Source: a virus. From it: a stretch of 36,511 nt of DNA. The DNA is taken from IMG/VR virus record IMGVR_UViG_3300029251_000043; one strand, given 5' to 3'. Positions 1 to 36,511 of this stretch are shown here, one piece after another. The position numbers and the translations under genes are program-made. The notes below the pieces were generated by a model. That model saw only the letters and a program-made list of their open reading frames with translations, was not told the DNA's origin and did no database searches. How positions within the stretch are numbered: the stretch's first letter is position 1; the number at the start of each line of letters is the position of its first letter.

Positions 1-99
1 AACCGGGCGATCCGGATCAATAACATTCTCCCTCTGCATATGCAGGGGAGTTTTTTAAAAAAATAAATAAAAAAGATTTATAAAACACTTGACAAGTAA
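1..99. repeat. 99-bp exact terminal direct repeat, copy 1 (identical to 36413-36511)
   Basis: Letter-for-letter identity of 1-99 and 36413-36511. Bases 1-23 duplicate the 3' end of the CDS ending at 36435. This implies a circular or terminally redundant unit of 36,412 bp. Confidence 0.95.
28..56 (+). terminator. rho-independent terminator (same element as 36440-36468)
   Basis: CTCCC(T)CTGC / GCAGGGGAG stem with one bulged T, followed by TTTTTT at 51-56. Confidence 0.75.
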
Positions 100-117
100 G
101 CTTAAATAATGTATAAT
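89..117 (+). promoter_or_regulatory. promoter A: consensus sigma-A/sigma-70 type promoter
   Basis: TTGACA (89-94), 17-nt spacer, TG-extended TATAAT (TG 110-111, TATAAT 112-117). An A/T-rich UP-like tract AAAAAATAAATAAAAAA lies upstream. Paralogous to 34823-34851. Confidence 0.8.
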
Positions 118-163
118 TATAGTCACAAAGAACAAGAAAACAACCTGACAGGAGGAAGAAACC

Positions 164-388
164 ATGAAAGAAAAGTACAAGCAGCAGCTTTCCACCGCCG
201 CGCGCGAAGTCCTCGAACACTCCGGCCTGAGCTTTTGCCTTATGGATGGCGACAAGATGGCCGTATCTCCGCGCGCCAAGGCCATCAAATTGGTCAAGGC
301 GTATCCCGCCGAGATACAGGAGATCAAGGCCGCGCTGATGGCCGAGGAAGCCGAAGAGCGCGAAACCGCCGAGCGCCGGAGAGGGTAA
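164..388 (+). CDS. hypothetical 74-aa protein expressed from promoter A
   Basis: ORF-track 164..388. AGGAGGAA sits 6 nt upstream of ATG. I recognised no motif. Confidence 0.7.
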   Translation: MKEKYKQQLSTAAREVLEHSGLSFCLMDGDKMAVSPRAKAIKLVKAYPAEIQEIKAALMAEEAEERETAERRRG

Positions 389-414
389 GCAACAAGCCAA
401 ATTGATGCAAGGCA

Positions 415-591
415 TCAGCAAAGATTCCTTCGAACGCCAAAAAGTCTTGCTAGATTAACATAATTATCCATTGAGGGTTTTGTCTTTCCGCTTTCCCAGT
501 TGCTAACAGAAGGTGCAGCCACGCCGAGAGCAACGGCAACGTATTTCTGGCTAAGGTTTGACTTTTCTCTGCATTGTTTGATTCTGTTCAT
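415..591 (-). CDS. XRE-family helix-turn-helix repressor-like protein, 58 aa (below the ORF-track cutoff)
   Basis: Hand translation of the minus strand gives MNRIKQCREKSNLSQKYVAVALGVAAPSVSNWESGKTKPSMDNYVNLARLFGVRRNLC. This is a classic XRE HTH (LSQ..VA..LGVS..SVS.WE.G...P). AAGGAGGG lies 8 nt upstream of ATG (591). Divergent from the Cro-like gene at 740. Confidence 0.8.
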   Translation of the reverse strand: MNRIKQCREKSNLSQKYVAVALGVAAPSVSNWESGKTKPSMDNYVNLARLFGVRRNLC

Positions 592-612
592 TTTTCAGCC
601 CTCCTTTACACC

Positions 613-641
613 ATTATATAGCTAAAAACTATCTTGGTAAA
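613..641 (-). promoter_or_regulatory. leftward promoter for the 415-591 repressor-like gene
   Basis: On the minus strand: TTTACC (641-636), 17-nt spacer, TATAAT (618-613). Operator O1 fills the spacer. Confidence 0.55.
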
Positions 642-707
642 GAATAAAAAAATAGTTAAAAACTATTTACAATAGCTCGAAACTATGATATAATAGCCAT
701 GAACTAA
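618..707. promoter_or_regulatory. operator cluster: three 15-bp ATAG-N7-CTAT sites plus one degenerate site
   Basis: ATAGCTAAAAACTAT (618-632), ATAGTTAAAAACTAT (652-666, perfect 6-3-6 palindrome) and ATAGCTCGAAACTAT (672-686). A degenerate ATAGCCATGAACTAA lies at 693-707. The sites overlap both divergent promoters. Confidence 0.7.
666..694 (+). promoter_or_regulatory. rightward promoter for the Cro-like gene / early operon
   Basis: TTTACA (666-671), 17-nt spacer, TG-extended TATAAT (TG 686-687, TATAAT 689-694). Operators overlap the -35 box and the spacer. Confidence 0.6.
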
Positions 708-739
708 GAAAATAACCGATAGCTAAGGCAGGTGATAAA

Positions 740-940
740 GTGATTAGACAGTGGCTAAAGGATATCCGCATCGAGAAAGGGCTGAGGCAAAAAGACATTG
801 CCGAAATGGCCGGCATTTCTCAGCCGTCCTACTGGCAAATCGAGTGCGGCCTGTGCGACCCTACGGTTGACACCGCGAAAAAGATTGCTCACGCATTGAG
901 TGTTGACTGGACGCGATTCTTCCAAGACAAGGAGGTTTGA
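740..940 (+). CDS. XRE-family HTH regulator (Cro-like), 66 aa
   Basis: ORF-track 740..940 with GTG start. Motif GLRQKDIAEMAGISQPSYWQIECG. Confidence 0.8.
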   Translation: MIRQWLKDIRIEKGLRQKDIAEMAGISQPSYWQIECGLCDPTVDTAKKIAHALSVDWTRFFQDKEV

Positions 941-942
941 CC

Positions 943-1212
943 ATGAAAAAGCGCCAGCGGAATTGGAGCGCGGAGGATGAGCTTTTCCGGCGGCAGGTTG
1001 GTCAGCTCTGCGGCGTGTCCGGCATGGACAAAGCCGAGCTGGCGCTGAACCTCGGCGTATCGAAAAAGACGCTCTACAACCGGATCAACCACCCGGAAAC
1101 GCTGACCAAGCGCGAAGAGCGTAGGCTCTACGAGCTGATGCAAGCCGAAGGGCTTGAGTATCAAGCGGGTTTCGACGGCGTGGAACTCCCACGCCTGAGA
1201 ATCGCAAGGTAA
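943..1212 (+). CDS. small putative DNA-binding protein (HTH-like)
   Basis: ORF-track 937..1212. I prefer ATG 943, 7 nt after AAGGAGG. It has an LGVSKKTLYNRI HTH-like segment. Confidence 0.6.
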   Translation: MKKRQRNWSAEDELFRRQVGQLCGVSGMDKAELALNLGVSKKTLYNRINHPETLTKREERRLYELMQAEGLEYQAGFDGVELPRLRIAR

Positions 1213-1295
1213 AAAAAAGAACCGCCCGTGCAGCAACACGAGCGGAAGCTAATGGAAAATTTAAACCATGTCTATTATAGCATAGAAAGGATGAA

Positions 1296-2294
1296 ATGTC
1301 AACCATGAAAGCCTACAAAGGGTTTAACAAGGACATGACATGCACTCCGAAAGGCGGAAAGCCGTTCCAGTACAAGGAGGGCGAGACCTATGAGGAGCCG
1401 GAAGCATATCTCTGCAAGAGAGGTTTCCACGCGTGCCTTGACCCGCTGGACTGCCTGAACTACTACGACATCTGCAATGGCGTATACCACGAGGTCGAGC
1501 TTGACGACGTGTTCGAAGAACATCATCCGGAAGACACGAAGGTTTGCGGCAGGAAGATCAAGATCGGCGCGAAGCTGAGCATCAAAGATATCGTAAAATC
1601 GTCTGTCGATTTTACGATGGAACGCGTCAAAAAAGAGGGCGGCACAAATTCGGGTGACTACGCCAATCTCGCCAGCAGCGGTGACTACGCCAATCTCGCC
1701 AGCAGCGGTGACTACGCCAATCTCGCCAGCAGCGGTGACAACGCCAATCTCGCCAGCAGCGGTTACTACGCCAATCTCGCCAGCAGCGGTGACTACGCCA
1801 ATCTCGCCAGCAGCGGAAACAACGCCAAGCTCGCCAGCAGCGGTTACTACGCCAAGCTCGCCAGCAGCGGTGACAACGCCAATCTCGCCAGCAGCGGTTA
1901 CTACGCCAAGCTCGCCAGCAGCGGTGACTACGCCAAGCTCGCCAGCAGCGGAAACAACGCCAATCTCGCCAGCAGCGGTGACTACGCCAATCTCGCCAGC
2001 AGCGGTGACAACGCCAATCTCGCCAGCAGCGGTGACTACGCCAATCTCGCCAGCAGCGGTGACTACGCCAAGCTCGCCAGCAGCGGAAACAACAATGTTG
2101 TAATGTCGGCGGGCATTGACGGAAAAGTTAAAGCCGCAATTGGAAACTGGATCGCGATTGCCGAATGGCAAATTCGCGGTGGGCATTTCGTCCCTGTCGG
2201 CATCGTATCGGCACAGGTGGACGGCGAAAAAGTCAAAGCGGACACTTGGTACAAGTGCGAAAACGGACAGCTCATGGAGGCGGAGGAGGAGTAA
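1296..2294 (+). CDS. early protein: conserved N-terminal domain (KAYKGF..GFHAC type, resembles the DUF7666 family from memory) plus 16 nonapeptide repeats
   Basis: ORF-track 1296..2294. The central region is SG[DNY][YN]A[NK]LAS x16, and the C-terminal domain is non-repetitive. Confidence 0.8.
   Translation: MSTMKAYKGFNKDMTCTPKGGKPFQYKEGETYEEPEAYLCKRGFHACLDPLDCLNYYDICNGVYHEVELDDVFEEHHPEDTKVCGRKIKIGAKLSIKDIVKSSVDFTMERVKKEGGTNSGDYANLASSGDYANLASSGDYANLASSGDNANLASSGYYANLASSGDYANLASSGNNAKLASSGYYAKLASSGDNANLASSGYYAKLASSGDYAKLASSGNNANLASSGDYANLASSGDNANLASSGDYANLASSGDYAKLASSGNNNVVMSAGIDGKVKAAIGNWIAIAEWQIRGGHFVPVGIVSAQVDGEKVKADTWYKCENGQLMEAEEE
1650..2093 (+). repeat. 16 tandem in-frame 27-bp repeats plus a partial 17th
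   Basis: The unit AGCGGTGACTACGCCAATCTCGCCAGC is repeated head to tail over 1650-2081. Variation is confined to codons 2, 3, 4 and 6 of the unit. Confidence 0.95.
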
Positions 2295-2297
2295 TTT

Positions 2298-2462
2298 ATG
2301 CTTAAAGCGCAGTTTATCGGATTCTTCGCCCGGCTGCTTGAAGGGCTGGGCATGGTGCTTGCGTATGCGCTGGCGGTTGGCGTGGTCGGTGCGGCGCTGC
2401 TGCTGGTGTGCTGCATCCTCGCGGAAATGGACAAGGACAAGGAGGGAAAGAAGAATGTGTGA
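2298..2462 (+). CDS. small hydrophobic membrane protein, 54 aa (not in ORF track)
   Basis: Hand translation gives MLKAQFIGFFARLLEGLGMVLAYALAVGVVGAALLLVCCILAEMDKDKEGKKNV. GGAGGAGGAG lies just upstream. It overlaps the next start. Confidence 0.6.
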   Translation: MLKAQFIGFFARLLEGLGMVLAYALAVGVVGAALLLVCCILAEMDKDKEGKKNV

Positions 2463-2679
2463 TATCTGCCACAGCTTCCCGTGTTTGAGCAGTTGCCCGA
2501 ACGCCAAACCCGATGTCCCTGTATGTCAGTGCAGCAGATGCAAGACGACGATCTATGAGGGCGACAAAATCGCGGAGATCGGCAGCAAGATTTTGTGCGA
2601 GGATTGCGCCGACAGCATCAGCACGACAGAGTGGCTTGAGCTGCTCGGCACCGGATGGACGTTTGCGGAGGCAGTCTGA
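2455..2679 (+). CDS. Cys-rich zinc-ribbon-like protein, 74 aa
   Basis: This is the C-terminal part of ORF-track 2116..2679, starting at ATG 2455 after AAGGAGGG. Sequence MCDICHSFPCLSSC...CQCSRC...LCEDC. Confidence 0.65.
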   Translation: MCDICHSFPCLSSCPNAKPDVPVCQCSRCKTTIYEGDKIAEIGSKILCEDCADSISTTEWLELLGTGWTFAEAV

Positions 2680-2681
2680 AA

Positions 2682-3635
2682 ATGAAAGAAATCTACACCG
2701 TGTACAAGGACACGCGCAACATGAGCCGTGCAGAATGGCTCGCGGCTCGAAAAGCCGGTATCGGCGGAAGCGATGCAGCCGCGATCATCGGCTTGAACCC
2801 GTTCTCATCGCCGCTCACGGTCTGGGCGGATAAGACCAGCACGGACGAGCCGCAGGAAGAGAGCGAGAGCGAAGCGATCTGGCTCGGAAACGTGCTGGAA
2901 GACCATGTTGCGAGACGATACGCCGAAGAGAGCGGCCTGAACATCGTCAGATGCAATCAGATGATGCGGAGCATTGAGCATCCCTACATGCTGGCAAATA
3001 TCGACCGCCGCGTCAAGGGCAAGAGGATCGGCGTTGAGATCAAGACGACATCAGCCTTCACGAAGACCGACTTTGCCGGAGGGGATGTCAACCCGTGGTA
3101 CTACGCTCAGTGCATGCATTACCTCGCGGTCACGGGTTGGGACGAGTGGAAGCTCGTCGTGCTGGTCATCGGTCGCGGGCTGTATACATACAGCTTCAAG
3201 CGCAAGGGAAACGAAGACCAGATCAAGGCACTGATTTCCGCCGAGGAATTTTTCTGGCGCGAGTATGTCGAGCAAGGCAAATGCCCGCCCGTTGACGGAA
3301 GCAAGGCGGCGGATGAGATACTAGCCAAGCGTTATCCTGTATCTGACGGCTCGACCATCACGCTTGACTGCGACGACGCAATCAGTCAGTACATGACGCT
3401 GACGAGCAAAATCAAAGAGCTTGAGGGAGATAAAGCCCTGTATGAGCAGCGCATCAAGGAGTGCATGGGCGAATCTGAGCGCGGAGAAAGTGCGAACTAC
3501 ATCGTAAGCTGGAAAAACAGCAGCCCGCGAAAGACCATCGACACCAAGCGGCTCACAGAAGAGCACCCCGAAATCGTTGACAGATATATCAAGATTGGCG
3601 CACCTACGCGCCGATTCACAGTCAAGGAGGCATAA
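2682..3635 (+). CDS. YqaJ-like (lambda-exonuclease type) recombination exonuclease
   Basis: ORF-track 2655..3635, probable start ATG 2682. Motifs RAEWLAARKAGIGGSDAAAIIGLNPFSSP and EIKT. It lies next to recT. Confidence 0.8.
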   Translation: MKEIYTVYKDTRNMSRAEWLAARKAGIGGSDAAAIIGLNPFSSPLTVWADKTSTDEPQEESESEAIWLGNVLEDHVARRYAEESGLNIVRCNQMMRSIEHPYMLANIDRRVKGKRIGVEIKTTSAFTKTDFAGGDVNPWYYAQCMHYLAVTGWDEWKLVVLVIGRGLYTYSFKRKGNEDQIKALISAEEFFWREYVEQGKCPPVDGSKAADEILAKRYPVSDGSTITLDCDDAISQYMTLTSKIKELEGDKALYEQRIKECMGESERGESANYIVSWKNSSPRKTIDTKRLTEEHPEIVDRYIKIGAPTRRFTVKEA

Positions 3636-3639
3636 AAGC

Positions 3640-4566
3640 ATGGAAAGACAGGCAAGAAACACGGCGGGAATTATCACAAACGCAACCGCCAGCCGCGCAC
3701 CAGTCGCGGCGACTACGACCGCACCCGTCGCAGCGCGAACCGTCAACCAGATTCTGAATGGCATGTTCGATTCCGAGGGCTACAAAAAACGCCTGAACGA
3801 TCTGCTGGGTGATCGAGCACCGCAATTTATCTCGGCGGTCATCACGCTTTGCAATGCGGATGCAAACCTGACGGCGGCGGTTCGCCAAGCCCCGCAGACG
3901 GTCATTCAGGCGGCGCTCAAGGCCGCGAGCTATGATCTTCCGGTTGATAACGCGCTCGGTTTCGCCTACATTGTGCCGTTCAATAACAGCAAAAAGACGG
4001 ATGACGGAAGCTGGATCAAGATTCCGGAAGCGCAGTTTATCCTCGGTTACAAGGGCATGATTCAGCTCGCGCTCAGAACCGGGGCATACAAGCGGCTGAA
4101 CGTGATGGACGTGCGCGAGGGGGAGCTGATCTCCTGCGATAGATTGACCGAAGACTTTGAGTTCCGCTGGGAACAGGACGAGACGGAGCGCGAAAAGCTG
4201 CCGATCATCGGCTATGTCGGCTATTATCGCCTTGTGAATGGCACGGAGAAGACGGTATATATGAGCATTCAGCAGATCGAGGCGCACGAAGCGAAGAACC
4301 GAAAGGGAAAGAATCAGGGCAAAGGATGGCGCGACGACTGGGACGCTATGGCGCGGAAAACCGTCATGCGCCGCTTGCTCGGACGCTGGGGCGTTATGTC
4401 CATCGACTACAAGAGCGCATCGCCCGCCGCACTGAAAGCGGCGCATGATATAAGCGCAGGGCTGGTCGATGATGAATCCCCTCTGCCTGATGGCATCGTA
4501 GATGTGACAGACACTGGAACGGCGCATGACGCGCCGGAGAACGTGCCCGAAGACAAAGAACAATAA
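3640..4566 (+). CDS. recT: RecT-family single-strand annealing recombinase
   Basis: ORF-track 3577..4566, start ATG 3640 after AAGGAGG. Carries a GYKGMIQLALRTGAYK type RecT core. Confidence 0.85.
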   Translation: MERQARNTAGIITNATASRAPVAATTTAPVAARTVNQILNGMFDSEGYKKRLNDLLGDRAPQFISAVITLCNADANLTAAVRQAPQTVIQAALKAASYDLPVDNALGFAYIVPFNNSKKTDDGSWIKIPEAQFILGYKGMIQLALRTGAYKRLNVMDVREGELISCDRLTEDFEFRWEQDETEREKLPIIGYVGYYRLVNGTEKTVYMSIQQIEAHEAKNRKGKNQGKGWRDDWDAMARKTVMRRLLGRWGVMSIDYKSASPAALKAAHDISAGLVDDESPLPDGIVDVTDTGTAHDAPENVPEDKEQ

Positions 4567-4781
4567 AAACCGCAAGGGCTAACCCCTTGCGCATGGTGCG
4601 CAGCTCAGGAGAGCAGCTTCAAGGCGGCAAGCAGCGTCAAGAAGAAGGGACGGGTCGATACCGCAGCGCGCCGAACAGAAGAAGTTTGGGTAAGTCAAGC
4701 ACGAAGAAGCTGCTTGAAACGGTGAAAGCTCCAACAGAAGGGAGGATAGCGGAGCAAGGGCAAATTACGATCATACTGACG

Positions 4782-4977
4782 GCTCGGAAAGACGGGCACC
4801 GCACATTTCATTTCTGGCGCTTCGGAAAGACGAAGAACGTGTCCTTTAGCATCGACAGATCGGAAAGACGATCAACAAAATTGACAGCCGGAGAGACGGC
4901 AGAAAGACAAAACTGTTTTTCACATCTGACGGCGGGAAAGACCGCACACCATTTTTTCTGGCAGCCGGAAAGACGGC
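4782..4977 (+). repeat. array of six stem-loops with conserved GARAGA loop and covarying stems
   Basis: Hairpins at 4782-4797, 4820-4835, 4858-4873, 4887-4900, 4932-4945 and 4964-4977. Five loops are GAAAGA and one is GAGAGA. The stems are GCUCG/CGGGC, CUUCG/CGAAG, GAUCG/CGAUC, GCCG/CGGC, GCGG/CCGC and GCCG/CGGC. Confidence 0.85.
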
Positions 4978-5032
4978 AAATAAAAGACGTTTCACAGACG
5001 GCCTGCCGTCGGGCTAAAACGGCGGCACTCAT

Positions 5033-5166
5033 GGCAAGCATGGAAGGCATCGCGCGGGTGCAACACCCCCCCTATTCGTCAAGGTTTCTTCCTTTCCTTC
5101 CATTCTTATGCAAAATTGACGCGAAGCACCTTGCCCACGCGCCCGGTTCGAATCCGGGGCTTGCCA
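5033..5166 (+). ncRNA. tRNA-like module (T arm plus 7-bp acceptor-like helix); not a canonical tRNA
   Basis: CCCGG-TTCGAAT-CCGGG (5142-5158) is followed by GCTTGCC (5159-5165), which is complementary to GGCAAGC (5033-5039). A stacked 8-bp helix pairs 5040-5047 with 5096-5103. Total length is 134 nt, with no recognisable D or anticodon arm and no encoded CCA. Confidence 0.5.
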
Positions 5167-5199
5167 CAATTTTTCAAAAAAGCGAAAGGGGATAATAGA

Positions 5200-5958
5200 T
5201 TGAGGCGAGAGCAATTCACGTTTTATCGCAGCTACTACGAGGCGATGAAAGATTTGTCGGTCGAAGAATGCGCAAAGCTGTTGCTGGCAATCGCGGCGTA
5301 TGCGCTCGATGAAGAAGAGCCGGAGCTTTCCGGAAGCTGCTCGGCGTGTTTTAAGCTGATTCGACCGACGCTTGATTCCGGTCGAAACAAAGCGGCGAAT
5401 CGTATGAACGCCGAGGAACAAACAGAAATCAAACCGAAATCAAACGGCAACAAAGCGAAATCAAATCAGAACAAACTGGAACAAACCGAAATCAAATCAG
5501 AACAAACTGGAACAAACCGGAAGGAGAGAGAGAAAGAGAGTGAGAAAGAGAGTGAGAAAGAGAAAGAGAGAGAGTACGATAGTAGTAGTACCCCCGTACC
5601 CCCTCTGACCGACGACGAACTGCGGCGACTGCGGCAGGAACAGCAGGACGTGGAAACAGCAGCAAAGCGCGTCGGGCTGCCCGTCAGCGCGATGAGTGAC
5701 TACGACACGATGGACAACCTGCGGGCAGAGCATGGAGCGGACAACCTGCTCAAGGCAATCGACAGGATTCAGGGCGCGGCGGAAAAATGCCGGAGCTGGA
5801 GGTATGTCGGCGGGATTCTGCGGAAAGAAAAAAACGCCGGGTATACATGGGCAGAGAGAGCTGCTGAGAGCGGCGGAGGAACGGCAGGAGACGCAGAGGT
5901 GATAACCCGCAACCCGTTCGCGCTGCAATCGCTTAAATGCAGGGGGAGTGTCACATGA
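5200..5958 (+). CDS. replication organizer (DUF6291-like N-terminus, DnaD-like C-terminus)
   Basis: ORF-track 5116..5958. Probable TTG start at 5200 after GAAAGGGGA. N-terminal FTFYRSYYEAMKDL and C-terminal SWRYVGGILRK DnaD-like motifs, with a low-complexity KE-rich linker. Confidence 0.65.
   Translation: MRREQFTFYRSYYEAMKDLSVEECAKLLLAIAAYALDEEEPELSGSCSACFKLIRPTLDSGRNKAANRMNAEEQTEIKPKSNGNKAKSNQNKLEQTEIKSEQTGTNRKEREKESEKESEKEKEREYDSSSTPVPPLTDDELRRLRQEQQDVETAAKRVGLPVSAMSDYDTMDNLRAEHGADNLLKAIDRIQGAAEKCRSWRYVGGILRKEKNAGYTWAERAAESGGGTAGDAEVITRNPFALQSLKCRGSVT
5425..5575. repeat. iteron-like direct repeats plus polypurine tract inside the replication gene (candidate origin)
   Basis: GAAATCAAA occurs at 5425, 5436, 5457 and 5488. 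There is a perfect 31-bp tandem duplication (5457-5487 and 5488-5518), followed by a ~55-nt GA-rich purine tract (5521-5575). Confidence 0.6.
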
Positions 5959-6632
5959 CCTTTACCGAGATGAGCGACGTTCTGGCGATCATCGGCGCAG
6001 TATACCCGCGCTTCTACGCCAATCTGAGCGAGAACGACGTCAAGGCAATGACCAACGTATGGCTCAGTTTCTTCGCAGACGACGACGCAAGCCTTGTCAG
6101 CGACGCGGTCAAGACGTTTATCGCCAACGACACCAAGGGCTTCCCGCCCGTGGTCGGGCAAATCAGGGAAAAGCTGGACGTTATCAATCAAGCCGTACAC
6201 GGCTTTGAACTGACCCCACAAACCGCTTGGGGGCTGGTCAAGCGCGCCATGAAGGACAGCGCGTATCACAGCGCGGAGCAGTTTGCCGAGCTGCCGGAGG
6301 TGGTGCAGGAGGTCGTCGGGTCTCCAAGCCAGCTACACGAGTGGGCAGTCAGCAATGACGACGTGAGCGAGAGTGTAATTGCTAGCAATTTTCAGCGGAG
6401 TTTTGCGGCGCGGGCTGCCGTGCACAAGGAGATTCGGATGATGCCGGGCGACGTGCGGGCGCGAATCGACGCGGACAGACAGATGATTGCCGGAGGGCGA
6501 GACGCGCCGAAGCTGCAAGCCGCAAGCGACGACATGGACGAGTACGCGAGACAACTGCGGGAGATGACGCCGGAGGAACGGCACAGATACTTTAAGAGCA
6601 TCGTGGTCAATTTGGACGACGTGGAGGAATAG
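5955..6632 (+). CDS. G39P-like helicase-loader family protein
   Basis: ORF-track 5937..6632, start ATG 5955 after AGGGGGAG. The N-terminal ...AVYPRF...W...F.D.D pattern is typical of the SPP1 G39P family (from memory). Confidence 0.5.
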   Translation: MTFTEMSDVLAIIGAVYPRFYANLSENDVKAMTNVWLSFFADDDASLVSDAVKTFIANDTKGFPPVVGQIREKLDVINQAVHGFELTPQTAWGLVKRAMKDSAYHSAEQFAELPEVVQEVVGSPSQLHEWAVSNDDVSESVIASNFQRSFAARAAVHKEIRMMPGDVRARIDADRQMIAGGRDAPKLQAASDDMDEYARQLREMTPEERHRYFKSIVVNLDDVEE

Positions 6633-6686
6633 CGCAGATGATTGCGAGGATGAAGCGGGAATCTGAGCGGAGAAAGGGACGAGTAC

Positions 6687-7064
6687 GTGAAAAAGCAAGT
6701 GCCGACTGAATCCGAAGAGCAGCAGACCCTTTTCCGCTGGGCGGCGATGCAGAGCGGGAAATACCCCGAGCTGGCGCTGATGTTCCACATCCCCAACGAG
6801 GGAAAGCGAAGCTGGATGACTGGCGGCAGGATGAAGGCCGAAGGGCTGAAAAGCGGAGTGCCTGACATCTTCCTGCCCGTTCCGCGTGGAGAGTTTCACG
6901 GACTTTTTGTCGAGATGAAGCGCACGAAGGGCGGGACGGTCAGCGATTGTCAAAAGCTATGGCTGCATGACTTGCAAAAACAAGGCTATTGCGCGGCGGT
7001 GTGCCGGGGATGGTGCGAAGCTGCGGAATGTATAAAAAAATACTTGGGAGGATTGAAAAATTGA
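6687..7064 (+). CDS. VRR-NUC domain nuclease
   Basis: ORF-track 6687..7064. Motifs HIPNEG, GVPDIFL and FVEMK (PD-(D/E)XK type). Confidence 0.75.
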   Translation: MKKQVPTESEEQQTLFRWAAMQSGKYPELALMFHIPNEGKRSWMTGGRMKAEGLKSGVPDIFLPVPRGEFHGLFVEMKRTKGGTVSDCQKLWLHDLQKQGYCAAVCRGWCEAAECIKKYLGGLKN

Positions 7065-7306
7065 AGAAGTATGAAATTATTCGAGGACTTGAATCAATTC
7101 AAGAAATGTCCGACAAGGAAATTGAATGCAATGCCCAATTTATCAGAGACGTTGCGTCGTCGTGTTATGGATTATTCGGTTCTATGAACAAGGTCGTTGT
7201 GGAAAATCAAAAAATGCGAAAAACGATCCTGAATCAGATTGGCAGAATTGCAAACCTTGAAAAAAATCAAAAATACGGAGAAGAAAAGGGGAATGGCCGT
7301 GAATAA
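7061..7306 (+). CDS. hypothetical protein in an A/T-rich segment
   Basis: Tail of ORF-track 6989..7306. TTG 7061 lies after GGGAGG (alternative ATG 7028). The sequence is visibly more A/T-rich than its neighbours. Confidence 0.45.
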   Translation: MKKYEIIRGLESIQEMSDKEIECNAQFIRDVASSCYGLFGSMNKVVVENQKMRKTILNQIGRIANLEKNQKYGEEKGNGRE

Positions 7307-7757
7307 GGTTTTTCTGATCGGCAACTTGACCCGTGACCCTGAAATGAGATCCACGCAGTCCGGCGTTCCGGTTTGAAACTTTTCGATTGCGGTAAATCGC
7401 CGCTTTCGTAACCCGCAGACGGGACAGCAGGAAACGGATTTCCTGAACATCGTCGCGTGGCGTCAGCTTGCCGAACTGTGCAGCAAGTATCTTGCCAAAG
7501 GGCGCAAGGTTGCCGTGGCGGGAAGCATCCAGACCCGAACCTACGAGGCGAAGGACGGAAGCAAGAGGACGGCGTGGGATATCGTCGCCGACGAGGTGGA
7601 GTTCCTGTCGCCGCAGAATCAGCAGAGCAGCACACAGAGCGCGCCGGGGGCATACACGACGGCGGCGAGCAAAGGCAGCGGGACGGCCTATGCGCCGCAA
7701 CCGCACAACGATTTTGGCGGATTTACGCAGGTGGATGACGAAGAATTGCCGTTTTGA
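7293..7757 (+). CDS. ssb: single-stranded DNA-binding protein interrupted by one in-frame TGA (7374-7376)
   Basis: Hand translation gives MAVNKVFLIGNLTRDPEMRSTQSGVPV*NFSIAVNRRFRNPQTGQQETDFLNIVAWRQ..., continuing in frame into ORF-track 7515..7757. It ends in the acidic tail DDEELPF. Alternative start GTG 7299. Confidence 0.8.
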
Positions 7758-7770
7758 TGGAGGTTCGAGC

Positions 7771-8199
7771 GTGAATAGCTGTTTATTTTCAAGCGCAACC
7801 GTTGAGTGGGCAACGCCGCAGGCTCTTTTTGACGAGCTGGACGCGGAGTTCCATTTCGACCTTGACCCGTGCTGCACACACGAGAACGCGAAATGCGCGG
7901 AACACTTCACCAAGGCATAGGACGGACTTTCCCAAAATTGGGGGGGTAAAAGGGTGTTTTGCAATCCGCCCTACGGGCGAGAACTCCCGAAGTGGATCAA
8001 GAAAGCGCACGACGAGGCAGAGAAAGGCGCGCTGGTGGTGATGCTCATTCCTGCGAGAACAGACACGCGAGCCTTTCACGACTACATTTATCATCAGGCA
8101 GAGATTAGGTTTTTGAAAGGGCGGATCAAGTTTGGCAATGCGAAAGCGTCCGCGCCTTTTCCGTCGATGGTGGTTATTTTTAGAGGAGGCACGAAATGA
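7771..8199 (+). CDS. phage Dam-like N6-adenine DNA methyltransferase interrupted by one in-frame TAG (7918-7920)
   Basis: GTG 7771 after GGAGG. Sequence ...EWATPQALFDELDAEFHFDLDPCC...HFTKA*DGLSQNWGGKRVFCNPPYG..., with the NPPY motif in ORF-track 7954..8199. Both parts are in the same frame. Confidence 0.75.
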
Positions 8200-8564
8200 A
8201 CAATTTGAACGAATTGCGCAACGAAATCTACGATGACGCGGTGAAACATGGACTGTGGGATGAAATGCATATTTGGAAGCTGATAGCAACAAATGAGGAT
8301 TTCCGAAAAAGCGGCATAGCTGACATGATTACTTGCGCAAGCGGAGATGAAACCCGAAAGAACGCGATTGTTGCTTTGTTCCTTGCGATGGAACTTCGCG
8401 AGCTTATTTTTGCGGTAGACGACGTGAATCATTTTCGCGAGAAGCTGGCTGACGTTATCATCACGTCGCTGTCTGCCGCTGGGTATCTGGGCATCGACAT
8501 TGACAAAGCGGTGCGGGAGAAGATGGAGATCAACCGAGGGAGAGAGTGGAGGCACGGGAAATGA
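8196..8564 (+). CDS. MazG-like nucleotide pyrophosphohydrolase
   Basis: ORF-track 8196..8564. All-alpha NTP-PPase-like EKLADVIITSLSAAGYLGIDIDKAV segment. Confidence 0.55.
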   Translation: MNNLNELRNEIYDDAVKHGLWDEMHIWKLIATNEDFRKSGIADMITCASGDETRKNAIVALFLAMELRELIFAVDDVNHFREKLADVIITSLSAAGYLGIDIDKAVREKMEINRGREWRHGK

Positions 8565-8923
8565 AATGTAAATGGTACGCCGATTTTGAAGGCGTTTGCA
8601 CCAATGGCGAGTGCCCGTATCGCGGCGACACATGCCCGACGAGCGAACACATGGAGGCGTGCAAATACTCCGAGAACAAATACGAAGTATCTGAGCTGGT
8701 GAAAATCCTGCGATGCTGTTCAAATATCGGTTATATTTGCGAAGAATGTCCCGCAAATCTGGACGAAGAAGATTGCGACGGCAGACTTGCAAAGCTGCAA
8801 GCTGCCGACATGCTGGAAAAGCTGTCAAAGGACGTTGTGCCCAAGGATTTTCACGAGCGGTGCTTAGAACTTGAAATTCAAAAGCGCATTGCCGCAGAAA
8901 CGGAGAAAAAAACGGACGGCTGA
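8561..8923 (+). CDS. Cys-rich hypothetical protein
   Basis: ORF-track 8546..8923 with ATG 8561 (ATGA overlap). The C-terminal LRCC..C..C...AADMLEKL motif is shared with the 9863-10030 product. Confidence 0.6.
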   Translation: MKCKWYADFEGVCTNGECPYRGDTCPTSEHMEACKYSENKYEVSELVKILRCCSNIGYICEECPANLDEEDCDGRLAKLQAADMLEKLSKDVVPKDFHERCLELEIQKRIAAETEKKTDG

Positions 8924-9016
8924 AAGTTACCAGCAACTTAAAAAATGCAGCTATTTTTTAAATCATGCCACGGAAAAGACAGATAGTTAAAAGCTGAGCA
9001 AGTTAAGGAGAAAGCC

Positions 9017-9502
9017 ATGAGTGACGAATACGGAAATGTTGACCTGAAAGAATACGCGGAAGCGCTATCCGAAGTGATTAACAAGGCGATGGAGGGCGTG
9101 AAGCAACCGAAATTCAGCGAGCTGAACGACGACCGAGAGCTGATGGTCTACACGGGCGGCGAGTGCGCGTACACGCTGGGCTGCACGCCGGAGGTGATGG
9201 ACAAGGACGACCTGCTGGCGGCGATTCAGAACGGCGAGATAGACAGGCACGGAATTGTGGTTTATTTGGCAGAGAAGAACGTCGCACATTTCCGGGAGGA
9301 CGATATCCGGGACATGGTGGAAAGCATGATGGAATCCGCCGAGCAATACGAGGACTGGGACGAAGACATGATGGCGGATATCCGTGATTCGGCGGAAACG
9401 AAAGCGTTTTTGCAATATCTGAATGGCCGCGCCGAAGCTCATGCGACCTATGACGCGGGACTGCGGGTTGAAATGGATTGGGAGGACAAAGACCGTGAAT
9501 GA
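9017..9502 (+). CDS. acidic hypothetical protein
   Basis: ORF-track 9017..9502. AAGGAG lies upstream. Very D/E-rich. Confidence 0.65.
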   Translation: MSDEYGNVDLKEYAEALSEVINKAMEGVKQPKFSELNDDRELMVYTGGECAYTLGCTPEVMDKDDLLAAIQNGEIDRHGIVVYLAEKNVAHFREDDIRDMVESMMESAEQYEDWDEDMMADIRDSAETKAFLQYLNGRAEAHATYDAGLRVEMDWEDKDRE

Positions 9503-9866
9503 AATGCCGGAAAAATCCGTTTTTGAACTACCGAAGATGGTGACGGATAACCCACAGGGCAATTTTGAAACGATGCTGAATCTGATCTATGGGAAAGATG
9601 GATGGAGCTACATCCGCTACGGTGAAAAGGACATGCCGATTACGGATTTCTGCATGAAAGAGCTTTGCCCGAAGTTTGGATGCCCTGAATTTGCTGATCA
9701 GACCATGACCTCCGAGGAACAGGACGAGTTTCTTTCTGATTGCGTCTTTGACGGTTGCTCTGTCGCGACGGTATACGCGGCGCTCAGCGGATATGGGCAT
9801 CTACGCGACAGGCTACGGAAGCATGAGGACGCGATGGAGGTTTCGCCGAAGGAGGAAAAGCGATGA
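9495..9866 (+). CDS. hypothetical protein
   Basis: ORF-track 9423..9866. GTG 9495 lies 9 nt after GGAGG (alternative ATG 9504). Confidence 0.55.
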   Translation: MNEMPEKSVFELPKMVTDNPQGNFETMLNLIYGKDGWSYIRYGEKDMPITDFCMKELCPKFGCPEFADQTMTSEEQDEFLSDCVFDGCSVATVYAALSGYGHLRDRLRKHEDAMEVSPKEEKR

Positions 9867-10030
9867 AAACGCCTGATGAGATCAAGAAAGCCGTGCGCCT
9901 GTGCATTTTGAGTGAGTGCTGCGAGGCTTGCCCATATCACGAGAACGTGAGTTGTAGCATAATGCTGATGCTTGACGTTTTCGCCTGCATTGAGCAGCTT
10001 GAGAGCCGCGTAAAAACCGATAAGGAATAA
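9863..10030 (+). CDS. small Cys-rich protein, 55 aa (not in ORF track)
   Basis: Hand translation gives MKTPDEIKKAVRLCILSECCEACPYHENVSCSIMLMLDVFACIEQLESRVKTDKE. ATGA overlap with the upstream stop. Confidence 0.55.
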   Translation: MKTPDEIKKAVRLCILSECCEACPYHENVSCSIMLMLDVFACIEQLESRVKTDKE

Positions 10031-10059
10031 TATAGAAAGTAAAAGTCAGGAGGAAAATT

Positions 10060-10935
10060 ATGAAAAAGGTTTGCACTATTATTTTTGTTTTGATTGTCGC
10101 AGTTGTTATCGCTTTTTTCTGCGCGGATTCCGCGTCTGCAACGACAATTAAAGAAGGATATGTCGGCATTGTCTTAAATTGGGGTAAGGCTGAAGCTGAT
10201 GTTTTGACACCCGGCTTCTACGTCATTCCTCCGTGGAAATCGGTAGTCAAAATGGATTGCCGCTGGCAGAAATACGAGGTCGTTTGTTCGGCGTTCAGCA
10301 AAGATATTCAGCAGGTTGATATCAAAATGACCTGCAATTACAAACTGTCAGAAGATGGAGCAAGACGTATTTATTCACAGGTTGGCGAGGATTACGGCAG
10401 TAAAATCATGGAGCCGTGCATTCTGGATGCTGTCAAAGCTGTATTTTCCAAATACACGGCAGAAGAATTGATTTCTGAACGAGGAATCATTTCTAGCGAA
10501 GTTTATGAAACTATTTATTCAAAAATGGAAATCTATGATGTAAAAATCAAAGATGTCGCCATTACGGATATTGATTTTTCTGATGCCTTTACCGATGCGG
10601 TGGAAGCTAAACAGGTTGCCACACAGAAGAAACTGCAAACGCAGACCGAACAGGAGCAGCAGACCATCATTGCCGAGGCCGAAGCAGAACGTGAAAAAAT
10701 TAAGGCACAGGCTGATGCAGAAAAAAAGAAGATCGCGGCTGAGGCCGATGCGGAAGCAGTCAGAATACAGGCTGATGCAGAAAGTTATCGCCTTGAAGTA
10801 GAATCGAAGAACATTACGGACAAAGTAATCCAGAAAGAGTACATTAAAAAGTGGAATGGTCAGTTGCCGATTATCAGCGGAGGCAGCGCAACGCCGATTG
10901 TGAATATGACCGAATTGTTGAATGGTGAAAAATAA
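10060..10935 (+). CDS. SPFH/band-7 (prohibitin/HflKC-like) membrane protein with Ala/Glu-rich coiled-coil tail
   Basis: ORF-track 10060..10935. N-terminal TM segment, then a GYVGIV..WGK...V..PG.....P band-7 core, and a C-terminal AEAEAEREKIKAQADAEKKKIAAEADAEAV. The segment is A/T-rich. Confidence 0.75.
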   Translation: MKKVCTIIFVLIVAVVIAFFCADSASATTIKEGYVGIVLNWGKAEADVLTPGFYVIPPWKSVVKMDCRWQKYEVVCSAFSKDIQQVDIKMTCNYKLSEDGARRIYSQVGEDYGSKIMEPCILDAVKAVFSKYTAEELISERGIISSEVYETIYSKMEIYDVKIKDVAITDIDFSDAFTDAVEAKQVATQKKLQTQTEQEQQTIIAEAEAEREKIKAQADAEKKKIAAEADAEAVRIQADAESYRLEVESKNITDKVIQKEYIKKWNGQLPIISGGSATPIVNMTELLNGEK

Positions 10936-10952
10936 CAAGAGGAGATCAATTC

Positions 10953-11150
10953 ATGAATAACGCGCCATGCCGCGACTGCGCGAGCCGCGAGGTCGGTTGT
11001 CACGCGTGATGCGAGAGATACAAGGCGTATGCCGACGGCAGAAAACAAGCGCTGAAAAACCGCTACACGGCTTGTATAGAGGGCACAAGCAAAAAGCGCA
11101 GTCACGAGCGCTGGCTAAAATTTCAGAGAAAGACACAAAAAGGAGGTTAA
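10953..11150 (+). CDS. small Cys-rich (C-x2-C ... GCH-x2-C-x2-Y) phage protein interrupted by one in-frame TGA (11007-11009)
   Basis: Hand translation gives MNNAPCRDCASREVGCHA*CERYKAYADGRKQALKNRYTACIEGTSKKRSHERWLKFQRKTQKGG. GAGGAG lies 8 nt upstream. The motif continues across the stop. Confidence 0.6.
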
Positions 11151-11152
11151 TA

Positions 11153-11581
11153 ATGCAGTTGACGGAAGCGGACAAGCGAACGCTGCTTGACGCGCGGAAA
11201 AAGCGCAAGGCGTACATGAGGACGGAAGAAGCCTATGAGGAAGAGAAAGCTGCCTATCTGACGGCACAAAAGCTCACGGGCATGCCGTCCGGCTCGTCCA
11301 GTGGTGCAGGGCTTGAAGCCTATGTCATACGGCGTGACAAGGCTTTTGAGGCGCTGCAAGCCGCAAGCATGGCCTATCTTACGGCAATTTCAGCGGCACT
11401 TGAGGTGATCGACAAGATTGTGCTGCAAATCGAAACGCTTGAGAAGGTCAGCCGAGTGCGAGAGTTTTGCAAGGCGTATTTTATCGAGGGACTGTCCGTC
11501 ACTGAGGCGACGGCACGCCAAGGGCTGGCCGAAAGCACAGGCTGGGCGTACAAGAGGGAGATTATAGGCGACTTGCAGTAG
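11153..11581 (+). CDS. ArpU/RinA-like late transcription regulator (sigma-like HTH)
   Basis: Tail of ORF-track 10967..11581, starting at ATG 11153 after AAAGGAGG. It lies upstream of the packaging genes and has a C-terminal HTH-like segment. Confidence 0.5.
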   Translation: MQLTEADKRTLLDARKKRKAYMRTEEAYEEEKAAYLTAQKLTGMPSGSSSGAGLEAYVIRRDKAFEALQAASMAYLTAISAALEVIDKIVLQIETLEKVSRVREFCKAYFIEGLSVTEATARQGLAESTGWAYKREIIGDLQ

Positions 11582-11683
11582 ATTTACAGAGTGGTCGGAG
11601 CTACACATAGAGTGCGACCGTGTGATAACATTAAAATCAGCGGAGAGCGCAAAGCGCAGGACGCTGGCAAATAATCAGCAGCA

Positions 11684-11714
11684 AAGCCGCGGCGAACGTC
11701 ACGGCTTTTGTTTT
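11684..11714 (+). terminator. putative rho-independent terminator
   Basis: AAGCCG / CGGCTT stem with a 12-nt loop, followed by TTTTGTTTT. Confidence 0.45.
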
Positions 11715-11739
11715 GGGGTGATTTGCGCTTTACCTCCGG

Positions 11740-11780
11740 CGCAGATCGGGACGCAACGCAGACAGGGACGCAGAGTGGGA
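11740..11780 (+). repeat. three copies of CGCAGANNGGGA
   Basis: CGCAGATCGGGA (11740-11751), CGCAGACAGGGA (11757-11768) and CGCAGAGTGGGA (11769-11780), about 50 nt upstream of the ParB-methylase gene. Confidence 0.8.
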
Positions 11781-11828
11781 GCGGCGTTGCTTATGCTGAT
11801 TTAGGAGGATGTGCAGGGAGGCGAAATC

Positions 11829-13151
11829 ATGGAGATCAAGCGCGTCAAGCTGTCGGAAATCCGGCCATACGAGAAGAACCCGCGCAGAAACGATAGCGCG
11901 GTTGATGCTGTCGCCGCGTCAATTAAAGAGTTCGGCTGGCAACAGCCCATCGTCGTTGACAAGGACGGAGTTATCATTGCCGGGCATACTCGGTACAAAG
12001 CCGCGAAAAAGCTGAAATGCAAGGAAGTCCCTGTTGTATACGCGGACAACCTGACAGACGAGCAGGTCAAGGCGTACAGACTGGCGGACAACAAGACGAG
12101 CGAGCTTGCGGAATGGGACGCTGATTTGCTCTCAGAGGAATTGCTTGATCTCCAAGATTTCGATATGGGGCAGTTTGGGTTTGACTTTCCGGATGAACCT
12201 GAAATCGAAGAACTTAAATACGGAAAATGTGACGGGAGCAGGTCACTGTTCGACAAGTATGTTATTCCACCTTTCAGCGTCCTTGATGGAAGGTCGGGCG
12301 TTTGGCAGGAAAGAAAAAGAAAGTGGCATGAAATCCTCAAAACGGATTCAAGAGCCGGACGTGCTGAGGGTCTTCTCGGCGAAGGCTTAAACCAAATGGC
12401 AAAGAACATTGGGAGCAATTTAAACGGAACGAGCGAATTCGACCCCGTATTATGCGAGCTAATGATTCGCTGGTTTTGCCCAAAGGGGGGGCGAATTATT
12501 GACCCGTTCGCCGGCGGAAATGTGCGCGGCCTCGTCAGTATGTACCTTGGAAATTATTATACTGGCGTTGATCTGCGACAGGAGCAGATTGACGAAAATA
12601 GCAAAGCGCTCGAAAAGCTGATCCGCACAGACCCGTCTGCTTGCCAAATGGAAAACAAACCGACGTGGCATTGTGGAGACAGCATGGATATAAAGGAGAT
12701 TGTAAATCAAAGCGGATTTGACTTTCTTCTGATGTGCCCACCATACGGAGACCTCGAAAAATATTCTGACGATCCCAAAGATATTTCGAATATGACTTAC
12801 GAAAATTTTATTTCAACATATTCGGAAATCATTAGCAGAACAGTTTCCTTGCTGAAAAATGATGCTTACTGCGCGGTTGTAATCAGCGACATAAGGGACA
12901 AAAAGGGGATATATCGAGGGTTCTATTCGGATACAATCAAAGCTTTCAACGATGCTGGATGTTCTCTTTACAATGACATTGTAAAAATTGATCCTGTTGC
13001 AACAGCGGCCTTGCGAGCCGATCTTCAATTCAAAAACGGGAGAAAGGTCGTTAGAACACACCAGAATGTTCTTGTTTTTATCAGAGGCAATAACAAAAAT
13101 ATAAATCTCGAACCTTACGATTTTGTCTTTGATGAAGAAACAGAAGAATAA
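11829..13151 (+). CDS. ParB-like nuclease domain fused to a DNA methyltransferase
   Basis: ORF-track 11811..13151, ATG 11829 after GGGAGG. ParB-N motif IRPYEKNPRRND...GHTRYKAA. Methylase motifs DPFAGG and CPPY. Confidence 0.8.
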   Translation: MEIKRVKLSEIRPYEKNPRRNDSAVDAVAASIKEFGWQQPIVVDKDGVIIAGHTRYKAAKKLKCKEVPVVYADNLTDEQVKAYRLADNKTSELAEWDADLLSEELLDLQDFDMGQFGFDFPDEPEIEELKYGKCDGSRSLFDKYVIPPFSVLDGRSGVWQERKRKWHEILKTDSRAGRAEGLLGEGLNQMAKNIGSNLNGTSEFDPVLCELMIRWFCPKGGRIIDPFAGGNVRGLVSMYLGNYYTGVDLRQEQIDENSKALEKLIRTDPSACQMENKPTWHCGDSMDIKEIVNQSGFDFLLMCPPYGDLEKYSDDPKDISNMTYENFISTYSEIISRTVSLLKNDAYCAVVISDIRDKKGIYRGFYSDTIKAFNDAGCSLYNDIVKIDPVATAALRADLQFKNGRKVVRTHQNVLVFIRGNNKNINLEPYDFVFDEETEE

Positions 13152-13230
13152 TTAAAAAAACTCCTCGACATTTCCGCCGCCTTGCCTTAAGATACAAGCA
13201 AGAAAACAGATGACGGGGAGGGGCATTGCA

Positions 13231-13422
13231 ATGGGTATCGAAGAAGCTCGCGAACAGGCCTACAAAGCCAAATTCCTGTATTCCAACGGTAAAATTCAGA
13301 AGACCGAGGCGAAGGCTATGGTTAAGCCGTTTGAAGATGCGTTCAATGAGAAAAGCAAGCAAATGGCTAAGAAATTCGGTGTTAGGGCTAAGATGTTTTC
13401 CTTTGCCGCCTTTATGAGGTAA
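13231..13422 (+). CDS. hypothetical small protein
   Basis: ORF-track 13210..13422. ATG 13231 lies 8 nt after GGGGAGGGG. Confidence 0.55.
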   Translation: MGIEEAREQAYKAKFLYSNGKIQKTEAKAMVKPFEDAFNEKSKQMAKKFGVRAKMFSFAAFMR

Positions 13423-13448
13423 CCAACGCCAACGATAAATAGATAAAA

Positions 13449-13478
13449 AACAGGGCGCAGAAATGACGTCCTGTTTTT
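13449..13478 (+). terminator. rho-independent terminator
   Basis: AACAGGGCG / CGTCCTGTT 9-bp stem (one G-U pair) running into TTTTT. Confidence 0.65.
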
Positions 13479-13511
13479 ACGTTTAATCACTAAAAAGGGG
13501 AGTGCGAAGAT

Positions 13512-14003
13512 GTGCCGACGGTGGACTGGGAGCGGATAAGAGCCGAGTATATAGCTGGCGGTGCATCCATACGCAATCTGGCTGACAAGTACGGGATTTC
13601 CAAGGACGCGGTCGGACGAAGAGCGAAAGCGGAAAAGTGGAAAGAGACCCGCGACAAAACCGCGACAAAAGTGCGACAAAGGACAAATGAGCGCATTGTC
13701 GCGCAGAAAGCGGACGAAGCAGCAAATAACGCTGTTATTGCCGCAAGAATTCGGTCAAAGCTCCTTCTCCGACTAGAGAGCGAGATAGACGCTCTGCCCG
13801 GCAGCATCGGAACGGAGAGCGCAAAGGACATCGTCAAGTCTGAGAAGGGTAGTGGAAGACGCGAGGTTGTGTCGAAGCACTGGCGGCTTCGCGATCTGAC
13901 GGCGGCTTATAAAGATTTGACGGCAGACATGGACTTGGCGGACGTTGACACCGAAGACATTGACGCGACACGCGAAGAGGTATATGGCGATGAAGACACG
14001 TAA
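13512..14003 (+). CDS. terS: terminase small subunit
   Basis: ORF-track 13512..14003. N-terminal HTH (IRNLADKYGISKDAV). Positioned directly before TerL. Confidence 0.7.
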   Translation: MPTVDWERIRAEYIAGGASIRNLADKYGISKDAVGRRAKAEKWKETRDKTATKVRQRTNERIVAQKADEAANNAVIAARIRSKLLLRLESEIDALPGSIGTESAKDIVKSEKGSGRREVVSKHWRLRDLTAAYKDLTADMDLADVDTEDIDATREEVYGDEDT

Positions 14004-15300
14004 ATATGTGCCTGTTTTCAGCCCAAAGCACCTCTCGTATATCCGCGCCTGTCGAAAAAATATGTACAACATCGCCGAGGGAGCTGTTCGCGCTGGAAAG
14101 ACGGTTGATAATGTTTTCGCTTTCTGCACTGAGCTTGAAACTTGCCCGGACAAGATACATCTTGCGAGTGCTTCAACATCACCAACGGCAAAGCTGAATA
14201 TCGGAGACTGTAACGGAATGGGCATTGAAGCCCAGTTCCGTGGGCGCTGCACGTGGGGCAAATATCGAGGGAACGACTGCATCCGCGTCAGGACGAAGAC
14301 AGGAGAGAAGATTGTAATCTTTGCCGGAGCTGGAAAGGCGGACAGCTTTAAGCGAATCCGAGGAAACAGTTACGGCATGTGGATTGCAACGGAGGTCAAT
14401 CTTCACCATGAATCTTTCATTCAGGAGGCGTTCAACCGAACCGCTGCGGCAAAACTGAGAAAGTTCTTCTGGGACTTGAACCCAAGCGCACCCAATTCTC
14501 CGATATACGAAAAATATATCGACCTGTACCGCATAAAGCAGGAGCGCGGAGAATTGCCGGGCGGATGCAATTACGAACTGTTTCTGATGCGCGACAATGC
14601 GACAATATCCGACGAGAGGTTTGCGGAAATTGTCGCGCAGTACGACCCGCAATCCGTATGGTACAAGCGAGACATCGAGGGAAAGCGCGTATCTGCCGAA
14701 GGCATGATCTACCCCGGCTATTCCTCAGCACTTGAAACACCGTTCACGCCGCCGCGCTGGCGTGATGTTTTTATTTCCATCGACTACGGCACACAAAACG
14801 CCTTCGCTGCCCTGCTATGGGGCAAAAGCGAGGGCGTTTGGCATATTTTTCGGGAATACCGCTACTCAGGACGCGACACGCAGGTGCAAAAGACCGATGA
14901 GGACTATGTGCGCGACATGGAACGGTTCGTCAGCGAGAGCCTGCCAGAAGACCAGCAGCGCGGCGTGATGACGATCATTGACCCTTCCGCCGCATCGTTC
15001 ATCGCGGCACTCAGGCGTTCACGGCTTTCCTTCCGCGTGCGCAAAGCAGACAACGACGTGCTGGACGGCATCCGCGACGTTGCGGTTTGCATGCAGCGCG
15101 GCGACGTGCGGATTTTCGACAATCTGCCGGAACTGCGGAAAGAGTTTGACGGCTATGTTTGGGACGACAAGGCGGACGACAAGCCGATTAAGGTAAATGA
15201 CCACCTGATGGACGCGTTGCGCTACGGAGTGCGCACCATGCGGCTTGTCAAGCCGAAAGAAGAGTATAAAAGCCCATTCTTTGGGCGAGGAGGTGATTAA
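13984..15300 (+). CDS. terL: terminase large subunit
   Basis: ORF-track 13945..15300, start ATG 13984. Walker A-like GAVRAGKT and a C-terminal nuclease region. Confidence 0.85.
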   Translation: MAMKTRKYVPVFSPKHLSYIRACRKNMYNIAEGAVRAGKTVDNVFAFCTELETCPDKIHLASASTSPTAKLNIGDCNGMGIEAQFRGRCTWGKYRGNDCIRVRTKTGEKIVIFAGAGKADSFKRIRGNSYGMWIATEVNLHHESFIQEAFNRTAAAKLRKFFWDLNPSAPNSPIYEKYIDLYRIKQERGELPGGCNYELFLMRDNATISDERFAEIVAQYDPQSVWYKRDIEGKRVSAEGMIYPGYSSALETPFTPPRWRDVFISIDYGTQNAFAALLWGKSEGVWHIFREYRYSGRDTQVQKTDEDYVRDMERFVSESLPEDQQRGVMTIIDPSAASFIAALRRSRLSFRVRKADNDVLDGIRDVAVCMQRGDVRIFDNLPELRKEFDGYVWDDKADDKPIKVNDHLMDALRYGVRTMRLVKPKEEYKSPFFGRGGD

Positions 15301-15302
15301 AG

Positions 15303-16667
15303 GTGCTGACGTGGCAGGATTTTCCAACGGACGAGAACGAAATTCCGGAGTTCATCGCTCAGATGATTTCTGAACACGACCCCAATGAAGCGGTTGAGAC
15401 GGCGCGAACTGCTGACCTATACGACCATCAGCGGAACAAGACCATCAACGAATATGTGAAGAAAATCTATTCGTCTGCGGGCGTGGCGGTTCAAAATTAT
15501 GTTGCTTCAAACAACAAAATCGCATCGAATTTTTTTAGACGGCTGAACACGCAGCGTTGCACCTATTCGCTCGGCAATGGCGTGACGTTTGCAAAGAATA
15601 CGGATGCAGCCAAAGCAAAGCTGGGCGACACGTTCGACACGGAGATTTATCGTGCCGGATATCTGGCACTGATTCACGGTGTCAGCTTTGTTTTCTTCAA
15701 TTTTGACCACATCCACGTCTTCCCACTGACTGAGTTCGTGCCGCTGTGGGACGAGAACGACGGCACTTTGCGGGCGGGTCTGCGCTATTGGCGCATTGAC
15801 AGAGAAAAGCCCACGATTGCGATTCTGTATACCGAGGACGGATACAGGAGATACAAGTCTAAAGGCGGGTATGCAAAATTTGAGAAGGACGGCGAAAAGC
15901 GCAGCTACAAGCAGACGATTTCAAAAGCGCCTGCCGACGCTGAGCCGGAAGTCATCGCAGAAGAAAATTATAGCCGCCTGCCGATTGTCCCGCTTTGGGG
16001 CAGCCGCTTGCATCAGTCAACGCTTATCGGGTTGCAGCAAAGCATTGACAGCTATGATCTAATCCGGTCTGGCTTTGCAAACGACTTGCAAGACTGTGCA
16101 CAAATCTACTGGATACTCGAAAACTACGGCGGCATGAAAGAGGAAGAACTCCAACGTTTCCGCGACCAGATACTATTGCAGCACATCGCAGTAGCGGACA
16201 CAACGGACGGCGGCGCAATCAAGCCGTATACGCAAGACATACCGTATGCCGCGCGGACGGCGTATTTGCAGACCATCAGGCAGGATATCTACGAGGATTT
16301 CGGTGGGTTTGACACGAAGGCGATTTCCGCATCAAATCAGACCGCGACGGCAATCAATTCTGCGTTTCAACCGCTGGATGAGAACGCCGACGACTTTGAA
16401 AACCAGATTGAAACGTGCATCAGGTCGATTCTGGGTCTGATCGGCATTGATGATGTCCCCGTTTTCAAGCGAAACCGCATCAGCAACCAGCTTGAACAGG
16501 TTCAAATGCTGATGCTGGAAGCGCCGTATCTTGACAGACAGACGATCCTTGAGAATCTGCCGAATATCTACATCGACAAGGTGCCGGAGATTATGGCGCG
16601 GTTGGACGAGGAAACAGAAGGGCGGTTTGTGCGTGGCGATGAAGAAAATGCTGGTGATGACGAGTGA
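15303..16667 (+). CDS. portal protein (SPP1 gp6-like)
   Basis: ORF-track 15303..16667. The size and its position after TerL fit a portal. Confidence 0.8.
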   Translation: MLTWQDFPTDENEIPEFIAQMISEHDPNEAVETARTADLYDHQRNKTINEYVKKIYSSAGVAVQNYVASNNKIASNFFRRLNTQRCTYSLGNGVTFAKNTDAAKAKLGDTFDTEIYRAGYLALIHGVSFVFFNFDHIHVFPLTEFVPLWDENDGTLRAGLRYWRIDREKPTIAILYTEDGYRRYKSKGGYAKFEKDGEKRSYKQTISKAPADAEPEVIAEENYSRLPIVPLWGSRLHQSTLIGLQQSIDSYDLIRSGFANDLQDCAQIYWILENYGGMKEEELQRFRDQILLQHIAVADTTDGGAIKPYTQDIPYAARTAYLQTIRQDIYEDFGGFDTKAISASNQTATAINSAFQPLDENADDFENQIETCIRSILGLIGIDDVPVFKRNRISNQLEQVQMLMLEAPYLDRQTILENLPNIYIDKVPEIMARLDEETEGRFVRGDEENAGDDE

Positions 16668-17704
16668 CAGATCAGGCGGTTCGGTGGACTGACAAGCAAA
16701 TCGAAGAGCTAGAGCGGCGCATCCGCGACGTATACACTGACGCGGCGGCTGATATTCAACGCAAACTTGACAAGTTCATCGCAAAGTTTCGCAGGGACGA
16801 TAAAAAGTGCCGTGCGCAGCTCGAAGCGGGAGAGATCACGCAAGAGACGTACCGCGATTGGCTGGCGGGGCAAGTGTTCCAAGGCAAACGCTGGCGGCAG
16901 ATGCTTTCCAATCTGACGGAGACGCTGACACATAGCAATGAGCTTGCTATGCAGATCATCAACGACACGACCCCGGAAGCGTTTGCCTATAATGCCAACT
17001 GGTCGAGCTACACGCTCGAAAAGGGCGCACGGATAAACATGGGCTTTGAACTGTACGACGCATCGACCGTGAAGCAGCTTATCCGCGATCAGCCCGACCT
17101 TCTGCCGCCGTCAAAGGTGGATATACCAGCAGACAAGCGCTGGAATCATACGCAGATCACGCAGCAGATCACGCAGGGCATCATCCAAGGCGAACCACTT
17201 GAGACGGTCGTGAAGCGATTGCAGCGCGTGACGACGGCAAACGAGGTCAGCGCAAGGCGGCACGCGAGAACAGCGATGACCTACGCACAGAACGCAGGAC
17301 GCATTGAAAGCTATCATCAGGCGGCGAAGCTGGGTATCAAGCTGCAAAAGGAGTGGCGGGCGACGCTGGACAACCACACGCGCCATTCTCACGCTATGCT
17401 TGACGGGCAGCGGGTGGACGTAGACAAGCCGTTTCAGAGCGAGCTTGGCGAGATCATGTGTCCGGGCGACCCGAACGCAAGACCCGCGAACGTGTACAAC
17501 TGCCGGTGTGCGCTCGTGTCGTACAATCCCAAGTACCCGCCGAGAAATGAGACGCGGCTCGACAACATCACCCGAGACACAATACCGTTTAAGACTTATG
17601 CGGAATGGGCGGGATGGAAGGAGACGCACAATGGCGGGAAACCTGATCGACAACAGCGCGGCGGTTCTGGCAGAGCTGGAACGCGCAAAGGCGCGTGCAC
17701 TTGA
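16664..17704 (+). CDS. head morphogenesis protein (SPP1 gp7 / Mu F-like)
   Basis: ORF-track 16664..17704. Motifs WRATLDNHTRHSHAMLDGQ and YNCRCAL. Confidence 0.8.
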   Translation: MTDQAVRWTDKQIEELERRIRDVYTDAAADIQRKLDKFIAKFRRDDKKCRAQLEAGEITQETYRDWLAGQVFQGKRWRQMLSNLTETLTHSNELAMQIINDTTPEAFAYNANWSSYTLEKGARINMGFELYDASTVKQLIRDQPDLLPPSKVDIPADKRWNHTQITQQITQGIIQGEPLETVVKRLQRVTTANEVSARRHARTAMTYAQNAGRIESYHQAAKLGIKLQKEWRATLDNHTRHSHAMLDGQRVDVDKPFQSELGEIMCPGDPNARPANVYNCRCALVSYNPKYPPRNETRLDNITRDTIPFKTYAEWAGWKETHNGGKPDRQQRGGSGRAGTRKGACT

Positions 17705-18053
17705 AACCATCGGTCAGCAGGCTGAGCGATACGCGAAAGACAAGTGCCCCGTTGGAACGGTTGAAAGCACGGGAAAGAAAGGGTACATCGGTGGAACTTT
17801 AAGAAACAGCATCACGCACAGGGTTGACGATGACGCGGTAAGCGTGGGGAGCAACGTCGAATATGCCCCATATGTCGAGCTGGGCACTGGACCGTATTTC
17901 GAAGCACCGCCTGAATGGGAGCAGTTCACGACGACGCGAGGAAACGGCGTTGGTAAATCCTACGTCAGACCCAGACCGTATATCAGACCCGCGATTGAAG
18001 ATCACCGCGAAGAGTACAAGGAAATCATGCGAGACGAGCTGTCAGGAGGTTAA
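17631..18053 (+). CDS. HK97 gp10-family protein
   Basis: Tail of ORF-track 17445..18053, starting at ATG 17631 after AAGGAG. Motifs GGTLRNSI and VGSNVEYAPYVELGT. Confidence 0.65.
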   Translation: MAGNLIDNSAAVLAELERAKARALETIGQQAERYAKDKCPVGTVESTGKKGYIGGTLRNSITHRVDDDAVSVGSNVEYAPYVELGTGPYFEAPPEWEQFTTTRGNGVGKSYVRPRPYIRPAIEDHREEYKEIMRDELSGG

Positions 18054-18054
18054 A

Positions 18055-18225
18055 ATGGGGCTTATCAAGTGGTTCAGACGCGAGAAAATCCGCCGGGGAG
18101 CGCGAAAAGAGATCAAACATGCGCGAGAATCCGCGCCCGCTACAAGGCAAGGTCAACGCGCGCTGGCGCGGAAGATTGAGAAAATCAGGGCAAAGGCAAA
18201 CAAGGAAATTGACAAGCACCGCTGA
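18055..18225 (+). CDS. small basic protein, 56 aa
   Basis: Tail of ORF-track 17863..18225, starting at ATG 18055 after CAGGAGG. Confidence 0.5.
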   Translation: MGLIKWFRREKIRRGARKEIKHARESAPATRQGQRALARKIEKIRAKANKEIDKHR

Positions 18226-18244
18226 GAGCAGCGGTTTTTCTTTT
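18219..18244 (+). terminator. rho-independent terminator
   Basis: CCGCTG-AGAG-CAGCGG hairpin followed by TTTTTCTTTT. Confidence 0.7.
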
Positions 18245-18322
18245 GGCAAAAACGGCAAAGTACCGCCGTTTGCATATAAAGCGAAGGGCGAAGAACAGCC
18301 CCCGAAGTAAAGGAGCGTAAAC

Positions 18323-18904
18323 ATGGCATTTACCAGAAAATTTCTCAAGGCGCTTGGTCTGACCGAGGAACAGGTTGACAGCGTGGTTGAGGCGCACACG
18401 GAAACCGTTGACGGGCTGAAAAGCCAGATGGCGGACTACAAAGCCGACGCCGAGAAGCTGAAAGACGTTCAGAAGGAGTTGGACGGCCTGAAAGCCAAGG
18501 GCGGCGGCGAGGACTACAAAAGCAAGTATGACAGCGAGCACGCGGCTTTTGAGAAGTACAAGCAAGACCAGAGCGCCAAGGAATCGGCGGCACTGACCGA
18601 GCGGCTGTACCGGGAGCAGCTTACCGCGCTGGGCATCACTGGAAAGCGAGCTGACAGCATTGTACGCCTGACTGATCTTTCCACCGTGAAGGTCAAGGAC
18701 GGCAAGCTGGAAGACGCGGAAGGCGTGAAGAAGGGCATCCAGACCGACTATGCGGATTTCATCCCGAACACCAATACGCACGGCGCGAATGTGGATAATC
18801 CGCCCGACAACAATGGCGGCGGCGGGGCATCCAGCCGTGCGGCACAGGTTGCCAAGGATTATTACGCCGCGATTTATGGCGCGGCAGAAGGAGCGAAAAA
18901 ATGA
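18323..18904 (+). CDS. scaffolding protein (GP20-like)
   Basis: ORF-track 18323..18904. Coiled-coil-rich and positioned before the capsid genes. Confidence 0.7.
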   Translation: MAFTRKFLKALGLTEEQVDSVVEAHTETVDGLKSQMADYKADAEKLKDVQKELDGLKAKGGGEDYKSKYDSEHAAFEKYKQDQSAKESAALTERLYREQLTALGITGKRADSIVRLTDLSTVKVKDGKLEDAEGVKKGIQTDYADFIPNTNTHGANVDNPPDNNGGGGASSRAAQVAKDYYAAIYGAAEGAKK

Positions 18905-19260
18905 GCTTTATCAAAGCTGAAAACGGCACGGTTTACGCGCCTGGTTATTTTCTGGTTCATCCAGAAGACGTAACGCGGGAGACTTGCACGGTCAAGGCAG
19001 ACCACGAGAACGTCAAAACCGCCACAAACGGCGGCAAGTATGTTCCAGCGGGGTCTGTCATCCCGGCGAATGACACAACGGCGGTCGGCATCCTGTATGA
19101 GGATGTGGACGTGTCCAGCGGCGACATGCCGGGGTCTGTCGTTACGCGCGGAGCTGTCTATGAGGACAAGATTTCTCCGGCGGTTGATACGGCTGCAAAG
19201 GCGGCGCTGAAAGGCATCACCTTTGTTGCTACTACCCCGGCGATCACGCGCCCGTACTGA
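18901..19260 (+). CDS. putative head decoration protein
   Basis: ORF-track 18901..19260. It lies between the scaffold and the E-type capsid gene. The call is positional plus weak motif resemblance. Confidence 0.45.
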   Translation: MSFIKAENGTVYAPGYFLVHPEDVTRETCTVKADHENVKTATNGGKYVPAGSVIPANDTTAVGILYEDVDVSSGDMPGSVVTRGAVYEDKISPAVDTAAKAALKGITFVATTPAITRPY

Positions 19261-19275
19261 AAGAGGTGAAGAAAA

Positions 19276-20340
19276 ATGGCTGAAATGTTTGAAAACAACA
19301 TCCTGGGTTTTATCCCGCAGAAAGATTGGCTGAACATCCCGTTCCAGGTTGCCCGCCCGAACGACCCGATTGACGGTCTGTTCGGCGACACGCGAACCGC
19401 GAATCTGGTAGCCTACTGGCAGAGCATCGCGGCGCAGTATCAGATCCCCGTCATGGCGCAGTTCCACGGCTTTGATACCGAAGCACGAACGACCTTCCGC
19501 GTTCCGGTCGATACGCACAACATCGAAAAGGGTCTGATTAAAGTCAAAATCAATCAGTCCGAGCGCATGCGCGCTCTTCTGCGAAGCGGCGTGCAGCAGA
19601 ATGACATGTACGATTATGTCATCCGAGATGGCATTAACCTGTCGGAGCAGGTCGTGACGCGCACGAAGGTTGCCAAGAACGAGCTGCTGGCAACGGGCAA
19701 GGTAACGATCAAGGAGAATAACCTCAACCTGACCGTTGATTACGGCGTGCCGTCCGGGCAGACCTCCAAGACGCTTGATCTGTCCGAGAGTGCTAACGTG
19801 CCGAAGCTGCTGCAAGCGCTGATCGATGAGGCAACCGACAACGGCGTGACGCTGACTGGCATTTACACCAGCAAGGCGAACATCACCAAAATGCGCAGCA
19901 ATGCGGCGATTCAGAAGGCTGTGAACGGCAACGTTGGCGCTGGCGCTCTTGTCCGCGCGGATGCTTTCAACGCCTATCTCAATGAGGAGTTTGGCATTCA
20001 GCGCGTTATCGCAAACGATTTGACCTATGCGGTCGAAAATGGCGTCGGCACGAATGGTCGTCCGAACAGAACGACGAAGCGCTACTACCCGAAAGATAAG
20101 ATCACACTCTTCGCGGCGAATCCTGCTGGTCGTCTGGGCGAGGGTCTGTGGGGCGACCCGCCGGAGACTGACGCGGGTGCGTTTATGCAGGTCGGAGTGA
20201 GCGGCGCAAGCCCGTATGTCTACGTTTCGCAGTGGATGGAGAAAGATCCGGCTGTTCTGTGGACAAAGGCAAGCGCGCTCTTTATGCCGATGCTTTACAA
20301 TCCGAACAGCCTGTATATTGCGTCTGTGACGGGGGAATAA
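19276..20340 (+). CDS. major capsid protein (lambda gpE-like family)
   Basis: ORF-track 19276..20340. Size, position and overall sequence character fit this family. Confidence 0.8.
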   Translation: MAEMFENNILGFIPQKDWLNIPFQVARPNDPIDGLFGDTRTANLVAYWQSIAAQYQIPVMAQFHGFDTEARTTFRVPVDTHNIEKGLIKVKINQSERMRALLRSGVQQNDMYDYVIRDGINLSEQVVTRTKVAKNELLATGKVTIKENNLNLTVDYGVPSGQTSKTLDLSESANVPKLLQALIDEATDNGVTLTGIYTSKANITKMRSNAAIQKAVNGNVGAGALVRADAFNAYLNEEFGIQRVIANDLTYAVENGVGTNGRPNRTTKRYYPKDKITLFAANPAGRLGEGLWGDPPETDAGAFMQVGVSGASPYVYVSQWMEKDPAVLWTKASALFMPMLYNPNSLYIASVTGE

Positions 20341-20387
20341 CCGCGCTGTCTGGAACGCCTACGCCCCAAAGCGTCAATCTCGACGGT

Positions 20388-20501
20388 ATGACAAAGGCTG
20401 AATTGCTTGCGTATGCCGCCGAGAATGGCATTGAGGGTGTCAGCAGCGCTATGTTAAAGGCGGACATTATCGCGGCAATCAGAGCCGCAGAGAAGGAGTA
20501 A
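20388..20501 (+). CDS. HeH/Rho-N-like small domain; either a separate 37-aa ORF or a frameshift extension of the capsid protein
   Basis: MTKAELLAYAAENGIEGVSSAMLKADIIAAIRAAEKE. There is no SD before ATG 20388. The frame is open back to 20232, in the -1 frame relative to the capsid gene. Confidence 0.4.
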   Translation: MTKAELLAYAAENGIEGVSSAMLKADIIAAIRAAEKE

Positions 20502-20507
20502 CGGCAA

Positions 20508-20927
20508 ATGCTGGAAACGGTTTTGACGCATCTGCACAACTGGTTTCCTGTCAAAGGCGGCAAGCACAAAGGAACGTTTTCAATCGTTTCCGGTATGCCT
20601 GACGTTGACTTTTTGACGAATGGTCAGTATTTCCGCGTCAAAGGCAGCGTGTTTTCCGACGGGCTGCACGTCTACCAGAGCGGCGAGACGCTGGCAGATG
20701 AAACCTTCGAGGGCGAAATCTGGGCGCTGGCAATCCCGAAAAGCGTCAAAGAGCTTTCGGAAGAAATCGCCGCGTACACGGAAAAGAACCCGGTGACCGA
20801 CAAGGTTTCTGAGAGCTTCGGCGGTTACAGTTACTCCCGCGCATCCGGCACGACTGGTGCGCCGACGGGCTGGCAGGGGGCTTTCGCCTCCCGCCTTGCC
20901 CCTTATCGGAGGATAAGTGATGATTAA
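20508..20927 (+). CDS. head-tail connector/adaptor protein
   Basis: ORF-track 20508..20927. The call is positional. Confidence 0.5.
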   Translation: MLETVLTHLHNWFPVKGGKHKGTFSIVSGMPDVDFLTNGQYFRVKGSVFSDGLHVYQSGETLADETFEGEIWALAIPKSVKELSEEIAAYTEKNPVTDKVSESFGGYSYSRASGTTGAPTGWQGAFASRLAPYRRISDD

Positions 20928-21279
20928 CGCAGAGCTAATCGAGATGTTTTCGCAGCCGTGCGTGATCCTAAAGAAAAAGCGCGTCCCTGATGGGTATGGC
21001 GGCTTTGAAACAAGCTGGTCGGACGGTGACAAGTTCGACGCGGCGATTGTCAAAGATCAGAGCTTGCAAGCACGTGTCGCCGAGAAGCAGGGCGTTTCCA
21101 GCGTCTACACCATCACAACGGCGCGAGGCGTTGCGCTTGAGTATCACGAGGTTTTCCGCCGCGTTTCTGATGGGGCAATCTTCCGCGTGACGAGTGACTA
21201 CACCGACAGCAGACCGCCTGACGTGGCGACGTTCGACTTTGAGCGAGTGACGGCTGAGAGGTGGGAACTTCCAACGTGA
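20920..21279 (+). CDS. head closure / head-tail joining protein
   Basis: ORF-track 20917..21279. ATG 20920 lies 7 nt after GGAGG. Confidence 0.55.
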   Translation: MINAELIEMFSQPCVILKKKRVPDGYGGFETSWSDGDKFDAAIVKDQSLQARVAEKQGVSSVYTITTARGVALEYHEVFRRVSDGAIFRVTSDYTDSRPPDVATFDFERVTAERWELPT

Positions 21280-21641
21280 ACGAGACGACAAAGGCACTAT
21301 ATAGCTTTTATTCCGGGTTCGGCATTGACGCATACCCGGAAAGCAACGTGCCGGAGGACGCGAAACTCCCATACATCACCTACACCGTCATTGAGCCGGA
21401 CTGGCGAAACGCTGCAAGCCATCAGGCGCGGGTGTGGTATCGGTCAGAAGGCTATAAGAAAATAAACGCCAAGGTTGACGAGATCACAAGGGCGGTTGGC
21501 GAGCTGCTCATGCTTCCGACGGCGAACGGCTATGTCGCCATTCGCCCCGCTGACCCGTTGGTGCAGTATCAGCCCATCGCAAACCCGGAGATCAAAGTCG
21601 CGTATCTCAATTTTCAAATCAATTCGTATCAATCGAGGTGA
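21276..21641 (+). CDS. tail completion / tail terminator-like protein
   Basis: ORF-track 21261..21641. GTG 21276 overlaps the upstream stop (GTGA). Confidence 0.5.
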   Translation: MNETTKALYSFYSGFGIDAYPESNVPEDAKLPYITYTVIEPDWRNAASHQARVWYRSEGYKKINAKVDEITRAVGELLMLPTANGYVAIRPADPLVQYQPIANPEIKVAYLNFQINSYQSR

Positions 21642-21646
21642 TATAA

Positions 21647-22273
21647 ATGGGCAAACCTGTTACGGCTGTCAGACCGCAGACGTTCGAGCGGTTGCAGCTC
21701 AACGCGGGCGCTTTTCTCAAAAATTTTGACCTGAGCACCTACACCGAATACAGCGCGCTCGAAGAAGCCCTTTTTGGCGCCATTAAGGACGGCACAAAGG
21801 CGCTGGGCGCGACGCGAGGCGGAGGCACATTTACCGCAACGCCAACCATGCGCAGCATCGAGGCGGACGGAAAGCGGTATGAGTTCAAAGGCAGTACGGT
21901 CATTGATACTTGGGATATCAAGCTGACCGCGACGCTTATGGAGATCACGCCGGATAACTTCGTGCTTGCACTCGGCACGGCTGAGAAGAACGAGGACAAA
22001 TCTTTCACGACTGGCAAAAAGACCACGATCAAACTGCGAACCAACATCGAGGACGGCGACTATATTCAGAACCTCGTCTGGTTTGGCAACACGTCCAAGG
22101 GGCTTGTCGCCATCGCGCTTGACAATGCGCTGAACAACACGGGTGTGACGTTGACTTTCAGCGACAAAGGAGAGGGTACGCTCCCGGTCGAGTTTCACGC
22201 ATACCAGGACACCGTGGAGAACAACGAGTACGCGCCTTGCGCGATCTACTTCTTCGACGAAGCGGCGCAGTAA
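21647..22273 (+). CDS. major tail protein
   Basis: ORF-track 21647..22273. Followed by a strong terminator and the G/GT chaperone genes. Confidence 0.75.
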   Translation: MGKPVTAVRPQTFERLQLNAGAFLKNFDLSTYTEYSALEEALFGAIKDGTKALGATRGGGTFTATPTMRSIEADGKRYEFKGSTVIDTWDIKLTATLMEITPDNFVLALGTAEKNEDKSFTTGKKTTIKLRTNIEDGDYIQNLVWFGNTSKGLVAIALDNALNNTGVTLTFSDKGEGTLPVEFHAYQDTVENNEYAPCAIYFFDEAAQ

Positions 22274-22278
22274 CAACA

Positions 22279-22313
22279 CGCCGGGGGCTTTGCCTTCGGC
22301 GCTTTTCTTTTTT
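22279..22313 (+). terminator. rho-independent terminator
   Basis: CGCCGGGGG / CCTTCGGCG 9-bp stem (two G-U pairs) followed by TTTTCTTTTTT. Confidence 0.7.
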
Positions 22314-22324
22314 GAGGTGAGAAG

Positions 22325-22690
22325 ATGAAACTTTCGAAGATGAACGGCGAAGAGCTGTCTATCTGCCTTTGCAAAATCGCAGAACCGATTGAACGGATCG
22401 GCTTTGACAAGAAGACGACGGAGACCTTTCAGAAAATCGCCGATTTGAGCAAAAGCGGCATGAACAACATCCAGCAGACCTCTATGATGATCGGAAAATT
22501 CGTCCCGCTGTTGCTGGGCGATCATCGGGAGGACACGTTCGCCATTCTGGCGGCGATCAACGGCAAAACCGTTGAGGAAATCCGCAGTCAGAATGGCATG
22601 CAGACCATCAAGGAACTAAAAAACGCGCTCGCAGACCCCGACCTGATGGATTTTTTTACATCGTCCGTGCGTACGGTCGAAAAGCTGTAA
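22325..22690 (+). CDS. tail assembly chaperone (gpG-like)
   Basis: ORF-track 22325..22690. Positioned between the major tail and tape-measure genes. Confidence 0.75.
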   Translation: MKLSKMNGEELSICLCKIAEPIERIGFDKKTTETFQKIADLSKSGMNNIQQTSMMIGKFVPLLLGDHREDTFAILAAINGKTVEEIRSQNGMQTIKELKNALADPDLMDFFTSSVRTVEKL

Positions 22691-22950
22691 CGGCGGCGAT
22701 TTACAGGCACGGAGCACCGCCGACAATCGCGGCACTCTCCGACCTTTTGGCGGATGACCGTCAAAAATGGCTGGGAGATGTGTACAGCGCGAAGATACTT
22801 TCCGCCATCTGTCAGGCGATGGGGAACGAACCCGTGAGCTATGAGGAGTTTGTCGGGCTGGTGGAGCAGGACAACCGAACAGGGCAGGAGATCATTGACG
22901 ATCTGATCGCCGAGCACGAAAGAAGGAAAAAAGCAAGAGGGGAGGGGTAA
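22325..22950 (+). CDS. tail assembly chaperone G-T fusion made by -1 frameshift at 22651-22657
   Basis: The -1 frame is open from 22576 to 22950 (ORF-track 22747..22950). T TTT TTT lies in the zero frame at 22651-22657. Confidence 0.7.
22651..22657 (+). other. -1 programmed ribosomal frameshift slippery heptamer TTTTTTT
   Basis: X XXY YYZ geometry in the gpG frame (gaT TTT TTT aca). Confidence 0.7.
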
Positions 22951-22953
22951 AGC

Positions 22954-24900
22954 ATGGATTTGTTTACGCTTGTAGCCAAGATCGGGCTGGATTCAAAGGA
23001 ATACGAGCAGGGTATCAAGGGCGCAAAGCAAGGCTTTGAAAAACTTGATACGTGGATGGTTGCAAAGGCGCAGTTGATTGCGGACGGCGTAAAGCGCGCA
23101 TTTTCGACGATTGCGGACTTTGCCAAGGATGCAGTCACAGCCGCAGCCGACGTGGCAGCAGAAAAGGCGCAATTTGCGGCGACGTTTGAAGGTATCGAGG
23201 AAGCCGCGAACGGCGTTCTCGCCAGCGTCAGCAATGATACGGGCATTCTTGCAACGCGCTTGCAGCAGGTCGGCACTAAAGCGTTCAGCCAGTTCAAGGG
23301 TGCAGGCATTGACGCGGCGGGGGCGCTCTCGATGATGGATGAGTATACCCGCATCGCGGCTGACGCGGCGGCGTACTACGACATCAGCCTTGAGGACGCA
23401 GACGTGCGCTTGCGCTCTTTCCTGCGCGGCAACACTGAGGCGGGCGAAGCGATTGGCCTTTTCACGTCAGAAAGCCAGCGAAACTCTAAAGCCGTCGAGC
23501 TGTACGGCAAGAAATGGACGAATCTGACCGAAGCGCAGAAACAAAACCTCATGCTCAACGTTGCGCAAGAAATCTATGACCAGAGCGGCGCAACCGGGCA
23601 AGCAGCGCGTGAAATGGACGGCTGGGTGAACGTCGTCGGAAACTTGCAGCGCGTCTGGAAAGATGTTCTGGCCGTTGTGGGTGCTCCATTTTACGAATCG
23701 CTAACGCCAGTTGTAAAAAAGCTGAGCGAGTTTCTGTCTGACGAAACCGTACAGATGCGTCTTGGCATGCTTGCGTCAAGCCTCGGCGATATGGCCGGAT
23801 ATGTCTTTGACGGCGTTATTGATCTGCTAGACGAGATTCTGGCGTGGAGCAGCGGCGAAGAAAAGCCGAGTGACACCGCGCAGGCGCTCTTTGATATTGC
23901 CAGCTCGTTTGGCAACATTGCAGGCATGATCTTCACGGGCGTTGTGGACTTCTTGGAGCTGCTTTTTAATGGCTTTGACAAGGAGACAGCCGAAAACGTA
24001 GAGGAATTTCTTAAGGATTTCAGCGCCTTTGTTGACGATCCTCTTTTCCAAACGGCGGCGGTTGTTCTTGGCGGCATTGTTACCGCGTGGATTTCCATGA
24101 AATCGCCTCTTGTCCTTGTTGGCTTGACGATTGGAGCGATTGTCACTCACTGGAAAGATATCAAAGAATGGGCCGGAAAAGCACTGGAAGCGGTAAAGGA
24201 CTTCTTCGGGACGGAGGTTGCCGACGCGCTGACAAATATCGTGTCCGGGATTGCCGGATGGTTTGAATCCATTCAAACCATGGCAAGCAAGGCGCTGACG
24301 GCAGTTGACGATTTCTTCAAGACGAAGTTTGACGTTAGCCTTACGGATGTCGTCCAGAGCGTGGCTGACGCTTTTAAATCTGTTTATGACTGGGCGCACG
24401 ATGCGCTGAATAACGCAGCCAATTTCTTTAACGCTACCTTCTCTGACCCGATCAGCGGAATCCTTGAGAGTATTTCGGGATGGTTTGACAGCGTGATTTC
24501 CAAGGCTGGAACGGCCATTGAAAAGGTTCAGACCTTTTTGGGGCTGGACACTGAAAAGAGAGACAGCAACCCTAATAATCCATACGGGAATAACTGGCAC
24601 AATACGGGAACTCCGCGCAAGGCAACCGGCCTTAACTATGTGCCATATAATGACTTCCCGGCAATCCTACATGCAGGAGAAGCCGTTCTGAACCGCGCGG
24701 ATGCGACGGCCTACCGCGCCGGAAACGTCGGCGGTATCAGCGCGGAAAGCATCAGCCAAGCCGTCGCCGTCGCTGTACGCGAAGCGCTTGACGGTGTGGG
24801 CGTGTACATGGGCGCGGATAGAGTGGGCGATCTTGTGACGCAGCGCGTGAGCCGCAACATTGCCAAGGGCGCAAGAACTATGAGGTATGCAAACGTATGA
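22954..24900 (+). CDS. tape measure protein
   Basis: ORF-track 22954..24900. 648 aa, helical with hydrophobic central segments, in the canonical position. Confidence 0.85.
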   Translation: MDLFTLVAKIGLDSKEYEQGIKGAKQGFEKLDTWMVAKAQLIADGVKRAFSTIADFAKDAVTAAADVAAEKAQFAATFEGIEEAANGVLASVSNDTGILATRLQQVGTKAFSQFKGAGIDAAGALSMMDEYTRIAADAAAYYDISLEDADVRLRSFLRGNTEAGEAIGLFTSESQRNSKAVELYGKKWTNLTEAQKQNLMLNVAQEIYDQSGATGQAAREMDGWVNVVGNLQRVWKDVLAVVGAPFYESLTPVVKKLSEFLSDETVQMRLGMLASSLGDMAGYVFDGVIDLLDEILAWSSGEEKPSDTAQALFDIASSFGNIAGMIFTGVVDFLELLFNGFDKETAENVEEFLKDFSAFVDDPLFQTAAVVLGGIVTAWISMKSPLVLVGLTIGAIVTHWKDIKEWAGKALEAVKDFFGTEVADALTNIVSGIAGWFESIQTMASKALTAVDDFFKTKFDVSLTDVVQSVADAFKSVYDWAHDALNNAANFFNATFSDPISGILESISGWFDSVISKAGTAIEKVQTFLGLDTEKRDSNPNNPYGNNWHNTGTPRKATGLNYVPYNDFPAILHAGEAVLNRADATAYRAGNVGGISAESISQAVAVAVREALDGVGVYMGADRVGDLVTQRVSRNIAKGARTMRYANV

Positions 24901-25667
24901 TGACGAGATACGCATGCCGACTGAACGGCATTGATTTGTCGAGCATCGACCCAGCAATTTATGCGCTTGACGTGAGCACCGTTTCGCCCGTGCGCGATCT
25001 TGTGACGACACCTCTTGCAGGGCGAAGCGGGCAGAGAATTACGAAGCGCACGACAAACAGCCTGAGCGTCGAGGTGAAATTTGAAATCCACGAGCAGAAC
25101 ACCGTGCGCCGCGCCCTCATCGCGGAGAAAGTGACGGAGTGGGCAATTCTCGGCGGCATTCTGACGACGAATGACCGACCCGAAAGGCGGCTGCACGTCA
25201 TTTGCGAGACCCTGCCGAACTTCTCCGCTCTGCGCTGGACAAACAGCCTGACGGCGACGTTCACGGCTTTTGAGATTCCCTTCTGGGAGAGCGAATACCC
25301 GCGAAACGCGACGGTTGACGGGAACGGCGAAGCTCAAATGATTGCGCCGGGCTTTGCGGATGATTCCCGCGTTTGGGCGAGCGTGACCAACGCCGGAACG
25401 GGCGCGATCACGAGCGTAGACCTGACAGCCGGACAAACCGCGCTGCACTTCTCTGGGCTTGCGCTCCCTTCCGGCTCGACGCTGGAAGTCGGCACAGACG
25501 ATCACGGCGTTTTTTATGCGCGAATCGGGAACAAAAGCGTGCTGAGCAAGCGAACGGCAGAATCGAGCGACGAGCTGCGGCTTGAAGCCGGGAAGTTTGG
25601 CAAGCTGTCCGTCTCCACGGACGGAAAAGCAAAAACGAGATTCGGCGTTAGGGGGTATTACACATGA
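24897..25667 (+). CDS. distal tail protein (Dit)
   Basis: ORF-track 24897..25667. Directly after the tape measure gene. Confidence 0.7.
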   Translation: MMTRYACRLNGIDLSSIDPAIYALDVSTVSPVRDLVTTPLAGRSGQRITKRTTNSLSVEVKFEIHEQNTVRRALIAEKVTEWAILGGILTTNDRPERRLHVICETLPNFSALRWTNSLTATFTAFEIPFWESEYPRNATVDGNGEAQMIAPGFADDSRVWASVTNAGTGAITSVDLTAGQTALHFSGLALPSGSTLEVGTDDHGVFYARIGNKSVLSKRTAESSDELRLEAGKFGKLSVSTDGKAKTRFGVRGYYT

Positions 25668-27688
25668 GCGCAAGGCTTCCGCGTCTGCTTGACGCGCGGC
25701 TCCGCGAGGTGTGCCGCCTCCATCCCGTTACGCTGTCCATCAACGAGCGGCTTGTACCGCCGCATGATGCTTCCATGACGCTTCCTCCGGGCGAGGGAGC
25801 GCCTTTCCATGCATGGGTGGAGCTTTATACCATCGACGGCAGCGCGGGCTTCTACCGCGTGTCTGGCGCGTCTGAGTGCTATGTCATCACAGGAGACGTT
25901 GACCTAGAGCACAGCGCGGCGATTCTCGGCGACGCGATTATTCCCGGCGAAGGGACGTATAGCGGAACATGCGCCGAAGTGCTGACGGCGATGCTGGCAA
26001 ACCAGACGACGCTCATAAACGGTCGAAAGCCTTGGGTTCTCGGCACTTGTGCGAAAAGTGCAAGCATCGAATATGCGTATGACTGCAACAACATCCTGTC
26101 TGCAATGACGGAAGTGGTCGGCGACGAGAAAGACGGCTACGCGCTCGAATTTGATGACACGCACGGCTTCCCTTGGCGGGTGAACGTCGTATCGGTCGAG
26201 ACCTCCGCGAGCTGTGAGGGGCGGCTGAGCCGAAACCTCGAAAGCGTCAGTGTCTCGATATCCGATGACGAGTTCTGCACGCGGATTTATTGCAAAAGCC
26301 TCCCGGAGCCGCACTATATCGACAGCTCGACCGTCGGCGTGTGGGGAATCATCACGAAGACGATCACCGCCGGAGAGGGCGTGACCGCTGAAAGCCTGAA
26401 AAGCTACATCGTGCGATACCTCGAAGACCACAAAAACCCGCGAATCAGCATTGAGATCAATGGTGTTGATTTGGCGACCGCGACAGGGGAAAGCCTTGAT
26501 TCCTTCCAAATCGGGCGGCTTTTCCGGCTTGCACTCCCCGATTACGGCGTGAAAATGGAAGAGCGAATCCTTGTGCGCAGCATCACCGACGTTTATGGCG
26601 ACCCGCGCGGCGTAAGGCTGACGCTAGCAAGCAACATCCGCGACACGGCGGAAGACCTCGTGCGGATGGACAACACCGTTACAGGCGGCTCGTCGAAGAA
26701 CAGCACAAAAAAATATATCGGCGGCGGCAAAGGCACCAGCCTGTCGAAAACGTCCGTGCTCGATATGCTTAAAAAGACCGATTCCTTTACCAGCGCAACG
26801 GAGGCATGGGTTAAAGAGGCTGGCGTGAAGATTGAGGCGAATCACGCCGATCTGTACGCGACCAAGCAAGCGATCACGGGAAATTGGGCGGGAGACGTTG
26901 AGACAATCAACGCCTTGATTACCGCATCGAGCGACAACGGCGGACTTGTATCAATGATTGTCGGTCGGCACAACAAGATTGAGGACGTGAACGCCGCAAT
27001 CTCTGCAACCGCCGCCGGGGGCGGCCTAATCAACATGAAAGCCGATGCAAAGACGGTTACGGACATGGGAGAACGTCTATCGTCGGCGGAGATCACGCTG
27101 AACGGCGCGGACGGGCAGATCGGCCTTGTGGGGCGCGTCGAAACAGCAGAAGGGGATATCAAGTCCGCGGAAGTCAAGATTGACGGCCTGAACAGCGAAA
27201 TTGAGCTGAAAGCGGATTCATCCGTAACGGACGCGCTTGGCAAGAGAGTTAGCAGCGCAGAGGTCAAGATTGACGGCTTGAACAGCACAATCAGTCTAAA
27301 AGCCGACGCGACTGTGACGGACGCGCTCGGCGAAAGAGTTAGCAGCGCGGAAGTCAGAATCGACGGCCTGAACAGCGAAATCGAGCTGAAAGCGGACAAG
27401 ATCACGCTGGATGGATATGTCACGGCCAACCAAATGAAGACGGAATTTTCCAACTTTGAAAGCGGCATATCTGACAATCTATATGTGCGGGCCTTAAGCG
27501 CATCAAATTTTGAGTGCAGCCACTTGACAGTCAACGGGAGCGGGTTGTCCTTGGTACAAAAGACCGTTGTGACAGGCGTGAGCCGAACGAAGCGATATGC
27601 AAAAGCCCCGTCCGGCACGTCGAGCATTGAATTTTATGAGTGTTCCGGCGTGAGCACAGAGAAAATGTACTATGTATCTTGGGAGTGA
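25664..27688 (+). CDS. tail-associated / baseplate hub protein (Tal-like) with C-terminal repeat fibre
   Basis: ORF-track 25664..27688. Lies after Dit. Three 30-aa repeats at the C-terminus. Confidence 0.7.
   Translation: MSARLPRLLDARLREVCRLHPVTLSINERLVPPHDASMTLPPGEGAPFHAWVELYTIDGSAGFYRVSGASECYVITGDVDLEHSAAILGDAIIPGEGTYSGTCAEVLTAMLANQTTLINGRKPWVLGTCAKSASIEYAYDCNNILSAMTEVVGDEKDGYALEFDDTHGFPWRVNVVSVETSASCEGRLSRNLESVSVSISDDEFCTRIYCKSLPEPHYIDSSTVGVWGIITKTITAGEGVTAESLKSYIVRYLEDHKNPRISIEINGVDLATATGESLDSFQIGRLFRLALPDYGVKMEERILVRSITDVYGDPRGVRLTLASNIRDTAEDLVRMDNTVTGGSSKNSTKKYIGGGKGTSLSKTSVLDMLKKTDSFTSATEAWVKEAGVKIEANHADLYATKQAITGNWAGDVETINALITASSDNGGLVSMIVGRHNKIEDVNAAISATAAGGGLINMKADAKTVTDMGERLSSAEITLNGADGQIGLVGRVETAEGDIKSAEVKIDGLNSEIELKADSSVTDALGKRVSSAEVKIDGLNSTISLKADATVTDALGERVSSAEVRIDGLNSEIELKADKITLDGYVTANQMKTEFSNFESGISDNLYVRALSASNFECSHLTVNGSGLSLVQKTVVTGVSRTKRYAKAPSGTSSIEFYECSGVSTEKMYYVSWE
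27164..27399 (+). repeat. three tandem 90-bp (30-aa) in-frame repeats inside the Tal-like gene
   Basis: SAEVKIDGLNSEIELKADSSVTDALGKRVS-type units start at 27164, 27254 and 27344. Confidence 0.85.
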
Positions 27689-27855
27689 TGAAAACGACCG
27701 TGGAAGACATCATTTTTCAGCTTGGCAACGTCGGATTGCTGCTTGAATCGGTGGAAACCAAGGGCGAGAAGAATCTGAACAATCTACTCGCCGCAATTCA
27801 GATCACGCGAAAAACCATCAAAGAACTGAAGGAGGCGGTTGACCATGAAAATTGA
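27688..27855 (+). CDS. small hypothetical protein, 55 aa
   Basis: Tail of ORF-track 27640..27855. ATG 27688 overlaps the upstream TGA. Confidence 0.5.
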   Translation: MKTTVEDIIFQLGNVGLLLESVETKGEKNLNNLLAAIQITRKTIKELKEAVDHEN

Positions 27856-28117
27856 AACGAGCAAGGGAAAAACCTTTAATATTGAATTTATCTGTTCTCC
27901 GCTCAGAGACGGAAGCAAAGCAATCATCGAAATGGAGGATGAGCGCCCCCTGGCTGAAATTGCCGCCGACTTTGACGGCCTTGAAAGCATTAAAAAGACG
28001 GTTTCTGGCAGGAATGACAAAGCCGTCTATGAGATGTATGAAGGATTTTCTCGGCTTGTTGGCATCCAGCGGGATATGGCATCGGGAAGCGTGCGCCTGA
28101 CACTGGCAAAGGAGTGA
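27845..28117 (+). CDS. hypothetical protein, 90 aa
   Basis: ORF-track 27839..28117. ATG 27845 lies after GAAGGAGG. Confidence 0.6.
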   Translation: MKIETSKGKTFNIEFICSPLRDGSKAIIEMEDERPLAEIAADFDGLESIKKTVSGRNDKAVYEMYEGFSRLVGIQRDMASGSVRLTLAKE

Positions 28118-28123
28118 TGGCCT

Positions 28124-29905
28124 TTGAATCTCGGCGTATTCAAGCGCAAAATTGACGTAGACGCTGATATCCAGATGACCCCGCTAAAGTCGCTGTATGC
28201 GTCAGGCGACAAGGACGCGCATGTCTTCGAGCTTTCCCTCTATCGAGGCGGACAAGAAATAGCCTTGAGCGGTGCAAGCGCTCAGGGCTATTTTATCCGT
28301 GCGGACGGGTACACCGTGCCCATCACGGGAGCGATCAGCGGCAATGTCGTGACCCTCACACTTTCGGAGGTCTGCTATTACATCGTCGGAAACTTTAACC
28401 TCATCATTAAGGTGTCCACCGCCGAAAGCCGCAAGTCTGTATTTTGGGGAAACGGCTATGTCGTGCGCAGCATGACGGATGCTATTGTTGACGAGGAAAA
28501 CGTTATCCCGTCTCTCGACGAGCTGCTTGCCCAAATCGCAGCGACAGAAGCGGCGGCAAAGGCTGCAAACACAGCTGCAACCAATGCAAACAGCGCGACC
28601 GAGGCCGCGCAAGCAGCGACAACCAACGCGAACAAAGCGACCAAGGCCGCGAACGCGGCGGCGACCAACGCGAACACGGCAACTAAGGCTACTCAGACAG
28701 CGACCACGAATGCAAATACCGCTGCTGGGAAAATCGACAACATGACTGTGCAGGTATCCGGCCTTGAAGCGGGTGCTGCGCCGACGGCAGACTTGTCGCT
28801 TGTGGACGGCCATTATAATCTGTCTTTTGCTATCCCAAAGGGAGACAAGGGCGCAACGGGCGCAACCCCGAAAATTACGGTCAAAGTCGTTACTGGCGAG
28901 GCGGGCACACAAGCAAGCGTCACCCAAAGTGGCACAGCAGAGAACCCAGTTATTACGCTGACGATCCCGCGCGGCGACACGGGCAGCCTTGGGAACCTGA
29001 CGATTAACGGGAAAGCACCAGACGGCGCGGGAAAGGTGACGCTGACGGCTGCGGATGTGGGCGCATTGGATAAGGATGTGCATATGTACAACCTGCTGGA
29101 CAACAGCGATTTTGTTCACCCGATTGCGCAGGCGGGCGTGAACGGGGCGCACGGCGCGACCGGGTATGCTGTGGATCGCTGGATACGGACGAGCGGCGCG
29201 ACGGTTTCACAGGCGGCGGACGGGCTGAAAATCGTGTCGGACAAGACGAGCTGGACGGCGGGTATTATGCAGCGGATCGAGGTGAAACGGTTTGCCGACG
29301 TGATGACGTTTGCGGTGCGCGGCGTTTTCCCGGTGGCATGTCGTCTGTTTGTCTTCATTGACAGTGGCACGGTGAATTTTGCGGAAGCGTATTTTCAGGG
29401 CGACACGGCGGAGCGCACGCTGGTGGCTAAACTGACAAAACCGGATGGCCTAACCGGGGACGAAGTGGTGAACGTGCTCATTTCGCCGGACACACAAAGC
29501 ACCGGAACGGCGGCGGTCGTCCGTTGGGCGGCGCTCTACGAGGGCGAATACACGGCGGAAACCCTGCCGCCGTATGTGCCGAAGGGATACGCGGCGGAAC
29601 TGGCCGAATGTTTGCGATATTATCGGAGGATCAAGGCCGACAATGAAACGTTCGCCGGGTACGCCTCAAATGGAGTAGCTTATGCGTTTATCCCCTTACA
29701 GACTATGCGGATTTCACCAACCGTAACGGCCGGCGGGAAGTTTTACTACACGCTGGGCAGCGCGCAGGGAACGACGACCGAGACGGCTACGGCGCATAAC
29801 GCAAACGCAAACCGCGTCGCCGTCAAGTGCGCGGTATCTGTAACGGGCATCTGCACGGGCCTTATTGAGCCGCTGGGAGATATTGACATTTCTGCCGACC
29901 TGTAA
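28124..29905 (+). CDS. tail fibre / receptor-binding protein 1 (BppU-N-like N-terminus, Ala/Thr/Asn coiled coil)
   Basis: ORF-track 28124..29905 with TTG start after AAGGAG. Contains a repetitive ATNAN.ATKA segment. Confidence 0.7.
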   Translation: MNLGVFKRKIDVDADIQMTPLKSLYASGDKDAHVFELSLYRGGQEIALSGASAQGYFIRADGYTVPITGAISGNVVTLTLSEVCYYIVGNFNLIIKVSTAESRKSVFWGNGYVVRSMTDAIVDEENVIPSLDELLAQIAATEAAAKAANTAATNANSATEAAQAATTNANKATKAANAAATNANTATKATQTATTNANTAAGKIDNMTVQVSGLEAGAAPTADLSLVDGHYNLSFAIPKGDKGATGATPKITVKVVTGEAGTQASVTQSGTAENPVITLTIPRGDTGSLGNLTINGKAPDGAGKVTLTAADVGALDKDVHMYNLLDNSDFVHPIAQAGVNGAHGATGYAVDRWIRTSGATVSQAADGLKIVSDKTSWTAGIMQRIEVKRFADVMTFAVRGVFPVACRLFVFIDSGTVNFAEAYFQGDTAERTLVAKLTKPDGLTGDEVVNVLISPDTQSTGTAAVVRWAALYEGEYTAETLPPYVPKGYAAELAECLRYYRRIKADNETFAGYASNGVAYAFIPLQTMRISPTVTAGGKFYYTLGSAQGTTTETATAHNANANRVAVKCAVSVTGICTGLIEPLGDIDISADL

Positions 29906-29912
29906 AGGAGGG

Positions 29913-30305
29913 ATGACATTGGACACAGAGAGCTGCAAGGTGCTGGTGCAGACCGACGACGCGGGGCGCGTGACGGCGATCAACAGCGACGCGTTTGTGA
30001 GCGGCGACGGCTGGACAGCTATCGATGAGGGCGAGGGCGACCGATACAGGCACGCGCAGAACAACTATCTGCTCAAGCCGCTCACGGATGAGCGCGGCGT
30101 GTACCGCTACAAGCTCGTGGACGGGCTGGTTGCGCAGCGGACACAGGCCGAGATGGACGCGGACTTTGACGCGCGGCCTGCGCCCGAACCGACAGCGGAA
30201 GAGAAGGAGCGCACGCTCCTCAAAGCGCAGATTCAGGCGCTCAGCGACCGAAACGATTTTTTGGAAGACTGCATGGCCGAGATGGCGGGAATTGTGTATG
30301 CGTGA
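29913..30305 (+). CDS. hypothetical protein downstream of fibre 1 (possible fibre assembly factor)
   Basis: ORF-track 29865..30305. ATG 29913 lies after AAGGAGGG. Confidence 0.55.
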   Translation: MTLDTESCKVLVQTDDAGRVTAINSDAFVSGDGWTAIDEGEGDRYRHAQNNYLLKPLTDERGVYRYKLVDGLVAQRTQAEMDADFDARPAPEPTAEEKERTLLKAQIQALSDRNDFLEDCMAEMAGIVYA

Positions 30306-30354
30306 TCTGGTCATCTGGACGATGCTGAAAATCATGGGGAAAGGGGGTGAAACG

Positions 30355-30486
30355 ATGATGGCGATGTTTTTTGCGCAGCGCGTAATCCTTGGCAAGACCG
30401 AGTTTAAGGATGTCCCGGCCAAGCTCAAGGCGAAGGTCAAAGAGTTGCTGGTCGACGCGGGTCTGCCGGAGCTGGCGGAAGAGTAA
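30355..30486 (+). CDS. small conserved phage protein, 43 aa
   Basis: Tail of ORF-track 30025..30486. ATGATG at 30355 lies after AAGGGGGTGA. The sequence MMAMFFAQRVILGKTEFKDVPAKLKAKVKELLVDAGL resembles short proteins commonly found after fibre genes (from memory). Confidence 0.5.
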   Translation: MMAMFFAQRVILGKTEFKDVPAKLKAKVKELLVDAGLPELAEE

Positions 30487-30496
30487 AAAAGTTTGG

Positions 30497-30542
30497 CTTG
30501 ATTTTAATAACGGGATGAAAACATCCCGTTAATTAAATCAAG
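30497..30542. repeat. long inverted repeat (21-bp arms, 19/21 paired, AAAA loop)
   Basis: CTTGATTTTAATAACGGGATG-AAAA-CATCCCGTTAATTAAATCAAG lies between the two fibre modules. No U tract follows it on the + strand. Confidence 0.85.
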
Positions 30543-30587
30543 CGAATGTTATTTGTTGAACTTGAGTTAAACGAGGGAGAGAACGCG

Positions 30588-32390
30588 ATGCGTGATATCA
30601 TTCTAGCGTTTGACCGTTTCGGCGATCAAGCGTTGCTGCTTGGCCGTGTCGGCGAAAATCGCGCGACGCGGGTGCTGGTCGACCTGAAAAGCATATTGAG
30701 CCAGTATCCGGATGCTATTGCGTCGATCACGGTTAAGCCGCCTGGCCGAGCGGAGTATCCGGCGACGGTGAAACAAGAGGGCGGTATCCTGACGTGGGAG
30801 ATCACGCGCGCGGATGTCTGCGGTAAAGCCGGAAACGGGCTAGCCCAAATCACAATCCGAGGCGCGGATGGCACGGTCATCAAGACTGCGATTGCCTGTA
30901 CGCGCATCGACGAGTCTCTCATCAACGAAACCGACCCAGCACCTGATCCGGTTACAACATGGATTGACAAAGCGACTGGCATGCTGGCCGACGTTGAACG
31001 AGCGGGAAACGCTGCGCAGGAAGTCGCAGACGAAGTACAGCGGCGGTTGGATAATGGCGACTTTGTAGGGCCGCAAGGTCCGCAGGGAGACAGGGGTGAA
31101 ACAGGCCCGATTGGTCCGCAAGGACCCAAGGGCGAAAAAGGGGACAAGGGAGACAGGGGCGAGAAGGGAGACACCGGCCCGCAGGGTGAAACAGGCGCAA
31201 AGGGAGACGCGTTTACCTTTGACGATTTCACGCCCGAACAGCTTGAAAGCCTGCGAGGCCCCAAGGGTGACACGGGTGCAACCGGGGCACAGGGCGCAAA
31301 GGGAGATAAAGGGGATAAGGGCGACACGGGCGCAAAAGGCGAACCGGGCAAGGATGCTGTCATCGACTCGACGCTGACCCAGGAGGGCGAGGCGGCGGAC
31401 GCAGCCGCAACGGGAAAGCGGCTGGCGGAAATTGAGAAGGCTGTTGCTGAGAAGGCCGACAAAGCGCGCCAGAATATCCTGATCGGAAGCGGAACTGGCA
31501 ATCCTGTATCTGTCTCTGATGCTTTTTCCGCGCCGCTGTGCGGGCTGACCGTGTACGGCAAGAGTACGCAGGATGGCACACCCAGCCCGGATAACCCGGT
31601 GCCGATTGTGAGCGCGGGAGATGGTGGTAGCGTGGCGGCGAAGGTGACGGGAAAGAATCTGCTGAATATTCCTGACGGGTCAGGGACCGCTAGAGGTGTA
31701 ACGGTTACTGCAAAAGATGGGTTAATATCAATTTCGGGAACGGCGACTAGTTCTGGCTACGCCAAGTTAGACATCCCACCATTTATTGCATCCGGTGTGG
31801 TGATTTTATCATCTAGCATCACATCTCCAAAAGTGAAAATTGTATCAGAAACATGGGAAGTTATTCTTTCTTTAGGTGCTGCCGATAAAATGTCTGATAG
31901 GGTAACCAAAATAGTTTTTATGGTCACTGAAGGACAAACATACAATCTCACTGGTGTAAAAGTTCAGGTTGAGCTTGGCACAACCGCCACCGCCTACTCC
32001 CCCTACCGTGAACAGCTCTTCGCCCTGCCCACACCCAACGGCTTACCCGGCATCCCTGTCACTTCTGGCGGCAACTACACTGACCCTGCGGGTCAGCAAT
32101 GGATTTGCGATGAGGTGGACTTTGGCAAGAGTGTAAAGGTGCAGAGGATTGATAAGGGTGCTTTTGATGCCACCAAAACACTTGCCGAACAAAATGCAAC
32201 TCTCGCCACGCCCATCGAAACCCCGCTCACCTCTGACGAACTCGCCGCCTACAAAGCGCTGACTACCTACGCGCCCAACACCGTGGTGCAAGCCGCAGAC
32301 GGCGCGGGATTGAAACTGGACTATCAAAGAGACGTGAACATCGTGATTAAAAATCTTGAGGACGCGATTGCGTCTATGACTACAACCTAA
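30588..32390 (+). CDS. tail fibre / receptor-binding protein 2 with collagen-like Gly-X-Y repeats
   Basis: ORF-track 30546..32390, ATG 30588. G-X-Y blocks at 31068-31208 and 31257-31355. An A/T-rich patch at ~31655-31975 lies in the C-terminal half. Confidence 0.75.
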
Positions 32391-32406
32391 AGGAGGGGAA
32401 AAGCAT

Positions 32407-32640
32407 ATGGCAATCAAAAGCAAAGCAAGACATGACCTGACCCTGCGCTCCATCAAGCGCGAGATCGCCGCCGGGCGAGATGTGGCCTATTGGCTGGACA
32501 AGGCATACACCCATCTTGATAATGGGCTGCTCACTGATGCGGATATCGGAGAGATCGAGGCGCTGGCACAAACATACTACGACGCGCTGGACGCGGAAAA
32601 CGCGAAGGAAGAGGCTGACGACGGCCTTTCAATCGTCTAA
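32407..32640 (+). CDS. hypothetical protein, 77 aa
   Basis: ORF-track 32407..32640. AAAGGAGGGG lies upstream. Confidence 0.6.
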   Translation: MAIKSKARHDLTLRSIKREIAAGRDVAYWLDKAYTHLDNGLLTDADIGEIEALAQTYYDALDAENAKEEADDGLSIV

Positions 32641-32652
32641 GGAGGCAAAACC

Positions 32653-32751
32653 ATGATTATTCTTGGCATCATCATCGGCGGCGCGATCATCTTCGCGGCG
32701 GGCTGTCTGGTTGGCCGCTTCATCCGCGCGGGAGGTGCGTGGGACGAATGA
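32653..32751 (+). CDS. tiny single-TM protein, 32 aa (not in ORF track)
   Basis: Hand translation gives MIILGIIIGGAIIFAAGCLVGRFIRAGGAWDE. TAAGGAGG lies upstream. Confidence 0.5.
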   Translation: MIILGIIIGGAIIFAAGCLVGRFIRAGGAWDE

Positions 32752-32921
32752 AAAGCAAAAAAGAATATGAAATGCAAAGAAAACGGGCGAGAAAATGGGC
32801 CGTCTGGTACCTTGGTTATGCAGGCATTGAACCGACAGAAGAGAACATCCGAAAGTATGCTTTAGCCCGCAGACGGACGCTGAAACAGTTTCATCGGCTG
32901 CGAGGGCATTTGCTCGGATAA
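32748..32921 (+). CDS. small basic protein, 57 aa
   Basis: ORF-track 32739..32921. ATG 32748 overlaps the upstream TGA. Confidence 0.45.
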   Translation: MKSKKEYEMQRKRARKWAVWYLGYAGIEPTEENIRKYALARRRTLKQFHRLRGHLLG

Positions 32922-32944
32922 AAAACGGAAAGGAGGAAAAGCCA

Positions 32945-33712
32945 ATGATTAAAACAAGCGAGGCCATCCGCACGGCGCGGGAGCTGATCGGGACGCCTTA
33001 CAGCGAGCTGGACTGCATCAACCTCATCAAGAAGGTCATCCGCGCAGCGCCGGGCGGCGACAAGCGCTACACGACGGCGGGCACAAACGAGCTTTGGAAC
33101 AGCTTTGACAGTGCGCCGAAGTATCGCCATTTGATCTGGCGGCAGACGGGGATTTCCGGCGCGAAGGCGGGCATGCTGGCGTTCATGGGCGTGGGCACGG
33201 GCGACGTGAGCCACACCGGGCTGGTGACGGAGCGGGGCACGGTGATCCACTCAAGCAAGAGCCGGGGATGTGTGGTGGAAACTGAGCTGACGGAAAAAGC
33301 GGGGTGGAACGGGCTGGGGGTGCATCGGATGATTGCGGTGGACTATTCGGAGGGAGGAAAAACGGAAGTGAGCGAAGCGGAAAAGATTTTTGGCAACGCA
33401 ACGGTGAGCGTGACCAGCGGATATCTCAACATCCGCGAGGGCGCAAGCACGCAGTCAAAGGTCATCGCAAAGGCCGCAAACGGCGCGCGGGTGAACATCA
33501 TCCGCGAGGCGGGCGGCACGGGCTGGGTCTTCGGCGCGCTGGAAAACGGCGATACCGGGTACATCTCCAGCAAATATCTTGTCGAGGATGCGCCGCCGGA
33601 AAGCGGGGATCAGGACGAGACGGGCGGCGAAGCACTGGCCACGACGACCCTGCGCAGGAACGACGGCGTGTATATCACGCTGGCGGGAAAATGGACGATT
33701 GCGGAGGATTGA
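32945..33712 (+). CDS. endolysin: NlpC/P60-type cysteine peptidase plus SH3b cell-wall-binding domain
   Basis: ORF-track 32945..33712. Motifs TPYSELDCINL and SHTGLV (Cys/His). SH3b-like GYLNIREGASTQSKVIAKA..G..V. Confidence 0.75.
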   Translation: MIKTSEAIRTARELIGTPYSELDCINLIKKVIRAAPGGDKRYTTAGTNELWNSFDSAPKYRHLIWRQTGISGAKAGMLAFMGVGTGDVSHTGLVTERGTVIHSSKSRGCVVETELTEKAGWNGLGVHRMIAVDYSEGGKTEVSEAEKIFGNATVSVTSGYLNIREGASTQSKVIAKAANGARVNIIREAGGTGWVFGALENGDTGYISSKYLVEDAPPESGDQDETGGEALATTTLRRNDGVYITLAGKWTIAED

Positions 33713-33715
33713 CCG

Positions 33716-34156
33716 ATGACACTACAAAAGCTGCTGGACGGCTTGCAAGCGGCTGTCACAACGCACAGCACACTGACGCTCGTGCTGGTGTATATCACGC
33801 TCAACCTGATCGAGATTTCCCCGATCAAGGTTCAGCCGCTCTCGTGGGTTTTTAAGGGCTTGCGCAAGGCACTTGTCGGCTCGCTGGAAGAGCGCATGGG
33901 ACGGATTGAGGCGAAAAACGACCTTGAGTTTGCCAAAATTGCACGAGCACGGATACAGCGGTTTGCGGATGAGCTGTACTATCGGACGGATTTGAGCCAC
34001 GCACGACAGCATTTTGAGCAGGTGTTTGACGATATCAATGCCTATAATGCTTACTGCGAATCACACCCACAATTTGAAAACCACAAAACAATAGAGGCGA
34101 CCAATATCATCAAAAACACTTATCACAAGTGTTTGGAAAACCACATTTTTACATGA
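33716..34156 (+). CDS. membrane-anchored lysis-cassette protein of unknown role
   Basis: ORF-track 33716..34156. N-terminal hydrophobic segment TLTLVLVYITLNLI. GGAGG lies upstream. Confidence 0.55.
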   Translation: MTLQKLLDGLQAAVTTHSTLTLVLVYITLNLIEISPIKVQPLSWVFKGLRKALVGSLEERMGRIEAKNDLEFAKIARARIQRFADELYYRTDLSHARQHFEQVFDDINAYNAYCESHPQFENHKTIEATNIIKNTYHKCLENHIFT

Positions 34157-34195
34157 CATCGCCCGGCAAAAACCGGGCAGAAAGTGAGGCTATCT

Positions 34196-34525
34196 ATGTC
34201 TAATATCGACCTGACCCCCATCTTTCAGGCGCTGATCGTCCTCGTGGCCGCGCTGATTACGCGGTATGTCGTCCCGTGGATCAAGGCAAAGACGACGCTT
34301 GACCAGCGCCGTGAAATCCGCGACCTCGTGTCTATCCTTGTTTTCGCCGCCGAGAAGCTGTACACCGGCTCCGGGCGCGGCGAAGAAAAGCTGGCGTGGG
34401 TAAAGGAGCGGCTTGACGCGCACGGATATAAGTTGGATACAGATGAGCTTGTCGAGCTGGTGAACGCTGAGATTGCAAAGTTGGAGAGCACCGCGCCCGT
34501 AGTGGTCGAGGAAGCCAGCGTGTAA
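34196..34525 (+). CDS. holin (LL-H family-like)
   Basis: ORF-track 34184..34525, ATG 34196. N-terminal TM LTPIFQALIVLVAALITRYVVPWIKAKT followed by an amphipathic tail. Confidence 0.65.
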   Translation: MSNIDLTPIFQALIVLVAALITRYVVPWIKAKTTLDQRREIRDLVSILVFAAEKLYTGSGRGEEKLAWVKERLDAHGYKLDTDELVELVNAEIAKLESTAPVVVEEASV

Positions 34526-34541
34526 AGGGAGGCGGTTTTCT

Positions 34542-34769
34542 GTGCGCCTTGATTTTGACAGGCGCACGAAAGAGGAAATCGCCCGCCGCTGCGGCTTTGA
34601 CGAGCACGTCCGGCTGGGGCAGGTCTTTGACCTGCTCTGGCGCGGTTACAGCATTGTGCAGATCAGCATGACACTGGGCATGTCGCCCGCAACTGTCAGC
34701 CGCAGCATTCGCGAAATTAAAAGACGGATGTCTGCATCTATATATACAGATGATAACACCCCTGCCTGA
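34542..34769 (+). CDS. small HTH regulator (sigma region-4/LuxR-like)
   Basis: ORF-track 34542..34769 with GTG start after AAAGGGAGG. Motif YSIVQISMTLGMSPATVSRSIREIKRRM. Confidence 0.6.
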   Translation: MRLDFDRRTKEEIARRCGFDEHVRLGQVFDLLWRGYSIVQISMTLGMSPATVSRSIREIKRRMSASIYTDDNTPA

Positions 34770-34786
34770 TGGCAGGGGCTTTTTTG
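34760..34786 (+). terminator. rho-independent terminator
   Basis: CCCCTGCC-TGAT-GGCAGGGG followed by CTTTTTT. It overlaps the stop codon of the upstream gene. Confidence 0.8.
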
Positions 34787-34822
34787 ATGTGAAAAAATAA
34801 ATAAAAATAATTCATAAAGTAC

Positions 34823-34851
34823 TTGACAGGTAAATTAAAATAATGTATAAT
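34823..34851 (+). promoter_or_regulatory. promoter B: second copy of the consensus promoter
   Basis: TTGACA (34823-34828), 17-nt spacer, TG-extended TATAAT (34846-34851). The upstream AAAAAATAAATAAAAA tract and the downstream leader are homologous to promoter A. Confidence 0.8.
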
Positions 34852-34897
34852 ACAGCCGTAAGGAACAAGGAAAACAACCTGATCGGAGGAAATCAAA

Positions 34898-35194
34898 ATG
34901 AAGTACAACAAGCAGATCATCATGAAGCGTGCGTGGATCATGGTCAAGAGCTTTGGCCTGAGCCTGAGCGTTGCGCTCAAGGGCGCGTGGGCGCTGGCCA
35001 AAGCGCTGCTTGCCGCCGAAAAGGAAGGAAAGGAAAGCGGCTGGAACTACAAGGTCGTTTGCAACGACTGGATCAAGGGCGGCCATAATCGCACCTACGT
35101 TTCCGCGCGCATCTACACCAACGCTTGGAACCGTAAACGTGATCTTGAGATCGGCTACATCGACAACATGACCGGCGCGCTCGTCGCCGCGTAA
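34898..35194 (+). CDS. hypothetical 98-aa protein expressed from promoter B
   Basis: ORF-track 34898..35194. GGAGGAAA lies upstream. The first codons (MKYNKQ) resemble those of the 164-388 product (MKEKYKQQ). Confidence 0.7.
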   Translation: MKYNKQIIMKRAWIMVKSFGLSLSVALKGAWALAKALLAAEKEGKESGWNYKVVCNDWIKGGHNRTYVSARIYTNAWNRKRDLEIGYIDNMTGALVAA

Positions 35195-35212
35195 AAAAGG
35201 AGGAAAAAAAGC

Positions 35213-35695
35213 ATGAACATTAAACAGCTGCGCGTCCTGCGCGGACTGAAACAAAAAGAGCTGGCGGATATGTTGGGTATATCCGCCCAGCAGCTCAACA
35301 ACTATGAGGGGGGGAGTAGTAACCCCGGCAACAAGATTCTGCCCGCGCTGGCGGACGCGCTGGGCGTTTCGACGGCCTATTTGCGAGGCGACGCCCAGCG
35401 GCTGGCTGTCTATGACTGGCAGACCGGGCGCACGGAGGCGCTGCCCATCATGGCCGAGACGGTGATCGACGATTACGGCATTTTTTACCTCGTCGAGCAC
35501 CCGGACGTCGGGATCATTGCTGTGATCCAGTCTGAGGGTATGCAGTTTACCCTCGCGGACTGGCAGGGTGAGCAGCCTATGACCGTCGATGAGATCGGCG
35601 CCGCGCGCTGGGTTGACGCGCGCGGCGAAGACACGGTGGTAATGTATAGGGGATTGCCTCGCGTCTTCGTTGGCGGCGAGTTTTGGAGGCGCTGA
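35213..35695 (+). CDS. XRE-family HTH regulator with an uncharacterised C-terminal domain
   Basis: ORF-track 35213..35695. Motif LKQKELADMLGISAQQLNNYEGG. Confidence 0.75.
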   Translation: MNIKQLRVLRGLKQKELADMLGISAQQLNNYEGGSSNPGNKILPALADALGVSTAYLRGDAQRLAVYDWQTGRTEALPIMAETVIDDYGIFYLVEHPDVGIIAVIQSEGMQFTLADWQGEQPMTVDEIGAARWVDARGEDTVVMYRGLPRVFVGGEFWRR

Positions 35696-35697
35696 CT

Positions 35698-36435
35698 ATG
35701 CCGCGCAAGCTCAACATGCAGGTCGGCAATGTGTTTGGCGATCTCAAGGTTTTGAGGATCTGGCGACTGCCGGAGGCGTCGTCTAAGACACAATGCGACG
35801 CGGAATGCCTGAGATGCGGCAGCGTAAAGTCGTACTATGCGAGCAATCTGATTGCGGGTAAGACTACATCGTGCGGATGCAAGGCGGTTGGGAAGATCAC
35901 AAAAACGTGTGTGATCTGCGGAAAGCCGTTTGACTCATACCGCTCGGACAACCGCGTGACCTGCTCGGATGCCTGCCGCCGTCTTCGGGCGGCGAAGTCG
36001 TCGCATGACAAGCCGCGCAAGTGGGGAGAAGACGCAAAAAGACGACGCGCAGAAAACCCCGACATTAAGGCGCGGATGGACGAGTTACAGCCGCGCGCTT
36101 TGCAAGCGGCGCTTGCAAAACCGGAGGGGCAGCGCGGGCCGCAAAACCGGGGAAGCAAGATCTGGGTGCTGGTCGATCCGAGTGGAAATCGAGTGCCATG
36201 CACCAATCTGCTCGACTGGGCGCGCAACAATTATCGGCTCTTTGAGCCGCAAACTCCGGAAGAGGAGCGAGACGATGCTGCGAACCGTATCGCGCGGGGA
36301 TTTCAAAAGATCGCGGCATGCATGCGAGGCAATCCATCGTGCAAGGGATCTGTGTATCACTATAAGGATTGGGGGCTGCTGTCTCTGCCTATCACGCCAG
36401 CGCATAGGCGCAAACCGGGCGATCCGGATCAATAA
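35698..36435 (+). CDS. zinc-ribbon / Cys-cluster DNA-binding-like protein
   Basis: ORF-track 35683..36435, ATG 35698 after GGAGG. Motifs GDLKVL...C.C..CGS......L..G.T.SCGC and CVICGKPF...VTCSDAC. Confidence 0.6.
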   Translation: MPRKLNMQVGNVFGDLKVLRIWRLPEASSKTQCDAECLRCGSVKSYYASNLIAGKTTSCGCKAVGKITKTCVICGKPFDSYRSDNRVTCSDACRRLRAAKSSHDKPRKWGEDAKRRRAENPDIKARMDELQPRALQAALAKPEGQRGPQNRGSKIWVLVDPSGNRVPCTNLLDWARNNYRLFEPQTPEEERDDAANRIARGFQKIAACMRGNPSCKGSVYHYKDWGLLSLPITPAHRRKPGDPDQ

Positions 36436-36511
36436 CATTCTCCCTCTGCATATGCAGGGGAGTTTTTTAAAAAAATAAATAAAAAAGATTTATAAAACAC
36501 TTGACAAGTAA
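36413..36511. repeat. 99-bp exact terminal direct repeat, copy 2
   Basis: Identical to 1-99. It contains the gene 3' end, a terminator and the -35 box of promoter A. Confidence 0.95.
36440..36468 (+). terminator. rho-independent terminator (same element as 28-56)
   Basis: The identical hairpin plus T6 lies inside the terminal repeat. Confidence 0.75.

Follow-up and report, generated by a model that had tools for sequence, protein, structure and literature searches.

A non-coding RNA element with two tRNA-like domains and a hairpin array between recT and the replication gene of human-gut phages

What occupies positions 4567–5199, between recT and the replication gene, in the phage DNA considered here (IMG/VR record IMGVR_UViG_3300029251_000043; the window, meaning the whole stretch of 36,511 nucleotides that was analysed)? 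A preliminary description took this interval to be free of protein-coding sequence, and the comparison with relatives upholds that claim: all 23 aligned homologs shift frame relative to the open reading frame 4587–5195 (202 codons), with 1–10 frame changes per homolog. The frame begins with TTG without a Shine-Dalgarno sequence, is open only in copies that are identical or 98% identical, and yields a product for which a Pfam search gave no match; no open frame of more than 150 codons exists among homologs at 88–95% identity. The length of the element ranges from 412 to 650 nt across variants, by differences that are not multiples of three, and a conserved reading frame, as expected of a protein-coding gene, is not seen at 4587–5195. 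Automatic pipelines read it as a gene for a 202-aa protein, and gene callers annotate a product of 200–208 aa on the identical or 98%-identical copies; in view of the frame shifts, the non-triplet length differences and the missing Pfam match, this reading can be regarded as already refuted by the comparative sequence data, its probability being practically nil.

What fills the gap is a genuine non-coding RNA of human-gut phages; we compared this element across about 90 contigs comprising 63 distinct sequences. The earlier expectation of a large structured RNA on the + strand, kept in related phages, is borne out by compensatory base changes, and the alignment of homologs that had been proposed as a check reveals them in both tRNA mimics as well as in the hairpin stems. 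The + strand of the region folds better than shuffled sequence (z = −3.2) and the − strand does not (z = −0.6); these scores and the occurrence of U-G pairs indicate that the + strand is the RNA strand. The left neighbour of the element varies among homologs (RecT, SSB or an HNH-type protein), and the right neighbour is always a replication organizer, with varied N-termini. No promoter or terminator belonging to the element was found in the window, and its 3' side runs straight into the ribosome-binding site of the next gene. The parts follow one another in the order hp0, tRNA-like domain 1 (tRL1), linker, n hairpins with GGARAGAC loops, the hairpin 5005–5026 and tRNA-like domain 2 (tRL2):

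4571–4591, + strand: leader hairpin hp0, with an 8-bp stem and a 5-nt loop; a 3-nt spacer, CAU, precedes G+1 of tRL1
4595–4673, + strand: tRL1, a cloverleaf predicted by RNAalifold, with covariation
4595–4601/4666–4672, + strand: tRL1 acceptor
4603–4606/4611–4614, + strand: tRL1 D arm, with the 4-nt loop AGGA
4617–4644, + strand: long central arm of tRL1, with a conserved 8-nt loop NNWAGCRG
4649–4653/4661–4665, + strand: tRL1 T arm, with the loop GUCGAUA
G4673, + strand: tRL1 discriminator
4674–4775, + strand: linker, with hairpins 4696–4716 and 4728–4755
4776–4978, + strand: array of six units YUGRC-N-[4–6 bp stem]-G GARAGA C-[stem'], separated by G-poor spacers
4786–4793, 4824–4831, 4862–4869, 4890–4897, 4935–4942 and 4967–4974, + strand: GGARAGAC loop motifs of the array
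5005–5026, + strand: GC-rich hairpin of 7 bp with an 8-nt loop, 6 nt before tRL2
5033–5166, + strand: tRL2, resembling the tRNA-like domain of tmRNA
5033–5039/5159–5165, + strand: tRL2 acceptor
5142–5146/5154–5158, + strand: tRL2 T arm, with the loop UUCGAAU
Within tRL2, + strand: minimal D region, pair 10:16
Within tRL2, + strand: helix CGCG/CGCG, closing a variable pyrimidine-rich insertion
A5166, + strand: tRL2 discriminator, followed by CAA in the window
5183–5202, + strand: ribosome-binding site GAAAGGGGA and TTG start (5200) of a DUF6291 replication-organizer-like gene, the downstream boundary of the element

How well supported are the individual parts? The 5' cloverleaf 4595–4673 was overlooked in the preliminary description. 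In an alignment of tRL1 (A4), 92% of cells are paired, against 32–49% when the partners are slid, nine pairs change on both sides, and the score is reached by none of 500 shuffles. In place of an anticodon arm the domain carries two 4-bp helices, separated by an internal loop and capped by an 8-nt loop; its T loop, G/C-UCGAUA, is non-canonical at position 54, and in the window copy two of the five T-stem pairs are mismatched. Two of the hairpins proposed earlier, 4635–4652 and 4671–4689, are probably not native, as they compete with helices of this covariation-supported cloverleaf. The 8-bp hairpin 4571–4591 is present as proposed, its stem being swapped for other complementary sequences in three homologs (L021, L227, L321), and the AU at −2/−1 of tRL1 is invariant in 26 sequences. 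A covariance model of tRL1 (R1) run against 57 loci with distant RecT relatives returned no further members. In the linker, the proposed hairpin 4696–4716 persists, with its stem CAAGC/GCUUG kept in homologs that have different loops. The loop of the second linker hairpin, 4728–4755, holds AGAAGGGAGGA (4736–4746), which is strongly Shine-Dalgarno-like and is followed by no start codon; CAGAARGGAGGA occurs in the linker of 39 of the 63 variants, the remainder having a hairpin with a GGAGAGARAGG loop instead, and the stem closing the Shine-Dalgarno-like loop switches from GCUCC/GGAGC to GCCC/GGGC among variants. Pairing of this loop with the pyrimidine tract of tRL2 is possible by eye in several variants; it lacks consistent covariation and we do not claim it.

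On the 3' side, the tRNA-like module expected at 5033–5166 is recovered with the acceptor GGCAAGC/GCUUGCC and the T arm CCCGG-UUCGAAU-CCGGG. Eleven of the 63 sequences have G-C/A-U instead of A-U/G-C at acceptor pairs 5:68 and 6:67, pairs of the T stem vary as G-C/U-A and C-G/U-A, and pair 10:16 is G-C in 35 sequences, A-U in 27 and G-U in one. The domain is directly preceded by YAU in 58 of the 63 sequences and followed by NCCA in about half of the homologs; in variants of the L352 type it is 73 nt in its entirety. The neighbouring hairpin 5005–5026 was likewise correctly recognized, with 7 bp and with C-G, U-G and U-A seen at two pair positions.

The six hairpins with GARAGA loops that had been read from the sequence are confirmed, with GGARAGAC at 4786, 4824, 4862, 4890, 4935 and 4967. 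The whole window contains nine copies of GGARAGAC against 2.7 expected, six of them clustered in 4776–4978. At least eight different stem sequences, with U-G pairs on the + strand, stay complementary around the invariant loop, and the number of hairpins per element varies from 1 to 7 among the 63 variants. Within the window the units are 68–84% identical, are spaced at 28–45 nt and have different stems. A search of the window for targets complementary to the loop (GUCUUUCC) found a single + strand site, whose complement GGAAAGAC is read on the − strand inside an HTH-repressor-like gene (415–591). We rejected a type III antitoxin (ToxI/CptI-like) or a phage mimic of one, which would consist of near-identical 34–45 nt tandem repeats with pseudoknots and would adjoin or match a toxin, because the repeats of the array are too irregular in identity, spacing and stems; they do not resemble the CptI repeat given in PMC4627078, and no toxin gene was found near the element. 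The ncRNA arrays of UG27 reverse transcriptases are not comparable either, having 150-nt units that adjoin a reverse transcriptase.

Does the element belong to a known RNA family? The top half of a tRNA is preserved in both mimics—a 7-bp acceptor, a 5-bp T stem, a 7-nt T loop (UUCRANY) and GG in the D loop, in agreement with the compensatory changes—and variable arms replace the anticodon arm. By ARAGORN and RF00005 neither proved to be a canonical tRNA, in which the anticodon stem has 5 bp and the anticodon loop 7 nt. ARAGORN at default settings found nothing in the window or in 10 homolog loci, calling tRNAs on the mimics only at score thresholds of 50–70% (tRL1 at 50%) and a tmRNA only at 50%, with implausible tags. 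Nor is the element recognizable as a tmRNA by RF00023, permuted models or ARAGORN, or by an enclosed tag frame with resume codon and stop, and G3-U70 is absent: pair 3:70 is U-G, C-G or U-A in tRL1 and C-G in all 63 sequences of tRL2. The kinship with the large ornate phage RNAs ROOL and GOLLD that the preliminary description had considered finds no support, given that neither model (RF03087, RF01998) matches the window at the gathering score. The covariance search that it had suggested, which included the tmRNA and tRNA models, gave no match on 4400–5400, where no Rfam family appears even at E ≤ 10; none appears at E ≤ 1 on four diverse homologs. The associated picture of a free-standing RNA is not supported either: the element is without its own promoter or terminator in the window and abuts the next ribosome-binding site, and the hairpin repeated in it serves gut-phage transcripts generally as a cis motif. 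The further suggestion of a new class fares better, and the element appears to be one. In a BLAST comparison with 50,697 deposited phage genomes, neither the element nor 17 kb of the phage had a DNA relative, and an exact 18-mer scan of GTDB species genomes for a host gave chance matches only.

The hairpin unit UGGCR-GCYCG-GAAAGA-CGRGC-A reaches well beyond this locus. It is a compact motif, with matches to one 19-nt pattern in more than 120 viral contigs, and its conserved extent is only 22 nt in a comparison of 91 contexts. About 30% of its copies have a tRNA gene 0–50 nt downstream: among 99 copies, a tRNA starts 0–15 nt downstream in 27 and 16–50 nt downstream in 6 more, against a background density of 0.17 tRNAs per kb, and a tRNA ends just upstream in none. 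In three different array families the hairpins are arrayed right before the ribosome-binding site of phrog_13908 genes; in L665 an array precedes a phrog_270 replication-initiator gene. A genuine phage tmRNA (in L437; Rfam RF00023, 96.9 bits) contains the unit three times in its pseudoknot region, aligned with the conserved AAAGAC of the tmRNA consensus. L483 and L460 display the plan of tRNA-like domain, array and tRNA-like domain just downstream of a Bacteroides-type promoter and beside a CI-like repressor gene; the L483-type element represents a second, unrelated phage group with the same three-part plan. A literature search for the motif sequence returned unrelated primers only, and the motif is a widespread phage signal that is apparently undescribed. 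If such a role holds, its strict placement ahead of tRNA genes would hint at a step in the expression or processing of phage tRNAs that has so far gone unrecognised. A hairpin that close (0–15 nt) to the 5' end of a tRNA might just as well serve as a nuclease site or protect a 3' end.

The reading that we favour, tentatively and short of an even chance, is that the stretch is a non-coding RNA leader, co-transcribed with the early operon, cut at its tRNA mimics and bound at its hairpins by some factor. Its place in the early transcript would be just ahead of the replication genes. Host RNase P, assuming that the host supplies the usual RNases, would cut after the U preceding each mimic (4594, 5032), where a stable hairpin 3–6 nt upstream, together with the AU or YAU and with the NCCA after tRL2 in about half of the variants, is counted as RNase P context. 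The GC-rich hairpins hp0 and 5005–5026 would then shield the new 3' ends of the upstream fragments, the 3' ends of the mimics would be finished by RNase Z or the CCA-adding enzyme, and the cuts would separate a recombination mRNA, a hairpin-array RNA and a replication mRNA. The boxB-like hairpins would be binding sites of one putative sequence-specific protein of phage or host origin, several copies raising its occupancy on a long untranslated stretch, which would probably secure transcription through to the downstream genes, or the stability and translation of their RNA—the replication genes here, and elsewhere tRNAs and phrog_13908 genes. A Pfam search of 16 window proteins identified no RNA-binding or tRNA-related protein and no candidate hairpin-binding partner, whether N-like or NusG-like. 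Since a single tRNA mimic would be enough for punctuation, the presence of two mimics and an array suggests that the excised RNA may have a job of its own.

What might that job be? A possible though rather doubtful answer is a trans-acting decoy, in which the tRNA- and tmRNA-like RNAs, once excised, and the array soak up a host factor whose normal substrate is tRNA or tmRNA; candidate targets are SmpB, RNase R, RNase P, and defence toxins that modify CCA ends or cleave tRNAs. Two complete top-half tRNA mimics under structural selection would suit such a role, as would the tmRNA-like construction of tRL2, only 73 nt in some variants, the three copies of the unit that a genuine phage tmRNA has in its pseudoknot region, and a copy number of 1–7 among close relatives, as expected of a dosage-driven sponge. 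There are also precedents: a tmRNA without a coding sequence in mycobacteriophage DS6A inhibits host tmRNA, according to the passage of PMC11915505 that cites Mao et al. 2009, and the anti-CRISPR AcrIIIA1 uses t(m)RNA fragments (PMC11662646). However, neither mimic has the G3-U70 needed for alanine charging, no Rfam tmRNA model matches, the window offers no own promoter for a high RNA dosage, and the same hairpin precedes ordinary protein genes, where a decoy makes little sense. Similarly unlikely is a broader conception in which the 22-nt hairpin is the site of an RNA-directed gut-phage system controlling tRNA, structural and replication genes, and the elements are a new RNA class mimicking the translation apparatus in trans. 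Its parts would be the tRNA top halves, the tmRNA-type unit and an anti-Shine-Dalgarno-binding loop, and the elements, processed by RNase P and RNase Z, would act in trans against a host defence or quality-control factor.

The element might, at the other extreme, have no function at all. We regard as improbable a vestigial phage tRNA cluster made up of pseudo-tRNAs and leftover tRNA-leader hairpins, even though the hairpin is a tRNA 5'-leader element in other gut phages and neither mimic is accepted as a tRNA by ARAGORN or Rfam. The window phage carries nonsense codons in its SSB and methylase genes, which would fit decay, and because of these codons and the two T-stem mismatches of tRL1 the window copy may be inactive. 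The 63 distinct variants from about 90 contigs nevertheless keep both cloverleaves via compensatory changes, the loop motifs are invariant while the flanking genes are shuffled, and a second, unrelated phage group shares the three-part plan, all of which argues against decay of the element as such. The in-frame stops also raised the idea of a suppressor tRNA, which we rejected: relatives with the same RNA all have sense codons at these places, and the mimics are without anticodon loops.

Decidedly improbable is a replication element, whether a transcribed origin or primer RNA or a set of single-stranded DNA hairpins used for priming beside the replication genes. It would account for the invariable position immediately upstream of the replication-organizer gene, the purine-rich + strand (AT skew up to 0.49) and the array before the initiator gene in L665. 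The preliminary description had named an origin RNA as an alternative, which is weakened by the finding that the element is kept with organizer genes of different N-terminal, origin-specific domains. The iterons lie at 5425–5575, inside the organizer gene, the hairpin also precedes tRNA and phrog_13908 genes unrelated to origins, and the T-loop, CCA and cloverleaf features together with the U-G pairs point to an RNA seen by tRNA enzymes.

Very improbable, finally, is mimicry of the peptidyl-transferase loop of 23S rRNA, with the array as decoy for a factor acting on that part of the ribosome. The hairpin motif CGGAAAGAC equals 23S nucleotides 2055–2063, a stretch that takes in the macrolide site and Erm target (A2058 and A2059); we verified the 9-mer identity in E. 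coli 23S, where a distance of 602 nt to A2660 in the sarcin-ricin loop identifies the motif's first A as A2058. Small hairpins carrying this sequence are Erm substrates (PMC7449152, PMC12116650), but Erm recognition rests on the irregular helix 73 rather than on nucleotides 2059–2063 (PMC7449152), and the stems of the array are regular and variable. The resemblance was noticed only after the fact, the probability that a given 9-mer is present in rRNA is about 2%, and the element shares 11 9-mers with rRNA against 12.7 in shuffles, 8- to 10-mers being no commoner either.

Should the processed-leader reading and the wider role of the hairpin hold, the consequences extend beyond this phage. The human gut would harbour a common phage RNA family that no Rfam model covers and that is mis-annotated as a hypothetical protein of 200 aa, a compact hairpin signal would be common to more than 100 gut-phage contigs, and tRNA mimicry inside a DNA-phage operon would be directly testable. 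The step suggested by the motif would complement the theta (HDV-like) ribozymes at tRNA 3' ends, which reside in Caudoviricetes of the gut whose hosts are Bacteroidota or Bacillota, in close association with phage tRNA genes (PMC10879173). The two share the gut-phage niche; the theta ribozymes are self-cleaving and sit at the tRNA 3' end, whereas the hairpin motif lies on the 5' side and has 22 nt without a ribozyme core. Likely theta-type sequences are seen 3' of tRNAs in some motif contigs (L514, L506).

How does the element compare with other known systems? ROOL and GOLLD likewise occur in phages, measure several hundred nucleotides and have tRNA-related neighbours, but they have one conserved multi-domain fold, whereas the element is modular, repetitive, variable in copy number and embedded in an operon. 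Its tRL2 resembles the tRNA-like domain of tmRNA in its acceptor, its T arm, its shortened D region and the helix that stands where a tRNA has its anticodon arm. Unlike tmRNA, the element has no G3-U70, tag frame or pseudoknots, it has two tRNA-like domains, and its hairpin array lies outside the tRNA-like domain rather than being enclosed by it. Relatives of tmRNA that lack an ORF have been recorded in phages (PMC11915505), and the decoy reading would bring the element close to the DS6A case. The processed-leader reading points elsewhere, to the hairpins of lambda-type nut sites and of LoaP leaders, which the unit seems to resemble in form and genomic position, joining a linear element (YUGRC) to a 5-bp hairpin with a purine-rich, GNRA-like loop (GAAAGA here, GAAGA or GAAAA in boxB). 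A lambda-type nut site consists of boxA and the boxB hairpin, whose GNRA-like pentaloop is bound by the arginine-rich peptide of an N-type protein, so that downstream terminators are read through, and LoaP is a specialised NusG paralog that binds leader hairpins. The unit is also orientation-specific and follows early promoters, standing ahead of replication genes as nutR does, and ahead of late operons and untranslated RNA genes. It departs from boxB in its hexaloop in place of a pentaloop, in often having a ribosome-binding site or the start of a tRNA only 0–15 nt away, and in its arrays of up to seven copies; lambdoid nut sites are not known to carry more than a single boxB each. Processing signals that look like tRNAs are familiar from the C4 RNA that RNase P processes in phages P1 and P7 and the stable RNAs of the T4 tRNA cluster, and also from the MALAT1-mascRNA pair, the tRNA-miRNA hairpin transcripts of MHV68 and engineered tRNA-gRNA arrays. 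As in these systems, the mimics would flank a non-tRNA RNA that RNase P and RNase Z could release, hairpins upstream of the predicted cuts could protect the new 3' ends, and virus-encoded tRNA-like modules appear joined to hairpins. What sets the gut-phage element apart from them is its unrelated sequence and its cargo, an array of one hairpin motif that is also found away from the mimics.

The stretch 4567-5199, which the preliminary description had taken for a candidate large structured RNA, is a real structural element, and it proves richer in detail than described.

Features of the element and its neighbours in the window
3640-4566: RecT gene, left neighbour of 4567-5199
4571-4591, + strand: leader hairpin hp0, structure kept with a quite different stem sequence in the homologous contigs L021, L227 and L321
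4595-4673, + strand: tRNA-like cloverleaf (first mimic), overlooked previously
4696-4716, + strand: hairpin
4728-4755, + strand: linker hairpin displaying AGAAGGGAGGA
4786, 4824, 4862, 4890, 4935 and 4967, + strand: GGARAGAC of the six GARAGA-loop hairpins
5005-5026, + strand: GC hairpin after the array
5033-5166, + strand: second tRNA-like domain (second mimic)
5200: TTG start of a DUF6291 gene, right neighbour of 4567-5199

Relative to shuffled controls the + strand is more stably folded (z = -3.2), whereas the - strand is not (z = -0.6). Searches by RecT relatives and by DNA pattern brought together homologs on about 36 contigs from IMG/VR and 51 from human-gut metagenomes, every source being a human-gut sample; these comprise 63 distinct sequences of 412-650 nt. 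A global RNAalifold consensus of 41 short forms shows the same modules. No relatives were found among deposited phage genomes, nor in GTDB species genomes searched with one 18-mer. The hairpins listed earlier at 4571-4591, 4696-4716 and 5005-5026 and the six with GARAGA loops are all present; those proposed at 4635-4652 and 4671-4689 compete with the cloverleaf and are probably not native. GGARAGAC occurs nine times in the whole window versus 2.7 expected, with six copies clustered in the element. Each array holds one to seven units built as YUGRC-N-stem-GGARAGAC-stem', with G-poor spacers between them. Complementarity around the invariant loop is kept by at least eight different stem sequences, and U-G pairs occur in the unit stems on the + strand only. 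In place of AGAAGGGAGGA, other variants of the linker hairpin show AGAAAGGAGG, a full complement of the Bacillota 16S rRNA 3' tail; no start codon follows this Shine-Dalgarno-like loop. The structural description very probably holds.

In the first mimic an acceptor stem of 7 bp is combined with a D arm (GCUC-AGGA-GAGC), a T arm whose loop reads GUCGAUA and a long central arm capped by a conserved 8-nt loop, NNWAGCRG. RNAalifold returns it unaided; across a 26-sequence alignment 92% of cells are paired, versus 32-49% with slid partners, nine pairs are altered on both sides, and the covariation score is reached by none of 500 shuffles. The second mimic, already noted as a tRNA-like module, likewise shows compensatory changes among the 63 sequences: acceptor pairs 5:68 and 6:67 change jointly in 11, T-stem pairs alternate between G-C and U-A, and pair 10:16 is G-C in 35, A-U in 27 and G-U in one. 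The helix beside its T arm is CGCG/CGCG in some sequences and CAGC/GCUG in others, and surrounds an insertion that differs among variants in both size and sequence; the entire domain measures 73 nt in the smallest of them. A hairpin and then (C/U)AU precede each mimic (CAC in five copies of the second), and NCCA is encoded after the second in about half of the homologs. ARAGORN makes no call at normal thresholds; calls for both mimics, at the coordinates derived by comparison, appear only when the threshold is lowered to 50-70%.

The window's own copy has two T-stem mismatches in the first mimic. The SSB gene of this phage (7293-7757) is interrupted by an in-frame TGA at 7374-7376, where every relative has Cys (TGY); this reflects either a sequencing error or a nonsense mutation, and the phage copy may thus be defective. 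At 7918-7920 an in-frame TAG replaces the Glu of relatives in a gene (7757-8199) for a Dam-like N6-adenine methyltransferase with an NPPY motif. Given the mismatches and the nonsense codons, the element copy itself may be impaired.

Members of the window's family differ in the left neighbour (RecT, an SSB gene ending ..DDELPF, or an HNH-type protein gene), while the right neighbour is always a replication-organizer-like gene, with at least three N-terminal domain versions and a common C-terminal part. The DUF6291 gene is followed by genes for a G39P-type helicase loader and a VRR-NUC protein. Neither a promoter nor a terminator belonging to the element is predicted in the window, and the next ribosome-binding site starts about 17 nt past the second mimic; the element is therefore part of the head of the replication module, transcribed by read-through. 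Within the DUF6291 gene, between the regions for the N- and C-terminal domains, the candidate iterons noted earlier at 5425-5575 are indeed direct repeats (GAAATCAAA five times, a 21-mer twice, GAGAGTGAGAAA twice), resembling the origin iterons of a replisome-organizer gene. Elsewhere in the window, a DUF7666 protein (1296-2294) has about 16 tandem copies of the 9-aa repeat SGDYANLAS, with a long shadow ORF on the opposite strand.

A scan for three spaced GGAAAGAC copies returned mostly coding Gly-Lys-Thr repeats, plus non-coding arrays of the hairpin unit.

Arrays and related elements in other viral contigs
L437, 2788-3203: genuine phage tmRNA containing an array (ARAGORN; Rfam RF00023, 96.9 bits)
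L483, 2090-2600, and L460, 100-490: second tRNA-like/hairpin-array/tRNA-like family
L622, 7912-7970 (about 20 similar contigs), L636 and L620: arrays with three to six copies of the GGARAGAC hairpin before the ribosome-binding site of phrog_13908 genes

In the tmRNA, three GGAAAGAC units occupy the expected places of pseudoknots 2-4, the last aligning to the conserved AAAGAC of the tmRNA consensus; its predicted tag is unusually long, and tRNA-Tyr and tRNA-Ser genes lie upstream on this 113-kb contig. In the second family, hp0 and a tRNA-like domain are followed by four to six units and then by a second T arm with acceptor, the whole placed just 3' of a Bacteroides-type promoter box (TAtcTTTG) and adjoining a CI-like repressor gene; the first domain of L483 contains AGGAGG followed by a 15-codon ORF. 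Overall, arrays of two to six units, from three different array families, directly precede ribosome-binding sites of phrog_13908 genes, whose products have an N-terminus like LQLFAEG and are judged scaffold-like from sequence and position. Another array precedes a replication-initiator gene.

A 19-nt unit pattern matches at least 120 viral contigs versus roughly six by chance. Among the matches listed, the core conserved over 91 distinct contexts is only 22 nt, U-GGC-R-[GCYCG]-GAAAGA-[CGRGC]-A; a same-strand tRNA starts 0-15 nt downstream of 27 of 99 non-redundant copies and 16-50 nt downstream of six more, and none of the 99 directly follows the end of a tRNA. By comparison, unit-bearing loci have only 0.17 tRNAs per kb overall. 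Some units, as in contig L502, stand ahead of tRNA-like modules that go uncalled by ARAGORN. The unit defines a widespread and apparently undescribed gut-phage motif. Its sequence is absent from the searchable literature except as unrelated primers. Two further RNAs were seen in these contigs: CCGGCTCRATCGAGTCGG, probably a theta (HDV-like) ribozyme of the kind described for gut phages, directly 3' of tRNA-Leu genes (L514, 4688-4730, and L506), and an above-threshold match to C4 antisense RNA (Rfam RF01695) at 654-740 of L409, a contig from the repeat scan.

What could be the role of such an assembly? Both mimics retain the acceptor/T minihelix and elbow without the anticodon half, and these are the tRNA parts recognised by RNase P, RNase Z and the CCA-adding enzyme. 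In both, position -1 is a U and a stable hairpin lies close by on the 5' side; on these grounds we propose a processing scheme. The transcript would be cut at 4594/4595 and 5032/5033 and trimmed after G4673 and A5166, with hp0 and the hairpin at 5005-5026 shielding the new 3' ends. The Shine-Dalgarno-like loop could serve as a ribosome-binding stabiliser, of which examples are known in Bacillus. The GGARAGAC hairpin, with its invariant loop, freely varying stems, short conserved 5' tail and strict orientation, is found upstream of untranslated tRNA genes and of highly expressed genes, and downstream of an early promoter; it looks like the binding site of one sequence-specific protein. Such hairpins might secure read-through or stability of downstream RNA, the six copies doing so for the replication genes. 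Processing at the mimics combined with protein-bound hairpins securing downstream read-through or stability is quite possible, and we advance it tentatively as the favoured reading.

The main alternative, a trans-acting tRNA/tmRNA decoy, is unlikely; it has precedents in mycobacteriophage DS6A, which encodes a tmRNA that lacks the coding part and inhibits the tmRNA of the host (PMC11915505), and in the use of t(m)RNA fragments by an anti-CRISPR (PMC11662646). A vestigial tRNA cluster is improbable, and an origin or primer RNA slightly more so. Mimicry of the 23S A2058 loop is very improbable: the resemblance is exact over nine bases, but a k-mer control expects such matches by chance, and Erm recognition rests on helix 73, not on these bases (PMC7449152). 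A protein-coding gene at 4587-5195 can practically be dismissed, for this 202-codon ORF stays intact in no copies but those that are identical or 98% identical, on which pipelines annotated a 200-208 aa protein, has no Pfam match, and is broken by 1-10 frame shifts in all 23 aligned homologs, with no open frame above 150 codons in relatives at 88-95% identity; the frame is clearly not conserved, as the earlier reading of 4567-5199 as lacking a credible CDS had it.

The suggested kinship with ROOL or GOLLD is rejected, since Rfam models, including these two, tRNA and all tmRNA models, match neither the region at E <= 10 nor, for any family, diverse homologs at E <= 1. Among known systems, boxB of nut sites is closest in form to the GGARAGAC hairpin, and the element is a new composite of known types of RNA part, joining tRNA mimics to boxB-like hairpins.

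Follow-up and report, generated by a model that had tools for sequence, protein, structure and literature searches.

Six short stem-loops that carry almost the same loop on different stems follow one another in an untranslated stretch of a virus genome, and they raise the question of what kind of signal they form and what would read it. The window, that is, the whole stretch of DNA analysed, is the 36,511-nt IMG/VR record IMGVR_UViG_3300029251_000043, and positions are counted from its first nucleotide. A sequence-only reading had proposed that the array, at 4782-4977, was selected as a folded single strand and formed a multivalent platform for one RNA-binding protein, with speculative links to CsrA and Hfq.

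All six GARAGA-loop hairpins were found on reading the sequence exactly as that proposal described them, with loop starts at 4787, 4825, 4863, 4891, 4936 and 4968 and spacings of 38, 38, 28, 45 and 32 nt; the prefixes TGACGG, TGGCGC, CGACAG, TGACAG, TGACGG and TGGCAG were equally correct. Each hairpin belongs to a plus-strand unit with a 5′ flank and a final A, which was scored with R1, a covariance model of the unit. Hairpin 1 joins GCTCG (4782-4786) to CGGGC (4793-4797), with one G-U pair, around the loop GAAAGA (4787-4792), and its unit, with flank TGACG, spans 4777-4798 (32.3 bits). Hairpin 2 (CTTCG, 4820-4824; GAAAGA, 4825-4830; CGAAG, 4831-4835) lies in a unit at 4815-4836 with flank TGGCG (33.4 bits), and hairpin 3 (GATCG, 4858-4862; GAAAGA, 4863-4868; CGATC, 4869-4873) in one at 4853-4874 with flank CGACA (33.7 bits). 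The remaining stems have four base pairs: hairpin 4 (GCCG, 4887-4890; CGGC, 4897-4900), whose loop is GAGAGA (4891-4896), forms a unit at 4882-4901 with flank TGACA (21.3 bits); hairpin 5 (GCGG, 4932-4935; GAAAGA, 4936-4941; CCGC, 4942-4945) forms one at 4927-4946 with flank TGACG (26.0 bits); and hairpin 6 (GCCG, 4964-4967; GAAAGA, 4968-4973; CGGC, 4974-4977) forms one at 4959-4978 with flank TGGCA (33.9 bits).

The array is far beyond chance. If every GARAGA loop on a stem of 4 bp or more is counted, the 633-nt spacer that holds the array has six, against a mean of 0.0095 in dinucleotide shuffles (maximum of one in 2000 shuffles), and the minus strand of the whole window has none. The word GGARAGAC occurs nine times in the window, with 2.7 expected, and six of the nine fall inside the array. 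R1 scores the six copies at 21-34 bits and its next-best match in the window at 10.9 bits. For 4760-5000, the plus strand is more stably folded than its shuffles (z = -3.5), and the minus strand folds no better than its own (z = +0.15).

The hairpins are part of a conserved untranslated module of about 630 nt between a RecT recombinase gene (3577-4566, plus strand), which is preceded by a YqaJ exonuclease gene, and a DUF6291/DnaD-like replisome organizer gene (5200-5958, plus strand), which is followed by a G39P-like helicase loader. The spacer is 82-94% identical across 15 relatives, although the downstream gene is swapped, and these relatives carry two, five or six hairpins. The RecT of the window shares no more than 43% identity with any known phage protein, and DNA comparison with cultured phages gave no match to the spacer, to 25 kb of the window or to two of the hairpin-bearing tmRNAs described below. 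The parts of the module are, in order, a boundary hairpin, an orphan Shine-Dalgarno-like word, the array and a tRNA-like element. The boundary hairpin (CGCAAGGG-CTAAC-CCCTTGCG, 4571-4591, plus strand) marks the 5′ edge and is retained in all relatives, including two, L036 and L065, that have a different upstream gene, and in L065 it shows compensatory changes (GCGGGA/TCCCGC). The orphan word AGAAGGGAGGA (4736-4746, plus strand), an extended Shine-Dalgarno-like sequence with no start codon behind it, lies about 35 nt upstream of the array and is kept as AGAAAGGAGGA in L001-type relatives; we infer that it has a role. Between the array and the tRNA-like element, a small hairpin read from the sequence (GACGG-CCTG-CCGTC, 4997-5010, plus strand) is kept in relatives.

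The tRNA-like element, which the sequence-only reading missed, lies just 3′ of the array, 55 nt downstream, and is 134 nt long (5033-5166, plus strand). Its 5′ acceptor strand GGCAAGC (5033-5039) pairs over 7 bp with GCTTGCC (5159-5165), and it has a T-arm (CCCGG-TTCGAAT-CCGGG, 5142-5158) and a discriminator base, A5166, followed by CAA in the window and by an encoded CCA in most relatives. A canonical D-arm and anticodon arm are absent from 5033-5166, where a variable interior of about 95 nt is found instead; neither ARAGORN nor Rfam calls a tRNA there, and ARAGORN calls none in the window. Long tRNA-like RNAs also stand behind hairpins in eight other loci (L033, L040, L059, L181, L269, L234, L297 and L298), and their acceptor stems differ in sequence while keeping complementarity. 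The module is not a tmRNA, as the third acceptor pair is C3-G70 and not G3-U70 and the window has no RF00023 match. A single large tmRNA-like fold closed by a second GGCAAGC (4626) was also rejected, that copy being absent from L001-type relatives.

Two further readings of the spacer were discarded. A coding repeat could be imagined in the 202-codon open reading frame at 4587-5195; the repeats fall in different reading frames of it, because 38 is not a multiple of 3, and in relatives the frame is interrupted where the spacing changes by a number of nucleotides not divisible by 3. A minus-strand RNA is suggested by the boundary hairpin, which, read from 4591 to 4571, looks like a terminator. 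However, the minus strand folds no better than shuffles, the G-U pairs would become A-C mismatches, and the A-run before the boundary hairpin that gives it this look is not conserved.

The pattern search of metagenomic phages that had been suggested for repeated GARAGA hairpins showed that the unit recurs in unrelated phages, many of them uncultivated, from gut, rumen, freshwater and soil samples. The hosts identified are Clostridia, and some of the tmRNA examples look actinophage-like. Across these phages the unit consists of (U)G(R)C(R), a stem of 4-6 bp of free sequence, a GAAAGA loop closed by G-C, and a final A. Among 103 distinct units from unrelated phages, 91.9% of the cells pair, against 68.5% in shuffles, and the covariation score is 0.568, against 0.182 in shuffles, a value reached by none of 500 shuffles; slid controls do not exceed 0.124. 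The same loop is carried on 63 different stems. This covariation bears out the view that selection acts on a folded single strand and not on a duplex iteron, and the unit, judged by its sequences, fits a transcribed RNA. The expectation that homologues would keep their stems complementary holds across units, with covariation, but less well in the large L008 group, whose weak stems consist of 3 bp, a mismatch and 1 bp.

The loop is GAAAGA in 124 of 136 units and GAGAGA in nine, with G1 and A6 invariant and purines at positions 2 and 3; the variants include GAGAGA, GGAAGA, GGGAGA and GACAGA. Because most loci were found with search patterns containing GGAAAGAC, this invariance is partly built in, and no alternative loops were seen inside arrays in a search confined to the vicinity of recognised units. 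A near-invariant loop on free stems fits recognition by a specific partner. The 5′ prefix, which had been described as YTGRCRG-like, is likewise real: YTGRCR is conserved across units and follows the base of the stem, not the loop, and when 4-bp units are aligned with MAFFT the gap falls within the stem while TGRCR stays aligned.

The folding strand can be read from the stems themselves. At pairs 2-4 there are 22 G-U against 5 A-C combinations, which identifies the folding strand as the gene-sense one; where orthologous hairpins differ by a single base, the change is a transition that preserves pairing through G-U. All significant R1 matches in related loci lie on the strand of the local array, and the neighbouring gene, tRNA or tmRNA is encoded on that same strand in every context examined.

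No Rfam 15 family falls on any array (the window at gathering score and at E ≤ 10, and 38 related loci), and literature searches on the word GGAAAGACG and on phage tRNA-like or tmRNA hairpins returned nothing relevant. The hairpin is thus a real and apparently undescribed RNA signal, the six unnamed candidate RNAs upstream of GP20 genes that are discussed below having been compared by description only. As to the searches, matches from a scan of genome contigs were mostly noise, such as Walker-A SGKT codons and coding tandem repeats; when IMG/VR was searched with a three-copy pattern, many matches were noise too, among them coding repeats of the 9-nt word CTGGAAAGA.

The places in which the unit recurs restrict what it can be. 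Most arrays are cis leaders of 2-4 units, with copy numbers ranging from 2 to 7. Before scaffold genes, 14 of 17 loci have the array 12-21 nt from the start codon, and it is 38-44 nt away in L011, L266 and L284; a real Shine-Dalgarno sequence abuts the array in 14 of the 17. In several scaffold loci a terminator or the end of the upstream gene directly precedes the array, and several show no clear promoter between the upstream terminator and the array. Before tRNAs and long tRNA-like RNAs that end in CCA, 4-6 nt (7 in L234) separate the unit from the 5′ end, and the base at -1 before these RNase P-type 5′ ends is usually U. Mu-like phages carry the unit in the early leader, and L074 has an array upstream of a replisome-organizer gene, much as in the window, where 222 nt separate the array from the next start codon.

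Eight tmRNAs above the Rfam gathering score carry the unit in the PK3-PK4 region, and therefore the element is part of mature RNAs. The tmRNAs that bear it sit in phage tRNA clusters: among 70 metagenome hits, at least two tRNA genes accompany 18 of 40 hairpin-bearing tmRNA loci and 2 of 30 hairpin-free ones (p = 4e-4). One phage tRNA cluster, in L221, also has hammerhead ribozymes, which are processing devices. No protein family within about 7 kb of the arrays is common to all groups. Autoregulation by scaffold proteins was rejected as a common mechanism, the window's own scaffold gene (PF06810, 18323-18904) having no array; its product is unrelated to the scaffolds behind most arrays, which are not PF06810.

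A multivalent platform for one binder, as originally proposed, is the best reading of these data. In the form given here, to which we assign about an even chance, the array is a docking module of boxB-like geometry for one trans-acting factor at the 5′ boundaries of phage RNAs. From the structure, strand, conservation and contexts of the unit, which the comparisons establish, we infer the factor, its protein nature and the consequences of its binding. A phage-specific RNA module would be repeated six times within a sense transcript, each hairpin folding independently, and the differing stems within an array probably block mis-pairing of neighbours. Each hairpin would offer an identical loop and 5′ flank to the factor, and the array would thereby become a multivalent docking platform. 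Most likely a protein, and possibly ribosome-associated, the factor would read a GNRA-like GNR(NN)A loop with two bases extruded, as lambda N does with boxB; going by its sequence, GAAAGA with invariant G1 and A6 and purines at positions 2 and 3 plausibly fits that geometry. It would act on mRNAs just before the ribosome-binding site, on pre-tRNA-like RNAs before the RNase P site and on tmRNAs, and would control the stability, processing or translation of these RNAs. It is hard to name a single function that would serve in mRNA leaders, in pre-tRNA leaders and in the interior of tmRNAs alike.

A wider version of the docking reading, which we put forward only tentatively, holds that the GAAAGA hairpin is a general tag that phages of several bacterial phyla place on their own RNAs, to be read by one conserved host component or phage factor. 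Tagged mRNA leaders, tRNA-like RNAs and tmRNAs would then be treated differently from host RNAs. The reader could be the ribosome, through the 3′ tail of 16S rRNA or a ribosomal protein such as S1, and the difference in treatment might be preferential ribosome loading, protection from decay or discrimination of self from non-self during host shut-off. The array of the window, with its tRNA-like element, would be an abundant stand-alone form of the tag.

Pairing with the ribosome is a serious rival and would need no protein factor. The loop sequence GAAAG would pair with CUUUC at the very 3′ terminus of 16S rRNA, in the manner of STAB-SD sequences, tethering the 30S subunit to the leader, shielding the leader from 5′-to-3′ decay and feeding the adjacent Shine-Dalgarno sequence. 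In Firmicutes and Actinobacteria, 16S rRNA ends in ...CCUCCUUUCU-3′, and in some hosts the end is CCUCCUUA. GAAAG, like the orphan AGAAGGGAGGA, is complementary to CCUCCUUUCU-3′, the 16S end used being the one usual for these phyla and not one read from host data. It also makes up the first half of AGAAAGGAGG, the ideal form of an extended Shine-Dalgarno sequence. The loops GAGAGA, GGAAGA and GGGAGA merely change A to G opposite U, which preserves pairing through G-U, and the idea draws further on the Shine-Dalgarno sequences adjoining those 14 scaffold-context arrays, on the conservation of the orphan word upstream of the array, and on the clostridial hosts and actinophage-like tmRNAs. Yet it remains unlikely, since such pairing comprises at most 5-6 base pairs, leaves the invariant A6, the G-C closing pair, the 5′ GRC flank and the 3′ A without explanation, is broken by the variant GACAGA, and gives no rationale for hairpins 4-6 nt before the RNase P sites of tRNA-like RNAs. 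The window array is far from a start codon, and the loop variation on which the argument draws was sampled with biased search patterns.

A cleavage signal is quite unlikely. As such, the hairpin would be recognised by a host or phage endoribonuclease that cuts polycistronic phage transcripts, separating the tRNA-like RNAs and giving the scaffold-capsid and replication mRNAs stable, hairpin-capped 5′ ends. The fixed position of the unit just before the start of functional RNAs would suit it, as would its company with hammerhead ribozymes in L221 and the terminators or gene ends that directly precede several scaffold arrays. Cutting at units within mature tmRNAs would nevertheless split the molecule, and one copy, not 3-7, suffices for a cleavage signal. 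There is no known candidate nuclease: RNase III needs longer helices, and RNase P already sets the 5′ ends of the tRNA-like RNAs.

Processive antitermination of the nut type, with the hairpins as boxB equivalents loading an antiterminator on RNA polymerase where long or untranslated operons begin, is very unlikely despite the boxB-like GNR(NN)A pattern of the loop. Arrays do occur near operon starts (the Mu-like early leader, the replication module and the scaffold-capsid operon) and in untranslated tRNA clusters, which would be Rho-sensitive. However, neither a boxA-like partner nor an N-like gene was found, and apart from the GRC flank no second conserved linear element lies near the units. 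In several loci the nearest terminator is upstream and not downstream of the array, and units within tmRNAs or abutting Shine-Dalgarno sequences are not expected of nut sites.

A sponge that titrates a host global regulator, whether of the CsrB/RsmZ type or binding Hfq, is highly improbable. The multi-hairpin layout with irregular spacing does resemble CsrB/RsmZ, the loops are purine-rich, and a sub-threshold PrrB_RsmZ match (18.9 bits, E = 0.88) adjoins the L277 array. That match is not on the array, though, and no Rfam CsrB or RsmZ match covers any array; the loop lacks A(N)GGA, and the sole GGA is half-buried, its first G lying in the invariant closing pair. The suggested CsrA sponge thus finds no footing, and the prevalence of cis leaders with 2-4 units does not suit a sponge either. 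Leaders that abut Shine-Dalgarno sequences, pre-tRNA-like leaders and tmRNA interiors point to neither CsrA nor Hfq.

An element acting in DNA (origin iterons for the DnaD-like initiator, integrase arm-type sites by a tRNA-derived attP core, or hairpin promoters) is hardly credible. In its favour, the array lies directly upstream of the replisome-organizer gene, as similarly in L074, its irregularly spaced repeats sit beside a tRNA-like sequence, and the prefix TGACA looks like a -35 box. Against it, the variable parts covary as pairs while loop and flank stay constant, the reverse of what duplex sites would show; the G-U asymmetry marks a single strand; unrelated phages carry the unit in other settings, ahead of scaffold genes, within tRNA clusters and in tmRNAs; and the tRNA-like element differs from an attP core in having the two acceptor strands. 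No integrase was found among the Pfam-annotated open reading frames of the window, and none was obvious in the end frames read as translations. CRISPR or type III antitoxin (ToxI-like) repeats were also rejected, as only about 12 of about 20 nt are conserved, the stems differ and the spacing is 28-45 nt. Inspection of the sequences ruled out K-turns or K-loops, hammerhead cores, anticodon-arm mimics, ANTAR targets, REP/RAYT elements and sigma-54 or ECF promoters.

If the docking module works as proposed, it would be a compact and portable RNA signal of about 20 nt, free in its stem and fixed in its loop, and one signal would be shared by mRNA leaders, tRNA-like RNAs and tmRNAs, three classes of RNA in all. 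Finding the partner would expose a phage-wide post-transcriptional control or a hijacking of the translation apparatus, and would also explain what purpose phage-borne tmRNAs and the numerous non-canonical tRNA-like genes have. As a tool, the module could be used for orthogonal tagging of RNA like the MS2 or boxB hairpins, with arrays of varied stems already available in nature, and it gives a way into the question of what sets the ratio of scaffold to capsid expression in Firmicutes phages. The cultured lysogen Clostridium sp. AF37-5 (NZ_QUDR01000016, locus L111), which carries a scaffold leader with three units, makes the question of the module's function testable.

Several known systems share part of this picture. 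GP20-a and GP20-b (RF02991, RF03003) and six unnamed csRNAs reported from the region before phage GP20 scaffold genes (PMC10690425) came out of comparative genomics on IMG/VR; like the unit, they are putative cis-regulatory RNAs that lie no more than about 25 nt upstream of a scaffold gene. The scaffold proteins behind most of the present arrays differ in not being PF06810, and the GP20-a and GP20-b models gave no match in L003, L004, L008 and L026 at gathering score or in L216, L264 and L277 at E ≤ 5. The distance of 4-7 nt to RNase P-type 5′ ends recalls tRNA punctuation, and in tmRNAs the unit fills the usual PK3-PK4 region as pseudoknot-replacing hairpins do; we know of no conserved loop that ordinary pre-tRNA leaders or tmRNA pseudoknot substitutes have in common with mRNA leaders. 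CsrB, RsmZ and RsmY also combine many short hairpins, one repeated loop motif, irregular spacing and multivalent binding of one factor, but they are free-standing sRNAs with A(N)GGA loops, whereas the present units have another loop and are mostly cis leaders. The STAB-SD sequences, 5′ mRNA stabilizers of Bacillus (cryIIIA; polypurine stabilizers), are purine-rich words of untranslated leaders that are complementary to the 16S 3′ end and unused for initiation; they are linear GGAGG-type words, whereas the element repeated here lies in a hairpin loop, contains no GGAGG core and conserves features that would be superfluous for pairing.

The boxB hairpin of the lambda and P22 nut sites, which is bound by the arginine-rich motif of N, shares with the present unit a 4-5 bp stem of largely free sequence, a purine-rich G...A loop, a place in phage leaders and, presumably, action as nascent sense RNA, and by analogy the GAAAGA loop may take a GNRA-like fold with extruded bases. 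In contrast to boxB, a single-copy pentaloop, the unit is a hexaloop with an invariant G-C closing pair in 2-7 copies; where lambda nut has a separate boxA, it has a conserved 5′ GRC flank, with no N-like gene found; and, unlike boxB, it also stands before tRNA-like RNAs and inside tmRNAs, in phages whose hosts are Clostridia and other Gram-positive bacteria.

The six hairpins of the window array belong to a phage-borne RNA hairpin module in which the loop and flank are fixed while the stem is free to vary, and comparison across loci shows it in use, as single units or arrays, where functional RNAs begin and within tmRNAs. The positions, stems, loops, spacings and preceding words described in the sequence-only reading for the hairpins at 4782-4977 (+) are all correct in the window sequence. 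Counting GARAGA loops on stems of at least 4 bp, the 633-nt spacer from recT to the next gene contains six hairpins, whereas 2000 dinucleotide shuffles average 0.0095 and never exceed one; the same search over the minus strand, covering the whole window, returned none. The word GGARAGAC occurs nine times in the window versus 2.7 expected, six of these within the array. On the + strand, the 4760-5000 region is more stably folded than its own shuffles (z = -3.5); on the minus strand it is no better than shuffles (z = +0.15).

The window covers the greater part of a tailed-phage genome, and almost every gene is on the + strand. Annotated genes for a YqaJ exonuclease and RecT lie 5' of the array, and those for a DUF6291/DnaD-like replisome organizer, a G39P-like helicase loader and a VRR-NUC nuclease lie 3' of it. 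The 633 nt from recT to the DUF6291/DnaD-like gene are non-coding, and neither Rfam 15 nor ARAGORN gave a match in this spacer. A 202-codon stop-free ORF spanning the whole non-coding module (4587-5195, +) was rejected as spurious because the repeats fall in different frames and indels in relatives alter the spacing by lengths not divisible by three, which disrupts it. Elsewhere in the genome, 1296-2294 (+) encodes a DUF7666 protein with a 9-residue repeat (SGDYANLAS and variants) in about 17 tandem copies, and the otherwise intact SSB gene (7293 to about 7757, +) carries one in-frame TGA at 7374-7376 (…SGVPV*NFSIAVNRRF…). Since 19 of 35 genes in the window genuinely terminate at TGA, more than at either other stop codon, this in-frame codon does not reflect global recoding; a nonsense mutation, local read-through or an assembly error could account for it.

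Besides the array, the module contains a boundary hairpin (4571-4591) that relatives conserve, one of them (L065) through compensatory changes, and an orphan extended Shine-Dalgarno-like word, AGAAGGGAGGA (4736-4746, +), kept as AGAAAGGAGGA in divergent relatives. With no start codon behind it, this word may be a ribosome-binding stabilizer of the STAB-SD type. A 134-nt tRNA-like element (5033-5166, +) begins 55 nt downstream of the array. Its 7-bp acceptor stem (GGCAAGC at 5033-5039 with GCTTGCC at 5159-5165) encloses a canonical T-arm, CCCGG-TTCGAAT-CCGGG, and is followed by discriminator A and CAA, the latter replaced in most relatives by an encoded N-CCA. The interior of about 95 nt differs between subtypes. 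ARAGORN and Rfam left the element at 5033-5166 uncalled, and a tmRNA assignment was rejected, the third acceptor pair being C-G and a possible long-range closure from 4626 unconserved. Fifteen loci are of the window type, with 82-94% identity over the whole spacer and a different DUF6291-like gene substituted for the downstream replication gene. Their arrays hold six, five or two copies, with chimeric units where deletions joined. Chimeric units in two such copy-number variants (L061 and L068) combine, for instance, the unit 2 5' arm with the 3' arm of either unit 3 or unit 6, leaving mismatched stems; these chimeras show unequal recombination at the invariant GGAAAGAC core.

IMG/VR was scanned with two copies of CGGAAAGACG and then with three copies of GGAAAGAC, each yielding many loci. 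Once coding tandem repeats and unrelated repeats had been sorted out, a coherent hairpin family remained; sampling is biased by the search patterns, and flanks extend to only about 7 kb per locus. The consensus unit consists of (U)G(R)C(R), a 4-6 bp stem, a GAAAGA loop closed by G-C, and a following A. The 136 distinct units use 63 different stems, with GAAAGA in 124 loops and GAGAGA in nine; a search for other loop types within arrays found none. The conserved prefix noted earlier holds up as a 5' flank whose position is fixed to the stem base and not to the loop. When 103 distinct units are aligned, 91.9% of cells are paired versus 68.5% for shuffles, and the covariation score is 0.568 versus 0.182, a value reached by none of 500 shuffles; sliding the partner columns by 1-3 positions lowers it to at most 0.124. 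Both sides change at four of the five pairs and the closing G-C is invariant. As the search patterns contained the loop, the invariance of loop and second pair is partly built in, and the covariation at pairs 3-5 is not.

Scaffold-gene leaders are the commonest context. They carry 2-7 units ending 0-11 nt ahead of the Shine-Dalgarno sequence. From last unit to start codon, 14 of the 17 loci have 12-21 nt; the other three (L011, L266 and L284) have 38-44 nt. The scaffold proteins have N-termini like ...NLQLFA/FDGEGGG, and the usual order is portal and Prp protease genes, array-led scaffold gene and major capsid gene. Ahead of several arrays, a -10-like hexamer lies within a few nucleotides of the first GAC; others come straight after a terminator. 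In Mu-like phages, a tRNA-like element, the array and a second tRNA-like element precede the early genes, among them those for, as judged by eye, a 756-aa transposase-like protein and an AAA-type MuB-like protein. Among reference genomes, the true family members found are all prophage-like (Clostridium sp. AF37-5, a Ruminococcus MAG and a contig binned as Brevifollis). Two separate arrays, L078 (at the contig start) and L220, lie on one AT-rich IMG/VR phage contig of 53.9 kb; a single phage can therefore have more than one.

In tRNA clusters and tRNA-like loci (L046, L181, L269, L234, L297 and L298), units are single or arrayed on the tRNA strand, and the base of the last hairpin lies 4-6 nt (7 in L234) 5' of a tRNA or a long tRNA-like RNA with a 7-bp acceptor stem, T-arm, discriminator base and, in several, encoded CCA. 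L297 carries four non-canonical tRNA-like genes of about 85-110 nt in a row (4700-6170, +), each preceded by one GAAAGA hairpin and a 4-6-nt AACAU-like leader; the N-CCA end is clear in three, all four fall below the Rfam tRNA gathering score, and one further unit, the fifth, lies ahead of the Shine-Dalgarno sequence of an ORF. The phage tRNA cluster of L221 also holds hairpin units, together with a sub-threshold YrlA-like match and two type II hammerhead ribozymes of 51 bits each (3692-3759 and 4587-4654, -), which immediately follow tRNA genes on the 3' side. Eight phage tmRNAs above the Rfam gathering score (53-143 bits) contain 1-4 units, which replace part of the usual PK3-PK4 region: L246 (940-1302, -; missed by ARAGORN), L299 (1897-2221, +), L310, L307, L306, L309, L300 and L312. 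Most of the eight lie among tRNA genes on viral contigs. A metagenome scan found a true hairpin in 40 of 70 tmRNA-type matches, at least two tRNA genes accompanying 18 of these 40 versus 2 of the 30 without a hairpin (Fisher p = 4e-4).

Pairs 2-4 include 22 G-U against 5 A-C combinations, and single-base differences between orthologous hairpins of close window relatives retain pairing via G-U (GCTCG/CGGGC versus CGAGC; CTTCG/CGAGG; GCTG/CGGC; GTCG/CGGC; GCGG/CCGT). Significant matches to R1, our home-made covariance model of the unit, for which E-values are rough, all lie on the local array's strand, which in every context examined is that of the adjacent gene, tRNA or tmRNA. RNA and single-stranded DNA are inseparable from sequence alone, but the contexts separate them: units lie against Shine-Dalgarno sequences, ahead of RNase P-type 5' ends and within tmRNAs, and so point to RNA.

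One trans-acting partner would read the fixed loop and flank, and arrays would supply multivalency; we give this platform model as a whole roughly even chances. G1 and A6 of the loop are invariant and positions 2 and 3 are purines, a pattern compatible with a GNRA-like fold that extrudes two bases. This is the principle of boxB, and a protein is for that reason the first choice of partner. A serious rival is direct pairing of the loop GAAAG with the CUUUC assumed to lie at the 3' end of host 16S rRNA. It accounts for loop variants being A-to-G only, for the nearness of units to Shine-Dalgarno sequences and for the orphan word, but leaves the invariant A6, closing pair, flank and pre-tRNA context unexplained. 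Endonucleolytic punctuation at the hairpins and nut-like antitermination are weaker explanations. The CsrA or Hfq sponge, on which the sequence-only reading had speculated, is unlikely, and no Rfam family matches the arrays. Readings at the level of duplex DNA (iterons, attP arm sites, promoters) are likewise unlikely; the covarying stems favor a folded single strand over a duplex iteron, as originally argued.

The Rfam families without a match on the arrays include GP20-a and GP20-b, the two motifs already described ahead of phage scaffold genes, and a literature search found no published description of a GAAAGA hairpin common to mRNA leaders, tRNA-like leaders and tmRNAs. On these grounds the module is classed as a hairpin array that putatively binds a protein or the ribosome. 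More than 10,000 candidate viral RNAs were catalogued in 2023 (PMC10690425), and that work mentions another six unnamed candidates 5' of GP20 genes as well as numerous tRNA-like ones. Compared by description only, the unit may overlap these unnamed GP20-upstream or tRNA-like candidates.

What the first reader, a model, noticed from the sequence alone, without database searches (positions are those of the whole stretch)
5033..5166. A tRNA-like T-arm/acceptor module closes the non-coding island
CCCGG-UUCGAAU-CCGGG (5142-5158) is a textbook T arm containing GGTTCGAATCC. It is followed by GCUUGCC (5159-5165) and A5166. The exact complement GGCAAGC sits at 5033-5039 and continues directly into an 8-bp helix, AUGGAAGG (5040-5047) paired with CCUUCCAU (5096-5103). 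The element is 134 nt long. It has no D or anticodon arm in the standard position and ends ACAA rather than CCA, so it is not a normal tRNA. A second GGCAAGCA at 4626-4633 could instead pair with the same 3' strand and close a ~540-nt RNA in a tmRNA-like topology. There are three possible roles. It could be an RNase P/Z processing handle that releases the RNA from the early polycistronic transcript, by analogy with tRNA-like 3' processing elements of other long ncRNAs. It could be a tRNA mimic. It could also be the remnant of a tRNA-derived attachment site.
Basis: partly seen in the sequence, partly recalled or inferred. Interest (0 to 1): 0.65.

Follow-up and report, generated by a model that had tools for sequence, protein, structure and literature searches.

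The report
Phage tRNA-like RNA module, one of two
A family of human-gut phages carries a non-coding cassette bracketed by two conserved tRNA look-alikes; the flagged one is a complete cloverleaf mimic that host tRNA-processing enzymes probably cut out, and no RNA family in Rfam matches it.

Summary
The T arm plus acceptor closure is rare by chance: it occurs once in the window and in 8 of 300 shuffles. The module is conserved in 73 related phage contigs, nearly all from human gut.

Compensatory changes support four helices:
- acceptor stem, 5033-39/5159-65
- a 3-bp mini D hairpin, 5040-50, with an invariant GG
- a 10-position long arm, 5051-60/5132-41, in place of the anticodon arm
- T arm, 5142-58

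Its 3' strand lies in a swappable 71-nt insert that three relatives lack entirely. The alternative closure at 4626 and the att-remnant idea are rejected.

In 30 of 73 relatives the acceptor is followed by an encoded N-CCA.

A second tRNA-like cloverleaf (4595-4673) opens the island. Each cloverleaf follows a stable hairpin plus CAU. An array of GAAAGA-loop hairpins lies between them.

ARAGORN and Rfam recognise neither module.

Best reading (inferred, not shown): tRNA-like punctuation. RNase P and RNase Z or the CCA-adding enzyme excise the pieces and leave a stable, tRNA-scaffolded RNA with a variable payload. The function of that payload is unknown.

The parts
4571..4591 (+). Hairpin (8 bp, loop CUAAC) just after the recT stop codon (4564-4566). 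It is followed by CAU (4592-4594) and then the first cloverleaf.
   Evidence: Sequence. Conserved, with changed stems (GCAGGG/CCCUGC, GCCGGG/CCCGGC), in relatives that have other upstream genes.
4595..4673 (+). Upstream tRNA-like cloverleaf. Acceptor 4595-4601/4666-4672. A4602. D arm GCUC-AGGA-GAGC 4603-4614. Long arm 4615-4648 with loop GCAAGCAG. T-arm-like 4649-4665 (loop GUCGAUA; the stem is degenerate in the window). G4673. No CCA.
   Evidence: 77 loci, 47 variants. Alignment A2: 97.8% of cells paired, 3 pairs with double changes, slid controls at most 54%. RNAalifold finds the acceptor and T arm on its own. ARAGORN calls the L078 copy only at 80% of its threshold.
4674..4775 (+). Purine-rich middle segment with conserved motifs (AAGCACG, GAAACGG, GGGAGGA, GCAAAUU). 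Structure not resolved.
   Evidence: Alignment of 34 short-form islands.
4776..4977 (+). Array of six hairpins. Stems are 4-5 bp, differ in sequence, and stay complementary. The loop is GAAAGA at 4787-92, 4825-30, 4863-68, 4936-41 and 4968-73, and GAGAGA at 4891-96. Each hairpin is preceded by CUGRCRG.
   Evidence: Copy number is 1-7 among relatives.
5004..5027 (+). Hairpin (7-8 bp, loop GGCUAAAA) preceding the flagged module. It is followed by the leader CUCAU (5028-5032).
   Evidence: Covaries in relatives: GCCGCCG/CGGCGGC, GCUGGCG/CGUCAGC, GCCGCUG/CAGCGGC.
5033..5039 (+). Acceptor stem, 5' strand (GGCAAGC). The predicted RNase P site lies between U5032 and G5033.
   Evidence: 7/7 pairs with 5159-5165. 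100% of cells paired in 37 distinct rows, with two pairs showing double changes. The -1 nucleotide is U in 68 of 73 loci.
5040..5050 (+). Mini D hairpin: AUG-GAAGG-CAU, a 3-bp stem and a 5-nt loop with invariant A-G-G.
   Evidence: G-C in 20 rows, A-U in 16, G-U in 1; 99% paired. Predicted independently by RNAalifold.
5051..5060 (+). Long arm ('helix B'), 5' strand (CGCGCGGGUG), in the position of the anticodon stem.
   Evidence: Pairs with 5132-5141. Five pairs show double changes and 91% of cells are paired. Relatives: CAGC-N-GGGCG/UUGCCC-A-GYUG and CGGCGCGGG/CCCGCGCCG.
5061..5131 (+). Payload: a 71-nt pyrimidine-rich insert at the tip of the long arm.
   Evidence: Four unrelated payload classes of about 60-94 nt (61-94 nt between the helix strands; class totals 81-114 nt), plus a 10-nt loop (CAAUCCUCCC) in L078, L084 and L099. 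One-nucleotide indels rule out a reading frame.
5132..5141 (+). Long arm, 3' strand (UGCCCACGCG). It abuts the T stem with no linker.
5142..5158 (+). T arm: CCCGG-UUCGAAU-CCGGG.
   Evidence: 100% paired. Relatives have CCCUG/CAGGG and CUCGG/CCGAG. The loop is always UUCRANN.
5159..5169 (+). Acceptor 3' strand GCUUGCC (5159-65), discriminator A5166, then CAA where relatives have CCA.
   Evidence: Tails across 73 loci: A-CAA 31, G-CCA 23, C-CAU 12, U-CCA 5, A-CCA 2.

Best explanation
Bases 5033-5166 encode, on the + strand, the second of two tRNA-like cloverleaf RNAs. Together they bracket a ~600-nt non-coding cassette (4571-5169) in the early recombination/replication operon of a human-gut Clostridia siphophage.

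The fold is a four-way junction with no linker nucleotides:
- a 7-bp acceptor stem
- a 3-bp mini D hairpin whose loop keeps an invariant GG
- a 10-position long arm where the anticodon arm would be, carrying an exchangeable pyrimidine-rich payload
- a canonical T arm
- a discriminator followed by CCA, or a one-base variant of it

Proposed mechanism. The host tRNA-maturation machinery treats the module as a pre-tRNA.
1. RNase P cuts between U5032 and G5033. The same cut gives the upstream RNA a 3' end a few bases after the protective hairpin 5004-5027.
2. The 3' side is trimmed after A5166. RNase Z would do this in CCA-less versions such as the window. Exonucleases would do it in CCA-encoding versions.
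3. The CCA-adding enzyme completes the end.

The upstream cloverleaf (4595-4673), also preceded by a hairpin plus CAU, would do the same job at the recT side. The outcome would be tRNA-style punctuation that separates the recT mRNA, a hairpin-array RNA, a stable ~137-nt tRNA-scaffolded RNA that displays the payload, and the replication-gene mRNA.

Shown here: the fold, its conservation and covariation, the strand, the encoded CCA in relatives, and the cassette organisation. Inferred: every cleavage, the stability, and any activity of the payload.
For: - Features are at the stated coordinates.
- The composite motif is rare by chance: once in the window, 8 of 300 shuffles.
- 73 related loci carry it, with 53 distinct sequences.
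- The cloverleaf was counted on an alignment anchored by position, not by pairing. 96.5% of cells are paired and 10 pairs have double changes. 0 of 500 shuffles reach this on four of the five measures; the count of further pair types was matched by 183 of 500. Slid controls give at most 47% paired and at most 4 such pairs.
- Unconstrained RNAalifold on whole-island alignments returns the same four helices.
- The minimal 73-nt version keeps all four helices and drops the payload.
- U54, U55, C56 and A58 of the T loop and the A-G-G of the D-like loop are invariant.
- The acceptor is 7 bp and the -1 nucleotide is U in 68 of 73 loci. N-CCA is encoded in 30 of 73.
- G-U pairs make the fold specific to the + strand.
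- A second cloverleaf has the same hairpin-CAU-acceptor layout.
- The cassette sits between same-strand genes, with no + strand promoter or terminator match above background.
- Precedents: plant mitochondrial t-elements are cut by RNase P and RNase Z to make mRNA ends (PMC1920247). MALAT1 and mascRNA work the same way (PMC8457004). A 7-bp acceptor stem is described as a major RNase P determinant (PMC4201824). Engineered tRNA scaffolds carry inserts in place of the anticodon stem-loop and are processed and stabilised in bacteria (PMC3753655).
Against: - There are no expression or end-mapping data.
- ARAGORN at its default threshold and the Rfam tRNA model do not recognise the module.
- Most double changes trace to a few clades, so the number of independent events is small.
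- A mere processing handle would not need the conserved D-like loop, the long arm, or the near-invariant UUGACGCGAAGCACCU segment. Something beyond processing is therefore unexplained.
- No target for the payload was found.
- The window's upstream cloverleaf has a weakened T stem.
Confidence: 0.5

Rival explanations
1. A stand-alone tRNA mimic is the point, and processing is incidental. The CCA-ended cloverleaf would act as a decoy or sponge for a host factor that binds the tRNA elbow or acceptor end. Candidates include a tRNA-targeting defence toxin, a processing or modification enzyme, or a T-box-like sensor.
For: Conservation goes beyond what RNase P needs: the invariant GG loop, the long arm, and the near-invariant payload 3' segment. 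N-CCA is encoded in 30 of 73 loci. The cassette moves between gene contexts like an accessory module.
Against: The discriminator varies freely (A, G, U, C), which argues against one specific synthetase or sensor. No partner protein is encoded next to the cassette in any consistent way. Nothing here identifies a target.
Confidence: 0.25
2. A cis-regulatory element. The pyrimidine-rich payload pairs with the purine-rich Shine-Dalgarno leader of the next gene (start at 5200). The tRNA-like frame, or its cleavage, would then set translation of the replisome-organiser gene.
For: The module always ends 30-45 nt before the next start codon. Segments 5096-5118 and 5167-5189 are 74% complementary. Duplex energies with the leader are -15 to -24 kcal/mol, and for one leader type they beat 94-99% of shuffles.
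Against: Across 54 payload/leader combinations the median rank against shuffled payloads is 0.495. Payload class and leader type assort independently. The minimal variants have almost no payload yet keep the same leader.
Confidence: 0.1
3. A DNA-level element. The island would be the replication origin or a single-strand initiation site, with its hairpins forming in DNA and bound by the replication proteins encoded just downstream.
For: It sits directly upstream of the replisome-organiser and helicase-loader genes. It contains repeated CUGRCRG-hairpin units.
Against: A canonical UUCRANN T loop, a 7-bp acceptor and an encoded N-CCA have no rationale in DNA. The downstream organiser gene comes in two types while the repeats stay the same. 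Repeat spacing (38, 38, 28, 45, 32 nt) is not helically phased.
Confidence: 0.07
4. An unusual but working tRNA or a tmRNA-like molecule that is charged and enters the ribosome.
For: Acceptor stem, T arm and CCA are present. The topology resembles the tRNA-like domain of tmRNA, with a long helix in place of the anticodon arm.
Against: There is no 5-bp/7-nt anticodon arm in any variant; the minimal form has a 10-position stem and a 10-nt loop. Pair 3:70 is an invariant C:G, not G:U. The discriminator varies. One-nucleotide indels break any frame in the payload. ARAGORN tRNA, tmRNA and intron modes and Rfam all find nothing.
Confidence: 0.04
5. A remnant of a tRNA-derived attachment site or a decaying phage tRNA gene.
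For: tRNA 3' halves are common at att sites. That is all that speaks for this reading.
Against: The 22-mer and a looser pattern have no exact match in 185,579 species-representative genomes. The 5' partners are conserved and covary. The site lies mid-operon, and the ORFs scanned gave no integrase hit. A second module and the flanking hairpins are under the same constraint.
Confidence: 0.03

Closest known systems
t-elements of plant mitochondria (tRNA-like processing signals; PMC1920247)
   Same: Non-canonical cloverleaves with a conserved GGTTCRANYCC T arm, embedded in longer transcripts. Their 5' and 3' borders become mRNA ends through RNase P and RNase Z, and the excised element can carry non-encoded C/CCA.
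   Different: t-elements are organellar and degenerate, and carry no payload. This module is in a phage, comes as a pair, has upstream protective hairpins, and has an elaborated long arm. Cleavage is not shown here.
MALAT1/MEN-beta 3' tRNA-like elements (mascRNA, menRNA; PMC8457004, PMC11693755)
   Same: A tRNA-like module at the 3' end of a long non-coding RNA. RNase P cutting at its 5' side creates the upstream RNA's 3' end next to a protective structure, and the small RNA is CCA-tailed.
   Different: Those are eukaryotic, the protective structure is a triple helix rather than a hairpin, and mascRNA is 58 nt with a short anticodon-like stem. There is no sequence relation.
tRNA-like domain of tmRNA
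   Same: Acceptor stem plus T arm, a reduced D region containing GG, and a long helix leaving from the anticodon position toward a large insert.
   Different: This module has no G3:U70, no tag reading frame, no pseudoknots found, and a variable discriminator. ARAGORN and Rfam tmRNA models do not match.
Engineered tRNA scaffold for recombinant RNA (PMC3753655)
   Same: Acceptor, T and D arms are kept and the anticodon stem-loop is replaced by an arbitrary structured insert. In the engineered system the chimera is processed by cellular enzymes and protected from nucleases.
   Different: That is a laboratory design. Here the same layout appears natural, with at least five payload versions. Stability and processing are not tested.
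Phage RNase P substrates that are not tRNAs: C4 antisense RNA of P1/P7, phi80 M3 RNA (listed in PMC11143913); T4 stable RNA species 1 and 2 (from my own memory, not checked here)
   Same: Small phage-encoded RNAs matured by the host tRNA 5'-processing enzyme.
   Different: There is no Rfam C4 match. The hosts, architecture and genomic setting all differ.
Bacterial Y RNAs (YrlA; PMC4201824)
   Same: A non-coding RNA with a tRNA-mimicking domain, also found in phages. The M. smegmatis YrlA, which has a 7-bp acceptor stem, is cut by RNase P and CCA-tailed.
   Different: In YrlA the RNA ends lie at the anticodon side and a Ro60-binding helix is present. Here the ends are at the acceptor stem, no Ro60 (TROVE) family turned up among the ORFs scanned, and Rfam gives no match.

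Membership tests
tRNA (Rfam RF00005 / ARAGORN) | 7-bp acceptor stem closed by the 5' and 3' ends, followed by a discriminator | tested here: met
   5033-39/5159-65 plus A5166. 100% of cells paired across 37 distinct rows.
tRNA (Rfam RF00005 / ARAGORN) | T arm with a 5-bp stem and a UUCRANN loop | tested here: met
   5142-58. The loop is always UUCRANN in 73 loci.
tRNA (Rfam RF00005 / ARAGORN) | Anticodon arm with a 5-bp stem and a 7-nt loop | tested here: not met
   A 10-position helix carries a 10- to 94-nt loop or payload.
tRNA (Rfam RF00005 / ARAGORN) | Standard D arm and linker nucleotides 8, 9 and 26, plus a variable loop | tested here: not met
   The stem is 3 bp and the loop 5 nt. There are zero linker nucleotides at all four junction corners.
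tRNA (Rfam RF00005 / ARAGORN) | Recognised by the family's own detectors | tested here: not met
   ARAGORN finds 0 genes in the window and in 9 relatives. Rfam gives no tRNA hit at E<=10. The only call is a weak one at 80% of ARAGORN's threshold, for the minimal L078 form.
tmRNA | G3:U70 alanine identity pair | tested here: not met
   Pair 3:70 is C:G in all 37 rows.
tmRNA | Conserved tag reading frame with a resume codon and a stop | tested here: not met
   The payload classes are unrelated to each other, and 1-nt indels occur within class A.
tmRNA | Detected by ARAGORN tmRNA mode or Rfam tmRNA models | tested here: not met
tRNA-like processing element (t-element / mascRNA type) | A non-canonical cloverleaf with a canonical T arm, embedded in a longer transcript | tested here: met
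tRNA-like processing element (t-element / mascRNA type) | RNase P and RNase Z cleavage at its borders in vivo or in vitro | not testable with these tools
   Needs end mapping or enzyme assays.
tRNA-gene fragment at an attachment site | Identity to the 3' part of a host tRNA gene | tested here: not met
   No exact hit for the 22-mer, or for a looser pattern, in 185,579 species-representative genomes. The true host may not be among them.
tRNA-gene fragment at an attachment site | Located next to an integrase or at the prophage end | tested here: not met
   It lies between recT and the replication genes. The ORFs scanned gave no integrase family.
YrlA / bacterial Y RNA | Ro60-binding helix formed by the RNA ends, and a Ro60 gene nearby | tested here: not met
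   The RNA ends form the acceptor stem. The ORFs scanned gave no TROVE family. Rfam gives no hit.
C4 antisense RNA (Rfam) | Match to the family model | tested here: not met
   No hit at gathering score or at E<=10.

The most novel reading that the evidence does not exclude
A previously undescribed class of phage RNA cassette. Two tRNA mimics would recruit host RNase P, RNase Z and the CCA-adding enzyme to cut a non-coding module out of an early polycistronic transcript. One product would be a hairpin-array RNA whose repeat number varies between phages, possibly a sponge for an RNA-binding factor. The other would be a natural tRNA-scaffolded effector RNA whose long arm displays exchangeable pyrimidine-rich payloads.
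Probability: 0.35. Interest if true: 0.8.

Novelty: new variant of a known kind. Interest (0 to 1): 0.62.

Why it matters
tRNA mimicry as a way to borrow host processing enzymes is known from plant mitochondria, mammalian long non-coding RNAs, a herpesvirus and a few coliphage RNAs. It has not, to my knowledge, been described as paired punctuation around a non-coding cassette in gut phages, and no Rfam family matches.

If the cleavages are real, three things follow:
- It would show how a phage of Gram-positive anaerobes makes defined, stable small RNAs without promoters or terminators.
- It would provide a natural counterpart of the engineered tRNA scaffold.
- It would point to two uncharacterised RNAs, the hairpin array and the payload-bearing cloverleaf, whose variability between close relatives suggests an arms-race function.

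It also matters for annotation. Standard tRNA finders miss these modules, and a 202-codon open frame overlaps them.

Tried and rejected
1. Known families. Rfam at gathering score on the whole window, and at E<=10 on 4400-5300 and on the L078 island, gave only chance snoRNA/miRNA-type hits.
2. ARAGORN at default on the window and 9 relatives, plus tmRNA and intron modes, found nothing. Lowering the threshold to 60% gives many spurious calls.
3. Annotated phage collection. There was no DNA match for the island or for 25 kb of the window.
5. The alternative inner pairing GGUGC(5057-61)/GCACC(5126-30) fits types A and B. U5059 changes to C or A in other types without compensation, whereas GGG-UG/UG-CCC does covary. 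I kept the latter.
6. The alternative fold of the minimal and type-D forms (UAGC/GCUG) is not possible in types A-C.
7. Closure by 4626-4633 is rejected.
8. A tmRNA-like tag frame in the payload (GUC...UGA or UAA) is broken by indels.
9. Coding potential of the 202-codon frame 4587-5195. The translation is not protein-like and the frame is not conserved.
10. Antisense target of the payload elsewhere in the window. The best duplex is -34.3 kcal/mol, against -33 to -40 for shuffled payloads. A first attempt timed out.
11. Payload pairing with the downstream leader is not better than shuffles overall.
12. Payload pairing with the SD-like GGGAGG of the middle segment was checked by eye only, and no consistent covariation was seen.
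13. A structural scan of 1.08 Mb of fetched loci for further tRNA-like modules found only these two families, plus genuine tRNA clusters in unrelated contigs.
14. Literature searches for a described phage element of this kind found none.
Full report
**1. Observation**

The T-loop consensus GGTTCRANYCC occurs twice in the window against 0.23 expected. I also counted a composite motif: a 5-bp stem, a TTCRANN loop, an adjoining 7-nt strand, and a perfectly complementary partner 30-200 nt upstream. It occurs once in the window, here, and in only 8 of 300 dinucleotide-preserving shuffles.

ARAGORN finds no tRNA or tmRNA. Rfam finds nothing at gathering score and nothing relevant at E<=10.

**2. Context**

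The window is a siphovirus-type phage genome. It carries an SPP1-like portal, a terminase, a capsid protein, tail genes, an SH3 endolysin and HTH regulators. The closest cultured relative by portal protein is Flavonifractor phage Chenonceau, at 40% amino-acid identity.

The flagged segment closes a ~630-nt gap. On one side are the YqaJ exonuclease and RecT genes; recT stops at 4566. On the other are a DUF6291 replisome-organiser-like gene starting at 5200 and a G39P-type helicase loader. All are on the + strand. The gap has no + strand promoter or terminator match above background.

A 202-codon stop-free frame spans the gap. It is not protein-like, and in relatives the longest stop-free stretch shrinks to as little as 38% of the island.

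**3. Relatives**

Exact-pattern scans recovered the same island in IMG/VR viral contigs and in metagenome contigs that are almost all human-gut assemblies. In total, 73 loci carry the 3' module, with 53 distinct sequences. 77 loci carry a 5' module.

Neither the 22-mer of T arm plus acceptor nor a looser 3' pattern occurs in 185,579 species-representative bacterial and archaeal genomes.

The island is a cassette with fixed borders. The gene upstream can be recT, an SSB-like gene ending in DDDELPF or PPF, or a Cys/His-rich protein. These upstream-gene labels come from reading the sequence ends only; none was searched against a protein family. The gene downstream comes in two versions that read like the DUF6291 type, of which only the window's own was scanned.

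**4. Structure of the flagged module**

Comparison across the relatives gives a four-way junction with no linker nucleotides:
- acceptor stem, 5033-39/5159-65
- a mini D hairpin, AUG-GAAGG-CAU, 5040-50
- a long arm, 5051-60/5132-41 (CGCG-C-GGGUG with UGCCC-A-CGCG)
- T arm, 5142-58

I built the test alignment by position relative to the D-like segment and the T loop, not by pairing, and replaced the variable insert with AAAA. On it:
- 96.5% of cells are paired.
- 10 of 24 pairs show changes on both sides.
- 0 of 500 shuffles reach the observed values on four of the five measures. The fifth, the count of further pair types, was matched by 183 of 500.
- Slid controls give at most 47% paired and at most 4 such pairs.

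Examples of compensatory change:
- acceptor GGCAAGC/GCUUGCC to GGCAGAC/GUCUGCC
- D stem G-C to A-U
- long arm CGCG/CGCG to CAGC/GCUG or CAGC/GUUG
- T stem CCCGG/CCGGG to CCCUG/CAGGG and CUCGG/CCGAG

RNAalifold, run unconstrained on a MAFFT alignment of 34 whole islands, returns the same four helices.

U54, U55, C56 and A58 of the T loop and the A-G-G of the D-like loop are invariant. This fits a tRNA-type elbow, but that is an inference.

A caveat applies to the covariation. Most double changes belong to a few clades, so the number of independent events is small.

**5.

Bases 5061-5131 are a payload at the tip of the long arm. It comes in four unrelated, pyrimidine-rich classes of about 60-94 nt. 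In L078, L084 and L099 it is reduced to a 10-nt loop, CAAUCCUCCC. That leaves a 73-nt molecule which keeps all four helices.

The evidence against the 8-bp helix is as follows:
- Within the 32 distinct variants of the window's payload class, pair 5041-5102 is U.C in 21.
- No pair shows a double change, and A5044U gives a U.U mismatch.
- The D-like segment pairs with its own payload no better than with shuffled payload. The fraction of shuffles doing as well is 0.10 in the window, 0.43-0.52 in other class-A variants, and 0.63-0.99 in the other classes.

So the 8-bp helix is a purine-tract/pyrimidine-tract coincidence of this sequence, not a family feature.

One point cuts the other way.

The proposed closure through GGCAAGCA 4626-33 fails. 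That octamer is the loop of another arm and is absent from L001-type relatives.

**6. The 3' end**

The window has A-CAA. Across 73 loci the tails are A-CAA 31, G-CCA 23, C-CAU 12, U-CCA 5 and A-CCA 2. So 30 of 73 encode a full N-CCA, and all keep N73-C74.

A mix of CCA-encoding and CCA-less genes is what Firmicute tRNA genes themselves show, with RNase Z serving the CCA-less ones. That statement is established knowledge and was not tested here.

The free variation of the discriminator argues against charging by one synthetase. Pair 3:70 is an invariant C:G, so alanine identity of the tmRNA type is excluded. One-nucleotide indels in the payload exclude a tag reading frame.

**7. What else is in the island**

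- **A second cloverleaf** at 4595-4673. It has an acceptor GGUGCGC/GCGCGCC, A4602, a textbook D arm GCUC-AGGA-GAGC, a long arm, a T-arm-like hairpin with loop NUCGAUA, a G/A discriminator, and no CCA. On its alignment 97.8% of cells are paired, with double changes in the acceptor (GGCGGUC/GACCGCC) and the T stem (GGUGG/CCACC). On two of the five measures, including the number of pairs with double changes, the shuffles matched the observed value (447 and 465 of 500), so support here is weaker than for the 3' module. The D stem is invariant because it was part of the search pattern, so it carries no information. The window's own T stem is weakened.
- **A stable hairpin plus (N)CAU** precedes each cloverleaf, at 4571-91 and 5004-27. 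Both hairpins covary.
- **An array of six hairpins** lies between the cloverleaves, at 4776-4977. The stems differ but stay complementary. The loop is GAAAGA, and copy number ranges from 1 to 7 among relatives.

With ARAGORN's threshold lowered to 80%, both modules of L078 are called as weak tRNAs. At default neither is.

**8. Mechanism (inferred)**

The layout is: hairpin, CAU, 7-bp acceptor, T arm, discriminator and (C)CA, occurring twice, inside a co-directional operon. That is the layout of tRNA-style punctuation.

RNase P would cut at U4594/G4595 and at U5032/G5033. Each cut would leave the upstream RNA ending just after a protective hairpin. RNase Z or exonucleases, together with the CCA-adding enzyme, would finish the 3' ends.

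Precedents:
- Plant mitochondrial t-elements (PMC1920247).
- MALAT1 and mascRNA (PMC8457004, PMC11693755).
- The list of non-tRNA RNase P substrates, which includes phage C4 and M3 RNAs (PMC11143913).
- A 7-bp acceptor stem described as a major RNase P determinant (PMC4201824).

Conservation extends well beyond the minihelix that RNase P needs. I therefore think the excised ~137-nt cloverleaf is itself functional. It would be a natural version of the engineered tRNA scaffold, in which an insert replaces the anticodon stem-loop and the chimera is processed and protected (PMC3753655).

What the payload does is unknown. I found no specific target in the phage genome and no better-than-random pairing with the downstream ribosome-binding region overall.

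**9. Rivals**

- An att remnant or decaying tRNA gene is essentially excluded.
- A decoding tRNA or tmRNA-like molecule is essentially excluded.
- A DNA-level origin is unlikely, given the T loop, the CCA and the strand-specific G-U pairs.
- A stand-alone decoy function and a cis-regulatory role for the payload both remain open.

**10. Verdict**

The detailed fold and two of the side proposals are wrong.

The element is a new, Rfam-unmatched variant of a known kind, the tRNA-like structure. It is part of a larger conserved RNA cassette in human-gut phages. The structure is well supported. Processing and function are inferences that await end mapping.

Noticed in passing
window 4595-4673 (+): A second tRNA-like cloverleaf opens the island. 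It covaries in relatives, but its T stem is weakened in the window itself.
   Followed up: yes
window 4776-4977 (+): An array of six hairpins with a conserved GAAAGA loop (one GAGAGA). The 4-5 bp stems differ but stay complementary, and each is preceded by CUGRCRG. Copy number is 1-7 in close relatives. It might be a protein sponge, or a boxB-like or pseudo-antitoxin-like array. Nothing was tested beyond counting.
   Followed up: partly
window 4571-4591 and 5004-5027 (+): A stable hairpin followed by (N)CAU sits immediately 5' of each cloverleaf. Both hairpins covary in relatives. If RNase P cuts as predicted, they would become 3'-terminal protective hairpins.
   Followed up: partly
window 4587-5195 (+): A 202-codon stop-free frame spans the whole island because the 5' part is T-poor. 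It is not protein-like and is broken in most relatives, but a gene caller could easily annotate it.
   Followed up: yes
window 5061-5131; L010, L017, L040, L078: The payload on the long arm exists in four unrelated pyrimidine-rich classes plus a 10-nt loop (CAAUCCUCCC). All long classes end in the near-invariant UUGACGCGAAGCACCU. The reason for that conservation is unexplained.
   Followed up: partly
window 4737-4749; L001 6700-6715: There is a strong Shine-Dalgarno-like purine tract in the middle segment, GAAGGGAGGAUAG (GAAAGGAGGAC in relatives), with no start codon after it. L040-type relatives have a hairpin with loop GAGAGAGAGG at the same place.
   Followed up: no
L003/L004, L040, L010/L071 versus the window: The island behaves as a mobile cassette. 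Its borders are identical, but the upstream gene reads as recT, an SSB-like gene, or a Cys/His-rich protein. These upstream labels come from sequence ends only and were not family-searched. The downstream gene is one of two versions that read like the DUF6291 type (only the window's was scanned).
   Followed up: partly
window 4571-4591 (- strand): On the minus strand the same hairpin is followed by GTTTTTATTG and scores as a terminator-like site. The T run is not conserved in relatives with other upstream genes.
   Followed up: partly
window 14472-14482 (-): A second GGTTCAAGTCC match lies inside the terminase gene on the opposite strand. It has no acceptor-type closure in the structural scan and is probably chance.
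   Followed up: partly
window 11811-13151 (+): An ORF combines a ParB N-terminal domain with a DNA methylase domain, just upstream of the terminase. It is unrelated to the finding.
   Followed up: no
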